A stretch of 63,985 nt of DNA, counting the filler, from Licmophora abbreviata (taxonomy: Eukaryota): NCBI GenBank assembly GCA_900291995.1. It is 11 parts of 11 records of this genome, joined end to end, with 100 filler letters (N's around TTAATTAATTAA, not from the genome) between each part and the next. Parts side by side here need not be neighbours in the genome. Positions count along the whole stretch, not along the records: positions 16,299 to 19,654 come from OLMU01002993.1; 10 more parts are not named here. One strand, given 5' to 3'. The position numbers were made by a program, and so were the translations under genes. The number at the start of each line of letters is the position of its first letter. Within the stretch, counting starts at the first letter, position 1. Shown here piece after piece: positions 1 to 63,985 of this stretch. A model generated the notes under the pieces. It had not been told where the DNA came from. It saw nothing but the letters and a program-made list of their open reading frames with translations, and did not search any database.

Positions 1-1729
1 GTACGCCTCGCGCATATTGCGGGACAGCTCCGGATAGTTCGCCTCGAATTCAGCCGGCGCCTCAGCGAACAAGACGATCGTCGCATTCACGCCACTTGCG
101 ATCGTACTCATCATGATGCTGCAGAGCACCAAGCCCACAACAAGACCGAGCCTAGCAAAGCAAAAACAACACAAGACGTAAGCTTGTTTCTACACAGGAT
201 CTCAACAACGCAATACGACAACTCCACTTACACAGCTGCTGTGACCCTGGAGTCTCCTGCTGCGTCGTCTGTGATAAAGCCACTTGCATCGAGAATGAGC
301 CCCACCACGGCTGTGAGACCACCGACTACGACGCTTACTAAGAATAGACAGTTTCCAACCAAATCGTCTGCAATGATTGCCTCCCAGCCGCGATTCTGAA
401 AGAGAGTGATGACATTCTTTCCCGCCTCGAGATATCCGTAGCCGTAGAGACCAACATAGACAAAGGCCTACGTGTGTGTAGTAAGACCGAGATTGAAGAT
501 GCGACACGAGGGTTAGTCTCAGGGGGTGCGTTGGGTTGACTTTCTCTTTCGTTTCTCATCGTTGCGTCTCACCCATTTGTTGAAGTATTCTAGAATGCTC
601 TGGAGACAAGCGAGAATGCACTCGGCAATGCATGCGATAATCTGTGCATCGCCTTCCGATCGAGCAGTGTTGGCGAGAGCCCGAAGCGCCTGAACAATGG
701 CAACCAACAAGGATCCAAAGCAGATACTTCCAAAAGACGTCGTCATCGAGCTGTATGGATCGTAAAGTGACGACACATGTTGTGAGTACTTCACAGGCTA
801 CGGTGCGCTTGTCAACACACTTTCTGCGTACCGAATCATACTTCCGCAGACGGCCGTAGAGCAGCATCCTGATTCTTCCGGTGCAAACCACCACGAACCT
901 AGAACGCCGCTGACAGTGACATGGACAGTATTCTGAACTACTTGGTGGGTGAAGAAGTACGATAGAAACATTCCGAAGAGGACTCCATAGTTGGGACTGC
1001 AATTCTGCCCATTGGCGTCACAACTATACGAGGCTTCCCACGTTCCCATCAAAGCAATCGCCCAAAGAACAGACCAACCAAAGGCGAGGGCTACAAAGAG
1101 ATAGGCGATTAAGATAACCCCTCCGTTGGCCTTGATGGCAGTCGTCGAGGTGACGAGATTGGCAGCCGCGAAGGGGATCCTACCCCAGACCATTCGAGCA
1201 TAGCAGATCCTGCGAACAATGATCGTGCAAAAGAAAGCGGGGTAAGTTGAGTAGATTTATCCCTTGGTCGTGTAATGTCCACTGAAACTTACCCGATCGC
1301 AAAGAAGATCAGGCCAAGAATACCCATCCCGATACTTCCGCTCGCAAAGGCTACACCAGCCCATACTCCAGACAAGGCGACAACAAAGATTAAGGCCACT
1401 TTGATGAGAGTTTCCGGGATGGCCATCATGACCAGAATCATGAGTCCACTGAAGACGAGAGCAAAGGCCCCGCAAATCAAGACGACTCCGACGTAGGAGC
1501 TGTAATCGAATCCAGTCACCGTCTCATCCTCAAAGGCTTCCGGTCCGTAGATTGCAGCGACGATGACTATGGCAGCCACGTTACCGTAGAGCAAGGCCGC
1601 AAAGATGGGATCGCGGCATTTGGTCGCTTGCTGCTCGCCCTTGGTCCAATTCTGGTCCGTGGTGGTGGCAGCGCTGGTGGTATGAGGGGCTCCGACGGCC
1701 GTGCCTTGAACAACGACAGGAGTCGACAT
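1..1729 (-). CDS. Choline transporter-like (CTL/SLC44) family membrane protein, paralog 1; multi-exon, 3' end beyond window edge
   Basis: Spliced ORFs give CRDPIFAALL, IPFAAANL, SFGSICFGSLLVAIVQALR, EYFNKWAFVYVGLYGYGYLEAGKNV, FAEAPAEFEANYP; GT-AG introns at about 1210-1292, 751-831, 468-572, 153-231. Confidence 0.88.
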
Positions 1730-2218
1730 TTTCTGAGTCAATTCGTACTGATTTTTAATCCAACTGGCGACAGATTCACTCCACAGGTGTGTTGTGATGT
1801 AATTCTATGGCTGAAGCAATCGGGACAGAGACAACAAGACCAAGATCCGCGACCGACGACCGAACTCTGCTCAAGTCACGCTAGATACCGACGACGTCAA
1901 GATTGGATTTCAGATATTTTCAATTTCAGAATTGGCACGGTCATCTGTCATCGCATGATGACGTGGCTGTCCGTTGGATCTTCCACGAGCTCAATGTTTC
2001 GGGTGAAATGAGAGAGCTCGAAGTAAAACCCGGATGACCGAAAATCGAATGGAATTGCGAGGACGCGACGCTGTCATGTTCATACACAGGAGTCGACGGA
2101 CGCCCACTATACTTGGGAAGGTTGGGATGAGATGTATCCATTGCGCCATGGCAGCATGGCAGCACAAGAATCCAATTTGAATTCTGATTTCAAGACGCGG
2201 CCTGCGGGCTCAGTCTCG

Positions 2219-2318
2219 NNNNNNNNNNNNNNNNNNNNNNNNNNNNNNNNNNNNNNNNNNNNTTAATTAATTAANNNNNNNNNNNNNNNNNNNNNNNNNN
2301 NNNNNNNNNNNNNNNNNN
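2219..2318. other. Artificial assembly spacer (N44-TTAATTAATTAA-N44)
   Basis: N-run with six-frame-stop linker. Confidence 0.98.
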
Positions 2319-2599
2319 ATTTCAAGACGCGGCCTGCGGGCTCAGTCTCGTATCCCATCAACACTGTTGGCATTTATCCAGTTTGTGGATCGAAGCCAAG
2401 CTTGCACTTTGAAAAGTGTCCGCGTTTCCCCATGGAGAGCAAAGCCGATCTGTACAGACTGACTCACGATGAGAATGGGACGACGAAGCGTCAGAGGAAG
2501 GTCGGCCCCGGTGACTCCAGAGGCGCTGTCGGCACAGGAATGTACTATTCATAGCGGCAAAGCAGCTAGAACTCGTAGACGTGAAGGGAGGGATTCATT

Positions 2600-4050
2600 C
2601 CATTCGATTTGGGCGCGATCTTACACTGGCACCGCTGCCTATGGAGACTGTTCGCGCTCAGATCGATCATTGACATGGAAGAGTAGTCCAGGCCGAACTG
2701 CTCTACGACACTTGCCCGTGCTGTCTATCGACCCTCCAGGATGTAAAATATTGACGATGCCCTCCACTGCGTTGTTCTCCCGAATGGTAATTACCACATG
2801 GGCGTACACATTGCGGACACGACTCAGTATGTCAAAGCTTTGACAGCTATTGATCCAGAAGCAGCGAATCGCTCCACGTCGACTCATCTTGTGAACAAGC
2901 GCTTGGATATGCTTCCCAAAATGCTCACGACTGATTTATGCAGCTTGAAGTGTGAAGTCGACAGGTATGACAGTTCACCTATGCATGCTGTCTAGCATTC
3001 GCAACCTCACGCCGCTGGTCTATCGTTTCATATATATGCATTCTCTGTCCTATGGGAAGTTTCACCCGAGACTGAGATCATTCGGGTTGACTTCAAGAGG
3101 ACCATAATCCACTCCATATCGGCGTTGACGTACCAGCAGGCACAACGTCTGATCGATGAACCAGAAGGCGAGACCAATATCTAAGCTGGCGCTGTAAAGC
3201 GACACGCTTCGCTCTCTCGGAAGTTTCGTAAACGGCACATTGCCGTAGGGAGCTTGACTTTCGCAAGTCCGGAGGTGAAGTTCGTTTTGGACAGCGAATC
3301 GTTGAATCCCATTGATGTGCAAAGAAAATTCTGAGGCACTTTCGCACGCTGTCAATTCTGCGACGACATCCTGCGCCAAATCGAGGCATGTTCGATACCT
3401 TGATCAGCAATGCTAGATCTCGCGGCTGTGAGCTTAACAGTGAAGACTCGAGGCGGCTCGCGGACTCGCTCGATGGCGCGCAGATGGAGTCTGACCCTTA
3501 CTTGAACAAGCTCTTACGTATCTTGTCGACAAGATATATGTCACCAGCTTAGCACTTCTGCTCTGGCGAGTTTTTGCCAACCGAGTGGCATCACTATGGA
3601 CTTGCTGCCGATGTCTGTGTACATCGACTGCTCGCGTCTGCAATCGGCGTCTCGCCACTGCCAGTACACCTATGAATCGAAGGCATCGCTCAGCGCAGCT
3701 CGCAGGCAGAGCAAGTGTGCAGCTACATACACTCATATTCTTTGCGGGTGACGGATCCAATGAGGAAGATGCGTACGTGCTGGATGTTGACACTGACGAG
3801 GGCAATGTCCCGTCTTTCACTGTCATTGTACCTCGCTACGGTTTTGAAGGTAGGGTCTTGCTATCAAATATCTCGTCGAATGGCCCGAATTTGCACCGCG
3901 ACGCAGAGCATCATCGACTTTTGTACAAGCTAGACGATGCCGTCACCACGATCCAAGTATTCGACAAGGTTCGAGTAAAAAATTTAGGTAAGAGACGATG
4001 CTCGTTTGCAGGACCTACTTTCGACGTCGTTTGGTGAGCTTGGAGGGAAA
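2600..4050 (+). pseudogene. DIS3: Decayed DIS3/RRP44 (RNase II/RNB family exosome nuclease) copy
   Basis: Fragments in shifting frames: [103 protein letters not shown]; frameshifts, in-frame TAG at 3550-3552, internal deletions. Confidence 0.88.
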
Positions 4051-4699
4051 ATACGATCTGGTGTGAAGAGGCATGAAAATCGCAAGGACAGTACGAAGGA
4101 TTCGAAGCGTCCAAAGACTGGTTAGTGAATTTTCTCAACTGAGGGCCAATCAATGTCATCGGCGAATATGGGGCGCGGTCGCAACATCGATTTATCGGTC
4201 ATGCGAACAAACGAATGACGACTTGCCAAAGAAGAAGGATGTCAACGTACTATATGTTCTTGTTATGGTAGACTGGGGACCACCAATACAGCGTCCGCGC
4301 CCCGTGAAAGGTAAGAAAGTGTCGCTGATAATGCAGTCGGGAGTGAATAGCCCGAGTAGCTGACTCGCGCATCCCAGCTTGTTCTCTTTAGTTCTCTAGA
4401 CTCGTCGTCGATGACTCTGGGAGCGCTCCTACTGGAATTGTTACCTCAAGTTAAGAGGACGGAAGGATAGAACCCAAGTCGCCTGCCTGAGACTACAACT
4501 TGCACGGTGGAAGAGGTACAGGTACCGCTGTCGACAAGTCTAGCACTCCTATCACTTTCTATACGTTGCCATTGCCGCGAGATAACTTTAGGTTGATAGG
4601 TTAGCCACTTCTGGAGTGCCGGTGTATAGGTTAACCGCTTATGGACTGCAATTTCCGTCGCAGATGAGTAGAGTCGCGTTGCTTTAAAAGTTGATGGAT

Positions 4700-4818
4700 C
4701 GCCTAGTATATTTGATACGATGGCTCCATCAGAGGGATTCTTTCGCAGTTCTTGGTATCGACATGGTCGCGTGGCGTTTACACAGGAGCATCATTGCAAT
4801 CGTCTTGAGGGAGTGGCG
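4700..4818 (+). pseudogene. Degenerate ~120-bp fragment of the GH47 mannosidase gene at 38086-40848
   Basis: tggctccatcagagggattctttcgc...gcgtttacacaggagcatcatt matches reverse complement of about 39190-39325; APSEGFFRSSWYR-GRVAFTQEHHCNRLEGV vs APSEGLFRAAWYR...GRDAFTQEHHFNSLAGV. Confidence 0.8.
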
Positions 4819-4876
4819 GAAGCAACGAGAACACGAGACGGTACCATTCGAATTCGCACTGTCACAGCGCGCTCAG

Positions 4877-4976
4877 NNNNNNNNNNNNNNNNNNNNNNNN
4901 NNNNNNNNNNNNNNNNNNNNTTAATTAATTAANNNNNNNNNNNNNNNNNNNNNNNNNNNNNNNNNNNNNNNNNNNN
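4877..4976. other. Artificial assembly spacer
   Basis: N-run with TTAATTAATTAA. Confidence 0.98.
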
Positions 4977-5244
4977 GTACGATACTGATAGTGCATTTTG
5001 AAGTTGGTTGACAGTCACCCAAGCTAAGGTTCTGATTCTTGCAACCCGAGTTCGAATCTCGGACGTGGACCCTACACACATTGAACATTCATAAGGCACT
5101 CCAACGCATTCGCGATCGTCAGTTGCTACCGCTCATTTCGTGGGGACCCGCCTCGATTGATTCCAATCGCGACGCGCCGCGCGGCATCAAAACGAGACGA
5201 CATCATCATCGTCGATAGACTATAGTCGATAAGCCGCACCAACC

Positions 5245-6873
5245 ATGAGCAAGCGAACAGATAAAGCCGGCGATACAAAGCGGAACAAACGCAAACGCTA
5301 CCAAGGAAATACAGGCCTGCAAGGAGAAATACCAGAAATTTCAGGAGTGCCGCCAGATTTGGTGCCGGTCTTGCTGCAGGCGCTCCGCTCTGCGACTCAC
5401 TACTTTCAGCGTTCGACCGACGAGCCACAGAGTGCCTTGAAAGAAAACGACAGTGAGGTAAAGAGCCCTCGATCAGCTCAATTTGCATCTTCTTCTGTGA
5501 TGGACTCGATTTTTGATCGAATGGCACCAGCGGACGAGGACAACAAACAGAAAACGCGGCGCGAACGAATGATTCAGGATCGCCAATCGTGGGTCGACGC
5601 GGTCAAGCGAAAGCTCAACGCGAATTCATCCGGAAACTGTACACGTTCTGTTCCAGTGGCGTGTTTCGACGACTTGTGGAACATACAACAGACACACGGT
5701 AGAGTGTTTTATCGACGAGCGGCGCTCTGGCTTGCGGGTACTATGCTGCAAAAGAGCAGCGAGTGTCGAATCTTTCTCACTACTGAAGACGACGGGGGTG
5801 TACTCATGAAGTGGGCGAAAAATGTAGCGGAAGCCACTAGACATGCTTGGACAAGCCCAGATGAGGCAGCGATTCATGTACCGCTGTGGCAACGAGAAGT
5901 GTTCCTGCTCCTGACGCTCCTGTCAGACGACTATGGCGAGTACTACCCGAAGCTCAAGGTAGCGACGCAATACTTGCACCAGCGATGTCCATCAGTGTCC
6001 AATGTGAGTGCTACTGAATCGAATTCGACGCTCATCGATGCATCGGCACAAGATTTGCGACGTACCAGGGATCTAGCCATGAAATTCGGAGACAGACAGA
6101 TTGCCTCGACAGAGAAACTGATCCGACAAGCACACAACTGTCTCGACACGCTTGTCCCACGTATGGGCGACTCTGATGACCCTAGAAAGGGTGACTGTCA
6201 AATCTCTTCTGTGGGACCTTTGGAATATGGCAGCGACGATGACGATGATATCAATTGGGAAGATGGGGAAACGACCCTCGAGTCGGCTGTCATGGCCCCT
6301 ATTGACCACGCGACTGCGGTAGAACAAACATTGGCGGCCATGGGATCTGCAGGAGGCGTACTACAGGGAGGCACATTAGACATTTCGCTGGCAACAAGAG
6401 AAGAGGACGACGTTGACAGGGGAGTGGTCGTCAACGAAAGGGCTCGCACAATCCTGCGTCGGGTCGTGGAGAAGCTGTCGTCTCGTCATATGCCTCGAAT
6501 GTCATCATGGGTGGATGCTTTGACGAAAGCGGACGGGCTTACAATGCAAGGTCAATCACTGGTGGTAATGCCAGTAGAGAGCTCACGACGCCGTGCAGAG
6601 ATACTCCAGAAGCTCATGGATGTGAAGAAGAGAGTCGCTAGCGTGTTGTCGTCAGCGAAACGACTTGGGATCTCGACCGATGAAACTCGTACTAGTACAG
6701 GGAATATCGGAATGCTGCATCAGCAGGAGCCAGCAGTTGGAGCCTCCTCTTCAGTGCATTTTGGAGTCCAACAGGAGAGGGTATTGCCTCCCGGTGCCGC
6801 TTCCCGGCGCCATATCGACGGTGTCACCCTAAGTCGATCCAATCGAGTGAAGATAAGATATCACTCGTCGTGA
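5245..6873 (+). CDS. UVSSA-like protein (N-terminal helical portion), 542 aa
   Basis: Intronless ORF; DYGEYYPKLKVATQYL, AHNCLDTLVP and LSSRHMPRMSSWV resemble UVSSA motifs recalled as KFGEAYKKLALGYHFL, ESCFRLLVP, KFLPxVxSW. Confidence 0.55.
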   Translation: MSKRTDKAGDTKRNKRKRYQGNTGLQGEIPEISGVPPDLVPVLLQALRSATHYFQRSTDEPQSALKENDSEVKSPRSAQFASSSVMDSIFDRMAPADEDNKQKTRRERMIQDRQSWVDAVKRKLNANSSGNCTRSVPVACFDDLWNIQQTHGRVFYRRAALWLAGTMLQKSSECRIFLTTEDDGGVLMKWAKNVAEATRHAWTSPDEAAIHVPLWQREVFLLLTLLSDDYGEYYPKLKVATQYLHQRCPSVSNVSATESNSTLIDASAQDLRRTRDLAMKFGDRQIASTEKLIRQAHNCLDTLVPRMGDSDDPRKGDCQISSVGPLEYGSDDDDDINWEDGETTLESAVMAPIDHATAVEQTLAAMGSAGGVLQGGTLDISLATREEDDVDRGVVVNERARTILRRVVEKLSSRHMPRMSSWVDALTKADGLTMQGQSLVVMPVESSRRRAEILQKLMDVKKRVASVLSSAKRLGISTDETRTSTGNIGMLHQQEPAVGASSSVHFGVQQERVLPPGAASRRHIDGVTLSRSNRVKIRYHSS

Positions 6874-7379
6874 GAGATGATACACAATACTGTGAGAGCT
6901 GTCTTGGCTTTTTGGTTCCTGTTACCAGGTATAAAGGGTAAGAAACATTTCTTAGGCCTAGACTACACTTTAGTATCACTCGTACAATAGGTGTTGCCAG
7001 GTCGGATACACTTCACTTTCTCTGGCGCTGGCAGACGTCTTTTAGAGCGCGTTCAGTCCCAGGCTTTAAGTAATCCATGTCATATTGTTTTCGCATGACA
7101 TTTCCCCGTTGTTCGATTTGTATCATAACACATCGACAATGATGGAGTCGCGCTGATCTGAAAATTCAGCACTGTCATTCATTACCAAGGCAATGTTTCC
7201 TGGACTCAGGCCGTCTGGTTGGAAACCTGGGCCGTCGAATATTGATCAAGCCTCTCATCGAATCTTGACAATTCTTGCGCTCTCTTTTATCGCCATTCGG
7301 GCTGCTCACATTTCGATTTTCACTTCGTCGCCCTCGACTGACAACAAGAAGAAGTCATGGATCGAGACGTCAAGACAAG

Positions 7380-7479
7380 NNNNNNNNNNNNNNNNNNNNN
7401 NNNNNNNNNNNNNNNNNNNNNNNTTAATTAATTAANNNNNNNNNNNNNNNNNNNNNNNNNNNNNNNNNNNNNNNNNNNN
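7380..7479. other. Artificial assembly spacer
   Basis: N-run with TTAATTAATTAA. Confidence 0.98.
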
Positions 7480-8499
7480 CAGAGTGGCTCGGAGTCGGTT
7501 TTGTGTGAGTTGAAGCATCAGTGGGAGAACCCAACCCACGGGCCTTTGTGGACCCAGCTCAGCGAGGGAGGCCGTATTTCCGAAGCGGGAATGAGGGGAG
7601 CTCACGTGACTACTCCCGCAGAAAGAGTACAGGATCTATTGAACTGGTTTAGCACCGAGTCTCCTCACGTAAACGCTTGTCTTCCCCCCTTGCCGTGTCG
7701 AAGACGGCGGCTGCGAGAGATTCAGAGTCCAGGAATGCAAAGTCACATTGTGGCATCTGTTCTGTCGATTAACAGTGCCTGGGAGAGAAAATCCAGGAGA
7801 CGAAAGATTAAGGAGAAAACAACGTTTGCTACATTATCAGATGAAATAGATACGGTCATTCCTTTTCGTCTGTGCTGCAGGTTCAAGGTTGCGTTGGAAA
7901 TGGCTATGAAAAACGGCAAACATGTCCTGATTACGAACGTCTTGAGCGTCCAAGCCAACGAGGAAGAGACTTCAGCGCTGAGCGATCTAGTGCTCATACC
8001 CTCTTCAGCGACGACAGTGGCTGCCCTGACGAGCACTGCAACGCCATCTATTCGGCAGTTGGAAATGTCTTGCTTGTCGCTGACGCCAAATTTCGAGTCA
8101 GCGTTCGATCAGCGGACTGTCATGTCACCCTTGAAGGATCTCTACGTGGAAGCACTGGGCATATCTCTCGGTGAGGGCAAGCACTTCTTGTCGCCTACTG
8201 GGTTTGCAACGATTTTCATCGACACGAAACATTCGCCCCACTTTCGCCAATGCACCTTGACGTTGGACGAATCCATCGCACCTGACTGTTTTGTCGTGCG
8301 AGCGGAGGGATCAATTTTGCAAACGCTATGTGGCTCAATGGAGGTTGAAACGTTACTAACTGATGCTCAACTCCGGAGGTATGCCATGGAAATGCTTCGT
8401 GGTTTTCTTGAAGAAAGCACTATGCTCTTGTGGACGCTGAAGCGTGTAAGCGCCGGGGAGCAATATTGCGCGACTAGTGTCTCGCTGCCAGTGCTTTGA
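7480..8499 (+). CDS. Hypothetical protein, probably 5'-truncated by the gap
   Basis: Long open frame of >330 codons starting next to the gap; no recognisable motif. Confidence 0.55.
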   Translation, partial: QSGSESVLCELKHQWENPTHGPLWTQLSEGGRISEAGMRGAHVTTPAERVQDLLNWFSTESPHVNACLPPLPCRRRRLREIQSPGMQSHIVASVLSINSAWERKSRRRKIKEKTTFATLSDEIDTVIPFRLCCRFKVALEMAMKNGKHVLITNVLSVQANEEETSALSDLVLIPSSATTVAALTSTATPSIRQLEMSCLSLTPNFESAFDQRTVMSPLKDLYVEALGISLGEGKHFLSPTGFATIFIDTKHSPHFRQCTLTLDESIAPDCFVVRAEGSILQTLCGSMEVETLLTDAQLRRYAMEMLRGFLEESTMLLWTLKRVSAGEQYCATSVSLPVL

Positions 8500-8809
8500 A
8501 TCTGTTACTTTTGAATTACACAAGCTGTTGAAATCTAAACGAATGTATGAAGTATGCCCCCTGCTTATGTCATCTCTACCATGCACTCCGTTTCGCATCT
8601 CTGGCAGTGTGGGTGAGGAAAATATGATGAACGTAGCTTTTTTGGGTGCTCATAGCTCCAGATATTTCTCCGGTAGGACGCTGCCTCAAATGTCGACAAT
8701 GAAAGCGGAAGGAGTCGTACGTAACATTTCTTTCTTAATGTATTTATCCATTTGAACTGCCTGTGCTTGTGGATCACAGACGAAAGGCTGTGTGATTGGA
8801 TCTACGGGA

Positions 8810-9489
8810 GCACAAGCGCCATCTTACCTTGCCGGAAGCCTGGATCCAAGTGCTTTCTGTAAGTTCTCTTCAGTCAGCTCAAATTCTTGCGTCTTCGCAG
8901 ATTCTAGGGTACAATCTTCGAAGAGCGTTCCAGCTATAGACAAGATCTCATGCTGGCGCTCAATGGTATGGCCCGTCTTGGGACGGGTGATCATGAGTTC
9001 GACCGCGAAGTTGATGGACTACCAGAAGAGCTGCATCAGATAAACCGTGCCGGCGGGCCAGATGGAGACGATATCACCAAAAGTTTTACAATTTGGCAGC
9101 AGCATCACTCCAGGATGTGTTTGATGGCTTCTTGGCAACGATTCGCTCGTCAACTACAGTTTATTCAGCAAACGCGCCAGGGCGGAAGAAGTCTCCGGCA
9201 AGCATAACTTCATCGCCCGGTTTGAAGAGCGACACGTCGCTGCCGACGCTTTCGACGGCACCCGTTCATCCCAACCTACTACGCTCAGAAACGGGGCGTC
9301 TGTGTCTCCCAAGTTACCGAGACGCTTGTAGTCGATGGGGTTGGTGGCGACGGCTTTGACTTTCACCAAGATGTCGTGGCCAGAAGCCGTCGGTTTGGGG
9401 AGTTCCATTTGCTTAAGGTGGGCGAGGTCGCCAAGTGGCTTGTACTCGGTGTCTCCAAAGACCTTCATTGTAGTAGAAAAAGACGGCAT
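8810..9489 (-). pseudogene. Decayed MDR-family (quinone oxidoreductase/zinc-ADH-like) oxidoreductase
   Basis: PKPTASGHDILVKVKAVATNPIDYK, VVGWD, frameshift, LFKPGDEV, GAFAE*TVVDERIVAKKP, then jump to C-terminal ELMITRP..QHEIL; two in-frame stops and no Rossmann domain. Confidence 0.8.
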
Positions 9490-9589
9490 GATTGATGGGC
9501 GAGTCTGTTGATCATGATCTTTAGAGATCGTACCTGTTACACTTACGAGAATAGACAACGATTCCTCTTCTTCTCGTAATCTCTTCCTC

Positions 9590-10562
9590 CTAGAAGACAC
9601 CAAATATCTTCCTTGGTTTGCCCATGTCTGCTAATGCCTGGACTAGAAATGCTTGGATTTTTACACCAAACGCCTCGGCGTACGCAGGTCGGGAGGCGCA
9701 GGCCGTCATGTAGCGCACGATGTTGGGCCATCGAGAAAGATCAATATCAGGAAAGAATTGCACGACGAACAGCAGATAGCTTGCGACCGGTACATCGGCT
9801 ACAGAAAAGCCACCCCCAAGAAGAAAATCTTGGTCCTCCAACAAAGTATCCAGCGCATCGATTCGTTTACTGGGTTGTCGCAAACCAGTGTCGTATCTGT
9901 TGTGATATGTTGGGCCGGCCCCAGGTGTAAGTCATCTGCATTCAGTACTCGTAGAAATTATACTCTGCGCGTCCTCCCACTTACACTTTTCCATTGGGCG
10001 TCTCAATAAAGCAAATGGGGTCTAGAGACGCATTGGCCCATGCTATCCAAGACAGAATGGCGGCCTCTTCCTTCGGTGTAACCTCATGTGACGACGAAAT
10101 GGACGATAGGTAAATAAGAATGGCAGCCGACTCAAAGAGGGTTACATCATCATCGCCAGTCAAGCATGGGATCTGTCCAAAGGGATGAGGATTCTCTGAC
10201 AAGTCTCCCATCTCAAAGTCTAGCTCTAGCTCGTGAGCGGCCCAGTTGATGAGTGGTGATCTGAGGTTTTCGTTCGATTGATTGCATGAAAGATACGAAG
10301 GAGAGGCATCAGCGAGTCGACGAGATACTCGATCGATATGTGGGGCGACGAGCGTCGATCAAACGACTCACCTGGACCCAGACGATCCGTACAACGTGAG
10401 CCCCATAGCAAGAGCAGTCGGTTCCCTAGTGGCTAATGGTGCTTCTTGACACCTCGCCACTGACATTATCCTCATCGCTTTGTCTCCACGAGTGGGTAGC
10501 AGGGAGAAAGCAGCAACTGACGACGTGATTTGCGAAACTAGAAAAGCTCTGGGCAGTCTCAT
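9590..10562 (-). CDS. Glutathione S-transferase, probably plastid-targeted; 3 exons
   Basis: LYGSSGSR/SPLINW, HPFGQIPCL, TLFESAAILIYL, FLLGGGFSVADVPVAS, WPNIVRY; N-terminus ...SSVAAF; introns about 10263-10372 and 9902-9985. Confidence 0.88.
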
Positions 10563-10788
10563 CTTTCTCCGAAACGACAGTCGAGCGAGTGAATCGAATA
10601 AGATGAAGAAAGGTAAGCAGTGTTCATGCCGCGACGATCATCGTCGACGCGAGGAAAGGATGATGTCGTGATGTTAACTACCATTTTGGCATCCGAAAGG
10701 TCGAAAATTTCAAACTTTGAACTTTGAAAACAAAAATGGAAAAAATACGACGGAATAGACTACGATTGAGCAAACAATCATTGCAATT

Positions 10789-10808
10789 GAGTCGAGTCGA
10801 GTCGAGTC
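10789..10808 (+). repeat. (GAGTC)4 pentanucleotide repeat in a divergent intergenic region
   Basis: gagtcgagtcgagtcgagtc. Confidence 0.85.
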
Positions 10809-10879
10809 AGTCCATTCACATCATTTGACCATGACGAAAATGATTGACTGAAGTAAAAGATATATTTTCCGCGTCGACG

Positions 10880-11824
10880 ATGAACTTTGGCGGCTTCAAG
10901 ACTCGTGTCAAGGCAGCCACGGAGGCTGCTCGGCAGTTTCAGGGCTTTGATCAAATGGCGGCCCAAGACGACTACATTCACAGCCCAGACCTCAATGTCA
11001 AAGGAAAGAAAGCGCACAGCGGAACAGGAACGACTCAATCCCAAGCCTTGGACTCTCTCGTTGCTTTTTCATCGACCTCGGCATCTCTTTCTTCCGACGT
11101 CTCCTTTCATACTGCGGGCGGAAAAGAAGACGGGGGACTGCAGTCGACTGCGAGTACTCCGGTAAGGCGGCCACTCGACGAGGTGTTTGGTACGCCCTTG
11201 GGAGCCAGAAACTGTACTCAGGCGGACTACAGCGACGACGATGAAGACGACGAAGAGGAAGTGCCCACGAATTACATGCCACGAGACAAGGACGGCGTCG
11301 AACGAAAGAAGAATGCGAACCGCTTCATGGAGGATCTGGATATGCGACTATCTAGAGCCAACAGTAGTCCCGCCGATGCTGAGCCAGGACCCACATTACA
11401 GGTGATGGAAATAACCGACGCTCATCATTCAGCAGGGGCACCCGCCACATCAGTAGTCAACCAGGCATGGAAAGGTTGGGTTCAGACGGCACGATCCAGT
11501 TTTACCTTGGGAGCTAAGCCAGGCGAAGAGCGACTCCCGTTCAAGTCACTACTGACTCGAACTCCTCTGAATGTACCGTCCGACGATGACAAGACGTCGC
11601 ACGAGGAGCACGTTAAACTTGTATCGAGCTCCGTGCTTGGGGCGGAAGAACAAGCGGAATTGGATCGAATACGAAATCGAGTGTCCGCTTCTGATATTCT
11701 GTCTGGTTTACTACAGACTATTCAGCACAATCCTCGATTCGCATTCATCATTTTCACCTTTGTACTGGGATATGCTGTCTATGTTTACTCAAGCCGTCAC
11801 GGCGATGAAGACGATGTAACCTAG
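10880..11824 (+). CDS. Hypothetical tail-anchored membrane protein
   Basis: Low-complexity ORF with a single C-terminal hydrophobic helix FAFIIFTFVLGYAVYVYS. Confidence 0.7.
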   Translation: MNFGGFKTRVKAATEAARQFQGFDQMAAQDDYIHSPDLNVKGKKAHSGTGTTQSQALDSLVAFSSTSASLSSDVSFHTAGGKEDGGLQSTASTPVRRPLDEVFGTPLGARNCTQADYSDDDEDDEEEVPTNYMPRDKDGVERKKNANRFMEDLDMRLSRANSSPADAEPGPTLQVMEITDAHHSAGAPATSVVNQAWKGWVQTARSSFTLGAKPGEERLPFKSLLTRTPLNVPSDDDKTSHEEHVKLVSSSVLGAEEQAELDRIRNRVSASDILSGLLQTIQHNPRFAFIIFTFVLGYAVYVYSSRHGDEDDVT

Positions 11825-14800
11825 CTGTCCACCGAAATATTTTTATGTTGCGCCCCTTCGTCCGACTCATTCTTCTCGTCTTCCGCTTCTAGTTCATCTT
11901 CCACCTCTTCTTCTTCTGTATCAAAAGGCAACGGATCCTTGACGGGATAGCGATTGATGGCTCTAGCCGCGTCGCGACAAAGCCTTCGCACGTCGGGGTG
12001 GATGCCTGGGGAAACGGTCTTGATGACCTCGCCGTTCATGTCCACTGCTCGAACTGGAATAAAGGGAAGATTTGCAAACTGTCGTAAAGCATCCAGGGCT
12101 CTACCGAGGGTGCGAACGAGATCTCCAGGTGCAGCACCAGAAATCTCGAGCGCCTCGCTCCAGGAGCAACCGTCCGCCCACGCAGTCACCACTTCACAGT
12201 TGGACAACTCCAAGGTAGTACATCGGCGACTGCTTTCGTCCACCGAGAACTCCTTCTGTACTTCCATGAGTCGCTCCAATACCATTAGAGCGCCCTGGAC
12301 TGCGACTTGTTGACGAGGTGTCAAACGCTGAAAACTCTCGACGACGCTTGGGCTGCCCCGGCTGCCCTCTGATACCAAGCAAGAGGCATAACCAGCCAGC
12401 TCGCCTGGACTTAGCGATCTCAATTGCCTCAGTAGGTTCTCAGTCTCTTCCTGTGCAGGCGGCACCGTCGAAACCTTCTCGTTTGTTTCCGGACCTGCCG
12501 CGGGATCGAAAAAGTCGTCCTCATCCAACGAATTCATTGCGGCCCGAAAGTCGTCCAGTCCGGACGAAACACCCTTCACATCCCACGCTCCACCGAAAGC
12601 GACGAGCCCCCAAAGCGAATTTTCGAGGCCAATCATGCCGATATTAACACCTGCGGGGGTAACGTGATACGTCGCTCTTTCAAGAGTTGCTTTCTCCGAG
12701 TCGAGTGGCGCTTCCGTCGATAGACATCCATAGCACACTAACACCTTCGTAATCGCCATCATGTCTTGCCAGGTATCCTCTCGGATAGTCTCGGCACGAT
12801 CAACTTGTTTCAGAAATGAGCCAGAATCAAGGTCCGGCTTGGCGCTCTTCAACTTTCTAGATTTTCGCTTCATAACAATGGCCGACTTGGAGAAAAGCGA
12901 AAGTTCGTCCCCTGAAAGCGGTGCATCAGGATCAATCTTACCACCGCCACCAATGCGGATACCGTGCAAAGTGCCCTTGAGCGCTTGCGCCTCGGGTTTC
13001 GTTTCGGCCATTATGTCGTTTGCGCAGCGGACGATAGCGGTGAATGAATGTTTTGCGAGCTCGAGTTCAGTCTCGACAAAACGCTGTCGTTGCTTGGCAA
13101 TCTGAGCATCGATTGCAGATCGATCGTCGGTCAACAGATCAGCCATAAGTTCATCGTCGTCATCTATGCAGACGGATGATATTACGTCTTTCTCGCGCTC
13201 AAGGTACTCTAACGTACTTTGTTCCAGTTCTAGCATCCTGGTCAACGCAACATACGACTTTGAAGAAGTCTTCAGCTCCTCACGGTTGCTGAGCAGGTCG
13301 AGGAAAGACTGAACACGAGTGATGTCAAACATGGCACTTCGACTTTTGACGAGACTCTGAAAGATTCCTATCAAGGACGTCATGAACCGCTCCTGCGATA
13401 CAACCTCCACTACTTCTGAAACTTGTTCTCCATGCTCGTCCACAGTCGCTGCAATAGAGTCTTCAAGCTGTCTTTTCTCCCACATGGCAAACGATTTCTG
13501 AACTAGTTGGCGTGCGACGTCAAGTTTTCCTTCTCCCCGAGCAATCAAGTTGACAGCAAGCGCATAAGAGGGGCTGAACTGCGAGACAATCGGCTTAATT
13601 TCGTCGATAAGAATCGAGGCAGCTGTATCCGGCCCTTCAAACGGGGTGGCGACTATCACACAAGTGCCATCCGTGTCCATTCCTACGAAGAGAAGTCGTA
13701 CAGATCGTTAGTAATTTCCGCACATGACAGAGAGATTTTCGTGGAGCACTTCGCCAACCTTACCTCGCCGACCTGCTCGTCCACTCATCTGCAAGAGATT
13801 CGAAGTTTCAAGCAGGTTCATGGAACTACCGTCGCCCCGCTTTGCTAGAGCACACACGACAGTCGATCTCGCGGGCATATCTGAAAACAGAAGAAGCGCT
13901 TGTTGAGTTTCCCCAGTAATTATGTAGCAAAATATTAACGCCTCGCATACTTACTTATCCCTGCGGCCAGCGTTTCCGTCGCAAAGACTACTTTCATCAG
14001 TTGTGCCCGAAACAGTCGCTCCGTAAACGCTTTATGTGCTGCCAGCAAACCAGCGTGGTGAGAACCGACCCCATACATGAAGCACTCAGCTCGACTATCA
14101 GAGAACGCAATTTCGTCGTTTTCCTCATTGAAGGTAGCGACGAGGTTTGCTACTTGCTCTACTTCCGCCAGCGATAGCAAGCCTGCGCTAGAATAGAAGC
14201 TCCAGTTTTCCTGTGCTAGAGGGGAACTAGCCTCGATCGACGCAAAGTCCCGCTTTGTGAACTCATCTTCGAATACTGAGGCAAGAATGTCCTCGCTTAC
14301 GTAATTGCTCGCACGACGAAAGGAACGCCCGTTAGTATCCTCGATCAACCTATCCCCTTCCCTGTATCGCCCCCCGCGCGACCTTGTCTTTCGCTTCCGT
14401 TGCTGCCTCCCATCGGCACTTCTCTTTGTTTTGGCAACACTTTCGTCGTTTCTATCGGCACTCAGATCGTCTGTGAGCACATCTCTCGGGCCTCGCATAA
14501 AGTTACACGCATTCACGGCGGCTTCGTCGCAACCCGCCCTTGAAAATATGAAAAAGATTGCAGGAAGTAATTTTTTCTCCTCCAGCCGTCTCAAAAGTAT
14601 GGGCAAGGATGGGACTGCTCGTCGCATTTCTGATCGCAGGAGTCGCTCTCTTTCCCTTCGTTCATCACGAGCACTCATCCGGCCTTTATCACGCGCTCCA
14701 CTTCGAGATCGCTGCAAGGGATGCCATTCGTCTTCTTCACGGCGAAACGTAGCGCGAGCTTTCTGTCTATCGATTGCACGGTTCACGCGCTGAACTCGGC

Positions 14801-15890
14801 GTTCAGCGGCATTCTTGAGCGCGGAATTGATTCTTAGACCACGCGGGATCCTTGTGGACTCCCGTCCGTCGATATCTTCGTCAGTCTCTCCTCCTTCGGC
14901 AAAACCATGTATTCGTTTTCTTCTAGAGCCCGGAGCTACGCCATCTCCCCGGAGTCCCAAGAGCCCCATTGGCGCTCCTGGTCCGGCGTCAGCATTACGA
15001 AATAATGGATACAACCCCTCTCGGGTAGCAAACATGTAACGCAACGGCACAGGCCGCCCTTCTGTTGCTTCCACCAGTACAGTCTTTCGGCCTGTAACTC
15101 CTTCCATCCAGGTGGCAAGCTGCTTGGCATTCGGAAGCGTCGCCGAAAGTGCCACGATTTGCGTATGCGAAGGGCTCGTGATGACGCTTTCTTCCCACAC
15201 ACCGCCACGTCCAGGGTGTCCCATGTAATGAAACTCGTCGAGGACGACGACTTTGTTGTTATTCAGCTCGTCGCGGCTAAGTAGTTCATCTTCAAGTGCG
15301 ATAAGCGACGGATCTTCATCATGCTTCCGACTCCCACTAGAGCGCCACGCAATATTTCGATAGACTTCTGTTGTCATGACGGTAACCTGTGCCCCACGAT
15401 TGACACTCATATCCCCTGTACTCAATCCGACCCTTCCTTTGTCAAAGACTTCTCGTAGTTCGGTGAATTTTTGATTGGATAAGGCTTTTAGCGGCGTTGT
15501 ATAAATAGCCTTGGCGTCGCTCTCGACGGCAATCTGAAGACCCATTTCGCCAACAACAGTCTTTCCTGCTCCGGTGGGAGCGCAAACGATGACATTGTGT
15601 CCCTTGACGATCTCGCCCCCGGCTTGGAGCTGCCAGTCGTCGAGAGGAAATGGAAAGTAGTTTTGGAGATGCTCTCTTCCGAGTGAGACTGAATCTTCCA
15701 ACGTCGCGTCGAACAATCGCCACACTGACTGATGATTTCGTATTCTAGTTGGACGATGGGTTAAGAGAAACGACACAGCAGAATGCTTCAAAAGTAATAG
15801 CAGCGCCAAGATTAGACGGAAGCGAAAGATAGGGTCGGCGGTGCGTGTCTGGCCGAGTTTCAGTCTTTTCATCACATCAACACGGCTCAT
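11821..15890 (-). CDS. Ski2-like DExH RNA helicase, ISE2-like, probably plastid-targeted; 3 exons
   Basis: APTGAGKT, PLKALSNQK, LDEFHY, LSAT, FSRAGCD, HHAG, FATETLAAGINMPAR, QMSGRAGRRG, DSHCT-like GDLVRTLGRALDALRQ; introns about 13881-13958 and 13683-13763. Confidence 0.9.
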
Positions 15891-16198
15891 TCTTTCACTC
15901 TCAGAGCTACTCTTCGATGAGAATCAGACTGCACGTACGATCCGCTGCACGCACACGCGAAGATAAGCCTAGCGGAGGACGATAATGTGATGTTGGTGTC
16001 CATCATCTTGGTCGACGCACATCACATAGCACCGGCACTTTTCTTCCAATTTCAAAGTAAAAGTGCGTCAGTTTTATAGCGCTGCTAAAAACCTCGCATG
16101 GTTGAAAAGCCTCATAACCCACTAACCCTGCTTCGATTGACGATAGCCACTCATCCACCTTTTTGTGACACACGCAAAACACGGAACAGATCTGCGCA

Positions 16199-16298
16199 NN
16201 NNNNNNNNNNNNNNNNNNNNNNNNNNNNNNNNNNNNNNNNNNTTAATTAATTAANNNNNNNNNNNNNNNNNNNNNNNNNNNNNNNNNNNNNNNNNNNN
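16199..16298. other. Artificial assembly spacer
   Basis: N-run with TTAATTAATTAA. Confidence 0.98.
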
Positions 16299-16394
16299 AA
16301 ATCTGTGTCCAATTTGGTTGATTTTTCATTATCCCACCCCAGCACCTCATCATCCGTATAACCTGGCCTCTTTCCTGCGTAAGATCGCAGCAGC

Positions 16395-17459
16395 ATGAAT
16401 ATGCTCTCTTTGAACAGGTCGGTCGCAGCTTGTGCTCGTCGCGTCGCTGGTCCTTGGAGGCGACAACACCGCGAGCTAGTTGTTGCTGCGTTTTCGACCA
16501 ACGCACGTCGATCCAACGAGTCGACTGTTACGACTGCTAGTAGTACTAGAACTCGCGGCCGACGCGTCAGTGGAACCAATCTACCACGAAGCCACACTGA
16601 TATCTGGAATCAGATGTATAAGCAGTTTAAAGAATTTGTCGACGAACATGGGCATACGAGAATTGCCTCCAACTACGAACCAAACCCGAAGCTCTCCCGA
16701 TGGGTCGAACGCCAGCGCTTCTTACACGCTCTCAAAGTGGAGGGTGACTCTACCACTCCGCTGACACAGGAGCGTGAGGATAAGCTGAACGAACTTGGTA
16801 TGGTCTGGCATGTTTACGGTCATACGTGGGATACACAATATGCTGAACTTATCAAATTCATTCAGCAGCACGGCCACACAAGAGTCACCGCACAACATAG
16901 CGAAAAATTGAAGTACTGGGTTGAAGCCCAGCGCCAGCAGTACCGATACTTGCAACAAGGTGAACCATCTCGCATGACGCACGACAGAATAAAGCTACTG
17001 GAGGAAATAGACTTTCAATGGGATGTCCACGAGGAACAGTGGATAGAGGCCTACGAGGAACTGTGTCAATTCAAACGAGTACACGGACACTGCTTGGTCT
17101 TGAGGACTTTCCCAACTGAATCGCTCGGCCGCTGGGTCGAAACACAACGTCGACAGTACCGGCTTCTTCAGCAACAGAAATCTAGCTCTATGAAGCCGCA
17201 ACGCATTGACCTGCTAAACAAAATTGGCTTCGTCTGGAGTCCCTTTGAGGCGGCGTGGATGGAGAAGTTCCACGAACTGGAGGAGTTCGTTGAAGTTAAT
17301 GGGATCGGCAATACTCCGCCCGAAAGGAAGAATCCGGTTTTGCGGCGATGGCTCCGACTTCAGCACAAATACTATCGGATGAAACAGGAAGGCGAGAAAG
17401 TATCGCTAACGGATGATCGCATCGCCAGACTAAAACGCCTTGGCTTCTTACTTGGCTAA
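16395..17459 (+). CDS. Helicase-associated (HA) domain repeat protein (4 repeats) with mitochondrial-type presequence
   Basis: Four W-x-(Y/F)...HGH...L-x-x-WV-x-x-QR...RI-x-x-L-x-x-(L/I)GF-x-W units (fourth more divergent); Arg/Ala/Ser-rich N-terminus. Confidence 0.88.
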   Translation: MNMLSLNRSVAACARRVAGPWRRQHRELVVAAFSTNARRSNESTVTTASSTRTRGRRVSGTNLPRSHTDIWNQMYKQFKEFVDEHGHTRIASNYEPNPKLSRWVERQRFLHALKVEGDSTTPLTQEREDKLNELGMVWHVYGHTWDTQYAELIKFIQQHGHTRVTAQHSEKLKYWVEAQRQQYRYLQQGEPSRMTHDRIKLLEEIDFQWDVHEEQWIEAYEELCQFKRVHGHCLVLRTFPTESLGRWVETQRRQYRLLQQQKSSSMKPQRIDLLNKIGFVWSPFEAAWMEKFHELEEFVEVNGIGNTPPERKNPVLRRWLRLQHKYYRMKQEGEKVSLTDDRIARLKRLGFLLG

Positions 17460-17529
17460 CGATATTGCTGCTCACTGTTGGGTTTTAATGTGAGATTTAG
17501 AATAAGGAAATAGCTAGCTATCCTTGTAA

Positions 17530-19508
17530 CTAGAACATGTCGCCAAAGTATTCTTCTAGATCGTCCAGGCGTAGGCCGAGTCCGGAAAAGTCGCTCTTAA
17601 CTTCGTTCCATTGATTCCCGCGGCTTTCCATCTTGTCGGCAAGCTTGGCTCTTCTCTCGATTTCCTCGGCGGTCCAAGTCGATTCCTCCACGCTACTATA
17701 GCAGCCATGCAAGCCGTGGGGAATCCCAATCCCCAGTGCTACTCTACACACTGGGCCAGACTCAATATCGTCCGCATCGAGCACCACAATCTCGCTCTCT
17801 TGTGTCTTGCCATTGAAAAGGACCGTCAAAATGTATCCAGTATCATCTGCCGATGGGTGTCCCTTGCGAGGAGCGTACATGGGCTCGCCGCAGAATTCGT
17901 ACTCGTTTGGCATCCAGATTTCGGTCGTCCCGGTATCAACGTCGAACTTTGCTATACCCTGTGGAGGAGAGACCTCGCTACCTTGGCTACCGACGGCACT
18001 GTAGATGAAGCGATGTCTCTGTGTACTCATAGCTGGGTTGACAACTCCAAAGCTGCACTGTTGATCGCTCAACACCTTCTTTGTGACACTTCCAGCCCCA
18101 ACATTAACCGTGTATCGCACCAGAGACTTTTTCGAAGTGCAGCGTGTAAAGTCCTCCATTGAAGACATCCAAGGATACGACGACGGGGTACCACTTTGTG
18201 CGTTCTTCCCATCGGAACGAATTGCATCTACGATAACTTTGCCGTCCTCTTCGTAGGCGTTGCAGAACTGCAAATTGACATCCAGTGTTCCGTCGAACGG
18301 TATCGAAAACGACTTTCCAGACTTTCCGCTGCCGACGCGGGGAACAAGATGCAGAACCTGTATTAGAGGAGTGGGCAAAATGGTCAGCATCGTTGCAAAA
18401 AAAAAAGAAGAAGATGTCAGTCAACACAAGCACGACGAGTACCTACCGAAGCAGAGTTTTCCACCACAAGAGTCTTTCCGGGCTCCTTTGAGAACATGTA
18501 TTGCATGCTAATGGCTGTTACAGGGGGTTGCACGAAGACGGCATAGTTTTCCGTCGCAGCAAAGTCAGAAATCATTGCGAACCCGGGAAGTTCCTTCGAG
18601 ACCATGCCGCCTTCTTCTGGTACAAGTCGGAACTTGGGATTGAATTCAAACAACGTCAACTCGGATGACTTTGGTTCCGGCTTGTTAGCGTAGAACAACA
18701 TGCGATCTTTCTTCGGGTCGTAGACTGCTTTGGCACCGAACGGACTTTGCTCCTTTACGATCCCACCTAGCTGCGATCTTCCCTCGGTGGACAATGCTAA
18801 AGCATCTAGCTTGTACGGCAGCCCACCTTCCCATAGAGACAAGAGACGCTTCCCCCAATACACCGCTCTCGTATTCGAGGTGTTCTTTCGACTTTTGTTC
18901 AGCCCAGGCTGCATATGGTGTCGAAAGAGAGGAAGAGGCATGTCGTTCGCCAGTCCACAGCCAGCTTGGGGACCAAGTGCTCGCGTCGAGTCCATCGCTT
19001 CGTACAGTCGCATGCCTTTCCGTCGCTCGTTGGTGAATGCATTCGTCCTAACATAACGAAACCTAGATACTGCTGTGCCCGCTCCTGTGAAAGTCACAGC
19101 CAGGACACCCCCGTCGCCTTCAAAAGGATGCTTGACCATTCGCTCAGGGTCCTGACCGTCTGGAACGGGCGGACCCTTGGGCTGTACAATGGAAGTTTTC
19201 GGAGGAATGATGGATCCAGCGCTGAACATCGCCGGGCCAGACCGAAAGTAGGTCCCAACCAAATCCTCTGGCAGCGATCCTTCCGATGGAGTGCATTCTT
19301 TACATGGTTGCTCGTCAAATACTGTTTTGAATCCATTGGAATACGCTAGCATGTCAGGTGGTCTTTTGACAGAGGCTGGTCCGGATGGCGAGGCCTCCAA
19401 AGACTGTGCCCGAAGCTTCAGGTTTCGTCCATAACTCGATCTCGTCGGTGCAAATCCGTCAGTTCCAACAAAACTGAAGAGCACAAGCATCGATACGCGT
19501 CCCGTCAT
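17530..19508 (-). CDS. Carotenoid oxygenase (RPE65/ACO family) homolog, plastid-targeted, iron ligands degenerate; 2 exons
   Basis: GSLPEDLVGTYFRSGP, HPFEGDG, RFRYVRT, KNTSNT, LWEGGLPY, CGEPMYAP, PHGLHG; GTDG-FAP presequence; intron 18358-18446. Confidence 0.9.
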
Positions 19509-19654
19509 CGTTACGGAGCCTTGCTGCTGTGTCTACGGAACTACGAGAGTAACAAGCCTCGTTTCTACTCTCTATCGAAGTGTGGAATCCACTCGCTGAC
19601 TAGACTACATCCTTGTCGTCTCATTGACGAGGTTTTGTCGCGATCGTCATCATC

Positions 19655-19754
19655 NNNNNNNNNNNNNNNNNNNNNNNNNNNNNNNNNNNNNNNNNNNNTT
19701 AATTAATTAANNNNNNNNNNNNNNNNNNNNNNNNNNNNNNNNNNNNNNNNNNNN
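19655..19754. other. Artificial assembly spacer
   Basis: N-run with TTAATTAATTAA. Confidence 0.98.
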
Positions 19755-19825
19755 GACGGGAACCTTCAGCGAGCAGGGAGGACTATAGTAGCATCGCGGT
19801 ATTGCTTGTATGACGTTTACAATGC

Positions 19826-20929
19826 TTAGTTCCAAGCTAGCGCCGAGCGTTCGGTCCAGTACTCTTCGCTGCTCGCCACGCAGCTGCTCATGATCTCGGA
19901 CAGCAACTCTGGACTTTGCTTCAATCGGTCCGACACCTGCATAGCCTTGAAGTTCGATTCGAGTTGATCCTCGGTTACAGCCCCCGACAAGACTCTCGGA
20001 TCAAAAGGCTGGGCCAAAATGCATCCAAGAGCTAATTGATCAGGTTGGCAGTCAAGTTGCTTTGCAAACTTTTGAACTGATTCGTTTCGCAGAGTACGCC
20101 CATTCGCAAGTCCTTCCTTGATGACAACATCCATGCCAGCGTCGTGTGCTTCCTGCAAAGCTTCTTTGGGTCGCTGCTCTAGTACGTTGAAGGTACACTG
20201 TACCGAATCAAACAGTGGCTTTCCTTCGTCGTCCAATATCGTCCTAGCTTCTCGCAGCACGTCATTCTGCTGCGGCCCCGACACGGACAAGCCGAGCGAC
20301 CAGCCACGATCCTTTCGACATTGACTCAGAGCTTTGTGTACTCGAGTATCCGAAAGTATTCCAGATTGAAAGGTTGCAGAGTGAACTTGATACAGATTAA
20401 CGTATTCGCCCATCAAATCGGCAGTCTCCTTGAGCTGCGTGAGAAAGTTCTGTGGTTGAAGGGATGATACGGTGGTAAGGGGCTATCAAGCTAGCTCGAT
20501 CTCTCTCCCAAGAAGACAGTACGTCTCTAATAGCAGACTTACCTCAACGGAGTGATCTTTGACTTCATGCGGCTCACCATCTCCCAACTGCACATTCCAA
20601 TCGGCAACGTACGTGTATCCCCATTTGGAACTGACAAACACGTCCTCGGGCGCAATCTGGTGCGATCTCAGATACTCGCCGACAAACTTTTCACTCAGTC
20701 CATAGGATCGTGCGCAGTCAAGCCATGGAGCCATCGACGTTTCTTTTGAGACTTGCAGGAGTCGATCCATGACGACGTTGGCGCGATCTTGCATCGCGTC
20801 GACGCTACGGCCATTGCCGAGTATGGCGCTCCGATCGAGGTTGATGTAGCCGGGGCGACCCAGAGCAGCCATGCCCAAGCCGAGGCGCGGCAATGCAGCG
20901 GAAGGAGGTCGAGCGCTGGTGACAACCAT
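19826..20929 (-). CDS. Aldo/keto reductase; 2 exons
   Basis: LGLGMAALGRPGYINL, DCARSYGLSE, VSSKWGYTY, LYQVHS, VIKEGLANG, VLSGAVT; intron about 20450-20542. Confidence 0.88.
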
Positions 20930-21289
20930 GCTTTCCAAAGTATTCAATGCGCCGGCTTTTTGGCTTGATCTCGACAGTCAACGGCATGTTGAATGTGTTC
21001 AACGAGAAAAGGTTTCGATGGCCGATGGCTCGATTTATCGAGATTTCAGATTGTGTTTCGCGCTCTTTTTGGTTGAAGTGCACCATGACTGACGTCAGAC
21101 CTCGTGAAAATAGCTCGAAGGGCAACCGCGGCCAGACGGCGTCGCTGACTTTTTCGCAGTGATGCGGCGATGTGATTGCAGTGATGACAATGGCGACGGA
21201 GACGGCCATTTAATTTCTAATTTTACTGCTTGGACAGCGCTACCGTACCATAGTTCTGCTTCTTATTGTCAAGTGAGCAAGGGGCAGAT

Positions 21290-21692
21290 ATGGGATTTTC
21301 GCTGTGGAATCTCTTCAAGGTACAGTACGAGAGCAAGCGCTGCAGAGCGACACCATCATCTCGAATATTTAAAAGGCGTGCTGCTGGGATGTTCTTTCGC
21401 AGTACAGCAACGCGATATAAACCAGAAACGACGCTTCTGCCTCTCAACTCTCTCATTGTCGGTTCTTCAGGCTGGACTTCTGTTCACAAACTCAATTCTC
21501 ATTCTCCATCGACGCCGATTTCTTGCAAAGTACGGCTTGGACGATGTCAACAATATGGGAGTCGACCCGTCGCAGCGGCCTCTCCAGGTCCAAGCCATTG
21601 GGCTACTCCAAGCAGTGCAGTACCTCAAAGTTCCCGTCATTGCCGCCAATGCCATTACGATTGTGTTTGAAATGATACTGGGCGGAACATGA
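21290..21692 (+). CDS. YOS1: YOS1/IER3IP1-like small ER-Golgi membrane protein; 2 exons
   Basis: MGFSLWNLFK + AGLLFTNSILILHRRRFLAKYG...LLQAVQYLKVPVIAANAITIVFEMILG; intron 21320-21470. Confidence 0.85.
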
Positions 21693-21923
21693 GTCAATCG
21701 CTTACCGTTCGATGGTTTTGTTGGAAAGCGAGTGGGATCATACGTCGTAAGCAACGGGAGCAGGGAGCTTTGCAACTACTCGTAGTCTAACTTGTGCAAA
21801 GGTCTACTGGACTCGGTCATCATGAAATCGGAACATTTTATTCAAATACATGTCCTACTATCGAACACTCGCAGTGTGCACCATCTGAGGCGATGGTATA
21901 AACCTGACTAAACAGAAACGCAA

Positions 21924-23476
21924 CTACAACTCTGGACCGATATTAAGCGCCCCCAAGCTGTCGAGATATGCCACCAAGGGATGAGACGAACCAAACAGTT
22001 TCTCTGCCAAATGTCGGGCTGTTTCACCGCGCCCACCAGCCGTTCGTGTGTTCACTTCGGCCCCATTGGCTACGAGAAGTTCCACTACGTCCGTATTGCC
22101 ACTTGCCACGCCTTCGTGCAAGAGCTGCCACCCCTTTTCGTCACGTTCGTTAATGACCTTTTTGCTCTCCTCAGGGGCCGCCTTGGTTATTTCTTCCTGG
22201 ACTGTTTCCACGTCGCCAGCTGCGGCGGCTGCTCGGGCCTTGGTTGCCGTCTTGGTTTCTGTGCCAGGGAGAAGCTTCCAGCCATTGGGATTGAGCATTC
22301 GCCAATGCTCTTCTTCAGGACTTTCTCTCTTGACATACGGTGGAAGCATACCTCCGCCATCGGCCGATTGTCCTCCGATGCCGTCTTCGGTGGCTTCTCG
22401 ATACTGTCGATCGACGTTGCCCTTGGGCATGTTGGCATTGTGGCGTAACGAATGACCAATCGGCTCAAAGTGAATAAAGAGCATGGCATAGTATCGACCC
22501 TTGAGCGGGAATGGGCGGCCTGTTGTGACGAACGATTAGAAATGTGGTCGACAGCTTTAGTGAGGATACCGAATACCATTAGCATCATGCACACTACTCT
22601 CAGCGTCGTCACGCAGTAAGAATCCGTCTGCTTACCATGCATCACGGAATGACTCTCGAACAATAGCATATCACCTGGGTCCATGGTAAGATTGTGCGCA
22701 ACACCGGCGTGATCGTAAATCTCGGTCACCCATGGTTCGTCAACATCCTGGGCGACCTGTAGCATGGCGGAAGATACCAGGGGCAATCGATCCACATGTG
22801 GTAGTAGAGTCGCTCCATGTGTGTATACCCGAACTCCATACATTGACGTGGGATTTAGTTCTTCTCCTGTCCACTCTTCGAGAGTCTCCTTGGCGGCATC
22901 CCATATTTTCTGACGCAGTCCAAAACCACCACCCCGCAAACGCTGATCGTCCACCCGAACTAGATACGTCGGCGATTCCCAGGAATTGAAGTAACTATTT
23001 CCAGATCCCCAATTTTCCTCCAACCGATTGTACTGATTCTTTTCCCAGAATTCCCTCGCTAATTCTGCTACAATAGCAGGGGCCTTGATTTTTTGGAAAC
23101 CAGTCTCTGTGTAATTCTCCATCGACTGTGGCTGTCGAAGATTCATCAGCATTCGGTCGTACTCAAAGCGATCACAATCACCACTGTGCGGAGCATACGC
23201 CGCGCGACAATTTTTGAGATGTTGCGTATAGGCCGCCTGTCGATCTCCAAGCGGCTGAATAGGCATGTTTTCATACTGAGGCGGAATCGGCTCGGTCGAT
23301 CCTTCTTGATTGTGCGGCAAGAACTCATAGTTGGTCGACACGCGATGGTGAATGGGAAATGAAATATCCAAGCCGTAGTGCGGAACTGAATTCTCGTCGT
23401 CTTGGGCGGAGATTGTTGGAATCAAGCAAAAAGATCCCACCAGCAGAAAGAGCTGCGATGTTTCAATGAGCTTCAT
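21924..23476 (-). CDS. Secretory-pathway 2OG-Fe(II) oxygenase-like protein with C-terminal ankyrin repeats; 2 exons
   Basis: Signal peptide; YGVRVY...PHVDRLP (HxD), ESHSVMHGRP...R; ankyrin D..GWQLLHEG..SG..DVVELLV..GAEVN; ends GPEL; intron about 22520-22635. Confidence 0.82.
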
Positions 23477-23898
23477 CTTCGCGTTCTTATTCAATGGCAC
23501 GATTTTCTGTCTTGCATTATGTGCTGTGTTGTCAATGCGAACAGAAGGAACGAAGTCATCAACATCACGCGGCGAGTTCAGCTTTGGGCCTTTCAGGGTT
23601 CGTTCAACGCCTAAATATTTAAATATATACTCGTACACTTAAAACTATGAGATGTCGTCTGATTTATTTGTATTCATCATCATAAAGCTCGCTTTGACCA
23701 ACAGAACTTTGCACGCGCGGGCTGTGGGATTTCAAAACGGTTGGAATACAGACGGCGCCTGTCTCATCCTTTCGAAGAGTTGAGTTTGAAGTTTGTTCAA
23801 TTTTCCAACTTCCGGCCATCATGGCGATCTGTTCATGTACCGGTATGGCGACGGAAGGCGTGCCTCCCGGCTACTGTCGACGCTTCAGCTCGCCTAGC

Positions 23899-25143
23899 AT
23901 GACAAGAACGATAGTCTTGTCAATGCTAGCATTTCTGTCTCTCCGCTCTACTAACTCTTTTGTTTACTGCTCGATCACCAAACGACCCTCATCGGCGGCG
24001 TCGTGTGCGCCTCCCACCATCATTCGACATCGGGTTTGGCATACACACCGATGCGGCGCCTCCTCATCTGTCCCCTCGTCGAATATCACCAATGAAACCA
24101 TTACTGTCCCAGAGTTTTACCCACACGATACATCTTTCGACGAGGGATCCTCCTATCCATCACCGCTGCATTCGATACATGTCGAATCTCTATTGACTGC
24201 GGAGGAGACGGCCATGTGTTTGAAGCTGAGCCAGTCGTACGCTGCCGAAACAGGTCGCTGGGATCGACCGGATGAAAAGCGACATGCTACTTATGCTACA
24301 TGTGATTTTGCAGTTGAAGAATGTGAGCCACTACAGACCTTTCTCCAACAAACAATCAAATTTGACAACCGAATGTGGAGTCGACTAAGTCATCGCTTCG
24401 GTGTCGACACGGACGATATGAGCTACTTGGACCTATTTTGTGTCAACTACCAAGCGACTTCCGATGGTAATGAGGCAGAATTCTCGCGGACCACCATGGA
24501 CCGACTTGAAGCCCATCGCGATGGATCGCTCCTGTCGTTTTCAGTGCTATTGTCGCCCCCGTCCTCGTTCGAGGGAGGGGGGACCTTCTTCGAAGCGCTG
24601 CGAGACGTCGAGACTGCTGGCGGTAGTGTGAACACAGATGAAGCAGAACGTGTCTTGTACTCTGGCGGCGTAATTCGTCCGCCGCGCGCCGGCGATTGTG
24701 TCTTGCACTCGGGAAAGTTATTGCATGGTGCCGATGTCGTCACGTCGGGCTCTCGTACAGTCTTGGTGGGTTTTATTGATGTGGCTGACTGGTGTCAGCG
24801 TCCTGGTGTACTAGGAGAGGCTTGTCGAGAGTTTGGAAGAATGGATGTAGCGGCGTTTCATAACAAGCGACGACTAGAGAAGACGGAGGCAGGGCGAAGA
24901 AAGGGGTGGATACTCAACAACAGCAGCTGGTTGCCGGATACCAATCGAGCGGCGAGCGAGGGTCGGAGTTACATTCGAGGATACAGACCAGCCTTCTCTT
25001 CCATTGCATCAAGGGGCGATCCTGAATTCCAACGACGACGAAAGCTACAAGCAGAAGATGTGCTGCTCCGATCCATCTTGCTCCCCGATAAGCCTACTTT
25101 CAGAGGCATTGAGTCCTTGGACGGGGACATTACGATTCTGTAG
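23899..25143 (+). CDS. 2OG-Fe(II) dioxygenase (prolyl/lysyl hydroxylase-like)
   Basis: LEAHRDGSLLSF, FEGGGTFF, LLHGA..VTSGSRTVLVGF; N-terminal signal-like peptide (alternative ATG at 23821). Confidence 0.82.
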   Translation: MTRTIVLSMLAFLSLRSTNSFVYCSITKRPSSAASCAPPTIIRHRVWHTHRCGASSSVPSSNITNETITVPEFYPHDTSFDEGSSYPSPLHSIHVESLLTAEETAMCLKLSQSYAAETGRWDRPDEKRHATYATCDFAVEECEPLQTFLQQTIKFDNRMWSRLSHRFGVDTDDMSYLDLFCVNYQATSDGNEAEFSRTTMDRLEAHRDGSLLSFSVLLSPPSSFEGGGTFFEALRDVETAGGSVNTDEAERVLYSGGVIRPPRAGDCVLHSGKLLHGADVVTSGSRTVLVGFIDVADWCQRPGVLGEACREFGRMDVAAFHNKRRLEKTEAGRRKGWILNNSSWLPDTNRAASEGRSYIRGYRPAFSSIASRGDPEFQRRRKLQAEDVLLRSILLPDKPTFRGIESLDGDITIL

Positions 25144-25368
25144 ATACTGAGCATAAGAGCTACGGAAACAATTTTATGGTAGATACGACAGTATGTCGGG
25201 TGGTTTCGACCGAACAAGAAAGGGGACGATCCATGCCATCGTAGCGAGTGGCGTACAGACTTTCCCTCCAAAATTTCTTTCGAATGAATTCTCTGACACC
25301 GGCCATCACACTATGTATCCCATTGACATCTAACACAGCCGTCTCCAACTGACGATGTAGGCGTGAGC

Positions 25369-26745
25369 ATGTCGCCATCCACAGAAGCAAAGACACTTGA
25401 GGCCCCACCAGAATGGCCTCCCGAAATTTTGAGGGACTTCAAGCCGACTCGAGCGTTGGGGAAAGGAGGATTTGGATCCGTCGTGCTGGCGAAGCGCAAT
25501 CGTCCTCAGAAGGGCAATGGCCACAATTTTGTCGCAATCAAGGTGGTAGGAAGCCATGATCCGTCCAAAGTGGAGGTCGGATACGCCCACCGTGAAATTG
25601 ATATTCTCGGAGAACTATCTCATCCTAGAATCATGCGTCTTGTCAAATTTTGGGAGCCACCGCCCGAGGACCATCGGTGTGCAGCTGTCATGGCACTGTC
25701 GTACGCACCAGGGCCCACGCTGGAGTACATCTTACAGAAAGTAGGGGCCCCCAGTCTTGCCTTTGCTAGAATCGTCTCTGCCCAGCTGATTGACGCCCTT
25801 GCATATCTCCATTCACACGGAGTTGTCCACAGAGACGTCAAGCCGGACAACCTGAGCGTCACCGGCGCCTCGCTCCAGCAAGACGACTTGTACGAGCAAT
25901 CACCCGAGAATGGCCATCCCAATTGGAAAGAGCTACGAGCAAAGTGGCATGTTACTCTAGTGGACTTCGGCTTTGCGCGTGCGCTGAGCCCAGACGATGT
26001 GCAGGAGGATGTCGGTCTGCAAAACTCAATACATGGCGCCGTCCAGGGAGCCTCGACAGAGATCCATACCAAAACAGACGACCTCGCCCGATCGCTCAAT
26101 GAAAGCATGACTGAGTCAGCTACCGGTTCAAGAAGCAGAGGTCGATCGCTGCGCGTGTCGCGACATTTGGTGCGAACGATGAGTGCACTGGGAAATCGTG
26201 CCTACGCGGCCCCAGAAATTAAAAACAAGGTTCGAAGAGCCACAGGACCGATCCAAGACGCCAGTGATGGTACGACACGGCAAACGGCAACTCTGTTGAA
26301 CTATGTCGCTGACTATGGTATGATGGCAGATGCTTTCTCAGCAGGATCGACAGTTCGGTACACACTGACGGGAGTGGCTCCACAGTACAAGGTCGAGGAG
26401 GTGGTGGCAGCTCACAAGGCCCCAGCGGCACGAGCAGCGCGGTGGCTCAGTAAGAAGCTCTCCAAGAAGCCCAAGGACGAACGGCGGCCACGAGGTAAAC
26501 GATTTCGCGGTGGTAGTGAGCTACCAGCTGAAGCTGTCCGCATGATCAAGGGGATGACACGCGGAAACCCGAAGGAGCGCACAACGGTGCGAGCGGCGCG
26601 ATTGTACCCTTGGATCGACGACGTAATGGAGGAGTCAACAAAGTCTTTATTTGGTGAAGTTCAATTCCTTAAATGTGCGATCAAGAAGAGGAAAAAGAAG
26701 CCTACTGTGATCGTCGAGTCAGAGGAGGCACCAGATCTGCGATAG
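25369..26745 (+). CDS. Serine/threonine protein kinase
   Basis: LGKGGFGSV, VAIK, HRDVKPDN, DFG, YAAPE. Confidence 0.92.
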   Translation: MSPSTEAKTLEAPPEWPPEILRDFKPTRALGKGGFGSVVLAKRNRPQKGNGHNFVAIKVVGSHDPSKVEVGYAHREIDILGELSHPRIMRLVKFWEPPPEDHRCAAVMALSYAPGPTLEYILQKVGAPSLAFARIVSAQLIDALAYLHSHGVVHRDVKPDNLSVTGASLQQDDLYEQSPENGHPNWKELRAKWHVTLVDFGFARALSPDDVQEDVGLQNSIHGAVQGASTEIHTKTDDLARSLNESMTESATGSRSRGRSLRVSRHLVRTMSALGNRAYAAPEIKNKVRRATGPIQDASDGTTRQTATLLNYVADYGMMADAFSAGSTVRYTLTGVAPQYKVEEVVAAHKAPAARAARWLSKKLSKKPKDERRPRGKRFRGGSELPAEAVRMIKGMTRGNPKERTTVRAARLYPWIDDVMEESTKSLFGEVQFLKCAIKKRKKKPTVIVESEEAPDLR

Positions 26746-27436
26746 ACAATCATAGCAGGTTGAGTCTGGCGGTAGCTATTCTTGGAGCAGTATCGGCCGA
26801 TAGCTAGCGAGGTACGTCCTACTTCTAAAGAGGCTTGTAACACAAAACTGACTTCTCATAGATGGACTCCTCTACTGCCCTAGTACTGTGATATGGTATG
26901 TTAGCCGCGGTGCATGCATCCAGTAGTTTACGTTGATGAGTGGCTCCTGCGAATCGCACCCAAACGCCTAAATAATAACATCCGCGATAGTCATGTCTTT
27001 TATGCAAGCATGAATTTCAATCCTCGCTGCGCCGTCCAAGGGATTGACTCATATGTCAGCATTTATCCTGAAACGTGAATTGACCTAGAGGGACGCCCTC
27101 ATCTATTATATGACGCCGAGATAGAATGCATAGCAATTGAAACGACCACTTCGAAATCGGAGTATTATAAGACATTTTTACTTGTTAGGGCTAGCAATTT
27201 AGATGAACGAGAGAACGCGCGTTCTCTCAAATATCGTGACGTCAGTACGCACGCCGCATGGAATGCAGACGACACGAAAGAACACACCATGGAGAAACGA
27301 GTCTCTAGAAGTTCCGCTGATCGCAAGCGAACGGCGCAAACTTCTCTTTTCTCTTAGGCCTTGGCCGTGAAGATTGTGAAATTGAAAGTTCTGTAGCCAG
27401 TCCTGCTGGAGCCAGAAACGATTGAAAAGACTAGAA

Positions 27437-29017
27437 ATGAAAATTGAGCGGGAAATTTCGCCGCATGCCTCGCACCGTCTACGGTGGCCTAGCAAATGGC
27501 TGCTGGTCGTAATGTGTTTCATTTCCACGTCGACTGACTCTGGAACAGCGCGTGTACCACTTGCTTTGGCTTGGTCCGGTTCGAACTCTGCACATCGCAT
27601 GACACGGCCTCCACCACCATTGTCGGCGGTCAGGAAACATACGGGTCTCCTCGCTGCCGAGACGGAATCTCCCGTGGCAACATCCTTCAACCCTACAACA
27701 AGCATATGCACTACTGATGCCGGCACTATCCCAGAGACTGCACGGAGAAAATTTATAATTGTCGGGTCCTCTGAGGATGACATCCAGGGAGAGGGCGACA
27801 AGCCTAGCGACGCCACGCTGGAGACGGATGCCGGTGATGCCAATCTTGAACGAGAAGGAGACGAGGATGCGGAAGGCGCAGTGGACGAGGATATGCAAAC
27901 GAAGCAGCGAGTAGCAACGGCCACAGTAACGTTGCTGGGTCGCAAAATGGCAGGGAGGTCGAAAAATCCGAGGAATAGGAAAAGTACAAGTGTCGGCGCG
28001 AGGCGCGTCAGTAGTGCAACACGGGCCAGGAACAAACAGAGTCGAACCAGCAAGCTTTTGAGCACAGTACAGACCGTAGCGGCAGCAGCCGCGGACTCAC
28101 CTACTTCCGATGCGTTCGAGACCACCAATACGACTGCTTCAATGGAGTCTGAGTCTCCAAAGTTGTCGTCAGCGTCTCCTCTTTTGAAATCGCCGCCTAG
28201 CAAGAGCGTGATCCAGTCGGCAATTAAGGACCTTCTGAAGAAACGGGACGCCTCTATGAAGTCAGATTCGGATGGAAATGAATCAATCTCCATGAATATG
28301 TTTCTAGCCCCATTCGGAAAAGCGACCGAGCAGGTCCCATACCCTCTCAGTCACGACTTGCTTCGCTCGCCGATGCCGGGTACTGTGTTGCTTGATCGGG
28401 CTGACGATTCTGAAGTTGACTGGTCTCAACCAACACCCGAATGTCTGACTATACGACTCGCCACTCTTACCGATGATATGGATATTGCCAACCTTCGATT
28501 GTCCGTCTTTTCCGATTTTACTACGGATGTGCGCAAGACCTTTGTTTCCAGATCCTGTCATGTCCTGGCCTCTCGACGATTGCAAGGGGCCACATGCCTC
28601 GTTGCCGCTATTCCAACCTCTACAGACGAGAACACACGTACAAAGCGGTCCGACGTTATTCTGGGCAGCGCAGAATGCAGTATTCACGAGTTCGCAGGAA
28701 CGAAGTTGGGATACCGACGCCCTGATCGTTCCGTGCTGTACGTGACAGAAGTGGCGGTCTCGCCTGCTGCTAGGCGATGCGGCGTGGGAAGCAGATTGAT
28801 GGAGGTATGTTCGCTAACTCAAGCATGCGCTCAGTGTCGAGCACGTCATGCAATACTAACTCGGCGACCTCCTTGTGTCAATAACCAGGGCGTGGACGAA
28901 CTTGCCTCCCGTCGGAGTGTGGAGACGTTGTACTTGCATGTGGACGTGTTGAATGCAGGAGCTTTGGAATTGTATAGGAGAGCCGGGTACGAAAAAGTGA
29001 ATGATCAGGATCCAATC
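27437..29017 (+). CDS. GNAT-family acetyltransferase with long disordered N-terminus; 3' end in gap
   Basis: LYVTEVAVSPAARRCGVGSRLM, LYLHVDVLNAGALELYRRAGY; probable intron 28805-28888. Confidence 0.85.
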
Positions 29018-29117
29018 NNNNNNNNNNNNNNNNNNNNNNNNNNNNNNNNNNNNNNNNNNNNTTAATTAATTAANNNNNNNNNNNNNNNNNNNNNNNNNNN
29101 NNNNNNNNNNNNNNNNN
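29018..29117. other. Artificial assembly spacer
   Basis: N-run with TTAATTAATTAA. Confidence 0.98.
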
Positions 29118-30618
<1,501 letters not shown>

Positions 30619-30881
30619 GGTGTCAAGCAAGCTGATGAATGAAGTGAGATACGGAAACCACACACAAATTTCGAATTGCGTCATCCATTACATTCCAAAT
30701 TCTACAGGATTTTACTACTGCATGTTGCGTACAACTAGACTCAGAACCTGCCACCGATAAAAATCACACGCGCGTCGATGAACGACCCACTGACGAGTCC
30801 ATGCTTCGAACGACATCATCAACAGCTAAGTCACTCTACTCTAGCTCTAACGAAGTAGAAAATCAAAAAGCTTAAAGTTGA

Positions 30882-32272
30882 CTATGAGCCACATAGGTCG
30901 AACGCTTGATCGACATCAGGAGTGACAACCACGGTCTTGTTCAAACTACCTAGGTTAAGGTAGTTCGCCTCCGCGGTGTCGACGAGTACTGCCTGCTGGA
31001 CAAATCCGCAAGGCAAACCCTCGTCGACGTTCATTCGAATCTGTAAAGCGATACAATAAGGAATGGTTTGTAAGAGTACAATCGCCTGACGCCACATGAA
31101 CAGAAGCAACGGCAGATCGTTGCTCACCTCTGGCACCCCCGTGTCGCCTCCGCCGAGAAGCAACACTGTCTTCCCACTCTTGTGCACGACCAATTTACCC
31201 AGCCGCCCCGCAGGAGTTTTCGTAAGCACGTTATCAAAGCTGTTGGTGGCAGTAGCGTGTGTTGCGACATCAGCCGACGCCCAAGCGGGAAACTCCGCAT
31301 CGAGATCAACCGGATCTCCAACGCTTGTGATGAAGTCCGGACCTTCCGACTTGACTGGATCAGGCGCTCCCACCGTCTGTTGTAATGATGGCATCCTTGT
31401 TGGAAACTGGAAGAGAAACCAGGGATCTTCTTCCGCCCGTCGCAGCTGAGGCTGTTGAATATCGACAAACGGCGATGGTCTGCTGGGTCGGGATGGGGTT
31501 GCAGATGTGGGTGCATTCGAATCCTGACACGAATACATGATCGCCCGTTCCTTTTGACCGATTCCAATTGGGGCAGATGAGAGCGGAAATGGCAACCGCG
31601 TAGGAGGCAGATGCATCCCTCTTGACTTCCCGGGAATACCCGCCGCGTATTGTTCCTCATCGCTCGTATCCGAATCATACGTGTCAAGCATGTACTGTTC
31701 ACTTGCACTCTTGCTGACCTGTTCTCTTCCTATCTCGACAGCAGACAAAGTCACACTATCCTCTTCCAGCTTCGTCCTTCCCCTGGTCGCCTTCGGTTTT
31801 GCGCTCGATTGCGAAAACTGCGATCCAACTCCGTGGTCGAGCTCGCCTACCACAATCTCCTCGGAAGCACTCATAGCCTTGGAAAGTGCTGCTGAAGTCC
31901 CTCGTTTTCGACGCGTCGTCGTAGGGTTTGCAGTAGTAGCAGAACCTAATGATGCAGCCGGTGCCGGTGCCGCCTCAGCACCGCGTGGACTCCCGTAAGC
32001 CGGTCGTCGCCGCCGGACTCCGCGTTTCCCGTAAAGAATACGTCACCACGAGGCAGTTGAGCCGGGGAGCGACGGCGTCCACCTCTTCCACGTCCCGCAC
32101 TGCGCGATCGTGATCTAGTTCCTCTGGTCGACGCTGCAGCTGCGGCAGCAGGTTCACTCGTCGTCGGTGTAGTGGTAGTGCCATCTTGCGCTGCAGACCC
32201 GACTTGGATCTTCTTTCCAGGCTTGCGCGGCTTGAACTTTCCTGCTAGTGTTGGTTTACTGGGGGGTGCCAT
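30882..32272 (-). CDS. RPC4: RNA polymerase III subunit RPC4 (C53)-like; 5' frame break near 32000
   Basis: WFLFQFPTRMP, GRLGKLVVHKSGKTVLLLG, GLPCGFVQQAV, LG....VVVTPD; N-terminal KFKPRKP; intron about 31041-31127. Confidence 0.8.
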
Positions 32273-32953
32273 GATGAAAACTAGCACTTTTGAACTTACG
32301 AAATAAAGGACAGCGTCGGGGGGTCTTGTTGCTTTCTGCTGTGATAGCGACGACGCGACTACGAGGTTATATGGGGTGTGATGAAGTGGGATGAGTGATG
32401 ACGACGAAATCGAGTCGAGTCGAGTCGACGCTCGAAGGCGGTCAGCATCAGAGAGGCCTCGCGCGTGGGTTATCGTCGCGAACGCGCGAGATGAGCATAT
32501 TGAACGTGAAAGCTATGGTGAACCGAATCGCTCCGCATCCTAAGTGCACATTGCACAGTTTGAAGTTAGTAAAAAAACATGCAGTATTCTCTAGCTTACA
32601 AAACCCTTCCAGTGCTTTCCGCACTAGTCTATGAACAGAGTTCGAAAGCCGCTCATTGAACTTTCCCACCCAGTCGCTCCATGAGTGCATATTCAATATC
32701 GGCGTTCATGGTCGAGCGGCCATTCGGATCCTGCCAAGTTTCTTGTTTCGCTTAATTGCTGGTGGGTCACAATTGGAATCGATCCATCGAGGCTGACCAA
32801 GCGGTGTGATATCTGACCTCAATCCAAGCAATTGGAGAGACACCTCGTTAATCTCTTGAGCGGGAGTATTTTGGGGCCCATCTCACGTGACCCCTCTCAA
32901 TCGGTACATGGGCGGAAAGCATTAACTGTGGCTCTTCTGAAATGATACTGAGC

Positions 32954-34279
32954 TTACGAATCGTCAAGTTTCCCTTGAAACGACATCAACGCAATCCCAG
33001 CGACAGCGAGACACGCCCCTACCGACGCCCGCCACGTGGGGCGCTCTTTTTGCAAAATCCATGTTAATGGCAATGCGTACAATGGTCCGATAGACCCCAA
33101 AGTCAAGGCAAGGGCAAGAGCAATCTGGAAGAGAGCATAGTTGCTCAAGGCGGGAGTAAAGAACGTCACAAAGACAACCCCGAGCGATACGTGCAGCCAG
33201 GATCGCCATGTCATGCTGAGCGGCAACGAATACCAGGTCTCTTTTCGGGTAAAAGTAGATGTCGCATCGGGCCGCACTCCTCCGTGTCCCTTATAGGACA
33301 TAGCAAGCCGCTCTCGTATGTGCAATATACACGACATACCCAGCATGCAGGCTCCAGCGAACCCGAATCGAATCAGGTTGATCTCCCACGTCGTCATTCC
33401 TTCGCCATACTCTTTCGTTAGTAGAGCCCCATAGGTGTCGAAAACAACATTCACAACTGCCATGGCGTATCCTTTACGAAATCTTGACGGCGTTCGTGCC
33501 TTGCGGCGTTTCTCGACAGTCGCCACGCCAGAAGTGGACGACGGCTCGTGTCCGCGCGCAACATGGCATGGCAATCGCACCGTTTCGGTTGGTAGCTCCA
33601 CGGCAGCGTTCGGATCGCAATTTTCACTGGTCGATGGATCTTCGCTTATGACGCCGCTGGTCAACTGCTGCTGGTTCTTGTCAAGTGATTCCTCGTCGGA
33701 AACATGGGATACGGCATCTTCTTCTGCTTCTTCTTCTGCTTCTTGGTTTGTGTCATCATTGTTATCGGAGGCCCTGCTCTCGTAACCGGCGCTACTCAAC
33801 CTTGCAGAGCCGTCCTCTGCCACTGTTTCCTCTTCGGGACTCTCTTTCTCGAGACTAACAATCAAGACTCCGACTACGGTCAATGCCAATCCTCCAAAAT
33901 GAGCCGCCGTCAGCTGCTCGTCCAACAGAGCCCAGCCGAGCAGCGTTGCCAAAAATGGCTTGCAGGAGTCGACGACAATGACCCTTCTTGCCCCCAGCAG
34001 TCTCAAACCCTCCAACCATGTCCAGTCGCCTATTAGTATGCCAATCGTCGAAGATAGCATGAGAAACCCCACATTTGTTGATGTGAACAAGTCGGCTGGG
34101 AACAGATTGTCGCGTCGCGTCGTGAGAGTCAGTACCAGAAATCCAACCGATGCTGTGGTACACTTGAATAAATTCAAAGCGAAGGCACTGCCTTTCCAGT
34201 GGTTATCCCAGACGATAAAGCCGAAGGTCATGACCAGCGGCGCAGTCAGGGCTGCTAAAATGCCGAACTCGTACGACAT
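32954..34279 (-). CDS. DMT/EamA-like membrane transporter
   Basis: Two hydrophobic multi-TM halves separated by an acidic loop; LG....LDEQL and LQKERPTWR..G..L...G motifs. Confidence 0.85.
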   Translation of the reverse strand: MSYEFGILAALTAPLVMTFGFIVWDNHWKGSAFALNLFKCTTASVGFLVLTLTTRRDNLFPADLFTSTNVGFLMLSSTIGILIGDWTWLEGLRLLGARRVIVVDSCKPFLATLLGWALLDEQLTAAHFGGLALTVVGVLIVSLEKESPEEETVAEDGSARLSSAGYESRASDNNDDTNQEAEEEAEEDAVSHVSDEESLDKNQQQLTSGVISEDPSTSENCDPNAAVELPTETVRLPCHVARGHEPSSTSGVATVEKRRKARTPSRFRKGYAMAVVNVVFDTYGALLTKEYGEGMTTWEINLIRFGFAGACMLGMSCILHIRERLAMSYKGHGGVRPDATSTFTRKETWYSLPLSMTWRSWLHVSLGVVFVTFFTPALSNYALFQIALALALTLGSIGPLYALPLTWILQKERPTWRASVGACLAVAGIALMSFQGKLDDS

Positions 34280-34693
34280 TTTGAGACTGCTCGGTAGCGC
34301 GTTGGCACTCACTATCCTATGAATATCGACATGAGACTGCGGAAAGTGGAAATGATTTCATTCGATTTTCTTTCTTAGCTCTTCTTACGGCTCTAAGTGA
34401 TTGTACTGGAGAAGCTGCGAGCTCAAGTCGATGCATGCATCGATCACTTGTCGTCGTCGTTGTCTTCTTTTGGCGCCAAAAGTATGATCCCGAAGTCGGG
34501 GAGAAAACTCATGTCGCCCGACAGACAGACTTTGGATTCCAAAGAGAGGTGTGATCTCCGGGTTTGCAAGTTGAGGTTATGATGGCCTTGGCGCCAAAAC
34601 TGAAAACTGAAATGTGTTTGCTGTTTACGCCCCGAGTTTGCGGTGTACGCCGGCGGCGACAGTCATTCTGCGACCCTGCTGCTGTTTCCAAGC

Positions 34694-37259
34694 ATGAGCA
34701 GTACTATGAGTAGTACTACTCCAACGGAAGCTCCTTCTCGGGCAGCCTTACGACGTGCTCGTCGTGTCTGCGTGAAAGCGGGTACGTCTGTAGTGGCAAA
34801 TGAAGATGGGCGTCCGTCACTCACGCGCTTGGGCGCCATTGCAGAACAAATCGCGGAGCTCAACCGACGAGGTGTTCAGGTCATCTTTGTCAGTTCGGGC
34901 GCAGTCGGAATGGGCAAGAGGCTGTTGCGAAAACAAGGGCGTTTGAATATGAAGTTTAAAGATATTCAGAATCAAGATGGGCACGAGACGAGGGACACAG
35001 CCTTGATGATGGGGACATCGCCGACGGTGTCACCGCACGCCCCACGAAGAACTTCGTCGACTGGAAGCTTCGCGTCGCTCTTGCAGCTCAACGCGAGGCC
35101 TCATTCGAGTGCCGAGAAGAAAAAGTACTACGATTCTGCCTGTGCTGCAGCTGGTCAATTCGAAATGATGAACCTTTATCAGAGTTTGTTCGATCAGGTC
35201 GACGTCGCCGCTTCTCAGGTCTTGGTGACGGGGGCGGACTTTTCGGACCCTCAGCGATTGAACAATCTTACCTATGCCGTCGATCGTCTCTTGGCTCTGG
35301 GTATCGTGCCTATAATTAACGAAAATGACGCCGTCTCTGCCAACTTGGGATATACGCCCAATGATGTCTTTTCGGACAATGACTCCTTGGCCTCTCTTTG
35401 CGCAAGGAACTTTGGAGCCGAAGTCCTATTGCTGTTGACCGACGTCGGTGGAGTCTACGATCGTCCTCCATCTGAGCCGGACTCACAGTTGGTGTCCTTG
35501 TACCAGAATGACTCGGCTGTTTCCATTGGTGCCAAGAGCTCCCAAGGCCGCGGAGGTATGGCTTCCAAAATCGAAGCGGCGCTGGCGGCCGTGCAACCTG
35601 GATCTCATTGCAGTGCTTGTGTCGTGGCCGCGGGGTCCGATTTGAACACGATTCGCGCTATATTGGGTCCGGATGAGACTTATGGAACCAAAGGAACTCT
35701 GTTTGTGACGGCGGGAAGTGACTTGGAGCAGCAGGCGTTGAAAGATATGGCAGCCAACGAGGTGAGTCGAGGCTATCTGGAACGAAGAAGTCATTGTCGC
35801 GCCCGCTCACGTTGTCTCTCACTCTTTCCCCTATGTAGAATTCAAATGGAACATCCGTATCAGACGAAGCGAGGCAAAAGGCTGTCGCTGCTCGGACTGA
35901 GGCACGAAAGCTGCAAGCAGCTCCGCATCATGTCCGCCAGGACATTCTTCGAGCCATTGCCGGGGCGCTGCTCGAACGACAGGACGAGCTTCTTGAAGCA
36001 AATACACTCGACGTGGAAGCTGCAGAACGTGATGGAATTGATTTGGTCCTCAAGAAGCGTCTCAAGCTGACCGAGGAGAAGCTTGCGACGCTGGCATCGG
36101 GGCTGCTTCAGCTGGCTGACATGCCGGATCCTCTGGGAATTGTCAAGAGCAAGCGCGAGCTCTCTGACGGACTGGAGCTGTCACTCACGACCGTCCCCAT
36201 TGGCGTCCTGATGATCATATTTGAGTCGCGCCCCGATTCCATGCCGCAAATATCGGCTTTGGCAATCGCGAGCGGCAATGGACTCCTTCTAAAAGGTGGA
36301 AAGGAGGCGGCACATTCTAACGCCACCATTCACAATGTTATCGGAGATGCCATTGAGTCGGGAAGCAGAGGAACTATCAAGAGAGACATAATTGCTCTTG
36401 TTACGAGTCGAGGGCAGGTAAGAAGGAACTGACAGGAGATGATACTTTGCCTTCGTTCCTGCATCCACAGGCTAAATGCCAATTTCATATCTACACCACA
36501 CAGGTCGCTGACATGTTGAGTTTAGACAATGTCATTGATTTGGTGATTCCAAGGGGCAGCAACGCCTTGGTATCATACATCAAAGCGAACACTCGCATTC
36601 CGGTTTTGGGCCATGCAGACGGCGTGTGTCATGTCTACGTGGACGCATCGGCCGACGCCGAACGCGCCTGCAAGATTGCCGTGGACGCCAAGACGGACTA
36701 TCCTGCAGCATGCAACGCCATGGAGACTCTTTTATTGCACAAGGATACTTTGACCAACGGCGTTGCTGCTGGCACTCTCATGGCGTTGCGAGTTTCCGGT
36801 GTCAAGTGTCTTGGTGGACCGCTTGCAATGAAATCAGGCTTGTGTGACGTTGCGGCCGAGGAAATGAAATTCGAGTATGGGGACTTGACCTGTCTAGTAG
36901 AGCTGGTAGAAACTATGGACGACGCGATCGACTGGATTCATGAATTTGGCAGCGGACACACCGAAGTGATTGTTTGTAGCGACGAAAGCGAAGTCGGCGA
37001 AGAGTTTCTTCGAAGAGTGGATGCGGCGTGTGTATTCAAGAACGCGTCGTCACGCTTTGCCGACGGGTTCCGATTTGGTCTCGGAGCAGAGGTTGGAATT
37101 TCTACCGGCCGCATTCATGCAAGGGGACCCGTGGGAGTTGAGGGTCTCCTTACAACCAAGTGGCAACTTCGATCCAAGAGCGGCATCTACTATGTTTCCG
37201 AGTTTGGCGGAGACGAGCCTTCGAAAAAGTACACCCACAAGGATCTTCCTGTCGACTAG
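34694..37259 (+). CDS. P5CS: Delta-1-pyrroline-5-carboxylate synthase (glutamate 5-kinase + gamma-glutamyl phosphate reductase); 3 exons
   Basis: VKAGTS, VSSGAV, PIINEND, DNDSLA, GRGGMASK; IFESRP, LLKGGKEA, ACNAMETLL, NASSRFADGFRFGLGAEVGISTGRIHARGPVG; introns 35762-35839 and 36418-36503. Confidence 0.95.
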
Positions 37260-37831
37260 TTGGGGTTCGTACTGTTGCTGACTTGCATTATAAGTCTCGT
37301 AAATAGTTGTACATCGTTTCTCAGTTTTTACTTGCGTTTTCTGGCGCGAACCCTCGTTTGAATAGAACCCCGCGATCCTGTCACTTCAACTTGTGAAACA
37401 TCGAAGAAGACGAAGAATCTCTGACGAATCTGACGCACCCACTTCACGTGGATACCAAAGATTCCACATTCCATAGAAGGGTACGTAGGATCGACGTACA
37501 ATTGGTAAAGTATCTTCAACTTCAAGGGAATTTTGATCTTGAAGTGCCTCAGAGCCGTCCATTTCTCTGGTAATATATCTACGTATAGTTTCTACAACCT
37601 TCCACATCAGTGCGTCAGTGCAAGTAAAATTTGAAAGACACCGAAAGAGAAGGCGATCACACATTCACCTCGAATTGGCGAAGCAATCTGATCCGTACCT
37701 ACCATGACCGCCGCCGTTGCCGCCATCCCACAGCTGCAAGACCTCCCAGACTCATCTGCCCTGGCTCGCAAGCGTCGTCGTGAGATCCTGCTGACTCAAC
37801 GAACTTGCGCTCCCGAACCTGCGATCTCTTC

Positions 37832-37931
37832 NNNNNNNNNNNNNNNNNNNNNNNNNNNNNNNNNNNNNNNNNNNNTTAATTAATTAANNNNNNNNNNNNN
37901 NNNNNNNNNNNNNNNNNNNNNNNNNNNNNNN
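37832..37931. other. Artificial assembly spacer
   Basis: N-run with TTAATTAATTAA. Confidence 0.98.
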
Positions 37932-38085
37932 GGGATTATGCGTTGATGTGGTGTTTGTTACCATACATCCAAGGAATGAACGAAACAGTTTATACTAGGA
38001 TATTTGGCTTTATTCAACAATTGTTATGAGTTAGTGTACGTACGGCCTTGCCGAGAGCGAGACGACCGAAAATTTACGTCCCATC

Positions 38086-40848
38086 CTACATATTCTTTCG
38101 CTTGCTGCGTCCATTGGCCCAGAGTGCGCCTCGATAGCAAGAGCCGAACGCAATAGACATGATGGTTGAACCGAGCGCTAAGCCGATGATCAGTATCCAC
38201 GGCATTGGCGCTGGCGACCCCTGCCTAGAAAAGCACAGTGGCAAAGTATGGCTGCCTGCGCGTCTCAGTGGATGGCCTTCGGTAGTGAAGACGAATTCGT
38301 CCAGCGCCACATAGTCGTCTGGTCCAAACAGCAACAACAGATACTTGAGCGTTTCTGCAAGAAAGTACGACGGAGTATCATCCACTCGCCCACTGGAAGG
38401 GTCATGCACATTTTCTAGACCTACATAGCCATGTTCGACTCGACAACTCGTTTCAAGGCTCTGAAACACTCTCCACCCCATGTGCTGATACTTGACGTCC
38501 TTGGTCAGACGATAGAGCACGAAGAGGCTCTCTACAAACTCCGGTCGTAGCAGATACTCGTGGCGTCCGCCCTCCCTTGCCAACAGTCTGCCCTTGAGTA
38601 CCCGCGCCTGTTCGGGAGCCAATCCCGAGACAGAGCCCCTGTACGCACGGTAACACCCTTCCAACAGCTGCCTTGCGAGCAGCATCTCTGTTCCTGCAGT
38701 CTCGTCGTTTCCCAGCCTGCCAGCACCAAGCGCTAGCATTCCCGGCACGAAGCAAAGCAAATGGTGAAACTGGTCTCCAAGGTCGACTGGAAAGGAAACA
38801 TTAGCATCACCGTACAGCGCATGCTTTGGTCGAATAGCTTTGGCTACCAGTGTTTGATACAGCGACAACATGGCTCGATCATTCTCACTGCACGACTCTG
38901 ACACGAATGATGCCTTAGGATCTCTCGGCGCACATCCATTGAGCAACGGTTGTTTGACGAGATACTCATAAAAACTATCGGCTCCCGACCCCAGCGCGCC
39001 CCCTCGATTCACTGCCTCCCCTGTCATAACGTTCCAGTAGGTGGGCAGCATGGGCTGATCACTCTCATCGATGCCCTGTCGTTGAGAACTACTTCGATGC
39101 GAGACGTGTCGAAAGATTGCATTGGCAGCTCGTCGATACCGTTCATCCCCAGTGATAGTACTAAGATGGACAAATTCAATGAAGGACCCCACACCCGCAA
39201 GGCTATTGAAATGATGCTCCTGTGTAAACGCATCGCGCCCCCACCGATAGACGGAGGCATACAAGCGATACCAGGCAGCGCGAAAGAGTCCCTCTGATGG
39301 AGCCAGCATATCAAACATACGGGGCAAAACGGTCGGTGAGCTACGAAACGCTCCATCCAACAATGCATCGGCTGCCACTTTTGCTTGCGTCAGTAGTCTT
39401 GCGTCACCCGATAGGCTGTACGCCCCGAGCAATCCGCCGACAATTCGTAAGGAATACTCGAACGTCTTGGTGGGATGGTACGAGGTGGTTTGCAGGTCCC
39501 TCGATACAAACCTCGATACGATTTTATCGTATTCGGTCGTGAGGTTTGCCAGATACAGTGTGTCGAGTGCATCGTGCAACGTGGCGCCATAGTGTAACCA
39601 AGAAGTGGCAGTCTGGGAAAGAGGCGAGGCGTCGTCCGCCGGAATGACACTTGCTAGTGACGACGACGCGAGCGCGACAGTTGTGTATCCTTTCCAGGCA
39701 TGTTGAATGGCATCTCGGACTGCTTCGTATCGGTCCCTGCGCTCTCTGGATAGGGCGTTGAGGTTCGGAGGTGCGATGGGCTGTAGCGTGTGGCAGCGAC
39801 CCTGTTCGTCAAGATCGTGTTGTAGGGACAGTTTCGTGGGAAGCCATTTTCGCAAGGATTGCAGTAACTCCCAGCGATTGTGATTGGGCAAATGCAGAAT
39901 CCAATCCTTGGACTGGTAGAGTTGCTTGGACTGGCCTCGCACGCGACTTTGTAGCCATCTTGCTTCTTCTTCTTCATGCAATGTTGTCGTCGACGACGAC
40001 GACGACGACGACAGGAGATTCACCGCGCATGAAGTATAAGTATGGTTTCGATCAATGGCAGCAATCATGCTGGCCTGGTCGGTAAAGCGATCAAACTGGG
40101 CATCGGTAGTAGAGTATGTTGTCAATGTATCCAAGAGCAAGTCACGAGTCGTCTTGGTATTGAGCAGGAGCATGACACCCGCATTGGGTCCCATTGCGTC
40201 GGAGGCCCATATCAAGCAAATGTCATGAACATCGTGGATGCGCTTCCTGCGAATAATGTAGTCTACGCGATCGTCCAGTGCAACATCCATGTTGGCAAAG
40301 ACAGTATCTCCATCAGTCCATAGCACATAGTCCAAGGAATTTCGGTATGTTTGGAGTATATACAGCAGATAGCGGGTCTTATCGTACATCATCTTGCGTC
40401 GCGGCAGGCTCTGCCATTCCGAAAGCGGGTACAAGTGGGAGTCTGGCGGGAAGGAGCGTTGATTGAAATAGGCATATCCATGCGACGCAGCGTAGTGTTT
40501 CTTGTTGCGATCGAAGCATCGTCCCAGATACCCCCAGAATTTGGGTCCCCGATGAAGCGACACAACAGCGGCGTGTGTCTTGTCGGGGGCAATGAGTTTG
40601 AGGTAGTGGGAAGTTTGGATTCCCAAGTCGATTCGACTCAGAATAACATAGTAGTACGTTTCATGAAGCATCAACAACAACGATAAGGTACCGAATGTAA
40701 GAAAGATACACGAGCGGCAGTGTGAAGGCAGACAATCGATCGGTGGGTCTTGGGACCTTCGTAGTCGCTGTCTGGTCGAGGTGCCACGTTCCCGCCCTTT
40801 CTCCACGTCGAAACCGGCATATCCATCGTCATCCCGTCTTTTTCTCAT
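38086..40848 (-). CDS. Fusion protein: GT34-like (MNN10/GMA12-type) glycosyltransferase + GH47 alpha-1,2-mannosidase, two TM helices
   Basis: Single 920-aa ORF; GT part NKKHYAASHGY, YVLWTDGDT, NAGVMLL, DQ, WILH; GH47 part HAWKGY, DALDTLYL, FEYSLRIVGGLLGAY, GADSFYEYL, RPEFVES, FLAETLKY, FTTEGHP. Confidence 0.88.
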   Translation of the reverse strand: MRKRRDDDGYAGFDVEKGRERGTSTRQRLRRSQDPPIDCLPSHCRSCIFLTFGTLSLLLMLHETYYYVILSRIDLGIQTSHYLKLIAPDKTHAAVVSLHRGPKFWGYLGRCFDRNKKHYAASHGYAYFNQRSFPPDSHLYPLSEWQSLPRRKMMYDKTRYLLYILQTYRNSLDYVLWTDGDTVFANMDVALDDRVDYIIRRKRIHDVHDICLIWASDAMGPNAGVMLLLNTKTTRDLLLDTLTTYSTTDAQFDRFTDQASMIAAIDRNHTYTSCAVNLLSSSSSSSTTTLHEEEEARWLQSRVRGQSKQLYQSKDWILHLPNHNRWELLQSLRKWLPTKLSLQHDLDEQGRCHTLQPIAPPNLNALSRERRDRYEAVRDAIQHAWKGYTTVALASSSLASVIPADDASPLSQTATSWLHYGATLHDALDTLYLANLTTEYDKIVSRFVSRDLQTTSYHPTKTFEYSLRIVGGLLGAYSLSGDARLLTQAKVAADALLDGAFRSSPTVLPRMFDMLAPSEGLFRAAWYRLYASVYRWGRDAFTQEHHFNSLAGVGSFIEFVHLSTITGDERYRRAANAIFRHVSHRSSSQRQGIDESDQPMLPTYWNVMTGEAVNRGGALGSGADSFYEYLVKQPLLNGCAPRDPKASFVSESCSENDRAMLSLYQTLVAKAIRPKHALYGDANVSFPVDLGDQFHHLLCFVPGMLALGAGRLGNDETAGTEMLLARQLLEGCYRAYRGSVSGLAPEQARVLKGRLLAREGGRHEYLLRPEFVESLFVLYRLTKDVKYQHMGWRVFQSLETSCRVEHGYVGLENVHDPSSGRVDDTPSYFLAETLKYLLLLFGPDDYVALDEFVFTTEGHPLRRAGSHTLPLCFSRQGSPAPMPWILIIGLALGSTIMSIAFGSCYRGALWANGRSKRKNM

Positions 40849-40933
40849 CTCCTCTTGTCTATCTCATTCTCGATACTCAATTTATTCGTAGTACAGTATG
40901 ATTCGCATCACTGCACAACGAAATCTGATGATG

Positions 40934-41033
40934 NNNNNNNNNNNNNNNNNNNNNNNNNNNNNNNNNNNNNNNNNNNNTTAATTAATTAANNNNNNNNNNN
41001 NNNNNNNNNNNNNNNNNNNNNNNNNNNNNNNNN
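40934..41033. other. Artificial assembly spacer
   Basis: N-run with TTAATTAATTAA. Confidence 0.98.
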
Positions 41034-41045
41034 CTTTTATTCATC

Positions 41046-42877
41046 ATGTCACAGCAGGAAAGACCTCGGCAACGGAAGAACAAGCGGCGGAGAAGCGAGT
41101 CTTCTCCGCACGACCAAGAGACGGTCGCCAGGATCACTCAGTCTCTACCGATCCTCTTGTATCAACGTCAGACAGGCCAATGCAAGTGCGGGCGTAGGTC
41201 TTGGCAGTCGCGAATGACCCGACAGGCAGACGGCGGCGCCAAGAACTGGAGACCGTATGTCAAAGAGAAAGAGCTTTCGATACCCTTTTCGGCATTGGAC
41301 ACCCCCACGATGGAGGCTGTACTTGCAATCGATCCCACCGGATCCACCATTGTCAGTCTGGGTGGACGCGATGGCTCTGATGACCCATGGCTCTTTTTGA
41401 GGTCTTATGGTGAGCCACTAGCGTAAATACTCTCATGTCAAGAGAAACTGGATCGCATCGCATCGCATCGCATCGTGACTTCGTTTGCTGATGACTATAC
41501 AATCACACACGTTCTACTGCCATGACTTGCAGGGGTACCAAGCGGCGCTCAATTCAAGGCGAGAGATACGGGAAATAGCCGTGTGCATCGGCGAGCGCTG
41601 TGTCCCTTGTTGAAACAGACGCCGTTGCTACAACACAGCATATCCGAGAGTAGTAGCAGGTGCGTTGCTTGTGCTTGTGCATTCTACGTCCCTTATGCTG
41701 CCCGTCTAACATTCGACTTATATCTTGTGGACCTTTCGGATATTAACAGTCTATCCGAAGAAGGAGGCGTCTCGCCTATTGAGTCGGTGCCTGTTTTTTT
41801 GGTCATGTCATGGGATTGGAGTATTGGAATGGCATTCCTATTTAGCGATAGCGATACAACGCCGGTACGTTCGTGTGTCATACCCTCGTGCGCGCGAGAG
41901 ACATATGTTCATAGTTTTCATCTGCAATATTATGCAAGGAGCAAGCGGGCGGCACTGTCGTTCTCTTCTCTTTGCGTGGTGGACCAGCATCGAAATCGAC
42001 AAAGAGCTACGTTTGCTCCAACGTTCGAATCGGAGGTCTCAGATCCCACGAGCGTGCCATGCGGAATCTACTCTGGCCCACGAGCCACATTCCCGCCTTC
42101 GGCTCATCCGTCGACAATGAGCCGTTGCTACTAGGTCACAACACGGCTGCTTATCTTTGTTTGAATGATGAAATGGATGGCTTTCGCATGACGTGGGTCA
42201 CGCTGGGCGAATGGATTGTGCATACGGACAAGGCGTGCCACGAGCCAACGCCACCCATGCGTCGCCATACGCCGAAGCGAACCGACGTTATTGTGCCCGT
42301 AGCTACCGGCTCGAGCTGGGAAGAATTAGAATGGACTGCTCGTGATGATGACGATCACATGGACTGCGAATCCGATGGCATGTTGGATCCTCCGCAATTG
42401 GAGGTCGTGGCGGAATCGTATTTCCACGTGGATGCCTTGCTAGATGATATCCGAATGAGACGACCAAGGCTCTTTGGCTGCCATGTAAGGACTATCCCAG
42501 AGTTCGCATACAACCTCGTTTCCGTTCAAGACAACGGAAGGGTGCTTCTGATATGCATCGCGTTCGACAAACCCACATCATCAAACGAAACAACCGAGCG
42601 TATCGGTGTGACTGTTGGCATCGACGTGATCTCTGAGACATACGATGAAGTCGAGTGGGTGAAGCTGAAGTTCAATGAAAGACCAGTGCCACTTCAAGTG
42701 GCGTGTAACTTCATGGCTACCAGAGTTCGAGCGAGCGAGATGGAACACTGGCCCTACGATACGACAACGTCAAATTACTGGCAGTCCAGTGCCCTGAACA
42801 ACCACGCCGTCCGGACGCGTATGCCGGCCAGATTCTTTCGCTGTGTTGACTCTGCGGTAGAAATCGAATACGACTAG
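41046..42877 (+). CDS. Hypothetical multi-exon protein
   Basis: Successive + ORFs linked by plausible GT-AG introns (41410-41532, 41660-41748, about 41865-41937); 300-codon terminal exon. Confidence 0.6.
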
Positions 42878-42919
42878 CTACCATGATAGTTTCGATATGA
42901 TGTTATGGGTGCAGATACT

Positions 42920-44221
42920 CTAGTACGATTCTTGAATGGCAATATCTGCCCTCACAGCTGCTTCCAACGCCTCGTGCCCCGCCATCGCCATCTGAACAGC
43001 GTTCCGACTGTACGTGACCAGACCACTCGCTTTCTCCACCCGCCCGTCGGGAAGTGTCAGATCCACAATGCTTGTTGGATTCGTACTGTCTTCCAATTGC
43101 GATACCCTCAAGATATTGATCGCAGTGTGCGGTGCGCGGCGTTGATAGTTGGACAGAAAGAGCTGATCGTCCGACAACTGATCCACTTCTTCCTGGTTCC
43201 CATTCATAATCATCATGGAACGCAGCCAGCTCTGCGGTGGGAGTTGACCATAGGCTGGTTTATCTACTGGATGGATAAGATCTCGCGTGTAAGCTGGATG
43301 GAAATGCACCAAGCTGAAAATGTCGTCCCCGCGATACAAACAGAGGCTTCGACTGACGAGCTCGGTGACAGCAGCGAATCGGTCGTGCGCCTCTCGGGAT
43401 AGACCGGGTGCAACAGCAGGTATCGACAGCACCGTGGAACTTATGCCATCTTCAGGTACTGCCAGCAGTTCGCAAATGCTATTCCAAAAGGAAGATAGTG
43501 CACCGCAGGCGTCAGAAGCAGGGGAATAGCGGTAGACGACTGGCCCCGGTGACGCCGACTCGGCTGTCGTCATGTAAGGGCACGCACGATAGCCCACCAC
43601 CACTCGCTCCACAAAGGACTTCATGGCAGCCATACAGGTTGCTTCATTGAGTCCGGCCGAGACCGCCTGTCGATTTCTTGCTTCTGCTTGTTCCTCCGGG
43701 CCTCGCGCGCCCACTTCGATGAGTAATGCTGGACCGACGCCTTTGCCTACAAGCGACACACTTATTCGGTTGAGCTCTGGCATGCCATTCATAAGCCGAT
43801 CCTGTGTTTTGAGAACTAGAAAGTCGTTGACAAAGGACTGAAGCGCGGGCATTGGAATGGACTCCAATACGAGACACGCCCTCTGTTCGTCATCTTGGTC
43901 GCTTAGCTCCGCCATGGTAGTCCAGAGAGCTGCCTGCAGCGTGTGGACCTGATCCGCGTCGCACCCCAGCAGAGGGACTCCTTCGACTTGCATGTCTCGA
44001 AGTAAAGCCTGAAAAAGGTTCTCCCGTCGTTCTGGAGTGAGTTCGTCTATAGCATTCTGCTCCATGCCGCCGCCAGGGGATTCAGCGTGTGGCGGAGGAC
44101 GAGGACGTGTCGCCGTAAAGGTCGATCTAAACAGCGCCAAAGGTCTCGCCACGTAGCCCAAGCATGTTTCGAACGTAATGAGGAGACCAAGGGTAGTGAG
44201 AGCCTTCATGATTGGACGCAA
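42920..44221 (-). CDS. DUF1415-like protein with probable plastid presequence
   Basis: FVERVVVGYRACPY, LVHFHP, NYQRRAPHTAINILR resemble DUF1415; hydrophobic signal peptide ending CLG-Y. Confidence 0.65.
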   Translation of the reverse strand: MRPIMKALTTLGLLITFETCLGYVARPLALFRSTFTATRPRPPPHAESPGGGMEQNAIDELTPERRENLFQALLRDMQVEGVPLLGCDADQVHTLQAALWTTMAELSDQDDEQRACLVLESIPMPALQSFVNDFLVLKTQDRLMNGMPELNRISVSLVGKGVGPALLIEVGARGPEEQAEARNRQAVSAGLNEATCMAAMKSFVERVVVGYRACPYMTTAESASPGPVVYRYSPASDACGALSSFWNSICELLAVPEDGISSTVLSIPAVAPGLSREAHDRFAAVTELVSRSLCLYRGDDIFSLVHFHPAYTRDLIHPVDKPAYGQLPPQSWLRSMMIMNGNQEEVDQLSDDQLFLSNYQRRAPHTAINILRVSQLEDSTNPTSIVDLTLPDGRVEKASGLVTYSRNAVQMAMAGHEALEAAVRADIAIQESY

Positions 44222-44859
44222 TGAGAGGCAGCAGCAGGGGAGATTGCAGATCCTGGCAATGTGGATGATAGCTGATCTGAATCTGAATTTTCAATTTGGT
44301 CGAACGGCGTGCCATCAAAAAATATTGAGAGGTCCTTCCGTCTTCCGTCAGTCAGCTCCGAAAATTGAAAATTCGAAATTTCTCCCAAAAGCACAACATA
44401 AACACCGAGCTCATCATGATCATGCACACGACATCATGATCCGGCCGGAGAGCACGTACGAGTACACATAGTACGCTCTTTTGGGTGACACGTATACACG
44501 TGACACCCATTGAGTGTCGTAAATCTTGCGACTATCGTGTCTTGACTTAGGCGTCGTGTGTTACGAAACAATTGCAGCAACCCTCGATTTGGGATGCTGG
44601 AAACGTCGCCACAGAGTCCTTGATGTCTTGCGGCGGAGAAGTCGTCGTCGTCAGTTCCCCCCGTTTGACTTGCAGTCATGAATTGGAAAGTTAAACTCAC
44701 AAACAAAGACATCACGTCAACTCATCATGATATAACTGTGTTGACAGATCCTCCCGTTCATTCACCCTACGAACAAGTTGAAGATATCATACACTCTGTG
44801 CGTGTGAAGCTAAATTACGAGTACTTAGCTATATATGACTTCTTACTAATTGGACGGAC

Positions 44860-45879
44860 TCAGACTGCGGCAACCTTCCCGTCAAACACCGTTTCGTCCT
44901 CCTGTCCCTCATCCTGTTCCCGGGCATCTTCCGTGCTATTGCGATGAAAGTGAAGTAGCAGATTAGCAAGGGCATCTGTCTGACCAGTGGGTGCTGCTTC
45001 GCGCTTGATTCGCTTGCTACGGTGGCTCCGAGTGACGGGACACGGTAGCGACGGGGCGTCAAGCTCTGCAGCTATCGTGAACTCTTGACCGGCGGAGTAC
45101 ACCATTTGACGCGCGTCATGGATGTATTCGTCACGCCGTTCCACCGGCGCACAATAGTCAACATTGTAGTGCTGCTGTGTGCTACCACTCGCCTCCGCAA
45201 AGAAACGATGGAGTTCATTGATCAACGCATAATTGGGATGCGATTTGGTCGCCCGCTCCTTGGCCAGCTGTAACAATGTCTCGCCGGACGGCGTGGTTTC
45301 GTACAGCGACGACGGGTAGGCCTCCAGCAACATGCGAAGCTTTTCCGGAGAGCAATGTCTGCTGCAAGCCACGTGAATCGGAAGCCATCCATTTTTGTCG
45401 CGCATATAACATGCACGTGGCGCCATGTCAATCATGTGCTTGACGAGGTTTGGAGACGTATAGTCTGTGAAGATGATATGAAGTGGACAGCGCTGGCCCA
45501 CGCCACCGGCTTCTAGGAGTGATGCAGGGTAGGCTTGAATAAGTGCGAGAATGAGACGCTCCTTGGTTTGGGAGTCCATCTTGGTGTTGCGCTGCGTAAT
45601 GACGTGCAAGGGAAGAGAGTTGTACCCGTTCCGAATGGACGCAGCTCGAGGTGCCATGCGGAGAATGGTCATAATAACATGCTCTCGCACCTTGGTGTCG
45701 CTCTTGCTGTTGATCGCTTGATGCACAATCGTGGTGGCAATGTGATTGTCCATGATCATTCGCGTCGTGGCCAACGACGGGTTGTGCTCGAGATGAAGCA
45801 ACACTTGGTGCCAATCGCTGGATCGACAAAGGCGAATGATAATTGCGTCGGGGTCTACTTCGGATCGTCGTTTGGGCAT
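44860..45879 (-). CDS. Ankyrin-repeat-like protein
   Basis: Repeated LPLH/CPLH/LPIHVAC and LL.AYP units, GETLLQLA. Confidence 0.8.
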   Translation of the reverse strand: MPKRRSEVDPDAIIIRLCRSSDWHQVLLHLEHNPSLATTRMIMDNHIATTIVHQAINSKSDTKVREHVIMTILRMAPRAASIRNGYNSLPLHVITQRNTKMDSQTKERLILALIQAYPASLLEAGGVGQRCPLHIIFTDYTSPNLVKHMIDMAPRACYMRDKNGWLPIHVACSRHCSPEKLRMLLEAYPSSLYETTPSGETLLQLAKERATKSHPNYALINELHRFFAEASGSTQQHYNVDYCAPVERRDEYIHDARQMVYSAGQEFTIAAELDAPSLPCPVTRSHRSKRIKREAAPTGQTDALANLLLHFHRNSTEDAREQDEGQEDETVFDGKVAAV

Positions 45880-45916
45880 GATGGTCTGCACGAGGGTAGA
45901 ATGGACAGAGTCGTGA

Positions 45917-45940
45917 CGAGTGAGTGAGTGAGTGAGTGAG
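45917..45940. repeat. (GAGT)n tetranucleotide microsatellite
   Basis: gagtgagtgagtgagtgagtgag. Confidence 0.85.
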
Positions 45941-46408
45941 ATACGGATATGTGAGCGACAACACCTCCGCTGCAACGAGGAGTGCACCTCCATCCACGAT
46001 GCGAGACGCTGACGATACACGCACCGTGGAGAGTGAGGTTCTTAATGCTAGCGTGGGCGTGGGCACTCCTTTGATTCTTTCGAAGGATGATCCACGATAT
46101 GAGTTATGTGAATAGTGAGGTCTTTCGTCAATAGCGTGTTGAGATTCCTGAACTCATCAGTTGTGTGCAAAATGGACTGAAAATGTGAGCTCAGTTGGAT
46201 GTCGGGTTTGGCAAACTAGACGCGATGGCCTGGCGTTAAGTAACTTATGTCCTATGACATCTTCAGACATTTTCGGTGTTGGGCGCGCGCGTTGTGGCTC
46301 ATCATCATTTTTCGCAATGGCGACGAGGAAGACGACGGTGCCTTTGTATCGTCTTGCGGCGCTTCTTCCTTTCAAGTCTGATCATTTATCGCTTATAATT
46401 AAGCTCGG

Positions 46409-48396
46409 ATGATAAACAGCATCATGTCAGACACGGACGTGAAAAGTTCAGAGGAGATTCAGTCCAAGGAAACAGAAACGGCCGAAATCAAAACTGAGGT
46501 CACTCCCATCCTTGAGGAGGTCACTTCTGACTCGTGGCAAGAAGATGGGCCGCGTGTACAAGAGTCAGCGACCGTCGCACCTGTCATTAAGGAACCAGTA
46601 GCAGCGCCTTCCGTTACGCTCGATCGGAAGAAGGAGTTGTTGCTTCAGGCTCGAGCGAATCGTCTTGCTTGGATTCAGTCGGTGCCTCTTCCCTACGAGA
46701 ACGCCACCGTCGACGTGTCGTCGCCGTCCGACCGAGTCAACGCTGATTACCTTTCCTCTCTCCAATCAACACATGCCATTCATAAGCTCCCATCACTTTC
46801 GAAGGTGTTGTCCACGCTATACGGCGCGGACGACAATGGTTTGTCGACGCCCGAGGACAACTCAGATCGAATTCAGAGGGTGGTGAGTCGAATCGAATCT
46901 TGACGAACTTTGCGGTGTACAGTGCGACGTACTCGTAGATGAGAACCTGCTACTTCTTCTACCCTGCCTCACTTATTACCAAATGGTTCTCTTCTCCTCA
47001 GCTTGACTCGTTGGGCATTTCGCAAGCTGATCGAGACCTCGCAATTCGGACTGGAAATCAAGCAATGGAGGAAGAATTGTCGACGACGACTGCGGACGGA
47101 CAGTTGGATCTCTTGCGACACTATCGCGAATTTGTCACTAGACTGGAACTACCAGAGTGTGCGAGCCTGGTACAGGGGATGCGAAACTTTGTCTTCAAGC
47201 TGTCTGCTGAGACTGCTGACAATCTAGCGTCGTCACTGCGAACGTATACAGAATCGACCTTTGAGGTAATCAAGACTCATCCGGCTTGGACGGAGAGTGG
47301 ACTCGACGATCCGGTTCGGCAAGCTTTTGAGTCCTTCATGTATGGGCAGTGCCGAGACAAGATCGCGGCCCAATTGGTAGCGGAGAAACAGCAGGATAAC
47401 GAAATTCTTGAACGATTCGCGAGCCTGCACTTTCTGACACCGTCCCATCTCGAAATTGCATGCCTTTCGGACGACGAGGACATTGGCAGACTGCTGTCGG
47501 AGCCCGTGGAGGCCCTCAATTCAATGACCCGCTTCCATTCACCTTACGCCAAGTTGCAGCGAATTCTGAAAGTCTACCACGGCATCAATTCAGCCTTGAA
47601 AGTAGCTTTGAATCGCGGCAATGAGTCCGCTTCGACGCTGCCGAGTGCCGACGACGTCTTGCCGACTCTAATTCTGACGGTGATCCATGCCCGACCGTCT
47701 CACTTAATATCGAATCTCCGCATGATTGAAGTTTTTGCTGCCCCTGAATATCTGCGAGGGGAGGCAGGATACGCATTTACGAACCTGTACAGCGCCGTCC
47801 AGTTTATTCGAGACTTGAAGATGGACAATCCAGATACGCTGGCTATTGACGCCGATGACTTCAGGAAAGGCATGGAGGAATACCGCAGTGCGTGTGAAGC
47901 AAGTGTGAAAAAGTTATCCGCCCTTTGCAGTACTGAAGACAACGATACGGAAGGAATTATGGAGTATCCTACATTGCCGCTAGATATTCCTGTTAGTGAC
48001 ATTCGAGCTGCACGGCTTCGAGGTGAAGCGGTTGACGTGGACTGGGCCTTGAGGTGGCAGCTCAATCAAGTGGCTGATGCCGGAGAGCTATCCCCATCCG
48101 GCGAAAGCGCGTGGCAGGAGGAAAGCGTTTCTAACGGCCTTCCGGCAGGATTCTCTCGCTCTTACTCGTTTCTCACAAGTCGACCGGAAGATATTCATGT
48201 CGCTGATCTGCGGCATCTACTCAAGGAGTACCGCATGTTAGTTCATACGACGGAACACTTGCTTGCCGAACAGACGACTCGTCTATCAGCGGAGCGTAAA
48301 GAACGAGTATCGAAAGAGCGCAAGGCGTTGCTGGATGCTGCAGCTGACGTCGACCCGAGCCTATTGCGAAGGTCGAAACGTAAATCGAAAGTGTAG
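46409..48396 (+). CDS. VPS9-domain Rab5 guanine nucleotide exchange factor; 2 exons
   Basis: SPYAKLQRI, SADDVLPTLI, LISNL, GEAGYAFTNLYSAVQFI; intron about 46883-47001. Confidence 0.9.
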
Positions 48397-48745
48397 CATG
48401 GCTCCTTAGTGTTTGCTATCTTATCGTTGATTGTATGTTACTTTCAACATATTATTCCATACTCCCGTTCGACTCATGTATCGCGACAAGTCGAAGACAG
48501 AAGACTGCTATCATAGCTTGGGTGGAGGGTGAGTCGAATGTTTCATTTCATTCGAAAGAGTCGAGTCGAATCATTAGTCGGCTCGGCATCCCAAAATGTC
48601 ATTTTCAGAATATGACGTCACAGGTGTCAGCACAGAAAAAGTGTCAACGCATCAGCGTTTGAAACTGTGAGAAAGACAACACAAAACACGGAAGAAGCGA
48701 AGTCCATCGCTATTGCGCCACAAAAAGCGTTCTTTGCTCAATCAA

Positions 48746-50001
48746 ATGACCATGCCGTCTTCTTCTAGCGACAACAGGTCGTCTGAAGTACCGCTGGCCA
48801 CCAGTAGTCAAGGGGCGCATATGTCGGGCAAGGCAGGAAGCTCGTCTGTTGGGCAGCGCCGTCGCTGGAGTTTCGGAACTGGCGCTCTTTCACCCAATTG
48901 ACACAGTCGCCAAGCGACTTATGACCAACGAAACTCAGCTCCTTGTCGGAAACTTTAGTAGCACGGCGCACAATTTGAATCAAGCAGTCTTTCGAGAAGC
49001 TGCAGCGGGATCTCCTTTCCGCAAGGTCGGAAGTCTCTTCCCAGGAGTTGGATTCGGAGCCGCTTACAAGATTCTTCAGCGAGTTTATAAGTTTGGAGGA
49101 CAGCCGGTGGCTCGAGAGTGGATGACTCAAAAATATGGTACAGACATGCACGAGCGCTTTGGGCCTGACTTGGGCAAGACTCTCATCTCGGCCACTGCCG
49201 GTTCCTTGATTGGCATCGGTGAAGTCGCATTGCTGTAAGTGCGAATTCCTAATGATGTGATGTGTGACTCGATACTATTCTAGGATGTCTCAAGAGCGAC
49301 GTTGATTCCTCCTTTGTGATACAGACCACTTGATGCACTGAAGGTAAAGGCACAAACGAATCCGGAACAGCTTCGTGGACGTGGCGTTGTCGACATTTTC
49401 GCAAAGGAAGGCTTTGGCCTGTATCGTGGTGCCGGATGGACCATGGCCCGAAACGCCCCCGGATCGTTCGCCTTATTTGGAGGTAATGCGGCTGCAAAAG
49501 ACATGATGGGTATTGAAGAGACACAGCAGGCGACGGTACGTACGGCGTGATGCATGATGAGGTGATTCGTTCGCTCCTGCCTACGTCGTACAATGCTCAA
49601 CGAGTGCTCGCTACTTTCATCCAGTGGACGCAAGATGCGATTGCTTCGTGCTGCGGTGCCATCGCTTCCATTTCAGTAGCGCAGCCCCTCGATGTCATAA
49701 AGGTATGCTAGCTGTTTGGCCTCCTCTCGTAATTGAAATTGTGTTGTGCTTTCTGCCTGGTATGCTTTCGCTGCTGTCCTCAACCGTCACTACGTTGCTA
49801 CAGACTCGCATTCAACATCGCCACTTCGACTCACCTGAATCGGGACGATCCATCGTTATCAATCTCATCCGAAACGAGGGTTTTGGAGCCTTCTTCAAGG
49901 GCCTTACTCCCAAGATATTGGTGGTCGGACCCAAACTTGTCTTTAGCTTTACTGTAGCGCAGCACACCATTGGATACTTTACCAAGCTTTGGAAGGATTG
50001 A
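48746..50001 (+). CDS. GGC1: Mitochondrial GTP/GDP carrier (Ggc1/Yhm1-like); multi-exon, 5' frame break near 48835
   Basis: ARLLGSAVAGVSELALFHPIDTVAKRLM, AYKILQRVYKFGGQP, GSLIGIGEVALLPLDALK, RNAPGSFALFGG, AFFKGLTPKILVVGPKLVFSF. Confidence 0.88.
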
Positions 50002-50444
50002 GTTGGAAAGCGCTTCGCAATTGTTGCAGTGGTGAAGCAGGAGAATGTTCGTATATGTTTCGTTCATTTAGTTACTATCCCAAAGGGTATTCCATGTCGT
50101 CTTATATGTATCATAACCACCCGTACATGCACAGAAACGAGACCATAGCTTTCACGGCATTCACAATCTGCGGAGGTGTAGAGTCAGATCTTGCGTAGGA
50201 GCAGGATGCTCGTAACATTACGAAGCTACCACGAGTGCAAATGCGTCGCCGTCTCTTGTCATGAATCGTACTGGAGTAGCATCAAGTCTACCCCGGTCTA
50301 GTCAATACTCGTAAGTCTTCCGGCGTCGCGGAATCTGACGCAAACGGAATCTTGCCGACAGCGATGATCGCGTCGTCGTCAGCAAAGATAGACGCGTTGC
50401 TGCAACCCATATTGCAACTCTGATGTCGCTCCGCTCTTCACACT

Positions 50445-51401
50445 ATGTTCACCAGGCTTTCAAGTTTCGTGGTTCTTGCATTTGCTGCTCCAGCTGGCTC
50501 GTTCGTGATTCCCTATCGTACTTCCCACAAGTCAAGTTGTCGCCTGAAAATGTCGCCTACAGAGCCGTCGTATAGGCTCGACCCCTCAGAGACGGCCGTC
50601 GTCTTTATCGAGTATCAAAATGACTTCACCACGGCAGGGGGGAAGCTATACGACGCCGTCAAGGATTGTATGGCCGTGACTGGTACCTTGGAGAACTCCA
50701 AGAAAGCTATGGTAGCAGCACGCAACGCCGGTTGCACCATTATCCATTGCCCGATTATGTTCGAAAAGGTAAGTGAGATAGTAGAGGCATACATGTTTGA
50801 GAGATAGGGGCAAGATATAGCGGCATCGTACTCAGAGTAGCATTTCGAATTGCTTTTTCTGGTTTCATCTCCCAGGGCCACAAGGAGATTTCGTCCAATC
50901 CGTATGGTATTCTAGCTGGTGTCAAAGAGGGTGCCGCCTTCGAGGTAGGCGACTGGGGTTCGGAGATTTGTGTGACCATGAAGCCGCAGGAGGGCGACTT
51001 GGTCGTCAAGGGGAAATCTGGACTTTGCGGGTTCCACTCAACTAATCTGGACTTTTTGCTCCGTCAGAACGACATCAAGAACGTGGCGTTGGCAGGCTTT
51101 CTCACCAACTGCTGCGTTGAGAGCTCCATGCGGACTGCTTATGAACATGGATACCGGGTACGTAGATGTCTGAGTGACCGTGTGCGGATGGTCTGAATGA
51201 TGTACTGTCATGATAAGACGTACTGATCTTGCTGATGTCTCAAACTTGCTGGCCTGCTAGGTTTACACACTGAAGGATTGTTGCGCGGCTACGAGTGTGG
51301 CTGGACAGGAGGCGGCGTTCGAGCACACCTTTGGTATGTTCTCAGTTCCGACCACCAGTGATGAGCTCATTGCGTCAGTGCAGGCTCCTGTCGTGGCGTA
51401 G
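50445..51401 (+). CDS. Isochorismatase-family cysteine hydrolase, probably plastid-targeted; 3 exons
   Basis: IEYQNDF, KSGLCGF, LAGFLTNCCVESSMRTAYEHGY; AGS-F presequence; introns 50769-50875 and 51158-51260. Confidence 0.88.
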
Positions 51402-51557
51402 AGAGGACGGCGATAGAGTCGCCAACGCCTTTCGTAGACGGCAGCGTTCAGCTATCGCGTACGATACAAATCATGTGTACATGTACAAACTACAGATGCA
51501 TTGCAGTGTAGTAGTCACAGGAGACTGATACTTGATCAATGATAACGCTAATTCAAT

Positions 51558-52628
51558 TCAAACTTGCGCCTTTCCTTTATCAAGCACGAGACGCTGGTCA
51601 TTCTCGCTCCACTTGAACCCGTAGTGATCGAGAATGATCTGCGACTTGAGATGGATGGGAGGATCCTGGTGCATATCGGGTGCATACTTGTTGGTCAGGT
51701 GATTGACCATGAGAGCTCGCATATCTGCCACAGGCACAACAAAACGACCAAAGTGTCTCCCAAGAAAGTAGAGCCCAAGGCATCTCTCCCGAGGATAGAT
51801 TGGAGTGTTTGGACCACCGAAAATAGTTTGCTCAGTCGATTGTGAGGACCATTCGTTTGCATTTATCAGTGTCTGAACTTGCTGTCGAGAGAGAAAGAAG
51901 CCGCAGTGATAGAATGGAGGATCAAATAAATACCAGTTTTCCCCTGCCTTTCCAAGACTCCCGAACGTTGTTGCATTTACACCGACAGTCCCCCAAGACG
52001 ACAAGCTCTGGCCTCCCTCGTCTTGATCGTAAATGAGCCAACCAGTAAAGGTCTTCAGGTCAGGCATGTCCTCGCGAAGCTGTTGATCGAGTCGGATACG
52101 AAGTCTCAAGTGACTTGGGCGGATATCTATGTCATCTTCGGTCACCAAGAAATAGTCAAAGTCGTTGAGGCGGTTGGTGATGAAATCTCGAGGTTGGCAT
52201 GGCAGTCGATCTCCAATCTGAGGACGAAACTGATGATATCGAACGGGAATGCTGGCACCAGCACGTTCGCAATACAGTATACCATCATCCGTTAACATTT
52301 GGAAAGGCTTGAGATCCTCTTCCGCTGTGAATATATGCAGCTCCATTTCGAACCCAGCCTCGCACATATCACGAACGTTCTGGACGAGATGAGCTTGGTG
52401 CCTGAATTTATGGTCGTATGTGTAAGCAATCAAGTTGTACATGACTCGAAGTGGTTTGTCATTCTTAGCTTGCTGTGTCTTTGGGTCGTTGATTACTCTC
52501 CCCATCAGTAACCTTCGACGCCCACCATCATTGTGGCTGAGTTTCGATGACTTCTTCAAGTTGACAGAAATGACCAGCAGTGTCGTGACGACGACAAGGA
52601 GCAACGCAACGCCAACCTTCATCTCCAT
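51558..52628 (-). CDS. Type II membrane protein, possible GT-A fold glycosyltransferase
   Basis: N-terminal TM, stem, FDYFLVTEDDI (acidic DxD-like motif), late H in VNHLTNKY. Confidence 0.55.
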   Translation of the reverse strand: MEMKVGVALLLVVVTTLLVISVNLKKSSKLSHNDGGRRRLLMGRVINDPKTQQAKNDKPLRVMYNLIAYTYDHKFRHQAHLVQNVRDMCEAGFEMELHIFTAEEDLKPFQMLTDDGILYCERAGASIPVRYHQFRPQIGDRLPCQPRDFITNRLNDFDYFLVTEDDIDIRPSHLRLRIRLDQQLREDMPDLKTFTGWLIYDQDEGGQSLSSWGTVGVNATTFGSLGKAGENWYLFDPPFYHCGFFLSRQQVQTLINANEWSSQSTEQTIFGGPNTPIYPRERCLGLYFLGRHFGRFVVPVADMRALMVNHLTNKYAPDMHQDPPIHLKSQIILDHYGFKWSENDQRLVLDKGKAQV

Positions 52629-53058
52629 CTTCGATACCACATTACGCTGCCGTCAGTCGCCGGTTCTCTCGCAGTCATTGCGATCGTCAAGAAATGCCCC
52701 CGTCTTTGTTGCAGGCTTCGTGGCAATGAGGCCGGAATGGTGTCTTTTCTCTAGAAAACAGGATGAGAGTGAGAGACATCGGTGGCCTGTCGGACCGGAC
52801 ATTTTGTGCGGTCCGCCCGGCGCGCGACTCTCACATGATTGGCGGGCTCACGCGCTCCCGCCGGCGCGAAGAGCTGGACACCGGCGGAAAGTCTACGAGT
52901 TAAGTCCCGTCACACGACGACACATCAACCACACCACACGGCCACAACCTGATCCATCTCTATGATTGGTACGTCGTAAAGGAAAAGCTGAAAAGCGAAG
53001 AAGCTGGATCGGAGATCTGGATCGACTCCCTTGTGACATCGGTACCGATAGTGCGGCA

Positions 53059-54132
53059 ATGAAGAATTGGCGTGCCTGTAGAGTGTCAATTGTCGTCTCT
53101 GTGGCTCTGAGTATCGCGGGGAAATCTGCCGCGATTGGATGCGAATCCCTCCAGAGGCGTGGCGTCTTCATTGACACAATCCGAGCGACGTCGGATACGA
53201 CTCGCCTCATCGCCACTGTTAACCTATACAAGGATAACGGTGATATTGTGGGGACAAAGGAAGCTACTATTCATCTGGAAACTGGGACGGTCGTGGAGGG
53301 ATTCGATGCTCCGGATGGGACCACTGTCCAAAGTTCAGGGCTGGGAGCGTCTCTTGATTTTTCCAAGTACAAATACGTTCTTGACGTGGACCCGAACAGT
53401 CAAGAGTACCTTGGGAGCGTCGTTGATAGCCAGACGGGAGAAAAGATTACTTTTGCTTTGCCGGATTTGAAGCAGAATGATATTGGCCAGGAAGTTGTTC
53501 TCTGGTTCGTCTCGCAACACCTCCAACGTACCTATGTCTTTTACGAGTACATTTTCTTTAGCCCGGAGACGCTTCAGAGATTAGCGGGAAGCGCGCCACA
53601 GGTCGTCGCTGTGGTGGCTCCCATTCCTGGAGGAGAAGGGGCGGTCACCTATCTTGCATACGAAAACTTCCTAGAGTCGATCTCGTTTGGAGGCGGTGAT
53701 GGGTTCGATGGTCGCATGACAGTCTTTGAGGACCTGCGGTTGGCGGTTGTGCCACAGAACACCTGCACCGCGACAACCATGTACTACAAAACGAACGGTG
53801 TCGAGCTTCGCAATCTCGGATCGGGTCCATTCGACGTCGGAGGCATGACGGCGGCTGCAGAACCGGGTGCGGACTTTGTATACAAAGCAGATCATGCTGT
53901 GCTCATGGGACGACCAAATGGATATGTCGTCTACAAGACCAACCTCTGGACCGGGGAGCAGACAGAATTTCCACTCAACGCAGACCAAGTCCTCGGATTG
54001 TTTGGACAAATACCTATTCCTGTGGACAATGCCAGTGGCAAGACTTCAGCTGCCTCATGGAAATCCCTCGCTTCGACATGCTCGTTCTACATTGCCCTCA
54101 CTTCATTTTACTTCTACACGATACTTTGCTAG
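53059..54132 (+). CDS. Hypothetical secreted/surface protein with hydrophobic C-terminus
   Basis: Signal peptide, beta-rich body, small-residue site (TSAAS) followed by hydrophobic tail. Confidence 0.7.
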   Translation: MKNWRACRVSIVVSVALSIAGKSAAIGCESLQRRGVFIDTIRATSDTTRLIATVNLYKDNGDIVGTKEATIHLETGTVVEGFDAPDGTTVQSSGLGASLDFSKYKYVLDVDPNSQEYLGSVVDSQTGEKITFALPDLKQNDIGQEVVLWFVSQHLQRTYVFYEYIFFSPETLQRLAGSAPQVVAVVAPIPGGEGAVTYLAYENFLESISFGGGDGFDGRMTVFEDLRLAVVPQNTCTATTMYYKTNGVELRNLGSGPFDVGGMTAAAEPGADFVYKADHAVLMGRPNGYVVYKTNLWTGEQTEFPLNADQVLGLFGQIPIPVDNASGKTSAASWKSLASTCSFYIALTSFYFYTILC

Positions 54133-54210
54133 GTCCGACCAACCTATCACAACGCGAGTATATGCCGCGTCCCTCGCTACATTTGTATTACCTCTATACT
54201 GTTGTACATG

Positions 54211-56095
54211 CTAGTCTGCCTTCTTATTCACATACTCCTGCAATTCTTCCTGTACCGGACCTGGGTCTTCTTCTCGTACTGGATCTTCCTCGCGTTTCAA
54301 TACCACTGGATCCTCATGTTCTTCCTCTAACGAAGGTAGATCCATTGTCTTGACTTCATCGGTGATTGTCCACCACGAATCTGGATGAAAACCTGCATAC
54401 ATCTGAATCAACGCTTCGTTGAATTGAGCTTGAAAGTTGTTGAGAGGAATGTCGTTTGGTACATTCTCGAACGGTGCCTCCAGTTCACGGGCCACCTCGT
54501 GGAGACCCACAAAGCAAAGTACCGTAATGAAATTCAGGAAAAGAGCGTACGCTGCGTTGTTCACGTACGCGTAAAACAAGAGCGGAAAGACAAAGATGAT
54601 CACACAAATGAAAATGACCGTCATTTGCGCGTGAGGGAATGGATGGGCAATGTACGCAATTTTCCGACATTGGTTGTATCCCATATTGCCGTCGCTCAAG
54701 AACTGATAAAGGCGAGAGATGATGGGTGGCGCGACACCTCCTGTGCTTCCCGCCAAGTACTCGCGGCTAATAAATTCTTGCACCCACATGGAGCACAAGG
54801 AAACCTTCGCATATGGACCACGCGCCTCCTTCAACTGCTGGATCTCCGAGTCACTGACGCCTCCGAGCACGCGAAAGGGTCGCGCTGCGTTGTAGAGCGT
54901 TCGATGACGCGCGCTGCGAGACATACCCAGTAGAAAGTAGATCACACGCCACACCCTAGAGTCTTCATGATACTGAACGCGGATTTCGTCGCCTAGTTTG
55001 TCGGGATCCACTGGCGGCCAGGATCGTCCCGGGATATGTTCTACAAGCGGAGGGTCGATACCTTCCACATCACGTCGTAGCGTGCTCATAGACACGGCAG
55101 ATAGCAAACTCAGCAAGTGTGCGGTCTCCTGTAGAAATAACGAGGGATCGGAGCGCGTCACGTCCGTACTTTCTGATATCGCATCGTCTTCACTGAAGCT
55201 ACCGAAGAGTTCGCGCTGACTTGCACGATTGCTAGCATCGGACGAAGTCGAATGCATCAAACTACGTCGTGGGACACGGACGCCATAGCCAGCATACTGA
55301 TAGTCAGAGAGGCTCTCAAAGTCAGCCTGGGAGAGATTGATACTCTTTGTTGCTGTTCGTTTGCGGACGTGGGTTGGTTTCTTCAGTTTCTGGGGTTTCT
55401 CCTTTGTTTTCTTCTCGTGTTGCTCCGTGTCCGTATGGTGCCTGTTGCCACCACCAAGACGTTGTATGCCATGAATGCTGCGAGAAAATAATCGCTCATA
55501 GAATCTCCTTTTCTCCTCTTTGGTCTCTTGCTTCTGCTCTTTCAATCCGTTTTCCAATGAGCTTTCAAGCTGAGCCATGTTGACTCTGGTCTCGCGCTCT
55601 CTTTCCCTCGTGAGATTCTTGAGCTTGGCGTTTTTTCCAAAGGACGGAGGCCGCACGTCGTCGTACTGCCCACACTGGTAGTGATACGCAGCCAAGTTCA
55701 TGCCGACATCTATCCACTTGGAAATCATATGGTGAACTGCCGTCGCTCCCTCCCAGTACTACAGTAAAATGCGAGACGAAAGAGAAACGCAAGATCAGTA
55801 TGGGTACCGTAGGTTTGCCCTCCGAACTCGGTATCGAAAGACTTACTCGCCCGTATGCGAAGTTCGCTCGGTACGTAACGAGAAAGGTAAAGAAGACAAT
55901 TAATACTTGAATTGGATAAGGATGAAGGAAACTCGCACTTTCATCATTGTCGTCCAGGTGCTGACCAAAGCCAAAGATAGCAATAGACAGAATTGCTGTA
56001 GAGAATGCAGCAGGAATAAGCCCTTTCGCAACAGCAGATCCTCGGAAACGGATCAGCGTTGCAAACCCGAAGAAATCTGAACGATGTGTAATCAT
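54211..56095 (-). CDS. Bestrophin-family (UPF0187/VCCN-like) anion channel, paralog A; 2 exons
   Basis: FLVTYRANFAYGRYWEG, PFPHAQM, GLHEVARELEAPF...NDIPL; intron 55759-55846. Confidence 0.85.
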
Positions 56096-56431
56096 GGCTG
56101 CAGCCAAACTGAGTCGCTGGGACGATATTGGCCTGCTGCCGGTGGTGATACGGCAAACGCGTCCTCACATTGAACATGGTCCAATTCGGTGCGCGGCGAA
56201 TTTGGAAGTTGAGATCGAGTCGAGTCGTGCTTTGCATAGTCGCATGATGTCACATTGCAGCCAATACTTAAACAGAACACGGACTGTAGTGCTCACCGCT
56301 TCAAATTTCCCATTTTCAACTTCCGAAATTCATCGACGATTTACAACTCTCGCCCCCTCTCACCAAAGTACTCTGTGTGTTTCAGTCATCACTCCCGACT
56401 TGACAGCGTTTTACACTGCACAGTCGCATTG

Positions 56432-57146
56432 ATGATTGTGTACGACTCCGGTGCCTTTGGCTTTCGATTGCTGTTTCGACTGCATGGATCGGCAGTCTTC
56501 AAAGCTCTTCTGCCGTCCGTGATTTCCACAGCGGCTTATCTGATTCTCTTTGAGACTACCAATATCCACGAAGATGATAAGCGCTTGTTCGACCATCCGT
56601 ATCCTATGTCAGCTTTGCTTGTGGCGTTCTCCTTCTTATTGACCTTCAAAATGAGCTTTTCGTACAATCGAGTAAGTTTCCCCGAACTGCATGCAGAATC
56701 GTCTACGACGCCTGTGCGCTGCCTCTACTACCTTTTCCTTGTTGCTAACACTCTTCATTCCCCCTTCAAAAAGTATTGGGAAGCAATGACGGCAGTGCAT
56801 CAAATGCAGTCCAAGTGGATGGACGCGGCGACAGAGCTGGCAGCCTTTCACTATCAAGCGTCGGGGTACAACAAACCTCCGGCGTTTGGTGAACATCCCG
56901 AAATTACCGAGCTCTTGCGTGAACGAGAACGTCTGGAGGAACCAACATTGGCTCAGATGGAAGAGCAGATCAACAAAATCACAACAGAGTCGGGCGTGAA
57001 TCAGTCCCTTCGAAGTCGATTTCGTCTCAACAGAGCTCGGGGGTCCATGACTCTGTCCAAGGAAGATATTCTAGCTTCTATGAAAGAGAGTGACAGTGAT
57101 GAGGTGAAAGACAACAATAACTCTGAGGAAGAGAATAGGAAGAATG
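56432..57146 (+). CDS. Bestrophin-family channel, paralog B; 3' part in gap
   Basis: MIVYDSGAFGFRLLFRLHGSAV, HPYP, FLLTFKMSFSYNRYWEA, MQSKW aligns with paralog A; intron about 56672-56773. Confidence 0.82.
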
Positions 57147-57246
57147 NNNNNNNNNNNNNNNNNNNNNNNNNNNNNNNNNNNNNNNNNNNNTTAATTAATT
57201 AANNNNNNNNNNNNNNNNNNNNNNNNNNNNNNNNNNNNNNNNNNNN
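57147..57246. other. Artificial assembly spacer
   Basis: N-run with TTAATTAATTAA. Confidence 0.98.
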
Positions 57247-57310
57247 ATCTTCTGTATCCGTCTTCCCTCCTATCTATCCAGAACCGTACGACTATAAGTT
57301 CGAATAGGTC

Positions 57311-57366
57311 GACTCACTCGACTATGATGAGCGACGGACTCACTCGACTCGACTCGACTCACTCGA
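57311..57366 (+). repeat. GACTC/CACTC short-unit repeat upstream of thioredoxin-fold gene
   Basis: gactcactcgact...gactcactcgactcgactcgactcactcga. Confidence 0.8.
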
Positions 57367-57542
57367 TCTTTATGATCTCGATAAACGATTCGACGCTGCG
57401 TCCTCACGCCGCATGTATCCTAACAAAAGGGTGATTTCCGCATCTCACGCTGCTCGAAAACTCGTCTGTAGTAATAGCCAACGCAAACCCTGACTAGAGA
57501 GCGGGCTGCCATCAGTTCGTGATCGCGATCAACAGACTCGCA

Positions 57543-58079
57543 ATGAGTACCAAGAATTCCTGGAAAGTATTTTTCGATCTACAGTGTCCGTACTCTCGCA
57601 AGTGTTGGCAAAACCTTCCCGCCATTAAGGAACGCTTTGGCGGATCCTATGATATCTCTGTTTCGTATACCAGTCTTGCGTTTCACCCACAGGCTTTCAC
57701 TGCACAGTGTGCAGCCACTCTCGTCGGAACGCTGAAGGGCGAGGAGGCGCGCCGCAAGTACCAAGATACATGCTTCGAGAATCAAGAATTGTACATGAAC
57801 GCCGACTTGGGAGACGCGCGAAAGTCTGAAATCAAGGCAGTGTTTGCTCTGATTGCAGAGAGAGCTGGTGTTCTGGATGGCGATTTTACCGAGGAGACGT
57901 TCGTCGCCAAGATTGACGACTGGGAACTTGCAGTCAAGCCGGCGTACACGGAACACAAATACGCTCTTGGATACCAGGTTTACGGAACACCAAAGCATGT
58001 CATTGATGAGAAGCTTATTCCAGATACAGAGAGCACATGGGGTCCGGAAGAATGGGAAAATGTTCTGGAAAAGCTTTAG
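57543..58079 (+). CDS. Thioredoxin-fold (DsbA-like) protein with CxxS motif
   Basis: FFDLQCPYSRK, FHPQ, VYGTP (cis-Pro loop). Confidence 0.82.
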   Translation: MSTKNSWKVFFDLQCPYSRKCWQNLPAIKERFGGSYDISVSYTSLAFHPQAFTAQCAATLVGTLKGEEARRKYQDTCFENQELYMNADLGDARKSEIKAVFALIAERAGVLDGDFTEETFVAKIDDWELAVKPAYTEHKYALGYQVYGTPKHVIDEKLIPDTESTWGPEEWENVLEKL

Positions 58080-58797
58080 AGTAGGCGAATTGGTTGTCTA
58101 GCGCAAAGACGCTGATACTTTTGCCAGCTGCGAGTCGGAGCAATCTATTCCGTCAACCCCCGTTTCTAAAGTTAGATTGTATATCAGACATGCAATTGAG
58201 ATTAGATGTGTCCATTCAGCCACTATTCTTTGAAGGATGAGGAGTACCGACGGCCATGACAATCTCCTCCGACCACAAAGCGACATGTTCATCCTGCTCT
58301 GGAGACGCGCTCCCTACTCGACTTGCCAACAAATCTGCTCTTGATGCTCTCATCTCACCTCCATGGTCGTGCGGACGAGACTGCCGACATTTTCGTATCC
58401 GTCCGAGGAAACATGTCGAAACTATTGGTCGCCTTCAGCCTTCACCTCGGGAGTTGGGAAGCATCTTCATGTCTGTCAAGTCGGAAATCCTCTGATATGA
58501 CAGTTGTCCTCCTCCGCCACAATCGTGGCCACGAAAAGTTGCATGTTTGTCGGTGGTGCTCGTTTCAATTGAACGTATTGTCATGGTACTCTAAATCGAT
58601 GTTGTTTTCTTGGTTCAGACACTTCGACTCTCATGCTCCGGGTTTGTGACAATTTGGGTCATTCGTTTGTTATGATCTATGACTTCTGATACATCCACAT
58701 GTGTACATTGGGCCCAATACATTGAGTTGGTCACAAATTGAACAGGCTCAACGGCAATCGCCACCGCTGACGGCGACAGTGTTCCTCTTTGGCAAAC

Positions 58798-59919
58798 ATG
58801 ATGCATTCGATCAATTCTAGAATGATTGACACACGACAAGCCATACTGATCGATCGTCGATGCACTGTTGTCGTTACAGCACTCCTGTTGATGCTGATTT
58901 GCTTGTCTCCAGTGATGATGACCGATGGGTCTTCATCGTGGGAAGAAAAGCCAACAACTCCACAACCCCGGCGTCGCCTCTCCCAACAATTGAACCTACT
59001 TCCTGACAATAAACAAGAGAGGATAGTCGGTGGGTCTCCAGTAGGCCCCAACGAGTATCCCTTCATGGCCGCTCTCTACCAGTATGAGATTGATGTAGGT
59101 ATTGCTCCCGCGTGTGGAGGCTCACTCATAACCAGCAGCGTCGTTCTGACAGCTGCGCACTGCATCTCCGCTATTAACGCCGTCGAGCTCAACCGGTATG
59201 ATGTGAACGTTGATGATGGTGTCGAGCGATATACGAATTTGACAAAGCGAGAGCATCCCGACTTCAATAGGACAACCGTCGACAATGACGTGGGACTAAT
59301 CAAGCTACCAGTACCACATAGAAACCCTTCGCTCGCTGCCTTACGGCAGACTCCTGAAATACCAGAGGAACTTATGATTATGGGGTGGGGTTTGACGTCC
59401 TACCAAGGCGAACATTCGGATGTGATGCTTGGGGCGCAAGTCAAGAGGGTCGACGACGACGAATGCAATGCATCGTATCCGTCCGAGAACATTACTGACA
59501 CAATGGTTTGCTTCGCGGAACAAGATACGGACTCGTGCCAAGGTGACTCGGGCTCACCAGCTGTGATTGTAGGGCGAAACGTCCAAGTCGCTGTAGTCAG
59601 TTGGGGATACTCGTGTGCCGACGCTCGGTATCCCGGCGTCTACTCGCGAGTCGACCAAGCATACGACTGGATAGAGAATACAGTCTGCAACGATCTTAGT
59701 CCAGAAGACTGCGTCGATGGGAAGCTTCCGCACGTCGGCGCGGACGGTCAAGTTCTTGATTTCTCATGTGATGATAAGCCTCTGTTCCTGGGGCTTGGGA
59801 AGAAAATGAAGATTCGAGATTGCGACTGGGTAGGGGCAAGACCAGAACGCCGGTGCAAGTTCTACGGCGACCGCTACTGCCCAGCGACGTGCGATATCGA
59901 AAGATGCAAGTCGGGCTAG
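58798..59919 (+). CDS. Trypsin-like serine protease (S1) with C-terminal Cys-rich domain
   Basis: RIVGG, TAAHC, DNDVGL, DSCQGDSGSP, VVSWG, PGVYSRV; C-terminal C..CPATC. Confidence 0.93.
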   Translation: MMHSINSRMIDTRQAILIDRRCTVVVTALLLMLICLSPVMMTDGSSSWEEKPTTPQPRRRLSQQLNLLPDNKQERIVGGSPVGPNEYPFMAALYQYEIDVGIAPACGGSLITSSVVLTAAHCISAINAVELNRYDVNVDDGVERYTNLTKREHPDFNRTTVDNDVGLIKLPVPHRNPSLAALRQTPEIPEELMIMGWGLTSYQGEHSDVMLGAQVKRVDDDECNASYPSENITDTMVCFAEQDTDSCQGDSGSPAVIVGRNVQVAVVSWGYSCADARYPGVYSRVDQAYDWIENTVCNDLSPEDCVDGKLPHVGADGQVLDFSCDDKPLFLGLGKKMKIRDCDWVGARPERRCKFYGDRYCPATCDIERCKSG

Positions 59920-60010
59920 TGGTCTGAGATATCAAACAGAATGTATCAATTAAATAAAGGGCACGGAAGGACAAAGTTCAACGCGACCATGTGGCGACGT
60001 ATCGACCATG

Positions 60011-61628
60011 TCACATATTTCCACACTCTGTGGGCCAAGCTTCCCGCCACGCAGCGCGCATTTCTTGACTGAGAACGGGATGATTGGCTTCGAACTCGGC
60101 TGGCGCCTCGGCGAAGCATACGATCACCGTATTGACGGCGCTCGAAACGACACTCATCAAGATACTCGACAACAAGAACCCAACCAGTAAACCAGTACTG
60201 TGGGGAAAAAGCGTCCGTCGACCAGAGCGACATGGGTAAGCATCAGGACAAGCACACGAATGAGATACTGCGGTGCACAACCCTGTACTTACGCAAAGCC
60301 GACCATACCCGCGTCAGCGTCTCCATCAGCGCCCGCAAAAAGATCGCTGTCCATCTTGCCAAGAATCAGTCCGACCAAGCCGGTCACGAGACCGATCCCG
60401 ACGCTTACCATGAACAAGAACATTGTCTGCCAAGTCGTCTGTAATAATAGCGGTCCATCCCTTGTTCTGAAAGAGCATAAGGACGTTTCTACCGGCTTCG
60501 AGATATCCGTACCCGTACAGACCAACGTAAACGTAGGCCCATTTGTTGAGATACTCAATGATACTTTCAATACAGGCGAGAATACAGTCAATCAGACAGA
60601 CGAGAAAGTTAAAGTCGTCACTTTGTCTAGACATCTCTCGTGTAGTACGAAGTGCTTGGATCAAGGCAACTAACAAACCCCCAAAGCAGATACTTCCAAA
60701 GGAATAGGTCATGGCACGCAGACATGAGTCCCACAACGCCGGTGAACAGAACGAAGAGGCTTCTTCCGGCACAAACCACCAAGTTCCAATCACCCCAGCA
60801 TTCGTGACGTGAACAATGTTTTGCAATACTTGATGTACCCAATAGTAACTCAGTAAGAACAAGAATAAAATGCCTTGTCCGACTGTGTTGATCAAGTCAC
60901 TTAGGCCGACGGCCCAAAAGACGGACCACAGCATGGCAACCGCCATGAAGCCGTATGCAACAAGTGCAAGTCCTAGATTGGCACGGACCCCAGCGAGAGC
61001 CGTCCGAAGGTTAGCTGCAGCAAAAGGAATACGTCTCCAGACAAAGTAGGCATAGCAACATCCGACGGCAAAACCAATGAAACCAAATACGGCCATCAGG
61101 GTCTGACCCGACGACAGTCCAACGAAGCCCACGAGCAGAGAAGAAGACGCTGAAAATGAGCGCCACCTTGACGAGTTCCGTCGCAAACTGCATCATGAAT
61201 CCAAGTGCCATGGAGCTGAGTCCTGCTGCGACCAAGCCGCATATGAGGACACACCACACTACGCCTCCGTAGCTTTGGCTGCCGTTGCCGTCTCCGTTGG
61301 GACTACTGCCTGCTGCCCCGAAACTCAATACGACCATCATAACGGCGAGATGAGCGAGAAACAAGGCACCCCAAACGACATCCTTGTACTGTCTGGGCTG
61401 TGCTTCGCCCTTGACTCCATTGAAATCCGAAGAAGGAACCACGAGAGGATCTTGCAGAGGCTGCGTTTGCTTGCTGTAGGAGCCGCCAAAAGTGTTGCGA
61501 GTCGTGCTTGGAGTATTTGGCGCCGAAGAAAAGTAGTCCATGTCAGAAGGGGCCGTCGGCTCGTTTGAGAGCGATACATCGACGCCTTGCACAATCGGGA
61601 TCTCTGCGGAACCGTATGGAGTACTCAT
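60011..61628 (-). pseudogene. CTL/SLC44-like paralog 2, interrupted by two apparent frameshifts
   Basis: YKDVVWG, IPFAAANL, SFGSICFGG, NKWAYVYVGLYGY, FAEAPAEF; frame changes at about 61140 and about 60420 without room for introns. Confidence 0.7.
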
Positions 61629-62202
61629 GACGAAGGGATCAAAGTCGTGGAGGCCAAGGGAGAGCTGTAGTGATGATGGATACGATACGATGTCTTGGTC
61701 GAGTCGTGCTGGTGGAGTGATGATGGCATCAAAAGAGGTGCGAAAAGTCGCGCGCGCAGTGGTGTGATGCGCCCTGCTCGAGAACTCGATCGTGAACAAA
61801 ATTTCGAATAGGTTTTCGCGCCATGCTGTCTCGAGACACACCCCACAGTCTTATCGTGAAAGGAGGAGACATTCTTGTCGCCGATCTCTTTGGAGCTCTC
61901 GCGTCGGGCTGGTCCGTGATCTTTCGGCGATTGCCTTGATGGGCACGTGCGAATCCAATTGCAATATACTTGTGTGTGACGAAAATGGGCAGACTTAACA
62001 GTCCCAATGATGTAGTCCTCTTCAGATGCTTTTATCGTAGTCTACAGTACTTGTCCATTACCTACCAAGTTGGTGCGAATGCTGCCCATGTCACACTATG
62101 ATATGTTCTCTGCGGTCTAGGTTGCCATGTATCATAATCGTAGGCATCTTGTAGGCTGCTCAACTCCCGTGTACGGAAGTATGACTTGGCAAAGAACGAG
62201 AA

Positions 62203-62836
62203 TCAGTAATGAAAGTCAGCAGGCCACGCTTGACGCCACGACGCCCGCATCTGCTCTGAGAGTTCCGGATGGTTGGCTTGGAATTCGTTCGGTGCTTCGG
62301 CATAGCACACAACGACAGTATTGACGGCACTGCTCACCACGCTGAACAAGGTAGCGCACAAGACAAGGCCAAGGACCAGTCCAATACTAGAGAGAGAGGG
62401 CACAAAGCACAACAAAATGGATGAGTTGAAGTTTCGAAATGTCCCACAACAATTCATCGCAACACTCGCCGCCCCTCGTCTCGAGCACTTACACAAACGC
62501 CGTCACCATGTCCAGTCCGACCACGCCCGCCACCAAGAGGCTCACAAGACCCGTCGAACAGCCCACTCCAACACTAATCATGAACAAAGCCGTATCGACC
62601 AACGAGTCGGTAATGATCGCTGTCCACCCACGAGTTCGAAACAACGTCATCACGTTGCGACCGGCATCCATGAAGGAATACCCGTACAGTCCCACATAGA
62701 CAAAAGCCCATTGATTGAAGATCTCGACAATGGTTTCGAGGCATCCGAGAATACATTCGGCGCAGCACATGAGCAATCCGTCGTCGCTCTCTCGTGCCTG
62801 ACGGGCCATCTCCCGTAATGCCTGAATGATTGCCAC
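62203..62836 (-). CDS. CTL/SLC44-like paralog 3; 5' part in gap
   Basis: FNQWAFVYVGLYGYSFMDAGRNV, CYAEAPNEFQANHP; intron about 62388-62491. Confidence 0.85.
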
Positions 62837-62936
62837 NNNNNNNNNNNNNNNNNNNNNNNNNNNNNNNNNNNNNNNNNNNNTTAATTAATTAANNNNNNNN
62901 NNNNNNNNNNNNNNNNNNNNNNNNNNNNNNNNNNNN
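62837..62936. other. Artificial assembly spacer
   Basis: N-run with TTAATTAATTAA. Confidence 0.98.
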
Positions 62937-63164
62937 CTGTCCTCTCGTCGCTGATGTCGTTACACAAGGATGATCTGAGTGCTACATACTGAGATCGCAC
63001 CCTACGCCGTATCATTGCTATGCACTTTATTCCCACAAGTCCGGTGTACATCTCTATCGAAAACTATGAATTAAGTGCTAATGGATACATTACAAGTAAT
63101 GGGTACACCTTCTTGTCGCGATGAAGCAGGATTACGATGTTGCGCTTCGCTCCTCCTGAATTGA

Positions 63165-63962
63165 CTAGTCCACTGCCAGGAAGTCTCGAATGTTTTGTAC
63201 GAAATCATCGGGGCTGTCCAGATAACATGGATGCCCTCCTTCACTTTCCACCACTTTTGCATTGGAATACTTTTGCAGTCGCATCGAGGTCGCCTTTCCG
63301 CCCGTGTCCCTGGATCCGTACAAGGCAAGCGTCTTCACGCGCCCTTTGAGCAACTTGAGAGAGTCTCCGCCGGTCCTGCTGACGGAAACTGCCGCCACGG
63401 GGATCCAGTTTCCAATGTAGTCGAAAAGAGCCTTCTCATCCTCCGACTCGAGCCAGCCAGTCACGGTACTACCAGACATGGACGGAGTCACAAGTGAGAC
63501 GGGGTTCCGAGTTTCAAGAATTTTCTCGTCGCGCATCCCATCGATCGCCGCCTTGAGATCTTTATAGGAACCTCCATCGTCCAAGTCTAAGGCGATGACA
63601 TTGAGACGCTTGAAGAGGCATAGTTTGCTTAGAATTCCGCTAGTCTTCCAGTCCTCTTTGGTGAACGCGGCGCCATGCAGCATGATGAGGTCCACAACTT
63701 CACCGTCCGCCGTCCTCTCCCCGGCGCAATGATAGAACGAATCCACACCAGCTATCGGTGTAACATTGGTCAAAGTGTTCACCTTGGTTCCTCCGTGAGA
63801 AGAATCAGACGAGTGAGTACTTGCACTGATGGGGTTTGTCGTCGGGCTAGCGAAGAACAGGACGGCGGCGACGAGAAGGAGACCGGACGCTCCGACACTC
63901 CACGAAGGAAAACCCCAAGAAGAGTTTCTAGAATTGGGAGAAGCGCGATTCATCGTCGGCAT
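63165..63962 (-). CDS. ABHD14-like alpha/beta hydrolase with N-terminal membrane anchor
   Basis: MLHGAAF, PSMSG nucleophile elbow, YGSRD, GHPCYLD. Confidence 0.85.
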   Translation of the reverse strand: MPTMNRASPNSRNSSWGFPSWSVGASGLLLVAAVLFFASPTTNPISASTHSSDSSHGGTKVNTLTNVTPIAGVDSFYHCAGERTADGEVVDLIMLHGAAFTKEDWKTSGILSKLCLFKRLNVIALDLDDGGSYKDLKAAIDGMRDEKILETRNPVSLVTPSMSGSTVTGWLESEDEKALFDYIGNWIPVAAVSVSRTGGDSLKLLKGRVKTLALYGSRDTGGKATSMRLQKYSNAKVVESEGGHPCYLDSPDDFVQNIRDFLAVD

Positions 63963-63985
63963 GTAGCTTTGTTATTTCTGAAAGG

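What the first reader, a model, noticed from the sequence alone, without database searches (positions are those of the whole stretch)
17530..19508. Plastid carotenoid-oxygenase homolog that has lost three of four iron-ligand histidines
Established: CCD/RPE65/ACO enzymes bind Fe(II) with four invariant His (FxAHP, IHDFA, FHxxNA, LHG) backed by three Glu. Seen: FGAKAVYDP (Lys, codon 18729-18731), MISDFAATENY (Ser, 18567-18569), LQFCNAYEE (Gln, 18268-18270); only GLHG remains, and the CEFP glutamate reads CSFG. The frame, intron and surrounding motifs are intact, so this looks like targeted loss of the metal site, not decay. Inference: a non-cleaving carotenoid-binding/transport protein or a neofunctionalised enzyme in diatom pigment metabolism.
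Basis: partly seen in the sequence, partly recalled or inferred. Interest (0 to 1): 0.78.

Follow-up and report, generated by a model that had tools for sequence, protein, structure and literature searches.

The report
Iron-less carotenoid-oxygenase relative conserved across diatoms
Diatoms keep a chloroplast-targeted relative of the iron enzymes that cut carotenoid pigments; it has lost its iron-binding site yet is strongly conserved, so it probably does a non-cutting job, most likely docking onto partners through a tail inherited from red algae.

Summary
Confirmed. The intact 629-aa gene (one 89-nt intron) encodes a PF03055 protein. Against Synechocystis ACO it reads H183→K, H238→S, H304→Q and E370→S; H484, E150 and E426 remain.

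The loss is clade-wide. Of 178 full-length homologues, 72 have no ligand His, 99 one, 7 two, and none three or four. The surviving His is F/Y/N in 87 of 178. dN/dS is 0.06-0.19, and Triparma shares the loss.

- A C-terminal tail, the best-conserved region, shared with four-His proteins of red algae and ochrophytes.
- Iron loss seen only among tail bearers: 11 of 19, against 0 of 92 without a tail. The search favours this pattern.
- A rebuilt substrate entrance: tunnel Phe113→D/E in 177 of 178, plus a near-invariant His-His loop.

Best reading (0.5): a plastid pseudoenzyme that docks on partners through its tail. Rivals are a pigment carrier (0.2) and a metal-free xanthophyll enzyme (0.18). No structure model was obtained. 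Ten paper searches found no description of the clade.

The parts
18447..19508 (-). Exon 1, aa 1-354
   Evidence: PF03055 E=1.6e-45; ACO E=4e-33
18358..18446 (-). 89-nt GT..AG phase-0 intron
   Evidence: same position in 5 of 59 related loci
17530..18357 (-). Exon 2, aa 355-629 plus stop
   Evidence: PF03055 E=9.6e-45; ACO E=1.4e-23
19359..19508 (-). Bipartite plastid-targeting presequence: signal peptide about aa 1-18, Phe at +1, transit peptide to about aa 50
   Evidence: sequence; motif test on homologues, 93 of 128 vs 8.9 shuffled; cleavage site inferred
19146..19220 (-). Clade-specific proline-rich insertion, aa 97-121
   Evidence: several positions >=96% conserved in 178 homologues and gapped in 4-His relatives
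18867..18995 (-). Rebuilt tunnel-entrance segment, aa 172-214: D173 (=ACO F113), R176, D189, H197-H198 (18915-18920), N204, R207, R214
   Evidence: location at the entrance inferred from alignment to ACO
18828..18830 (-). E227 = ACO E150, kept (154 of 178)
18729..18731 (-). K260 = ACO H183, lost (His in 0 of 178; Lys in 146)
18567..18569 (-). S314 = ACO H238, lost (His in 6 of 178)
18268..18270 (-). Q384 = ACO H304, lost (His in 16 of 178)
18052..18054 (-). S456 = ACO E370, lost (Glu in 0 of 178; mostly Y/F/S)
17884..17886 (-). E512 = ACO E426, kept (177 of 178) although its His partner varies
17707..17709 (-). H571 = ACO H484, kept here; His in 91 of 178, F 57, Y 29, N 1
17533..17664 (-). C-terminal tail beyond the propeller, aa 586-629, core W-N-x-V-x-S-x-F-S-x-L-G
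   Evidence: most conserved region, 0.88 vs 0.58-0.76; shared with red-algal and ochrophyte proteins; no informative hit

Best explanation
[quoted passage not shown] SHOWN by sequence: it cannot build the canonical 4-His iron site; the loss is shared by diatoms and Triparma; it is under purifying selection; it carries a tail that predates the loss. INFERRED: the red-algal ancestor had both catalysis and a tail-mediated binding job. After duplication some copies kept iron without the tail (here L001, L002) and this copy kept the tail without iron. Lys260, Arg214, Glu227, Glu512 and aromatic residues probably fill the empty metal cavity and keep the propeller folded. The tail and the rebuilt His/basic loop form the binding surface. 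SPECULATIVE: the partner is membrane-associated carotenoid-handling machinery (an active CCO paralogue or a xanthophyll enzyme) that it positions or regulates.
For: No clade member has more than two ligand His (0 of 178). Fe(II) is needed for ACO activity (passages PMC6060882; PMC5133782). dN/dS is 0.06-0.19. The tail is the most conserved region. It occurs on 4-His proteins of Cyanidiococcus, Galdieria, Porphyridium, Pinguiococcus and Rhizochromulina, and on iron-less proteins of Rhodosorus, Chattonella, Chrysoparadoxa, Polarella and Triparma. Loss of two or more His is seen in 11 of 19 tail bearers and 0 of 92 others. Non-diatom iron-less forms also lose F69/T136/W149/F371 equivalents while keeping the tail. 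The own genome has 4-His paralogues L001-L004 without the tail and one tail match only.
Against: No partner is identified and no structure was obtained, so the tail may simply pack on its own propeller. The tail-loss association is biased: the search profile contained the tail, so divergent dead proteins without a tail could fall below the top 150; 4 of the 11 are diatom-clade kin; related sequences are not independent; the tail model was seeded with many of these same proteins. Diatoms conserve many new polar residues (D/E173, R176, H197, H198, R214) more tightly than a plain scaffold needs. F69, W149 and F371 are kept in 155, 160 and 168 of 178, so a ligand pocket may survive. Four-His tail bearers and tail-less proteins are interleaved and deep branches are weak, so the order of duplication and loss is not shown.
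Confidence: 0.5

Rival explanations
1. Non-cleaving carotenoid or apocarotenoid carrier: the empty tunnel holds a xanthophyll and passes it between enzymes or to antenna proteins.
For: F69, W149 and F371 equivalents kept in 155, 160 and 168 of 178. Aromatics replace H484 and E370, which makes the centre more hydrophobic. Metal-free ACO stays folded (passage, PMC6060882).
Against: Tunnel Phe113 is D/E in 177 of 178 against Phe in 67 of 103 four-His relatives; F236 and F303 are shortened; the amphipathic segment is replaced. Non-diatom iron-less forms lose more tunnel residues.
Confidence: 0.2
2. Metal-free neo-enzyme: D/E173, H197/H198, R176 and R214 form an acid-base site that isomerises, hydrates or dehydrates a xanthophyll, for example the unassigned neoxanthin to diadinoxanthin step.
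For: These residues are 98-100% conserved in 178 homologues and nearly absent from 4-His relatives. That step was listed as unidentified in 2025, and other pathway enzymes are repurposed homologues such as CRTISO5 and VDL (passages, PMC11880063). Single copy in the own genome.
Against: The His-His motif was seen only in diatoms and Triparma. Haptophytes also make diadinoxanthin and no haptophyte hit was named, though few hits carry names. An iron-less tail form occurs in the red alga Rhodosorus, which makes no diadinoxanthin (recalled). No pigment gene was recognised among the neighbours. One orthologue lacks the His pair (P0388; possibly a gene-model error).
Confidence: 0.18
3. Relocated metal site: other invariant histidines (H127, H197, H198, H568) bind a metal elsewhere and support redox or hydrolytic chemistry.
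For: H127 178, H197 175, H198 175 and H568 177 of 178.
Against: H127 is the ordinary HPF-motif His also present in ACO. H568 is His in 32 of 103 four-His relatives. By alignment the His pair sits in the entrance loop, far in sequence from the axial site. Spatial clustering could not be tested.
Confidence: 0.08
4. Decaying pseudogene or relaxed copy.
For: The former ligand positions vary freely among homologues.
Against: Intact frame; dN/dS 0.06-0.19; against 32 loci the window copy has saturated synonymous sites but pN of only 0.22-0.30; orthologues carry transcript labels (mmetsp entries).
Confidence: 0.02

Closest known systems
Synechocystis apocarotenoid-15,15'-oxygenase ACO (PDB 2BIW)
   Same: Best PDB match for both exons (E=4e-33, 1.4e-23); HPF.GDG, WEGG, GEP and LHG motifs; E150, E426, F69, W149 and F371 kept.
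   Different: H183, H238, H304 and E370 lost; F113→D; two clade-specific insertions; C-terminal tail of about 45 aa; plastid presequence.
Four-His tail-bearing CCOs of red algae and ochrophytes (Cyanidiococcus KAF6003322.1, Galdieria GJQ15716.1, Porphyridium KAA8491528.1, Pinguiococcus, Rhizochromulina)
   Same: Share the C-terminal tail core and the ACO-like body. A Cyanidioschyzon 'NCED' knockout lacks ABA (passage, PMC5002421); whether that gene is this orthologue was not tested.
   Different: They keep all four His, acidic second-shell residues and the amphipathic entrance segment, and lack the diatom insertions. I found none described as characterised.
RPE65 (non-cleaving CCO-family isomerohydrolase)
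   Same: Precedent for a CCO fold that no longer cleaves carotenoids (passage, PMC5643517).
   Different: RPE65 keeps the His/Glu iron site (PMC13734108); this clade does not.
His-less CCD-like genes of Phycomyces blakesleeanus
   Same: CCD paralogues lacking the expected histidines have been noted (passage, PMC5133782).
   Different: Two genes in one fungus, not described there as a conserved clade; no relationship tested here.
Pseudoenzyme regulators (trypanosome prozymes, Arabidopsis BAM9)
   Same: Dead paralogues kept for binding and regulation (abstract starts in search listing).
   Different: Their partners are known; here none is shown.

Membership tests
Carotenoid cleavage oxygenases (PF03055) | RPE65/PF03055 sequence profile | tested here: met
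   Both exons score 156.6 and 153.9 bits against a cut-off of 27
Carotenoid cleavage oxygenases (PF03055) | Seven-bladed beta-propeller with dome | tested here: inconclusive
   No model obtained; alignment to ACO covers aa 122-340 and 384-575; language-model features of homologue P0016 match PF03055 clusters at 0.96
Carotenoid cleavage oxygenases (PF03055) | Four iron-ligand His | tested here: not met
   1 of 4 here; at most 2 in 178 homologues
Carotenoid cleavage oxygenases (PF03055) | Three second-shell Glu | tested here: not met
   E150 and E426 kept; E370 is Glu in 0 of 178
Carotenoid cleavage oxygenases (PF03055) | Hydrophobic substrate tunnel (ACO residues listed in PMC13734108) | tested here: inconclusive
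   Of 7 residues mapped: 3 kept (F69, W149, F371), 2 shortened (F236, F303), F113→D/E, L400→P
Carotenoid cleavage oxygenases (PF03055) | Hydrophobic membrane-dipping patch beside the tunnel | tested here: inconclusive
   The amphipathic segment of 4-His relatives is replaced by a longer His/basic loop; that this segment is ACO's patch is recalled
Carotenoid cleavage oxygenases (PF03055) | Fe(II)/O2-dependent alkene cleavage | not testable with these tools
   Needs an enzyme assay; predicted absent
Pseudoenzymes (dead paralogue kept by selection) | Catalytic residues lost across a clade | tested here: met
Pseudoenzymes (dead paralogue kept by selection) | Purifying selection and intact gene | tested here: met
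   dN/dS 0.06-0.19 in 16 pairs among 33 sequences; intact frame
Pseudoenzymes (dead paralogue kept by selection) | No catalytic activity of any kind; binding partner | not testable with these tools
   Needs assays and pull-downs

The most novel reading that the evidence does not exclude
Diatoms and Parmales rebuilt an iron dioxygenase into a metal-free acid-base enzyme (Asp/Glu173 with His197-His198) that carries out the still unassigned dehydration of neoxanthin to diadinoxanthin, the entry to the fucoxanthin and diadinoxanthin-cycle pathways.
Probability: 0.08. Interest if true: 0.9.

Novelty: new variant of a known kind. Interest (0 to 1): 0.6.

Why it matters
The four iron histidines are treated as a family constant (passage, PMC5133782). 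Here a widespread, conserved plastid-targeted protein of diatoms has dropped them, and databases still label many members 'all-trans-8'-apo-beta-carotenal 15,15'-oxygenase'. Diatom carotenoid oxygenases were called functionally uncharacterised in 2025 (PMC12654249), so this copy can be struck from the list of likely cleavage enzymes. It points to an undescribed tail-based function in red-lineage plastids that a single knockout could test. There is a small chance it fills a gap in fucoxanthin biosynthesis.

Tried and rejected
- No structure model was obtained, so fold, tunnel geometry, His clustering and tail placement are untested.
- No RNA run was listed for this stretch; this is no evidence either way.
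- Tail searches gave nothing informative: PDB, 3 weak hits at E>=0.43; ESM Atlas, no usable hit; NCBIfam, 0 families; prokaryote genomes, 599 pattern matches and none confirmed.
- A profile search with non-diatom tail bearers returned only 28 proteins and added little.
- The Phaeodactylum orthologue was not identified. The PhaeoNet table was cut when stored and had no hit for three clade motifs. The supplements of PMC5462543 could not be read. Unseen supplements may hold expression or localisation data.
- Gene neighbourhood: 71 ORFs from 20 loci showed ordinary local synteny and no recognised pigment gene. Rejected as a functional clue.
- Number of origins is unresolved. All 16 iron-less rows form one side of a branch at only 27/67 support, with 1-3 origins in bootstraps. 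A clade of ochrophyte iron-less plus four-His tail bearers was rejected at p-AU 0.011, but I named that group after seeing the tree and long branches are present.
- The Fisher p of 1.6e-10 for tail against loss is not used, because the rows are related and the search is biased.
- Decay was rejected.
- Earlier-finding look-ups showed nothing.

Full report
OBSERVATION. The minus-strand gene 19508..17530 with a GT..AG intron at 18446..18358 gives 629 aa without internal stops. Both exons match PF03055, and their best solved relative is Synechocystis ACO. The intron is supported by five of 59 related loci with a phase-0 intron at the same codon boundary, and by many loci that run through it in one frame. 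The gene sits on a 3356-base contig with one neighbour, an HA-domain gene.

THE LOSS IS CLADE-WIDE. A search with exon 1 found 248 proteins of up to 650 aa, of which 120 were listed, and 93 longer ones. I dropped 35 of the 120 as partial, leaving 85+93=178 full-length rows; these are 90%-identity clusters, not species. Named rows are diatoms (Attheya, Cylindrotheca, Cyclotella, Thalassiosira, Seminavis, Eucampia, Mayamaea and others). At the four ligand positions 72 have no His, 99 have one, 7 have two, and none has three or four. Per site, His occurs in 0, 6, 16 and 91 of 178; E370 is never Glu; E150 is kept in 154 and E426 in 177. The last His of this copy is therefore a free position, replaced by F, Y or N in 87 rows. 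Triparma proteins show the same loss with partly different residues, so the loss probably predates the diatom-Parmales split. Among 33 coding sequences, 16 pairs were unsaturated and gave dN/dS 0.06-0.19; the window copy is saturated at synonymous sites against all 32 others, with pN 0.22-0.30. Of 128 N-complete homologues, 93 show a hydrophobic region followed by [AGS]F, against a mean of 8.9 in shuffles, which fits diatom plastid targeting (motif rule recalled). The own genome holds six PF03055 genes; this clade is single copy and L001-L004 keep four His (the genome may be incomplete).

WHAT WAS GAINED. (1) A tail of about 45 aa beyond the propeller is the best-conserved region (0.88 against 0.58-0.76). 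(2) A proline-rich insertion lies at aa 97-121. (3) The segment at aa 172-214 is rebuilt. ACO F113, a tunnel-lining residue (passage, PMC13734108), is D or E in 177 of 178, against Phe in 67 of 103 four-His relatives. The amphipathic stretch of those relatives is replaced by a loop with near-invariant R176, D189, H197, H198, N204 and R207, and N137 becomes R214 in 178 of 178. F236 and F303 are shortened and L400 becomes Pro, while F69, W149 and F371 stay. That this segment is ACO's membrane patch is recalled, not tested.

THE WIDER FAMILY. A profile search of 50%-identity representatives (best 150 of 6246) reached tail-bearing proteins outside diatoms. I dropped 39 of the 150 as incomplete at the four columns. 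Of the other 111, 19 bear the tail (one, P0155, weakly): 8 keep four His and 11 have lost two or more. Of 92 without the tail, 91 keep four and one keeps three. Named four-His tail bearers are Cyanidiococcus, Galdieria, Porphyridium, Pinguiococcus and Rhizochromulina, plus a Mallomonas fragment with the two His it covers. Named iron-less ones are Rhodosorus, Chattonella, Chrysoparadoxa (first site gapped), Polarella and Triparma. Outside diatoms the iron-less forms also lose tunnel residues but keep the tail. The association is not clean: the profile contained the tail, kin share states, and four of the 11 belong to the diatom clade. The tree supports the diatom clade with P0128 at 100/100, but the iron-less forms as a whole at only 27/67. 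The alternative grouping of ochrophyte live and dead tail bearers was rejected at p-AU 0.011, post hoc. This leans weakly towards an old dead lineage. No prokaryote tail was found.

MECHANISM. Iron is required for ACO cleavage (PMC6060882) and the His/Glu requirement rests on mutagenesis (PMC5133782), so canonical cleavage is very unlikely (about 0.95; inference). What all iron-less forms share is the propeller scaffold and the tail, not the tunnel. I therefore favour a docking or adaptor pseudoenzyme (0.5): an ancestral protein with both jobs, later split into iron-bearing tail-less paralogues and a tail-bearing iron-less one. The partner is unknown; an active paralogue or another membrane-associated carotenoid enzyme is a guess. 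Rivals are a pigment carrier (0.2), a metal-free acid-base enzyme using D/E173 and the His pair (0.18, of which the neoxanthin to diadinoxanthin step is 0.08), a relocated metal site (0.08) and decay (0.02). No structure model was obtained, which leaves these open. The neighbourhood gave no clue.

LITERATURE. Ten full-text searches (listings and abstract starts) showed no paper on this clade. The library lacks most subscription journals, so prior mention cannot be excluded. Passages only were read in PMC12654249 (diatom carotenoid oxygenases uncharacterised), PMC11880063 (neoxanthin to diadinoxanthin enzyme unidentified), PMC13080032 (acetyltransferase found; pathway still incomplete), PMC13734108, PMC6060882, PMC5133782 (His-less CCD-like genes noted in Phycomyces), PMC5643517, PMC6912245 and PMC5002421. 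PMC12168105 had no hit. The PMC7596299 supplement was searched in cut form; those of PMC5462543 were unavailable.

VERDICT. This is a CCO-derived protein by sequence but fails the defining iron-site test. It is a new variant of a known kind, a CCO pseudoenzyme clade of red-lineage plastids. Interest 0.6.

Noticed in passing
window 2219-62936 (e.g. 19655-19754): Ten pairs of 44-N runs flanking a 12-base spacer (AT-only in the one read) join separate contigs; the window is not one continuous piece.
   Followed up: partly
window 19826-20977 (-); L035:380-1435; L014:6067-7446: The aldo/keto reductase upstream across the N gap is 62% identical to the one upstream of the orthologue in L035, and L014 also has one there, so the adjacency is probably real. 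A link to apocarotenal reduction is only a guess.
   Followed up: partly
window 16383-17459 (+); L016, L018, L035, L051: An HA-domain (PF03457) gene lies tail-to-tail with the gene here and in four scanned loci.
   Followed up: partly
L050, L053, L054, L064: An ATP synthase gamma gene lies downstream of the orthologue in these four loci, with PheRS or FTCD genes nearby.
   Followed up: no
P0118, P0121, P0355-P0357, P0373, P0388: A subgroup with Thalassiosira/Cyclotella names has H or Y at the H238 position while E150 is replaced by S, A or G.
   Followed up: no
P0388; P0316: The Cyclostephanos protein lacks the His-His loop and the Seminavis protein diverges mid-tail; both may be gene-model errors.
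   Followed up: no
L005:1474-3045: A fifth own-genome PF03055 paralogue runs off its contig end and aligned poorly; its ligand state was not settled.
   Followed up: no
L015:2848-4620: A fatty-acid-desaturase-family gene is adjacent to the orthologue in one locus only.
   Followed up: no

Follow-up and report, generated by a model that had tools for sequence, protein, structure and literature searches.

GH47 enzymes cut α-1,2-mannose from N-glycans and are usually single-domain type II proteins; the family takes in ER mannosidase I (ER ManI) and the EDEM/Htm1 proteins. The glycosyltransferase family GT34 includes the MNN10/MNN11 mannosyltransferases, the GMA12 galactosyltransferases and the xyloglucan xylosyltransferases (XXT), and its fungal members act on the mannose of N-glycans. 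In diatoms, N-glycan processing is known from very few species, and it is being engineered in Phaeodactylum for the production of biologics. A bifunctional Man II/GnT II enzyme made from a single transcript is described for P. tricornutum and other diatoms in the relevant passage of a 2025 review (PMC12507850). As listed in the relevant part of PMC8678454, the N-glycans of P. tricornutum are unmodified Man5-Man9 and Glc1Man9 structures plus a single hybrid form, none of which bears an additional α-linked cap.

The gene described here, from Licmophora abbreviata, joins a GT34 to a GH47 domain and is an uncharacterised variant of these known glycan-processing enzymes. The window, that is the whole 63,985-nt stretch of DNA that was analysed, consists of 11 segments separated by 100-nt spacers (44 N, TTAATTAATTAA, 44 N), a make-up that had been overlooked in the first-pass annotation. 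Because 11 contigs were put together in this way, neighbouring genes give no context, and gene neighbourhood was discarded as evidence, the flanking genes belonging to other contigs. The segment that carries the gene (37932-40933, 3002 nt, with a spacer of 44 N, TTAATTAATTAA and 44 N on either side) holds no gene besides the fusion, and leaves a 5' flank of 85 nt and a 3' flank of 154 nt including an AATAAA. Positions 38086-40848 on the minus strand form one unbroken open reading frame of 920 residues, as first annotated, with no internal stop, giving a complete single-exon coding sequence of 920 codons plus stop. In-frame TAA and TGA codons lie 36 nt and 18 nt 5' of the ATG and make M1 the earliest possible start, and its MRKRR sequence aligns with the MRRR or MIRRR starts of relatives. 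The GC content at third codon positions is even over both halves of the gene, with 0.586 for the GT34 part and 0.548 for the GH47 part.

PF05637 and PF01532 are the only Pfam families found at E <= 1 in the 920-residue protein, and both score above their curated cut-offs in the Pfam scan by which the first-pass annotation had proposed to check its reading of a GT34-like transferase fused to a GH47 mannosidase. All features are encoded on the minus strand. The protein starts with a basic N-terminal tail (residues 1-46, 40711-40848) with 12 K+R against 8 D+E and a pLDDT below 50 for residues 1-40, followed by a signal-anchor helix, CIFLTFGTLSLLLMLHETYYYVI (residues 47-69, 40642-40710). The GT34-type GT-A glycosyltransferase domain, supported by Pfam, profile search, structural model and Foldseek, spans residues 85-336 (39841-40596), and the GH47 class I α-1,2-mannosidase domain, supported by Pfam, alignment and Foldseek, spans residues 374-864 (38257-39729). 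The domain junction between them, formed by a linker and the GH47 stem (…CHTLQPIAPPNLNALSRERRDR; residues 337-373, 39730-39840), contains no stop or frame break. A C-terminal transmembrane helix, MPWILIIGLALGSTIMSIAFGSCY (residues 882-905, 38134-38205), precedes a final tail, RGALWANGRSKRKNM (residues 906-920, 38089-38133), which ends in K-x-K-x-x with KRKNM at 38089-38103.

The first-pass annotation had placed a transmembrane segment at each end, and one hydrophobic helix is indeed present in either position. Kyte-Doolittle values reach 1.51 at residues 44-62 and 1.99 at residues 885-903 with a 19-residue window (1.81 and 2.3, respectively, with a 17-residue window), and the full-length AlphaFold2 model (pLDDT 75.3, pTM 0.67) displays helices at 42-72 and 884-913. 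A cleavable signal peptide in place of the signal anchor is unlikely given the 46 hydrophilic residues ahead of the hydrophobic segment, and a GPI anchor in place of the C-terminal helix is ruled out by the 15-residue basic tail beyond it. Since two anchors are combined with a basic N-terminal tail, residues ~70-881, and with them both domains, would be lumenal and both termini cytosolic, which supports the orientation that had been proposed. KxKxx is a COPI retrieval signal; the di-lysine rule used here calls for a Lys at -3 and another at either -4 or -5, counted from the very C-terminus, in a tail that follows a transmembrane helix on the cytosolic side. The KRKNM sequence (916-920), already pointed out in the first annotation, lies 10 residues beyond helix 882-905, and the placement of its lysines fits the KKxx/KxKxx rule.

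PF01532 (Glyco_hydro_47) matches residues 380-863 over the entire profile (1-455 of 455) with an E-value of 2.7e-96 and a score of 323.7 bits, the cut-off being 22.9, and sequence matches include human ER ManI (1x9d, E 9.8e-58) and mouse Golgi ManIA (1nxc, E 6.9e-47). When the full-length model was compared with known structures using Foldseek, the top 22 ranks were all occupied by GH47 structures, with TM-scores of 0.79-0.81 on the target; the match to 1nxc (E 3.6e-23, TM 0.81 on the target) fits the (α/α)7-barrel fold. EDEM/Htm1 proteins are also among the structural matches to this model, at lower rank. The GH47 motifs named in the first-pass annotation (FE..R, DSFYEY, RPE..E, E-TLKY and TEGH) are all present, in TFEYSLR (462-468), DSFYEY (624-629), LRPEFVES (767-774), ETLKY (832-836) and TEGH (856-859), and residues E464, R468, D624, E770, E773, E832, T856 and E857 are invariant in all 18 aligned fused sequences. 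E464, D624, E770 and T856 align on the FE..R, DSYYEY, RPE and TEAHP motifs of 1x9d, in which the catalytic carboxylates and the Ca2+-binding Thr are presumably E330, D463, E599 and T688. The domain thus reads as a class I α-1,2-mannosidase in which no part of the catalytic and Ca2+ site is missing, and for which activity is predicted from sequence.

The nearest non-diatom sequences of this domain are of the Golgi ManIA/MNS1 type. It shares with GH47 class I mannosidases (1nxc, 1x9d and plant MNS1) the full-length Pfam match, the fold, the catalytic and Ca2+-site motifs and the type II N-terminal anchor. However, it belongs to a diatom clade set apart from MNS1/ManIA-type sequences in the GH47 tree (47 rows, SH-aLRT 99), which carries FEYS(L/I)R where these have FETTIR. 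The clade also differs at the position of the ER mannosidase I subtype mark, an Arg placed at -2 relative to the catalytic Asp: residue 622 is a Gly, and the position is Gly or Ala in the rows of the diatom clade, Leu or Met in those of ManIA/MNS1 and Arg in human ER ManI. Work on the yeast R273L variant reportedly gave this arginine a role in ER mannosidase I specificity (Man9 -> Man8B only), and because a Gly replaces it here, the GH47 domain probably trims more than one arm. Compared to an ordinary GH47 protein, the fusion has the GT34 domain inserted between anchor and stem.

The GT34 domain is matched by PF05637 (Glyco_transf_34) at residues 105-319, over positions 22-227 of the 238 in the profile, with E 6.6e-8 and a modest 33.0 bits (cut-off 23), and an Atlas feature search gave 0.97 to PF05637 clusters. 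In a profile search of the PDB, XXT5, XXT1 and XXT2 are its sole matches. The motifs DGD, NAGV, DQ and WILH previously listed for a GT-A domain are found in DGD (179-181), PNAGV (221-225), TDQAS (256-260) and WILH (316-319), with QSRVRG at 300-305, and D179-G-D181 aligns on the D-S-D of the WWMDSDA motif of XXT5 and XXT1. Among the 18 fused sequences, D179 is conserved in all and D181 in 17, while D217, N230, R235, Q300, S301, H319 and H323 are invariant; in the 11 GT34-only proteins compared, both Asp of the DxD and both His are invariant as well. The two His lie at the end of the Pfam match, which reaches residue 319; the C-terminal His completing the Mn2+ site of XXT1 we take to be His377, to which H319 or H323 could correspond.

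The model of this domain (pLDDT 83.7) has chlorovirus PBCV-1 A064R and XXT1 as its top Foldseek matches, with VIA Z values of 19.1 for A064R (201 residues aligned) and 15.2 for XXT1 (209 residues aligned), the next family being UGGT at 13.9; after A064R and XXT1, its structural neighbors are all other retaining GT-A enzymes. Sequence and model together point to a retaining GT-A glycosyltransferase that would bind its metal through the DxD and is predicted to be active. With known GT34 proteins (Arabidopsis XXT1/2/5, yeast Mnn10/Mnn11, S. pombe Gma12 and domain 1 of A064R) it shares PF05637 and the DxD that aligns on the XXT DSD. It differs from them by a mere 12-16% identity to solved GT34-type structures, by forming a separate diatom clade marked by the conserved signature QSRVRG...WILHLPNHN, and by being joined to a glycoside hydrolase. 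The fold does not fix the chemistry, because the closest neighbor, A064R, described as family-34-like, is reported in the portion of PMC5408694 that deals with it to be a rhamnosyltransferase acting on a viral glycan.

The modest Pfam score also fits a catalytically dead GT34 domain that assists the mannosidase by binding carbohydrate or nucleotide, by mediating oligomerisation or by selecting substrates, as do one fused member in which DGE replaces the DxD (P0018), the degenerate remnant of 17 bits in the Thalassiosira exigua relative (P0037), and the dispensability of the domain in close relatives. We regard such a role as improbable, since the DxD is retained in 17 of the 18 fused and all 11 GT34-only sequences, two His and other polar residues are invariant, and the mean pairwise identity of the GT34 domain in the fused family is 49%, far above that of the tails (19-26%) and next to 58% for GH47.

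The same order of the two domains recurs in at least 17 other proteins with identities of up to 48%, and the 18-sequence alignment consists of the query and 17 fused relatives. Of the 19 best matches, 15 carry both families in precomputed annotation, and our own HMM adds the GT34 domain in P0003 and P0004. A 970-residue ORF from a Detonula confervacea MMETSP transcript is a fused member, P0139 is a further fused representative, and a search with the GT34 part alone returned eight fused proteins, all already in the set. A scan of metagenomes gave two loci, one of which (L002) lies on an independent contig as one continuous ORF in the order GT34, GH47, TM. Among the fused proteins matched in the protein searches, none comes from P. 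tricornutum. The architecture, therefore, is a small conserved diatom family in sequence searches and not unique to the Licmophora abbreviata genome. We found no description of a GT34+GH47 fusion in the literature searched, and the earlier remark that the architecture is not recognised from characterised pathways holds.

A chimeric assembly or the false join of two adjacent genes could be suspected from the short 3-kb contig in a fragmented assembly and from read contigs of this organism: six short contigs (run X1, read kind guessed to be RNA) with 99-100% identity cover 38650-39421 and 40280-40525 and leave the junction at 39730-39840 uncovered. The runs compared with the gene were three, all from a single study and RNA by guess. 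The fusion is nevertheless a real gene and not an assembly artefact, because the 17 aligned relatives, the transcript of a cultured diatom (Detonula) and the independent contig share the same junction. The uninterrupted frame, the even composition and the matching groupings of the GT34 and GH47 trees argue the same way, so that an artefact appears extremely improbable.

The unfused members of the GH47 clade (among them Nitzschia inconspicua P0030, Fragilaria crotonensis P0039 and the environmental P0014, P0021 and P0273) share with the fusion the clade itself, the stem motif and the C-terminal helix, but they are devoid of the ~250-residue GT34 domain. In these relatives, the C..L.P..PPNL..LS..RR stem that forms part of our linker comes directly after the N-terminal anchor. 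P0014 and P0273 are the two closest GH47 relatives, both without a GT34 domain, and the GH47 tree shows at least four gains or losses of this domain. These repeated events indicate that the coupling of GT34 to GH47 is dispensable and that trimming proceeds without need of GT34. Conversely, there are at least 10 GT34-only relatives of 253-408 residues, which all end 3-15 residues beyond the WILHLPNHN...SL..W boundary. The other metagenomic locus (L001) has an ORF that ends at this boundary, followed by 74 AT-rich nt finishing in TTTTAG at the end of the contig, which could reflect either an intron left unspliced or a genuine end. One GT34-only protein, P0141, is near-identical to the front part of the fused P0139.

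A C-terminal hydrophobic segment comparable to that of the fusion is found in 20/21 fused and 25/28 unfused members of the diatom-specific GH47 clade. The di-lysine ending occurs in 25 of the 49 clade members (18 of 28 unfused versus 7 of 21 fused proteins), whereas the 76 GH47 proteins examined from outside the clade all lack it. The second anchor and KxKxx tail that the first-pass annotation had presented as features of the fusion are thus present, but not specific to it: in the sequences compared, both characterise the diatom-specific GH47 clade, fused or unfused. Since most fused members lack the di-lysine, ER retrieval would not be constant in the fused form. This bears on a role in ER quality control, in which GH47 would make, or GT34 would mask, a signal of trimmed mannose that directs folding glycoproteins in the ER to degradation or sorting, instead of taking part in the building of mature glycans. 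Retrieval to the ER is suggested by the K-x-K-x-x tail, and ER ManI and EDEM/Htm1 belong to the same family, the latter being among the lower-ranked structural matches; the absence of the tail in most fused members, the Gly in place of the arginine responsible for single-arm specificity in ER ManI and the Golgi ManIA/MNS1-type affinity of the nearest non-diatom sequences speak against it. We therefore consider this role unlikely, at about the level of the dead GT34 domain.

We lean slightly towards reading this diatom gene, which is intact and free of introns, as encoding a double-anchored, lumenal bifunctional enzyme that trims and then adds to glycans in the early secretory pathway. The GH47 domain would take α-1,2-linked mannoses off oligomannose N-glycans, probably from more than one arm, and the tethered GT34 domain would then, by analogy with Mnn10/11, Gma12 and XXT, put an α-linked sugar (Man, Gal or Xyl) on a mannose bared by trimming, while the cytosolic KRKNM tail would bring the enzyme back from the cis-Golgi to the ER via COPI. 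The relevant passage of PMC12507850 provides a parallel in Man II/GnT II (GH38 + GT16), likewise one type II membrane protein of the N-glycan pathway that combines a mannose-trimming hydrolase with a glycosyltransferase. There, however, GH38 precedes GT16 and a later pathway step is served, whereas here the transferase comes first, in the order GT34/GH47; a second anchor or a di-lysine tail is not mentioned in that passage. Our preference for the trim-then-add enzyme is limited by the 33-bit GT34 score, by the absence of GT34 from the closest GH47 relatives and of the di-lysine from 14 of the 21 fused members (7/21 having it), and by the P. tricornutum N-glycans, which lack an α-linked cap in the portion of PMC8678454 that describes them.

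The two domains could also be active on different substrates, for example with N-glycans for GH47 and, for GT34, either O-glycans or a mannan of wall or mucilage that is made in the Golgi; the fusion would then borrow the double anchor and retrieval tail of GH47 merely to place the transferase. The C-terminal anchor and tail, which belong to the GH47 clade with or without GT34, the coming and going of the GT34 domain on the GH47 tree and the varied acceptors of GT34 enzymes (xyloglucan for XXT, the viral capsid glycan for A064R in the relevant part of PMC5408694) are consistent with co-localisation of this kind. We nonetheless find it rather unlikely, given that domain order and linker are constant in the whole fused family and that the diatom Man II/GnT II fusion couples consecutive steps of one pathway, according to the passage on it in PMC12507850. 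Substrate preference argues likewise: the acceptor familiar for fungal GT34 enzymes is the mannose of N-glycans.

If the bifunctional reading is true, the GT34-GH47 protein would be the second hydrolase-transferase fusion in diatoms, after Man II/GnT II. A broader proposal, which we put forward only tentatively and with considerable doubt, is that successive steps of N-glycan processing in diatoms are carried out by fused, membrane-stapled two-step enzymes, with GT34-Man I yielding an oligomannose arm in the ER or cis-Golgi that is trimmed, at once α-capped (Gal, Xyl or Man) and so far unseen in diatom glycomes; such a cap may serve for sorting or quality control as a mark peculiar to the lineage. 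Were this so, the repeated loss of GT34 would predict the presence or absence of the cap species by species. The natural pairs of fused and unfused proteins offer a ready comparison of whether tethering two glycan enzymes alters the product, and the double-anchored, di-lysine-tailed GH47 clade would represent an undescribed way to keep mannosidases of class I within early secretory compartments. Conserved trimming combined with GT34 transfer would imply that some diatoms have N-glycans or quality-control marks outside current pathway schemes.

The reverse strand of the window carries, at 38086-40848 (-), a single open frame of 920 codons, as the first-pass annotation had described. Its start is sound, since in-frame stops lie 36 nt (TAA) and 18 nt (TGA) before the ATG and the initial MRKRR aligns with the MRRR or MIRRR starts of its relatives. 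At E ≤ 1, the 920-aa protein matches exactly two Pfam families, both above their cut-offs: Glyco_transf_34 at residues 105-319 (33.0 bits, cut-off 23, profile positions 22-227 of 238) and Glyco_hydro_47 at residues 380-863 (323.7 bits, cut-off 22.9, whole profile). This bears out the proposed identity of a GT34-like domain joined to GH47, and every motif listed in that annotation is present.

The window consists of 11 segments (contigs of 1.0-16.1 kb) chained via ten 100-nt spacers, each composed of 44 N, TTAATTAATTAA and another 44 N (2219-2318, 4877-4976, 7380-7479, 16199-16298, 19655-19754, 29018-29117, 37832-37931, 40934-41033, 57147-57246 and 62837-62936), so that adjacency across spacers is meaningless. 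The segment 37932-40933 (3002 nt) holds the GT34-GH47 gene alone, flanked by 85 nt upstream and by 154 nt downstream that include an AATAAA. The P5CS-like gene at 34694-37259 (+) and the ORFs past 41046 are on different segments and thus provide no context for it. Ordinary eukaryotic genes (DEAD/DSHCT helicase, kinase, EamA, VPS9, trypsin) occupy other segments. The P5CS-like gene is split into three frames (34694-36070, which matches AA_kinase, 36121-36432 and 36513-37259), and these breaks suggest short introns. The assembly would then be genomic DNA, which makes the intronless GT34-GH47 gene notable.

The location of this gene on a short contig of a fragmented assembly could point to a chimera created during assembly, but the recurrence of the fusion elsewhere makes such an artefact very hard to sustain. 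When 5.8 billion proteins were searched, both Pfam families were precomputed annotations on 15 of the top 19 matches. The GT34 domain was also detected in the relatives P0003 and P0004 with an HMM built from the GT34 part, and a GT34 profile run against 1.84 billion representatives added another fused protein, P0139 (921 aa). Those 15 proteins plus P0003 and P0004, 17 in all, align end to end with the query, with identical order, identical linker and a C-terminal hydrophobic segment. The same architecture is found in other diatoms, including Detonula confervacea, whose EukProt protein is among the matches; its cluster includes P0274, a 970-aa MMETSP transcript ORF, which places both domains on one transcript contig in a cultured diatom. 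The metagenomic locus L002, a 3154-nt contig from a separate source, has an unbroken frame running from GT34 through GH47 and the hydrophobic segment to the stop, and composition is even between the two halves of the window's gene. Full-length identity is at most 48% for all matches in the search of 5.8 billion proteins, so the organism's own lineage is otherwise absent from the protein database.

Among solved structures, the GH47 domain matches human ER mannosidase I (1x9d, E 9.8e-58) best by sequence, followed by mouse Golgi mannosidase IA (1nxc, E 6.9e-47). The full-length model (mean pLDDT 75.3, pTM 0.67) retrieves only GH47 structures at Foldseek ranks 1-22, with best TM-scores of 0.79-0.81 on the target. 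E464 and R468 (FEYSLR), D624 (DSFYEY), E770 and E773 (RPEFVES), E832 (ETLKY), and T856 and E857 (TTEGHP), which we take to be the GH47 catalytic and Ca2+-binding residues, align with the corresponding 1x9d motifs and are invariant in 18/18 fused proteins. Human ER mannosidase I has an Arg two residues before the catalytic Asp, whereas Gly622 occupies that position here; ManIA/MNS1-type rows have Leu or Met, and diatom rows Gly or Ala. Work on the yeast R273L variant and the P. citrinum structure reportedly indicate that this Arg limits ER mannosidase I to one arm. Given Gly622 in place of the specificity Arg, broader trimming with a Golgi- or fungal-type pattern is expected from the sequence.

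For the GT34 domain, an 11-sequence profile matched only three distinct PDB sequences at E ≤ 10, the xyloglucan xylosyltransferases XXT5 (3e-4), XXT1 (0.014) and XXT2 (0.03), and the LW.DGDA of the family falls on their WWMDSDA DxD motif. A protein-language-model search likewise reached PF05637 clusters (score 0.97). Residues 85-345 were modeled separately (pLDDT 83.7, pTM 0.84). The closest structure is the transferase domain of chlorovirus PBCV-1 A064R (Foldseek E 5e-7; VIA Z 19.1, 201 residues aligned, rmsd 3.3), followed by XXT1 (E 1.5e-6; Z 15.2, 209 aligned) and by other retaining GT-A enzymes, namely the UGGT catalytic domain (Z 13.9), then LARGE1, glycogenin and LH3. According to a review, the fold of A064R resembles that of retaining GT-A family 34 (PMC5408694). 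Residues 80-345 have their nearest Atlas clusters, like their nearest solved structure, among giant-virus glycosyltransferases (Nucleocytoviricota, chlorovirus A064R) rather than plant or fungal GT34; the taxa of these clusters are in themselves no sign of gene transfer. A Ser/Thr/Glu-rich insert within the domain, SSSSSSSTTTLHEEEE (residues 279-296, 39961-40014 (-)), is missing in 17/17 aligned relatives and is modeled at pLDDT <50.

Within the fused set, the DxD residues D179 and D181 are kept in 18/18 and 17/18 proteins (Glu in P0018), and D217, N230, R235, Q300, S301, W316, H319 and H323 are invariant; the 11-sequence GT34 set likewise keeps the DxD Asp pair and the His pair (H319, H323) without exception. 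Either His of this pair is a candidate counterpart of the metal-binding His of XXT1. Pairwise identity averages 49% for the GT34 domain, 58% for GH47 and 19-26% for the tails. As judged from the alignments, the domain is conserved in the manner of a working enzyme rather than of a decaying appendage, and a GT34 domain serving as a non-catalytic module seems improbable.

The two membrane segments and the KxKxx tail noted earlier are confirmed. Kyte-Doolittle peaks occur at residues 44-62 (1.51 and 1.81 with 19- and 17-residue windows) and 885-903 (1.99 and 2.3), the AlphaFold2 model has helices at 42-72 and 884-913, and the protein ends in RGALWANGRSKRKNM, a K-x-K-x-x sequence. A cleaved signal peptide is disfavored, as the 46 hydrophilic residues ahead of the first segment, including 12 Lys+Arg, argue for a signal anchor with a cytosolic N-terminus, and the 15-residue basic tail after the second helix is incompatible with a GPI signal. 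Two membrane spans would leave both ends in the cytosol and residues about 70-881 in the lumen, the latter with three N-x-S/T sequons (N268, N435 and N683). A di-lysine signal must be cytosolic to meet coatomer. Within the diatom GH47 clade, 20/21 fused and 25/28 unfused proteins have a hydrophobic segment after the GH47 domain, the exceptions appearing C-terminally truncated or having a different tail (P0030, unfused). A KxKxx or KKxx ending is present in 7/21 fused proteins, a set that includes two near-duplicate pairs, in 18/28 unfused ones, and in 0/76 other GH47 proteins retrieved (P0046-P0121). The di-lysine tail is thus not specific to the fusion. The MRKRR start (residues 1-5, 40834-40848 (-)) recurs as MRRR, MIRRRR or MRKRQ in many fused and unfused members. 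Type II proteins are known to carry di-arginine motifs for ER retention as well as basic ones for ER export, and this Arg-rich start may be a candidate second sorting signal on the opposite cytosolic end.

Of 68 GH47 domains placed on a tree, 47 fall into a clade (SH-aLRT 99) separate from MNS1/ManIA-type proteins; among its members are proteins whose sources name them as Nitzschia inconspicua, Fragilaria crotonensis, Thalassiosira exigua and Detonula confervacea. Proteins with and without the fusion are intermixed within it, requiring 5 changes, of which well-supported branches force at least 4. This count is unchanged in a second tree of 40 rows omitting duplicate, truncated or ambiguous sequences (P0013, P0016, P0025, P0036, P0037, P0038 and P0041). 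Holding the 18 fused rows together, a group named after seeing the tree, is rejected by the AU test (log-likelihood 165 lower, p-AU 7.3e-5). P0014 and P0016/P0273 group with the window's protein; both are unfused, and their N-terminal tail and anchor lead directly into the shared C..PL.PPNL..LS..RR stem. In a FastTree phylogeny of 54 rows, the GT34 domains from every fused protein fall into a single clade, whose internal groupings match those of the GH47 tree. Most simply read, the two domains were fused once, long ago, and GT34 was later cleanly deleted several times, a direction that trees without an inferred root leave unproven.

The same GT34 clade includes GT34-only proteins of 253-408 aa, all ending just past the domain boundary; at least one, P0141, resembles the front part of a fused gene. 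At the metagenomic locus L001, a GT34-only frame (139-1165) stops exactly at this boundary (...SLSKFLPKL*) and is followed by 74 AT-rich nt with TTTTAG at the contig end, perhaps an intron left unspliced where GT34 meets GH47 in another species. Also in this clade is a profile-search relative of 1082 aa with four tandem GT34 stretches and no GH47 (P0135). By its GH47 domain, the partial 998-aa P0037 of Thalassiosira exigua belongs to the fused centric clade; its N-terminal half, rich in Gly, Ala and Arg, retains a GT34 remnant of only 17 bits, which looks like decay in progress.

GH47 enzymes remove alpha-1,2-mannose from oligomannose N-glycans, and characterized GT34 members transfer Man, Gal or Xyl in alpha linkage, the fungal ones onto N- or O-glycan mannose. 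We lean slightly toward a trim-then-add enzyme working on one glycan in the ER/cis-Golgi. The GH47 domain would trim alpha-1,2-mannose from an oligomannose N-glycan, an activity that is likely, and the GT34 domain, whose activity is probable, would then add a sugar to the same glycan; the sequential action and the location are what we infer. Of the coupled trim-and-decorate enzyme first proposed, the two-domain architecture stands, and the coupling itself is favored only by analogy with diatom Man II and GnT II, the next two pathway steps, which a 2025 review reports as fused in one type II protein from a single transcript and as probably rare in microalgae (PMC12507850). Counting against trim-then-add are the dispensability of the GT34 domain in close relatives, the lack of a di-lysine tail in most fused members, and the P. 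tricornutum N-glycans, which carry no extra cap in the portion of the published work available (PMC8678454). Searches of the protein database with the full-length protein and the GT34 part returned no fused-family protein from P. tricornutum. Mere co-localization of the two domains without coupling is less probable than trim-then-add, and a role in quality control is improbable.

The architecture had seemed unfamiliar from characterized pathways, and literature searches, with the supplementary files of PMC12507850 outside their scope, turned up no description of the GT34-GH47 pairing, of a double-anchored GH47 clade or of repeated GT34 loss. The two families are both well known, and joining a hydrolase to a transferase is a principle already reported in diatoms. 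Three features seem to be undescribed: the pairing of GT34 and GH47 in that order, a di-lysine-tailed GH47 clade with an anchor at each end, and the repeated loss of the transferase domain.
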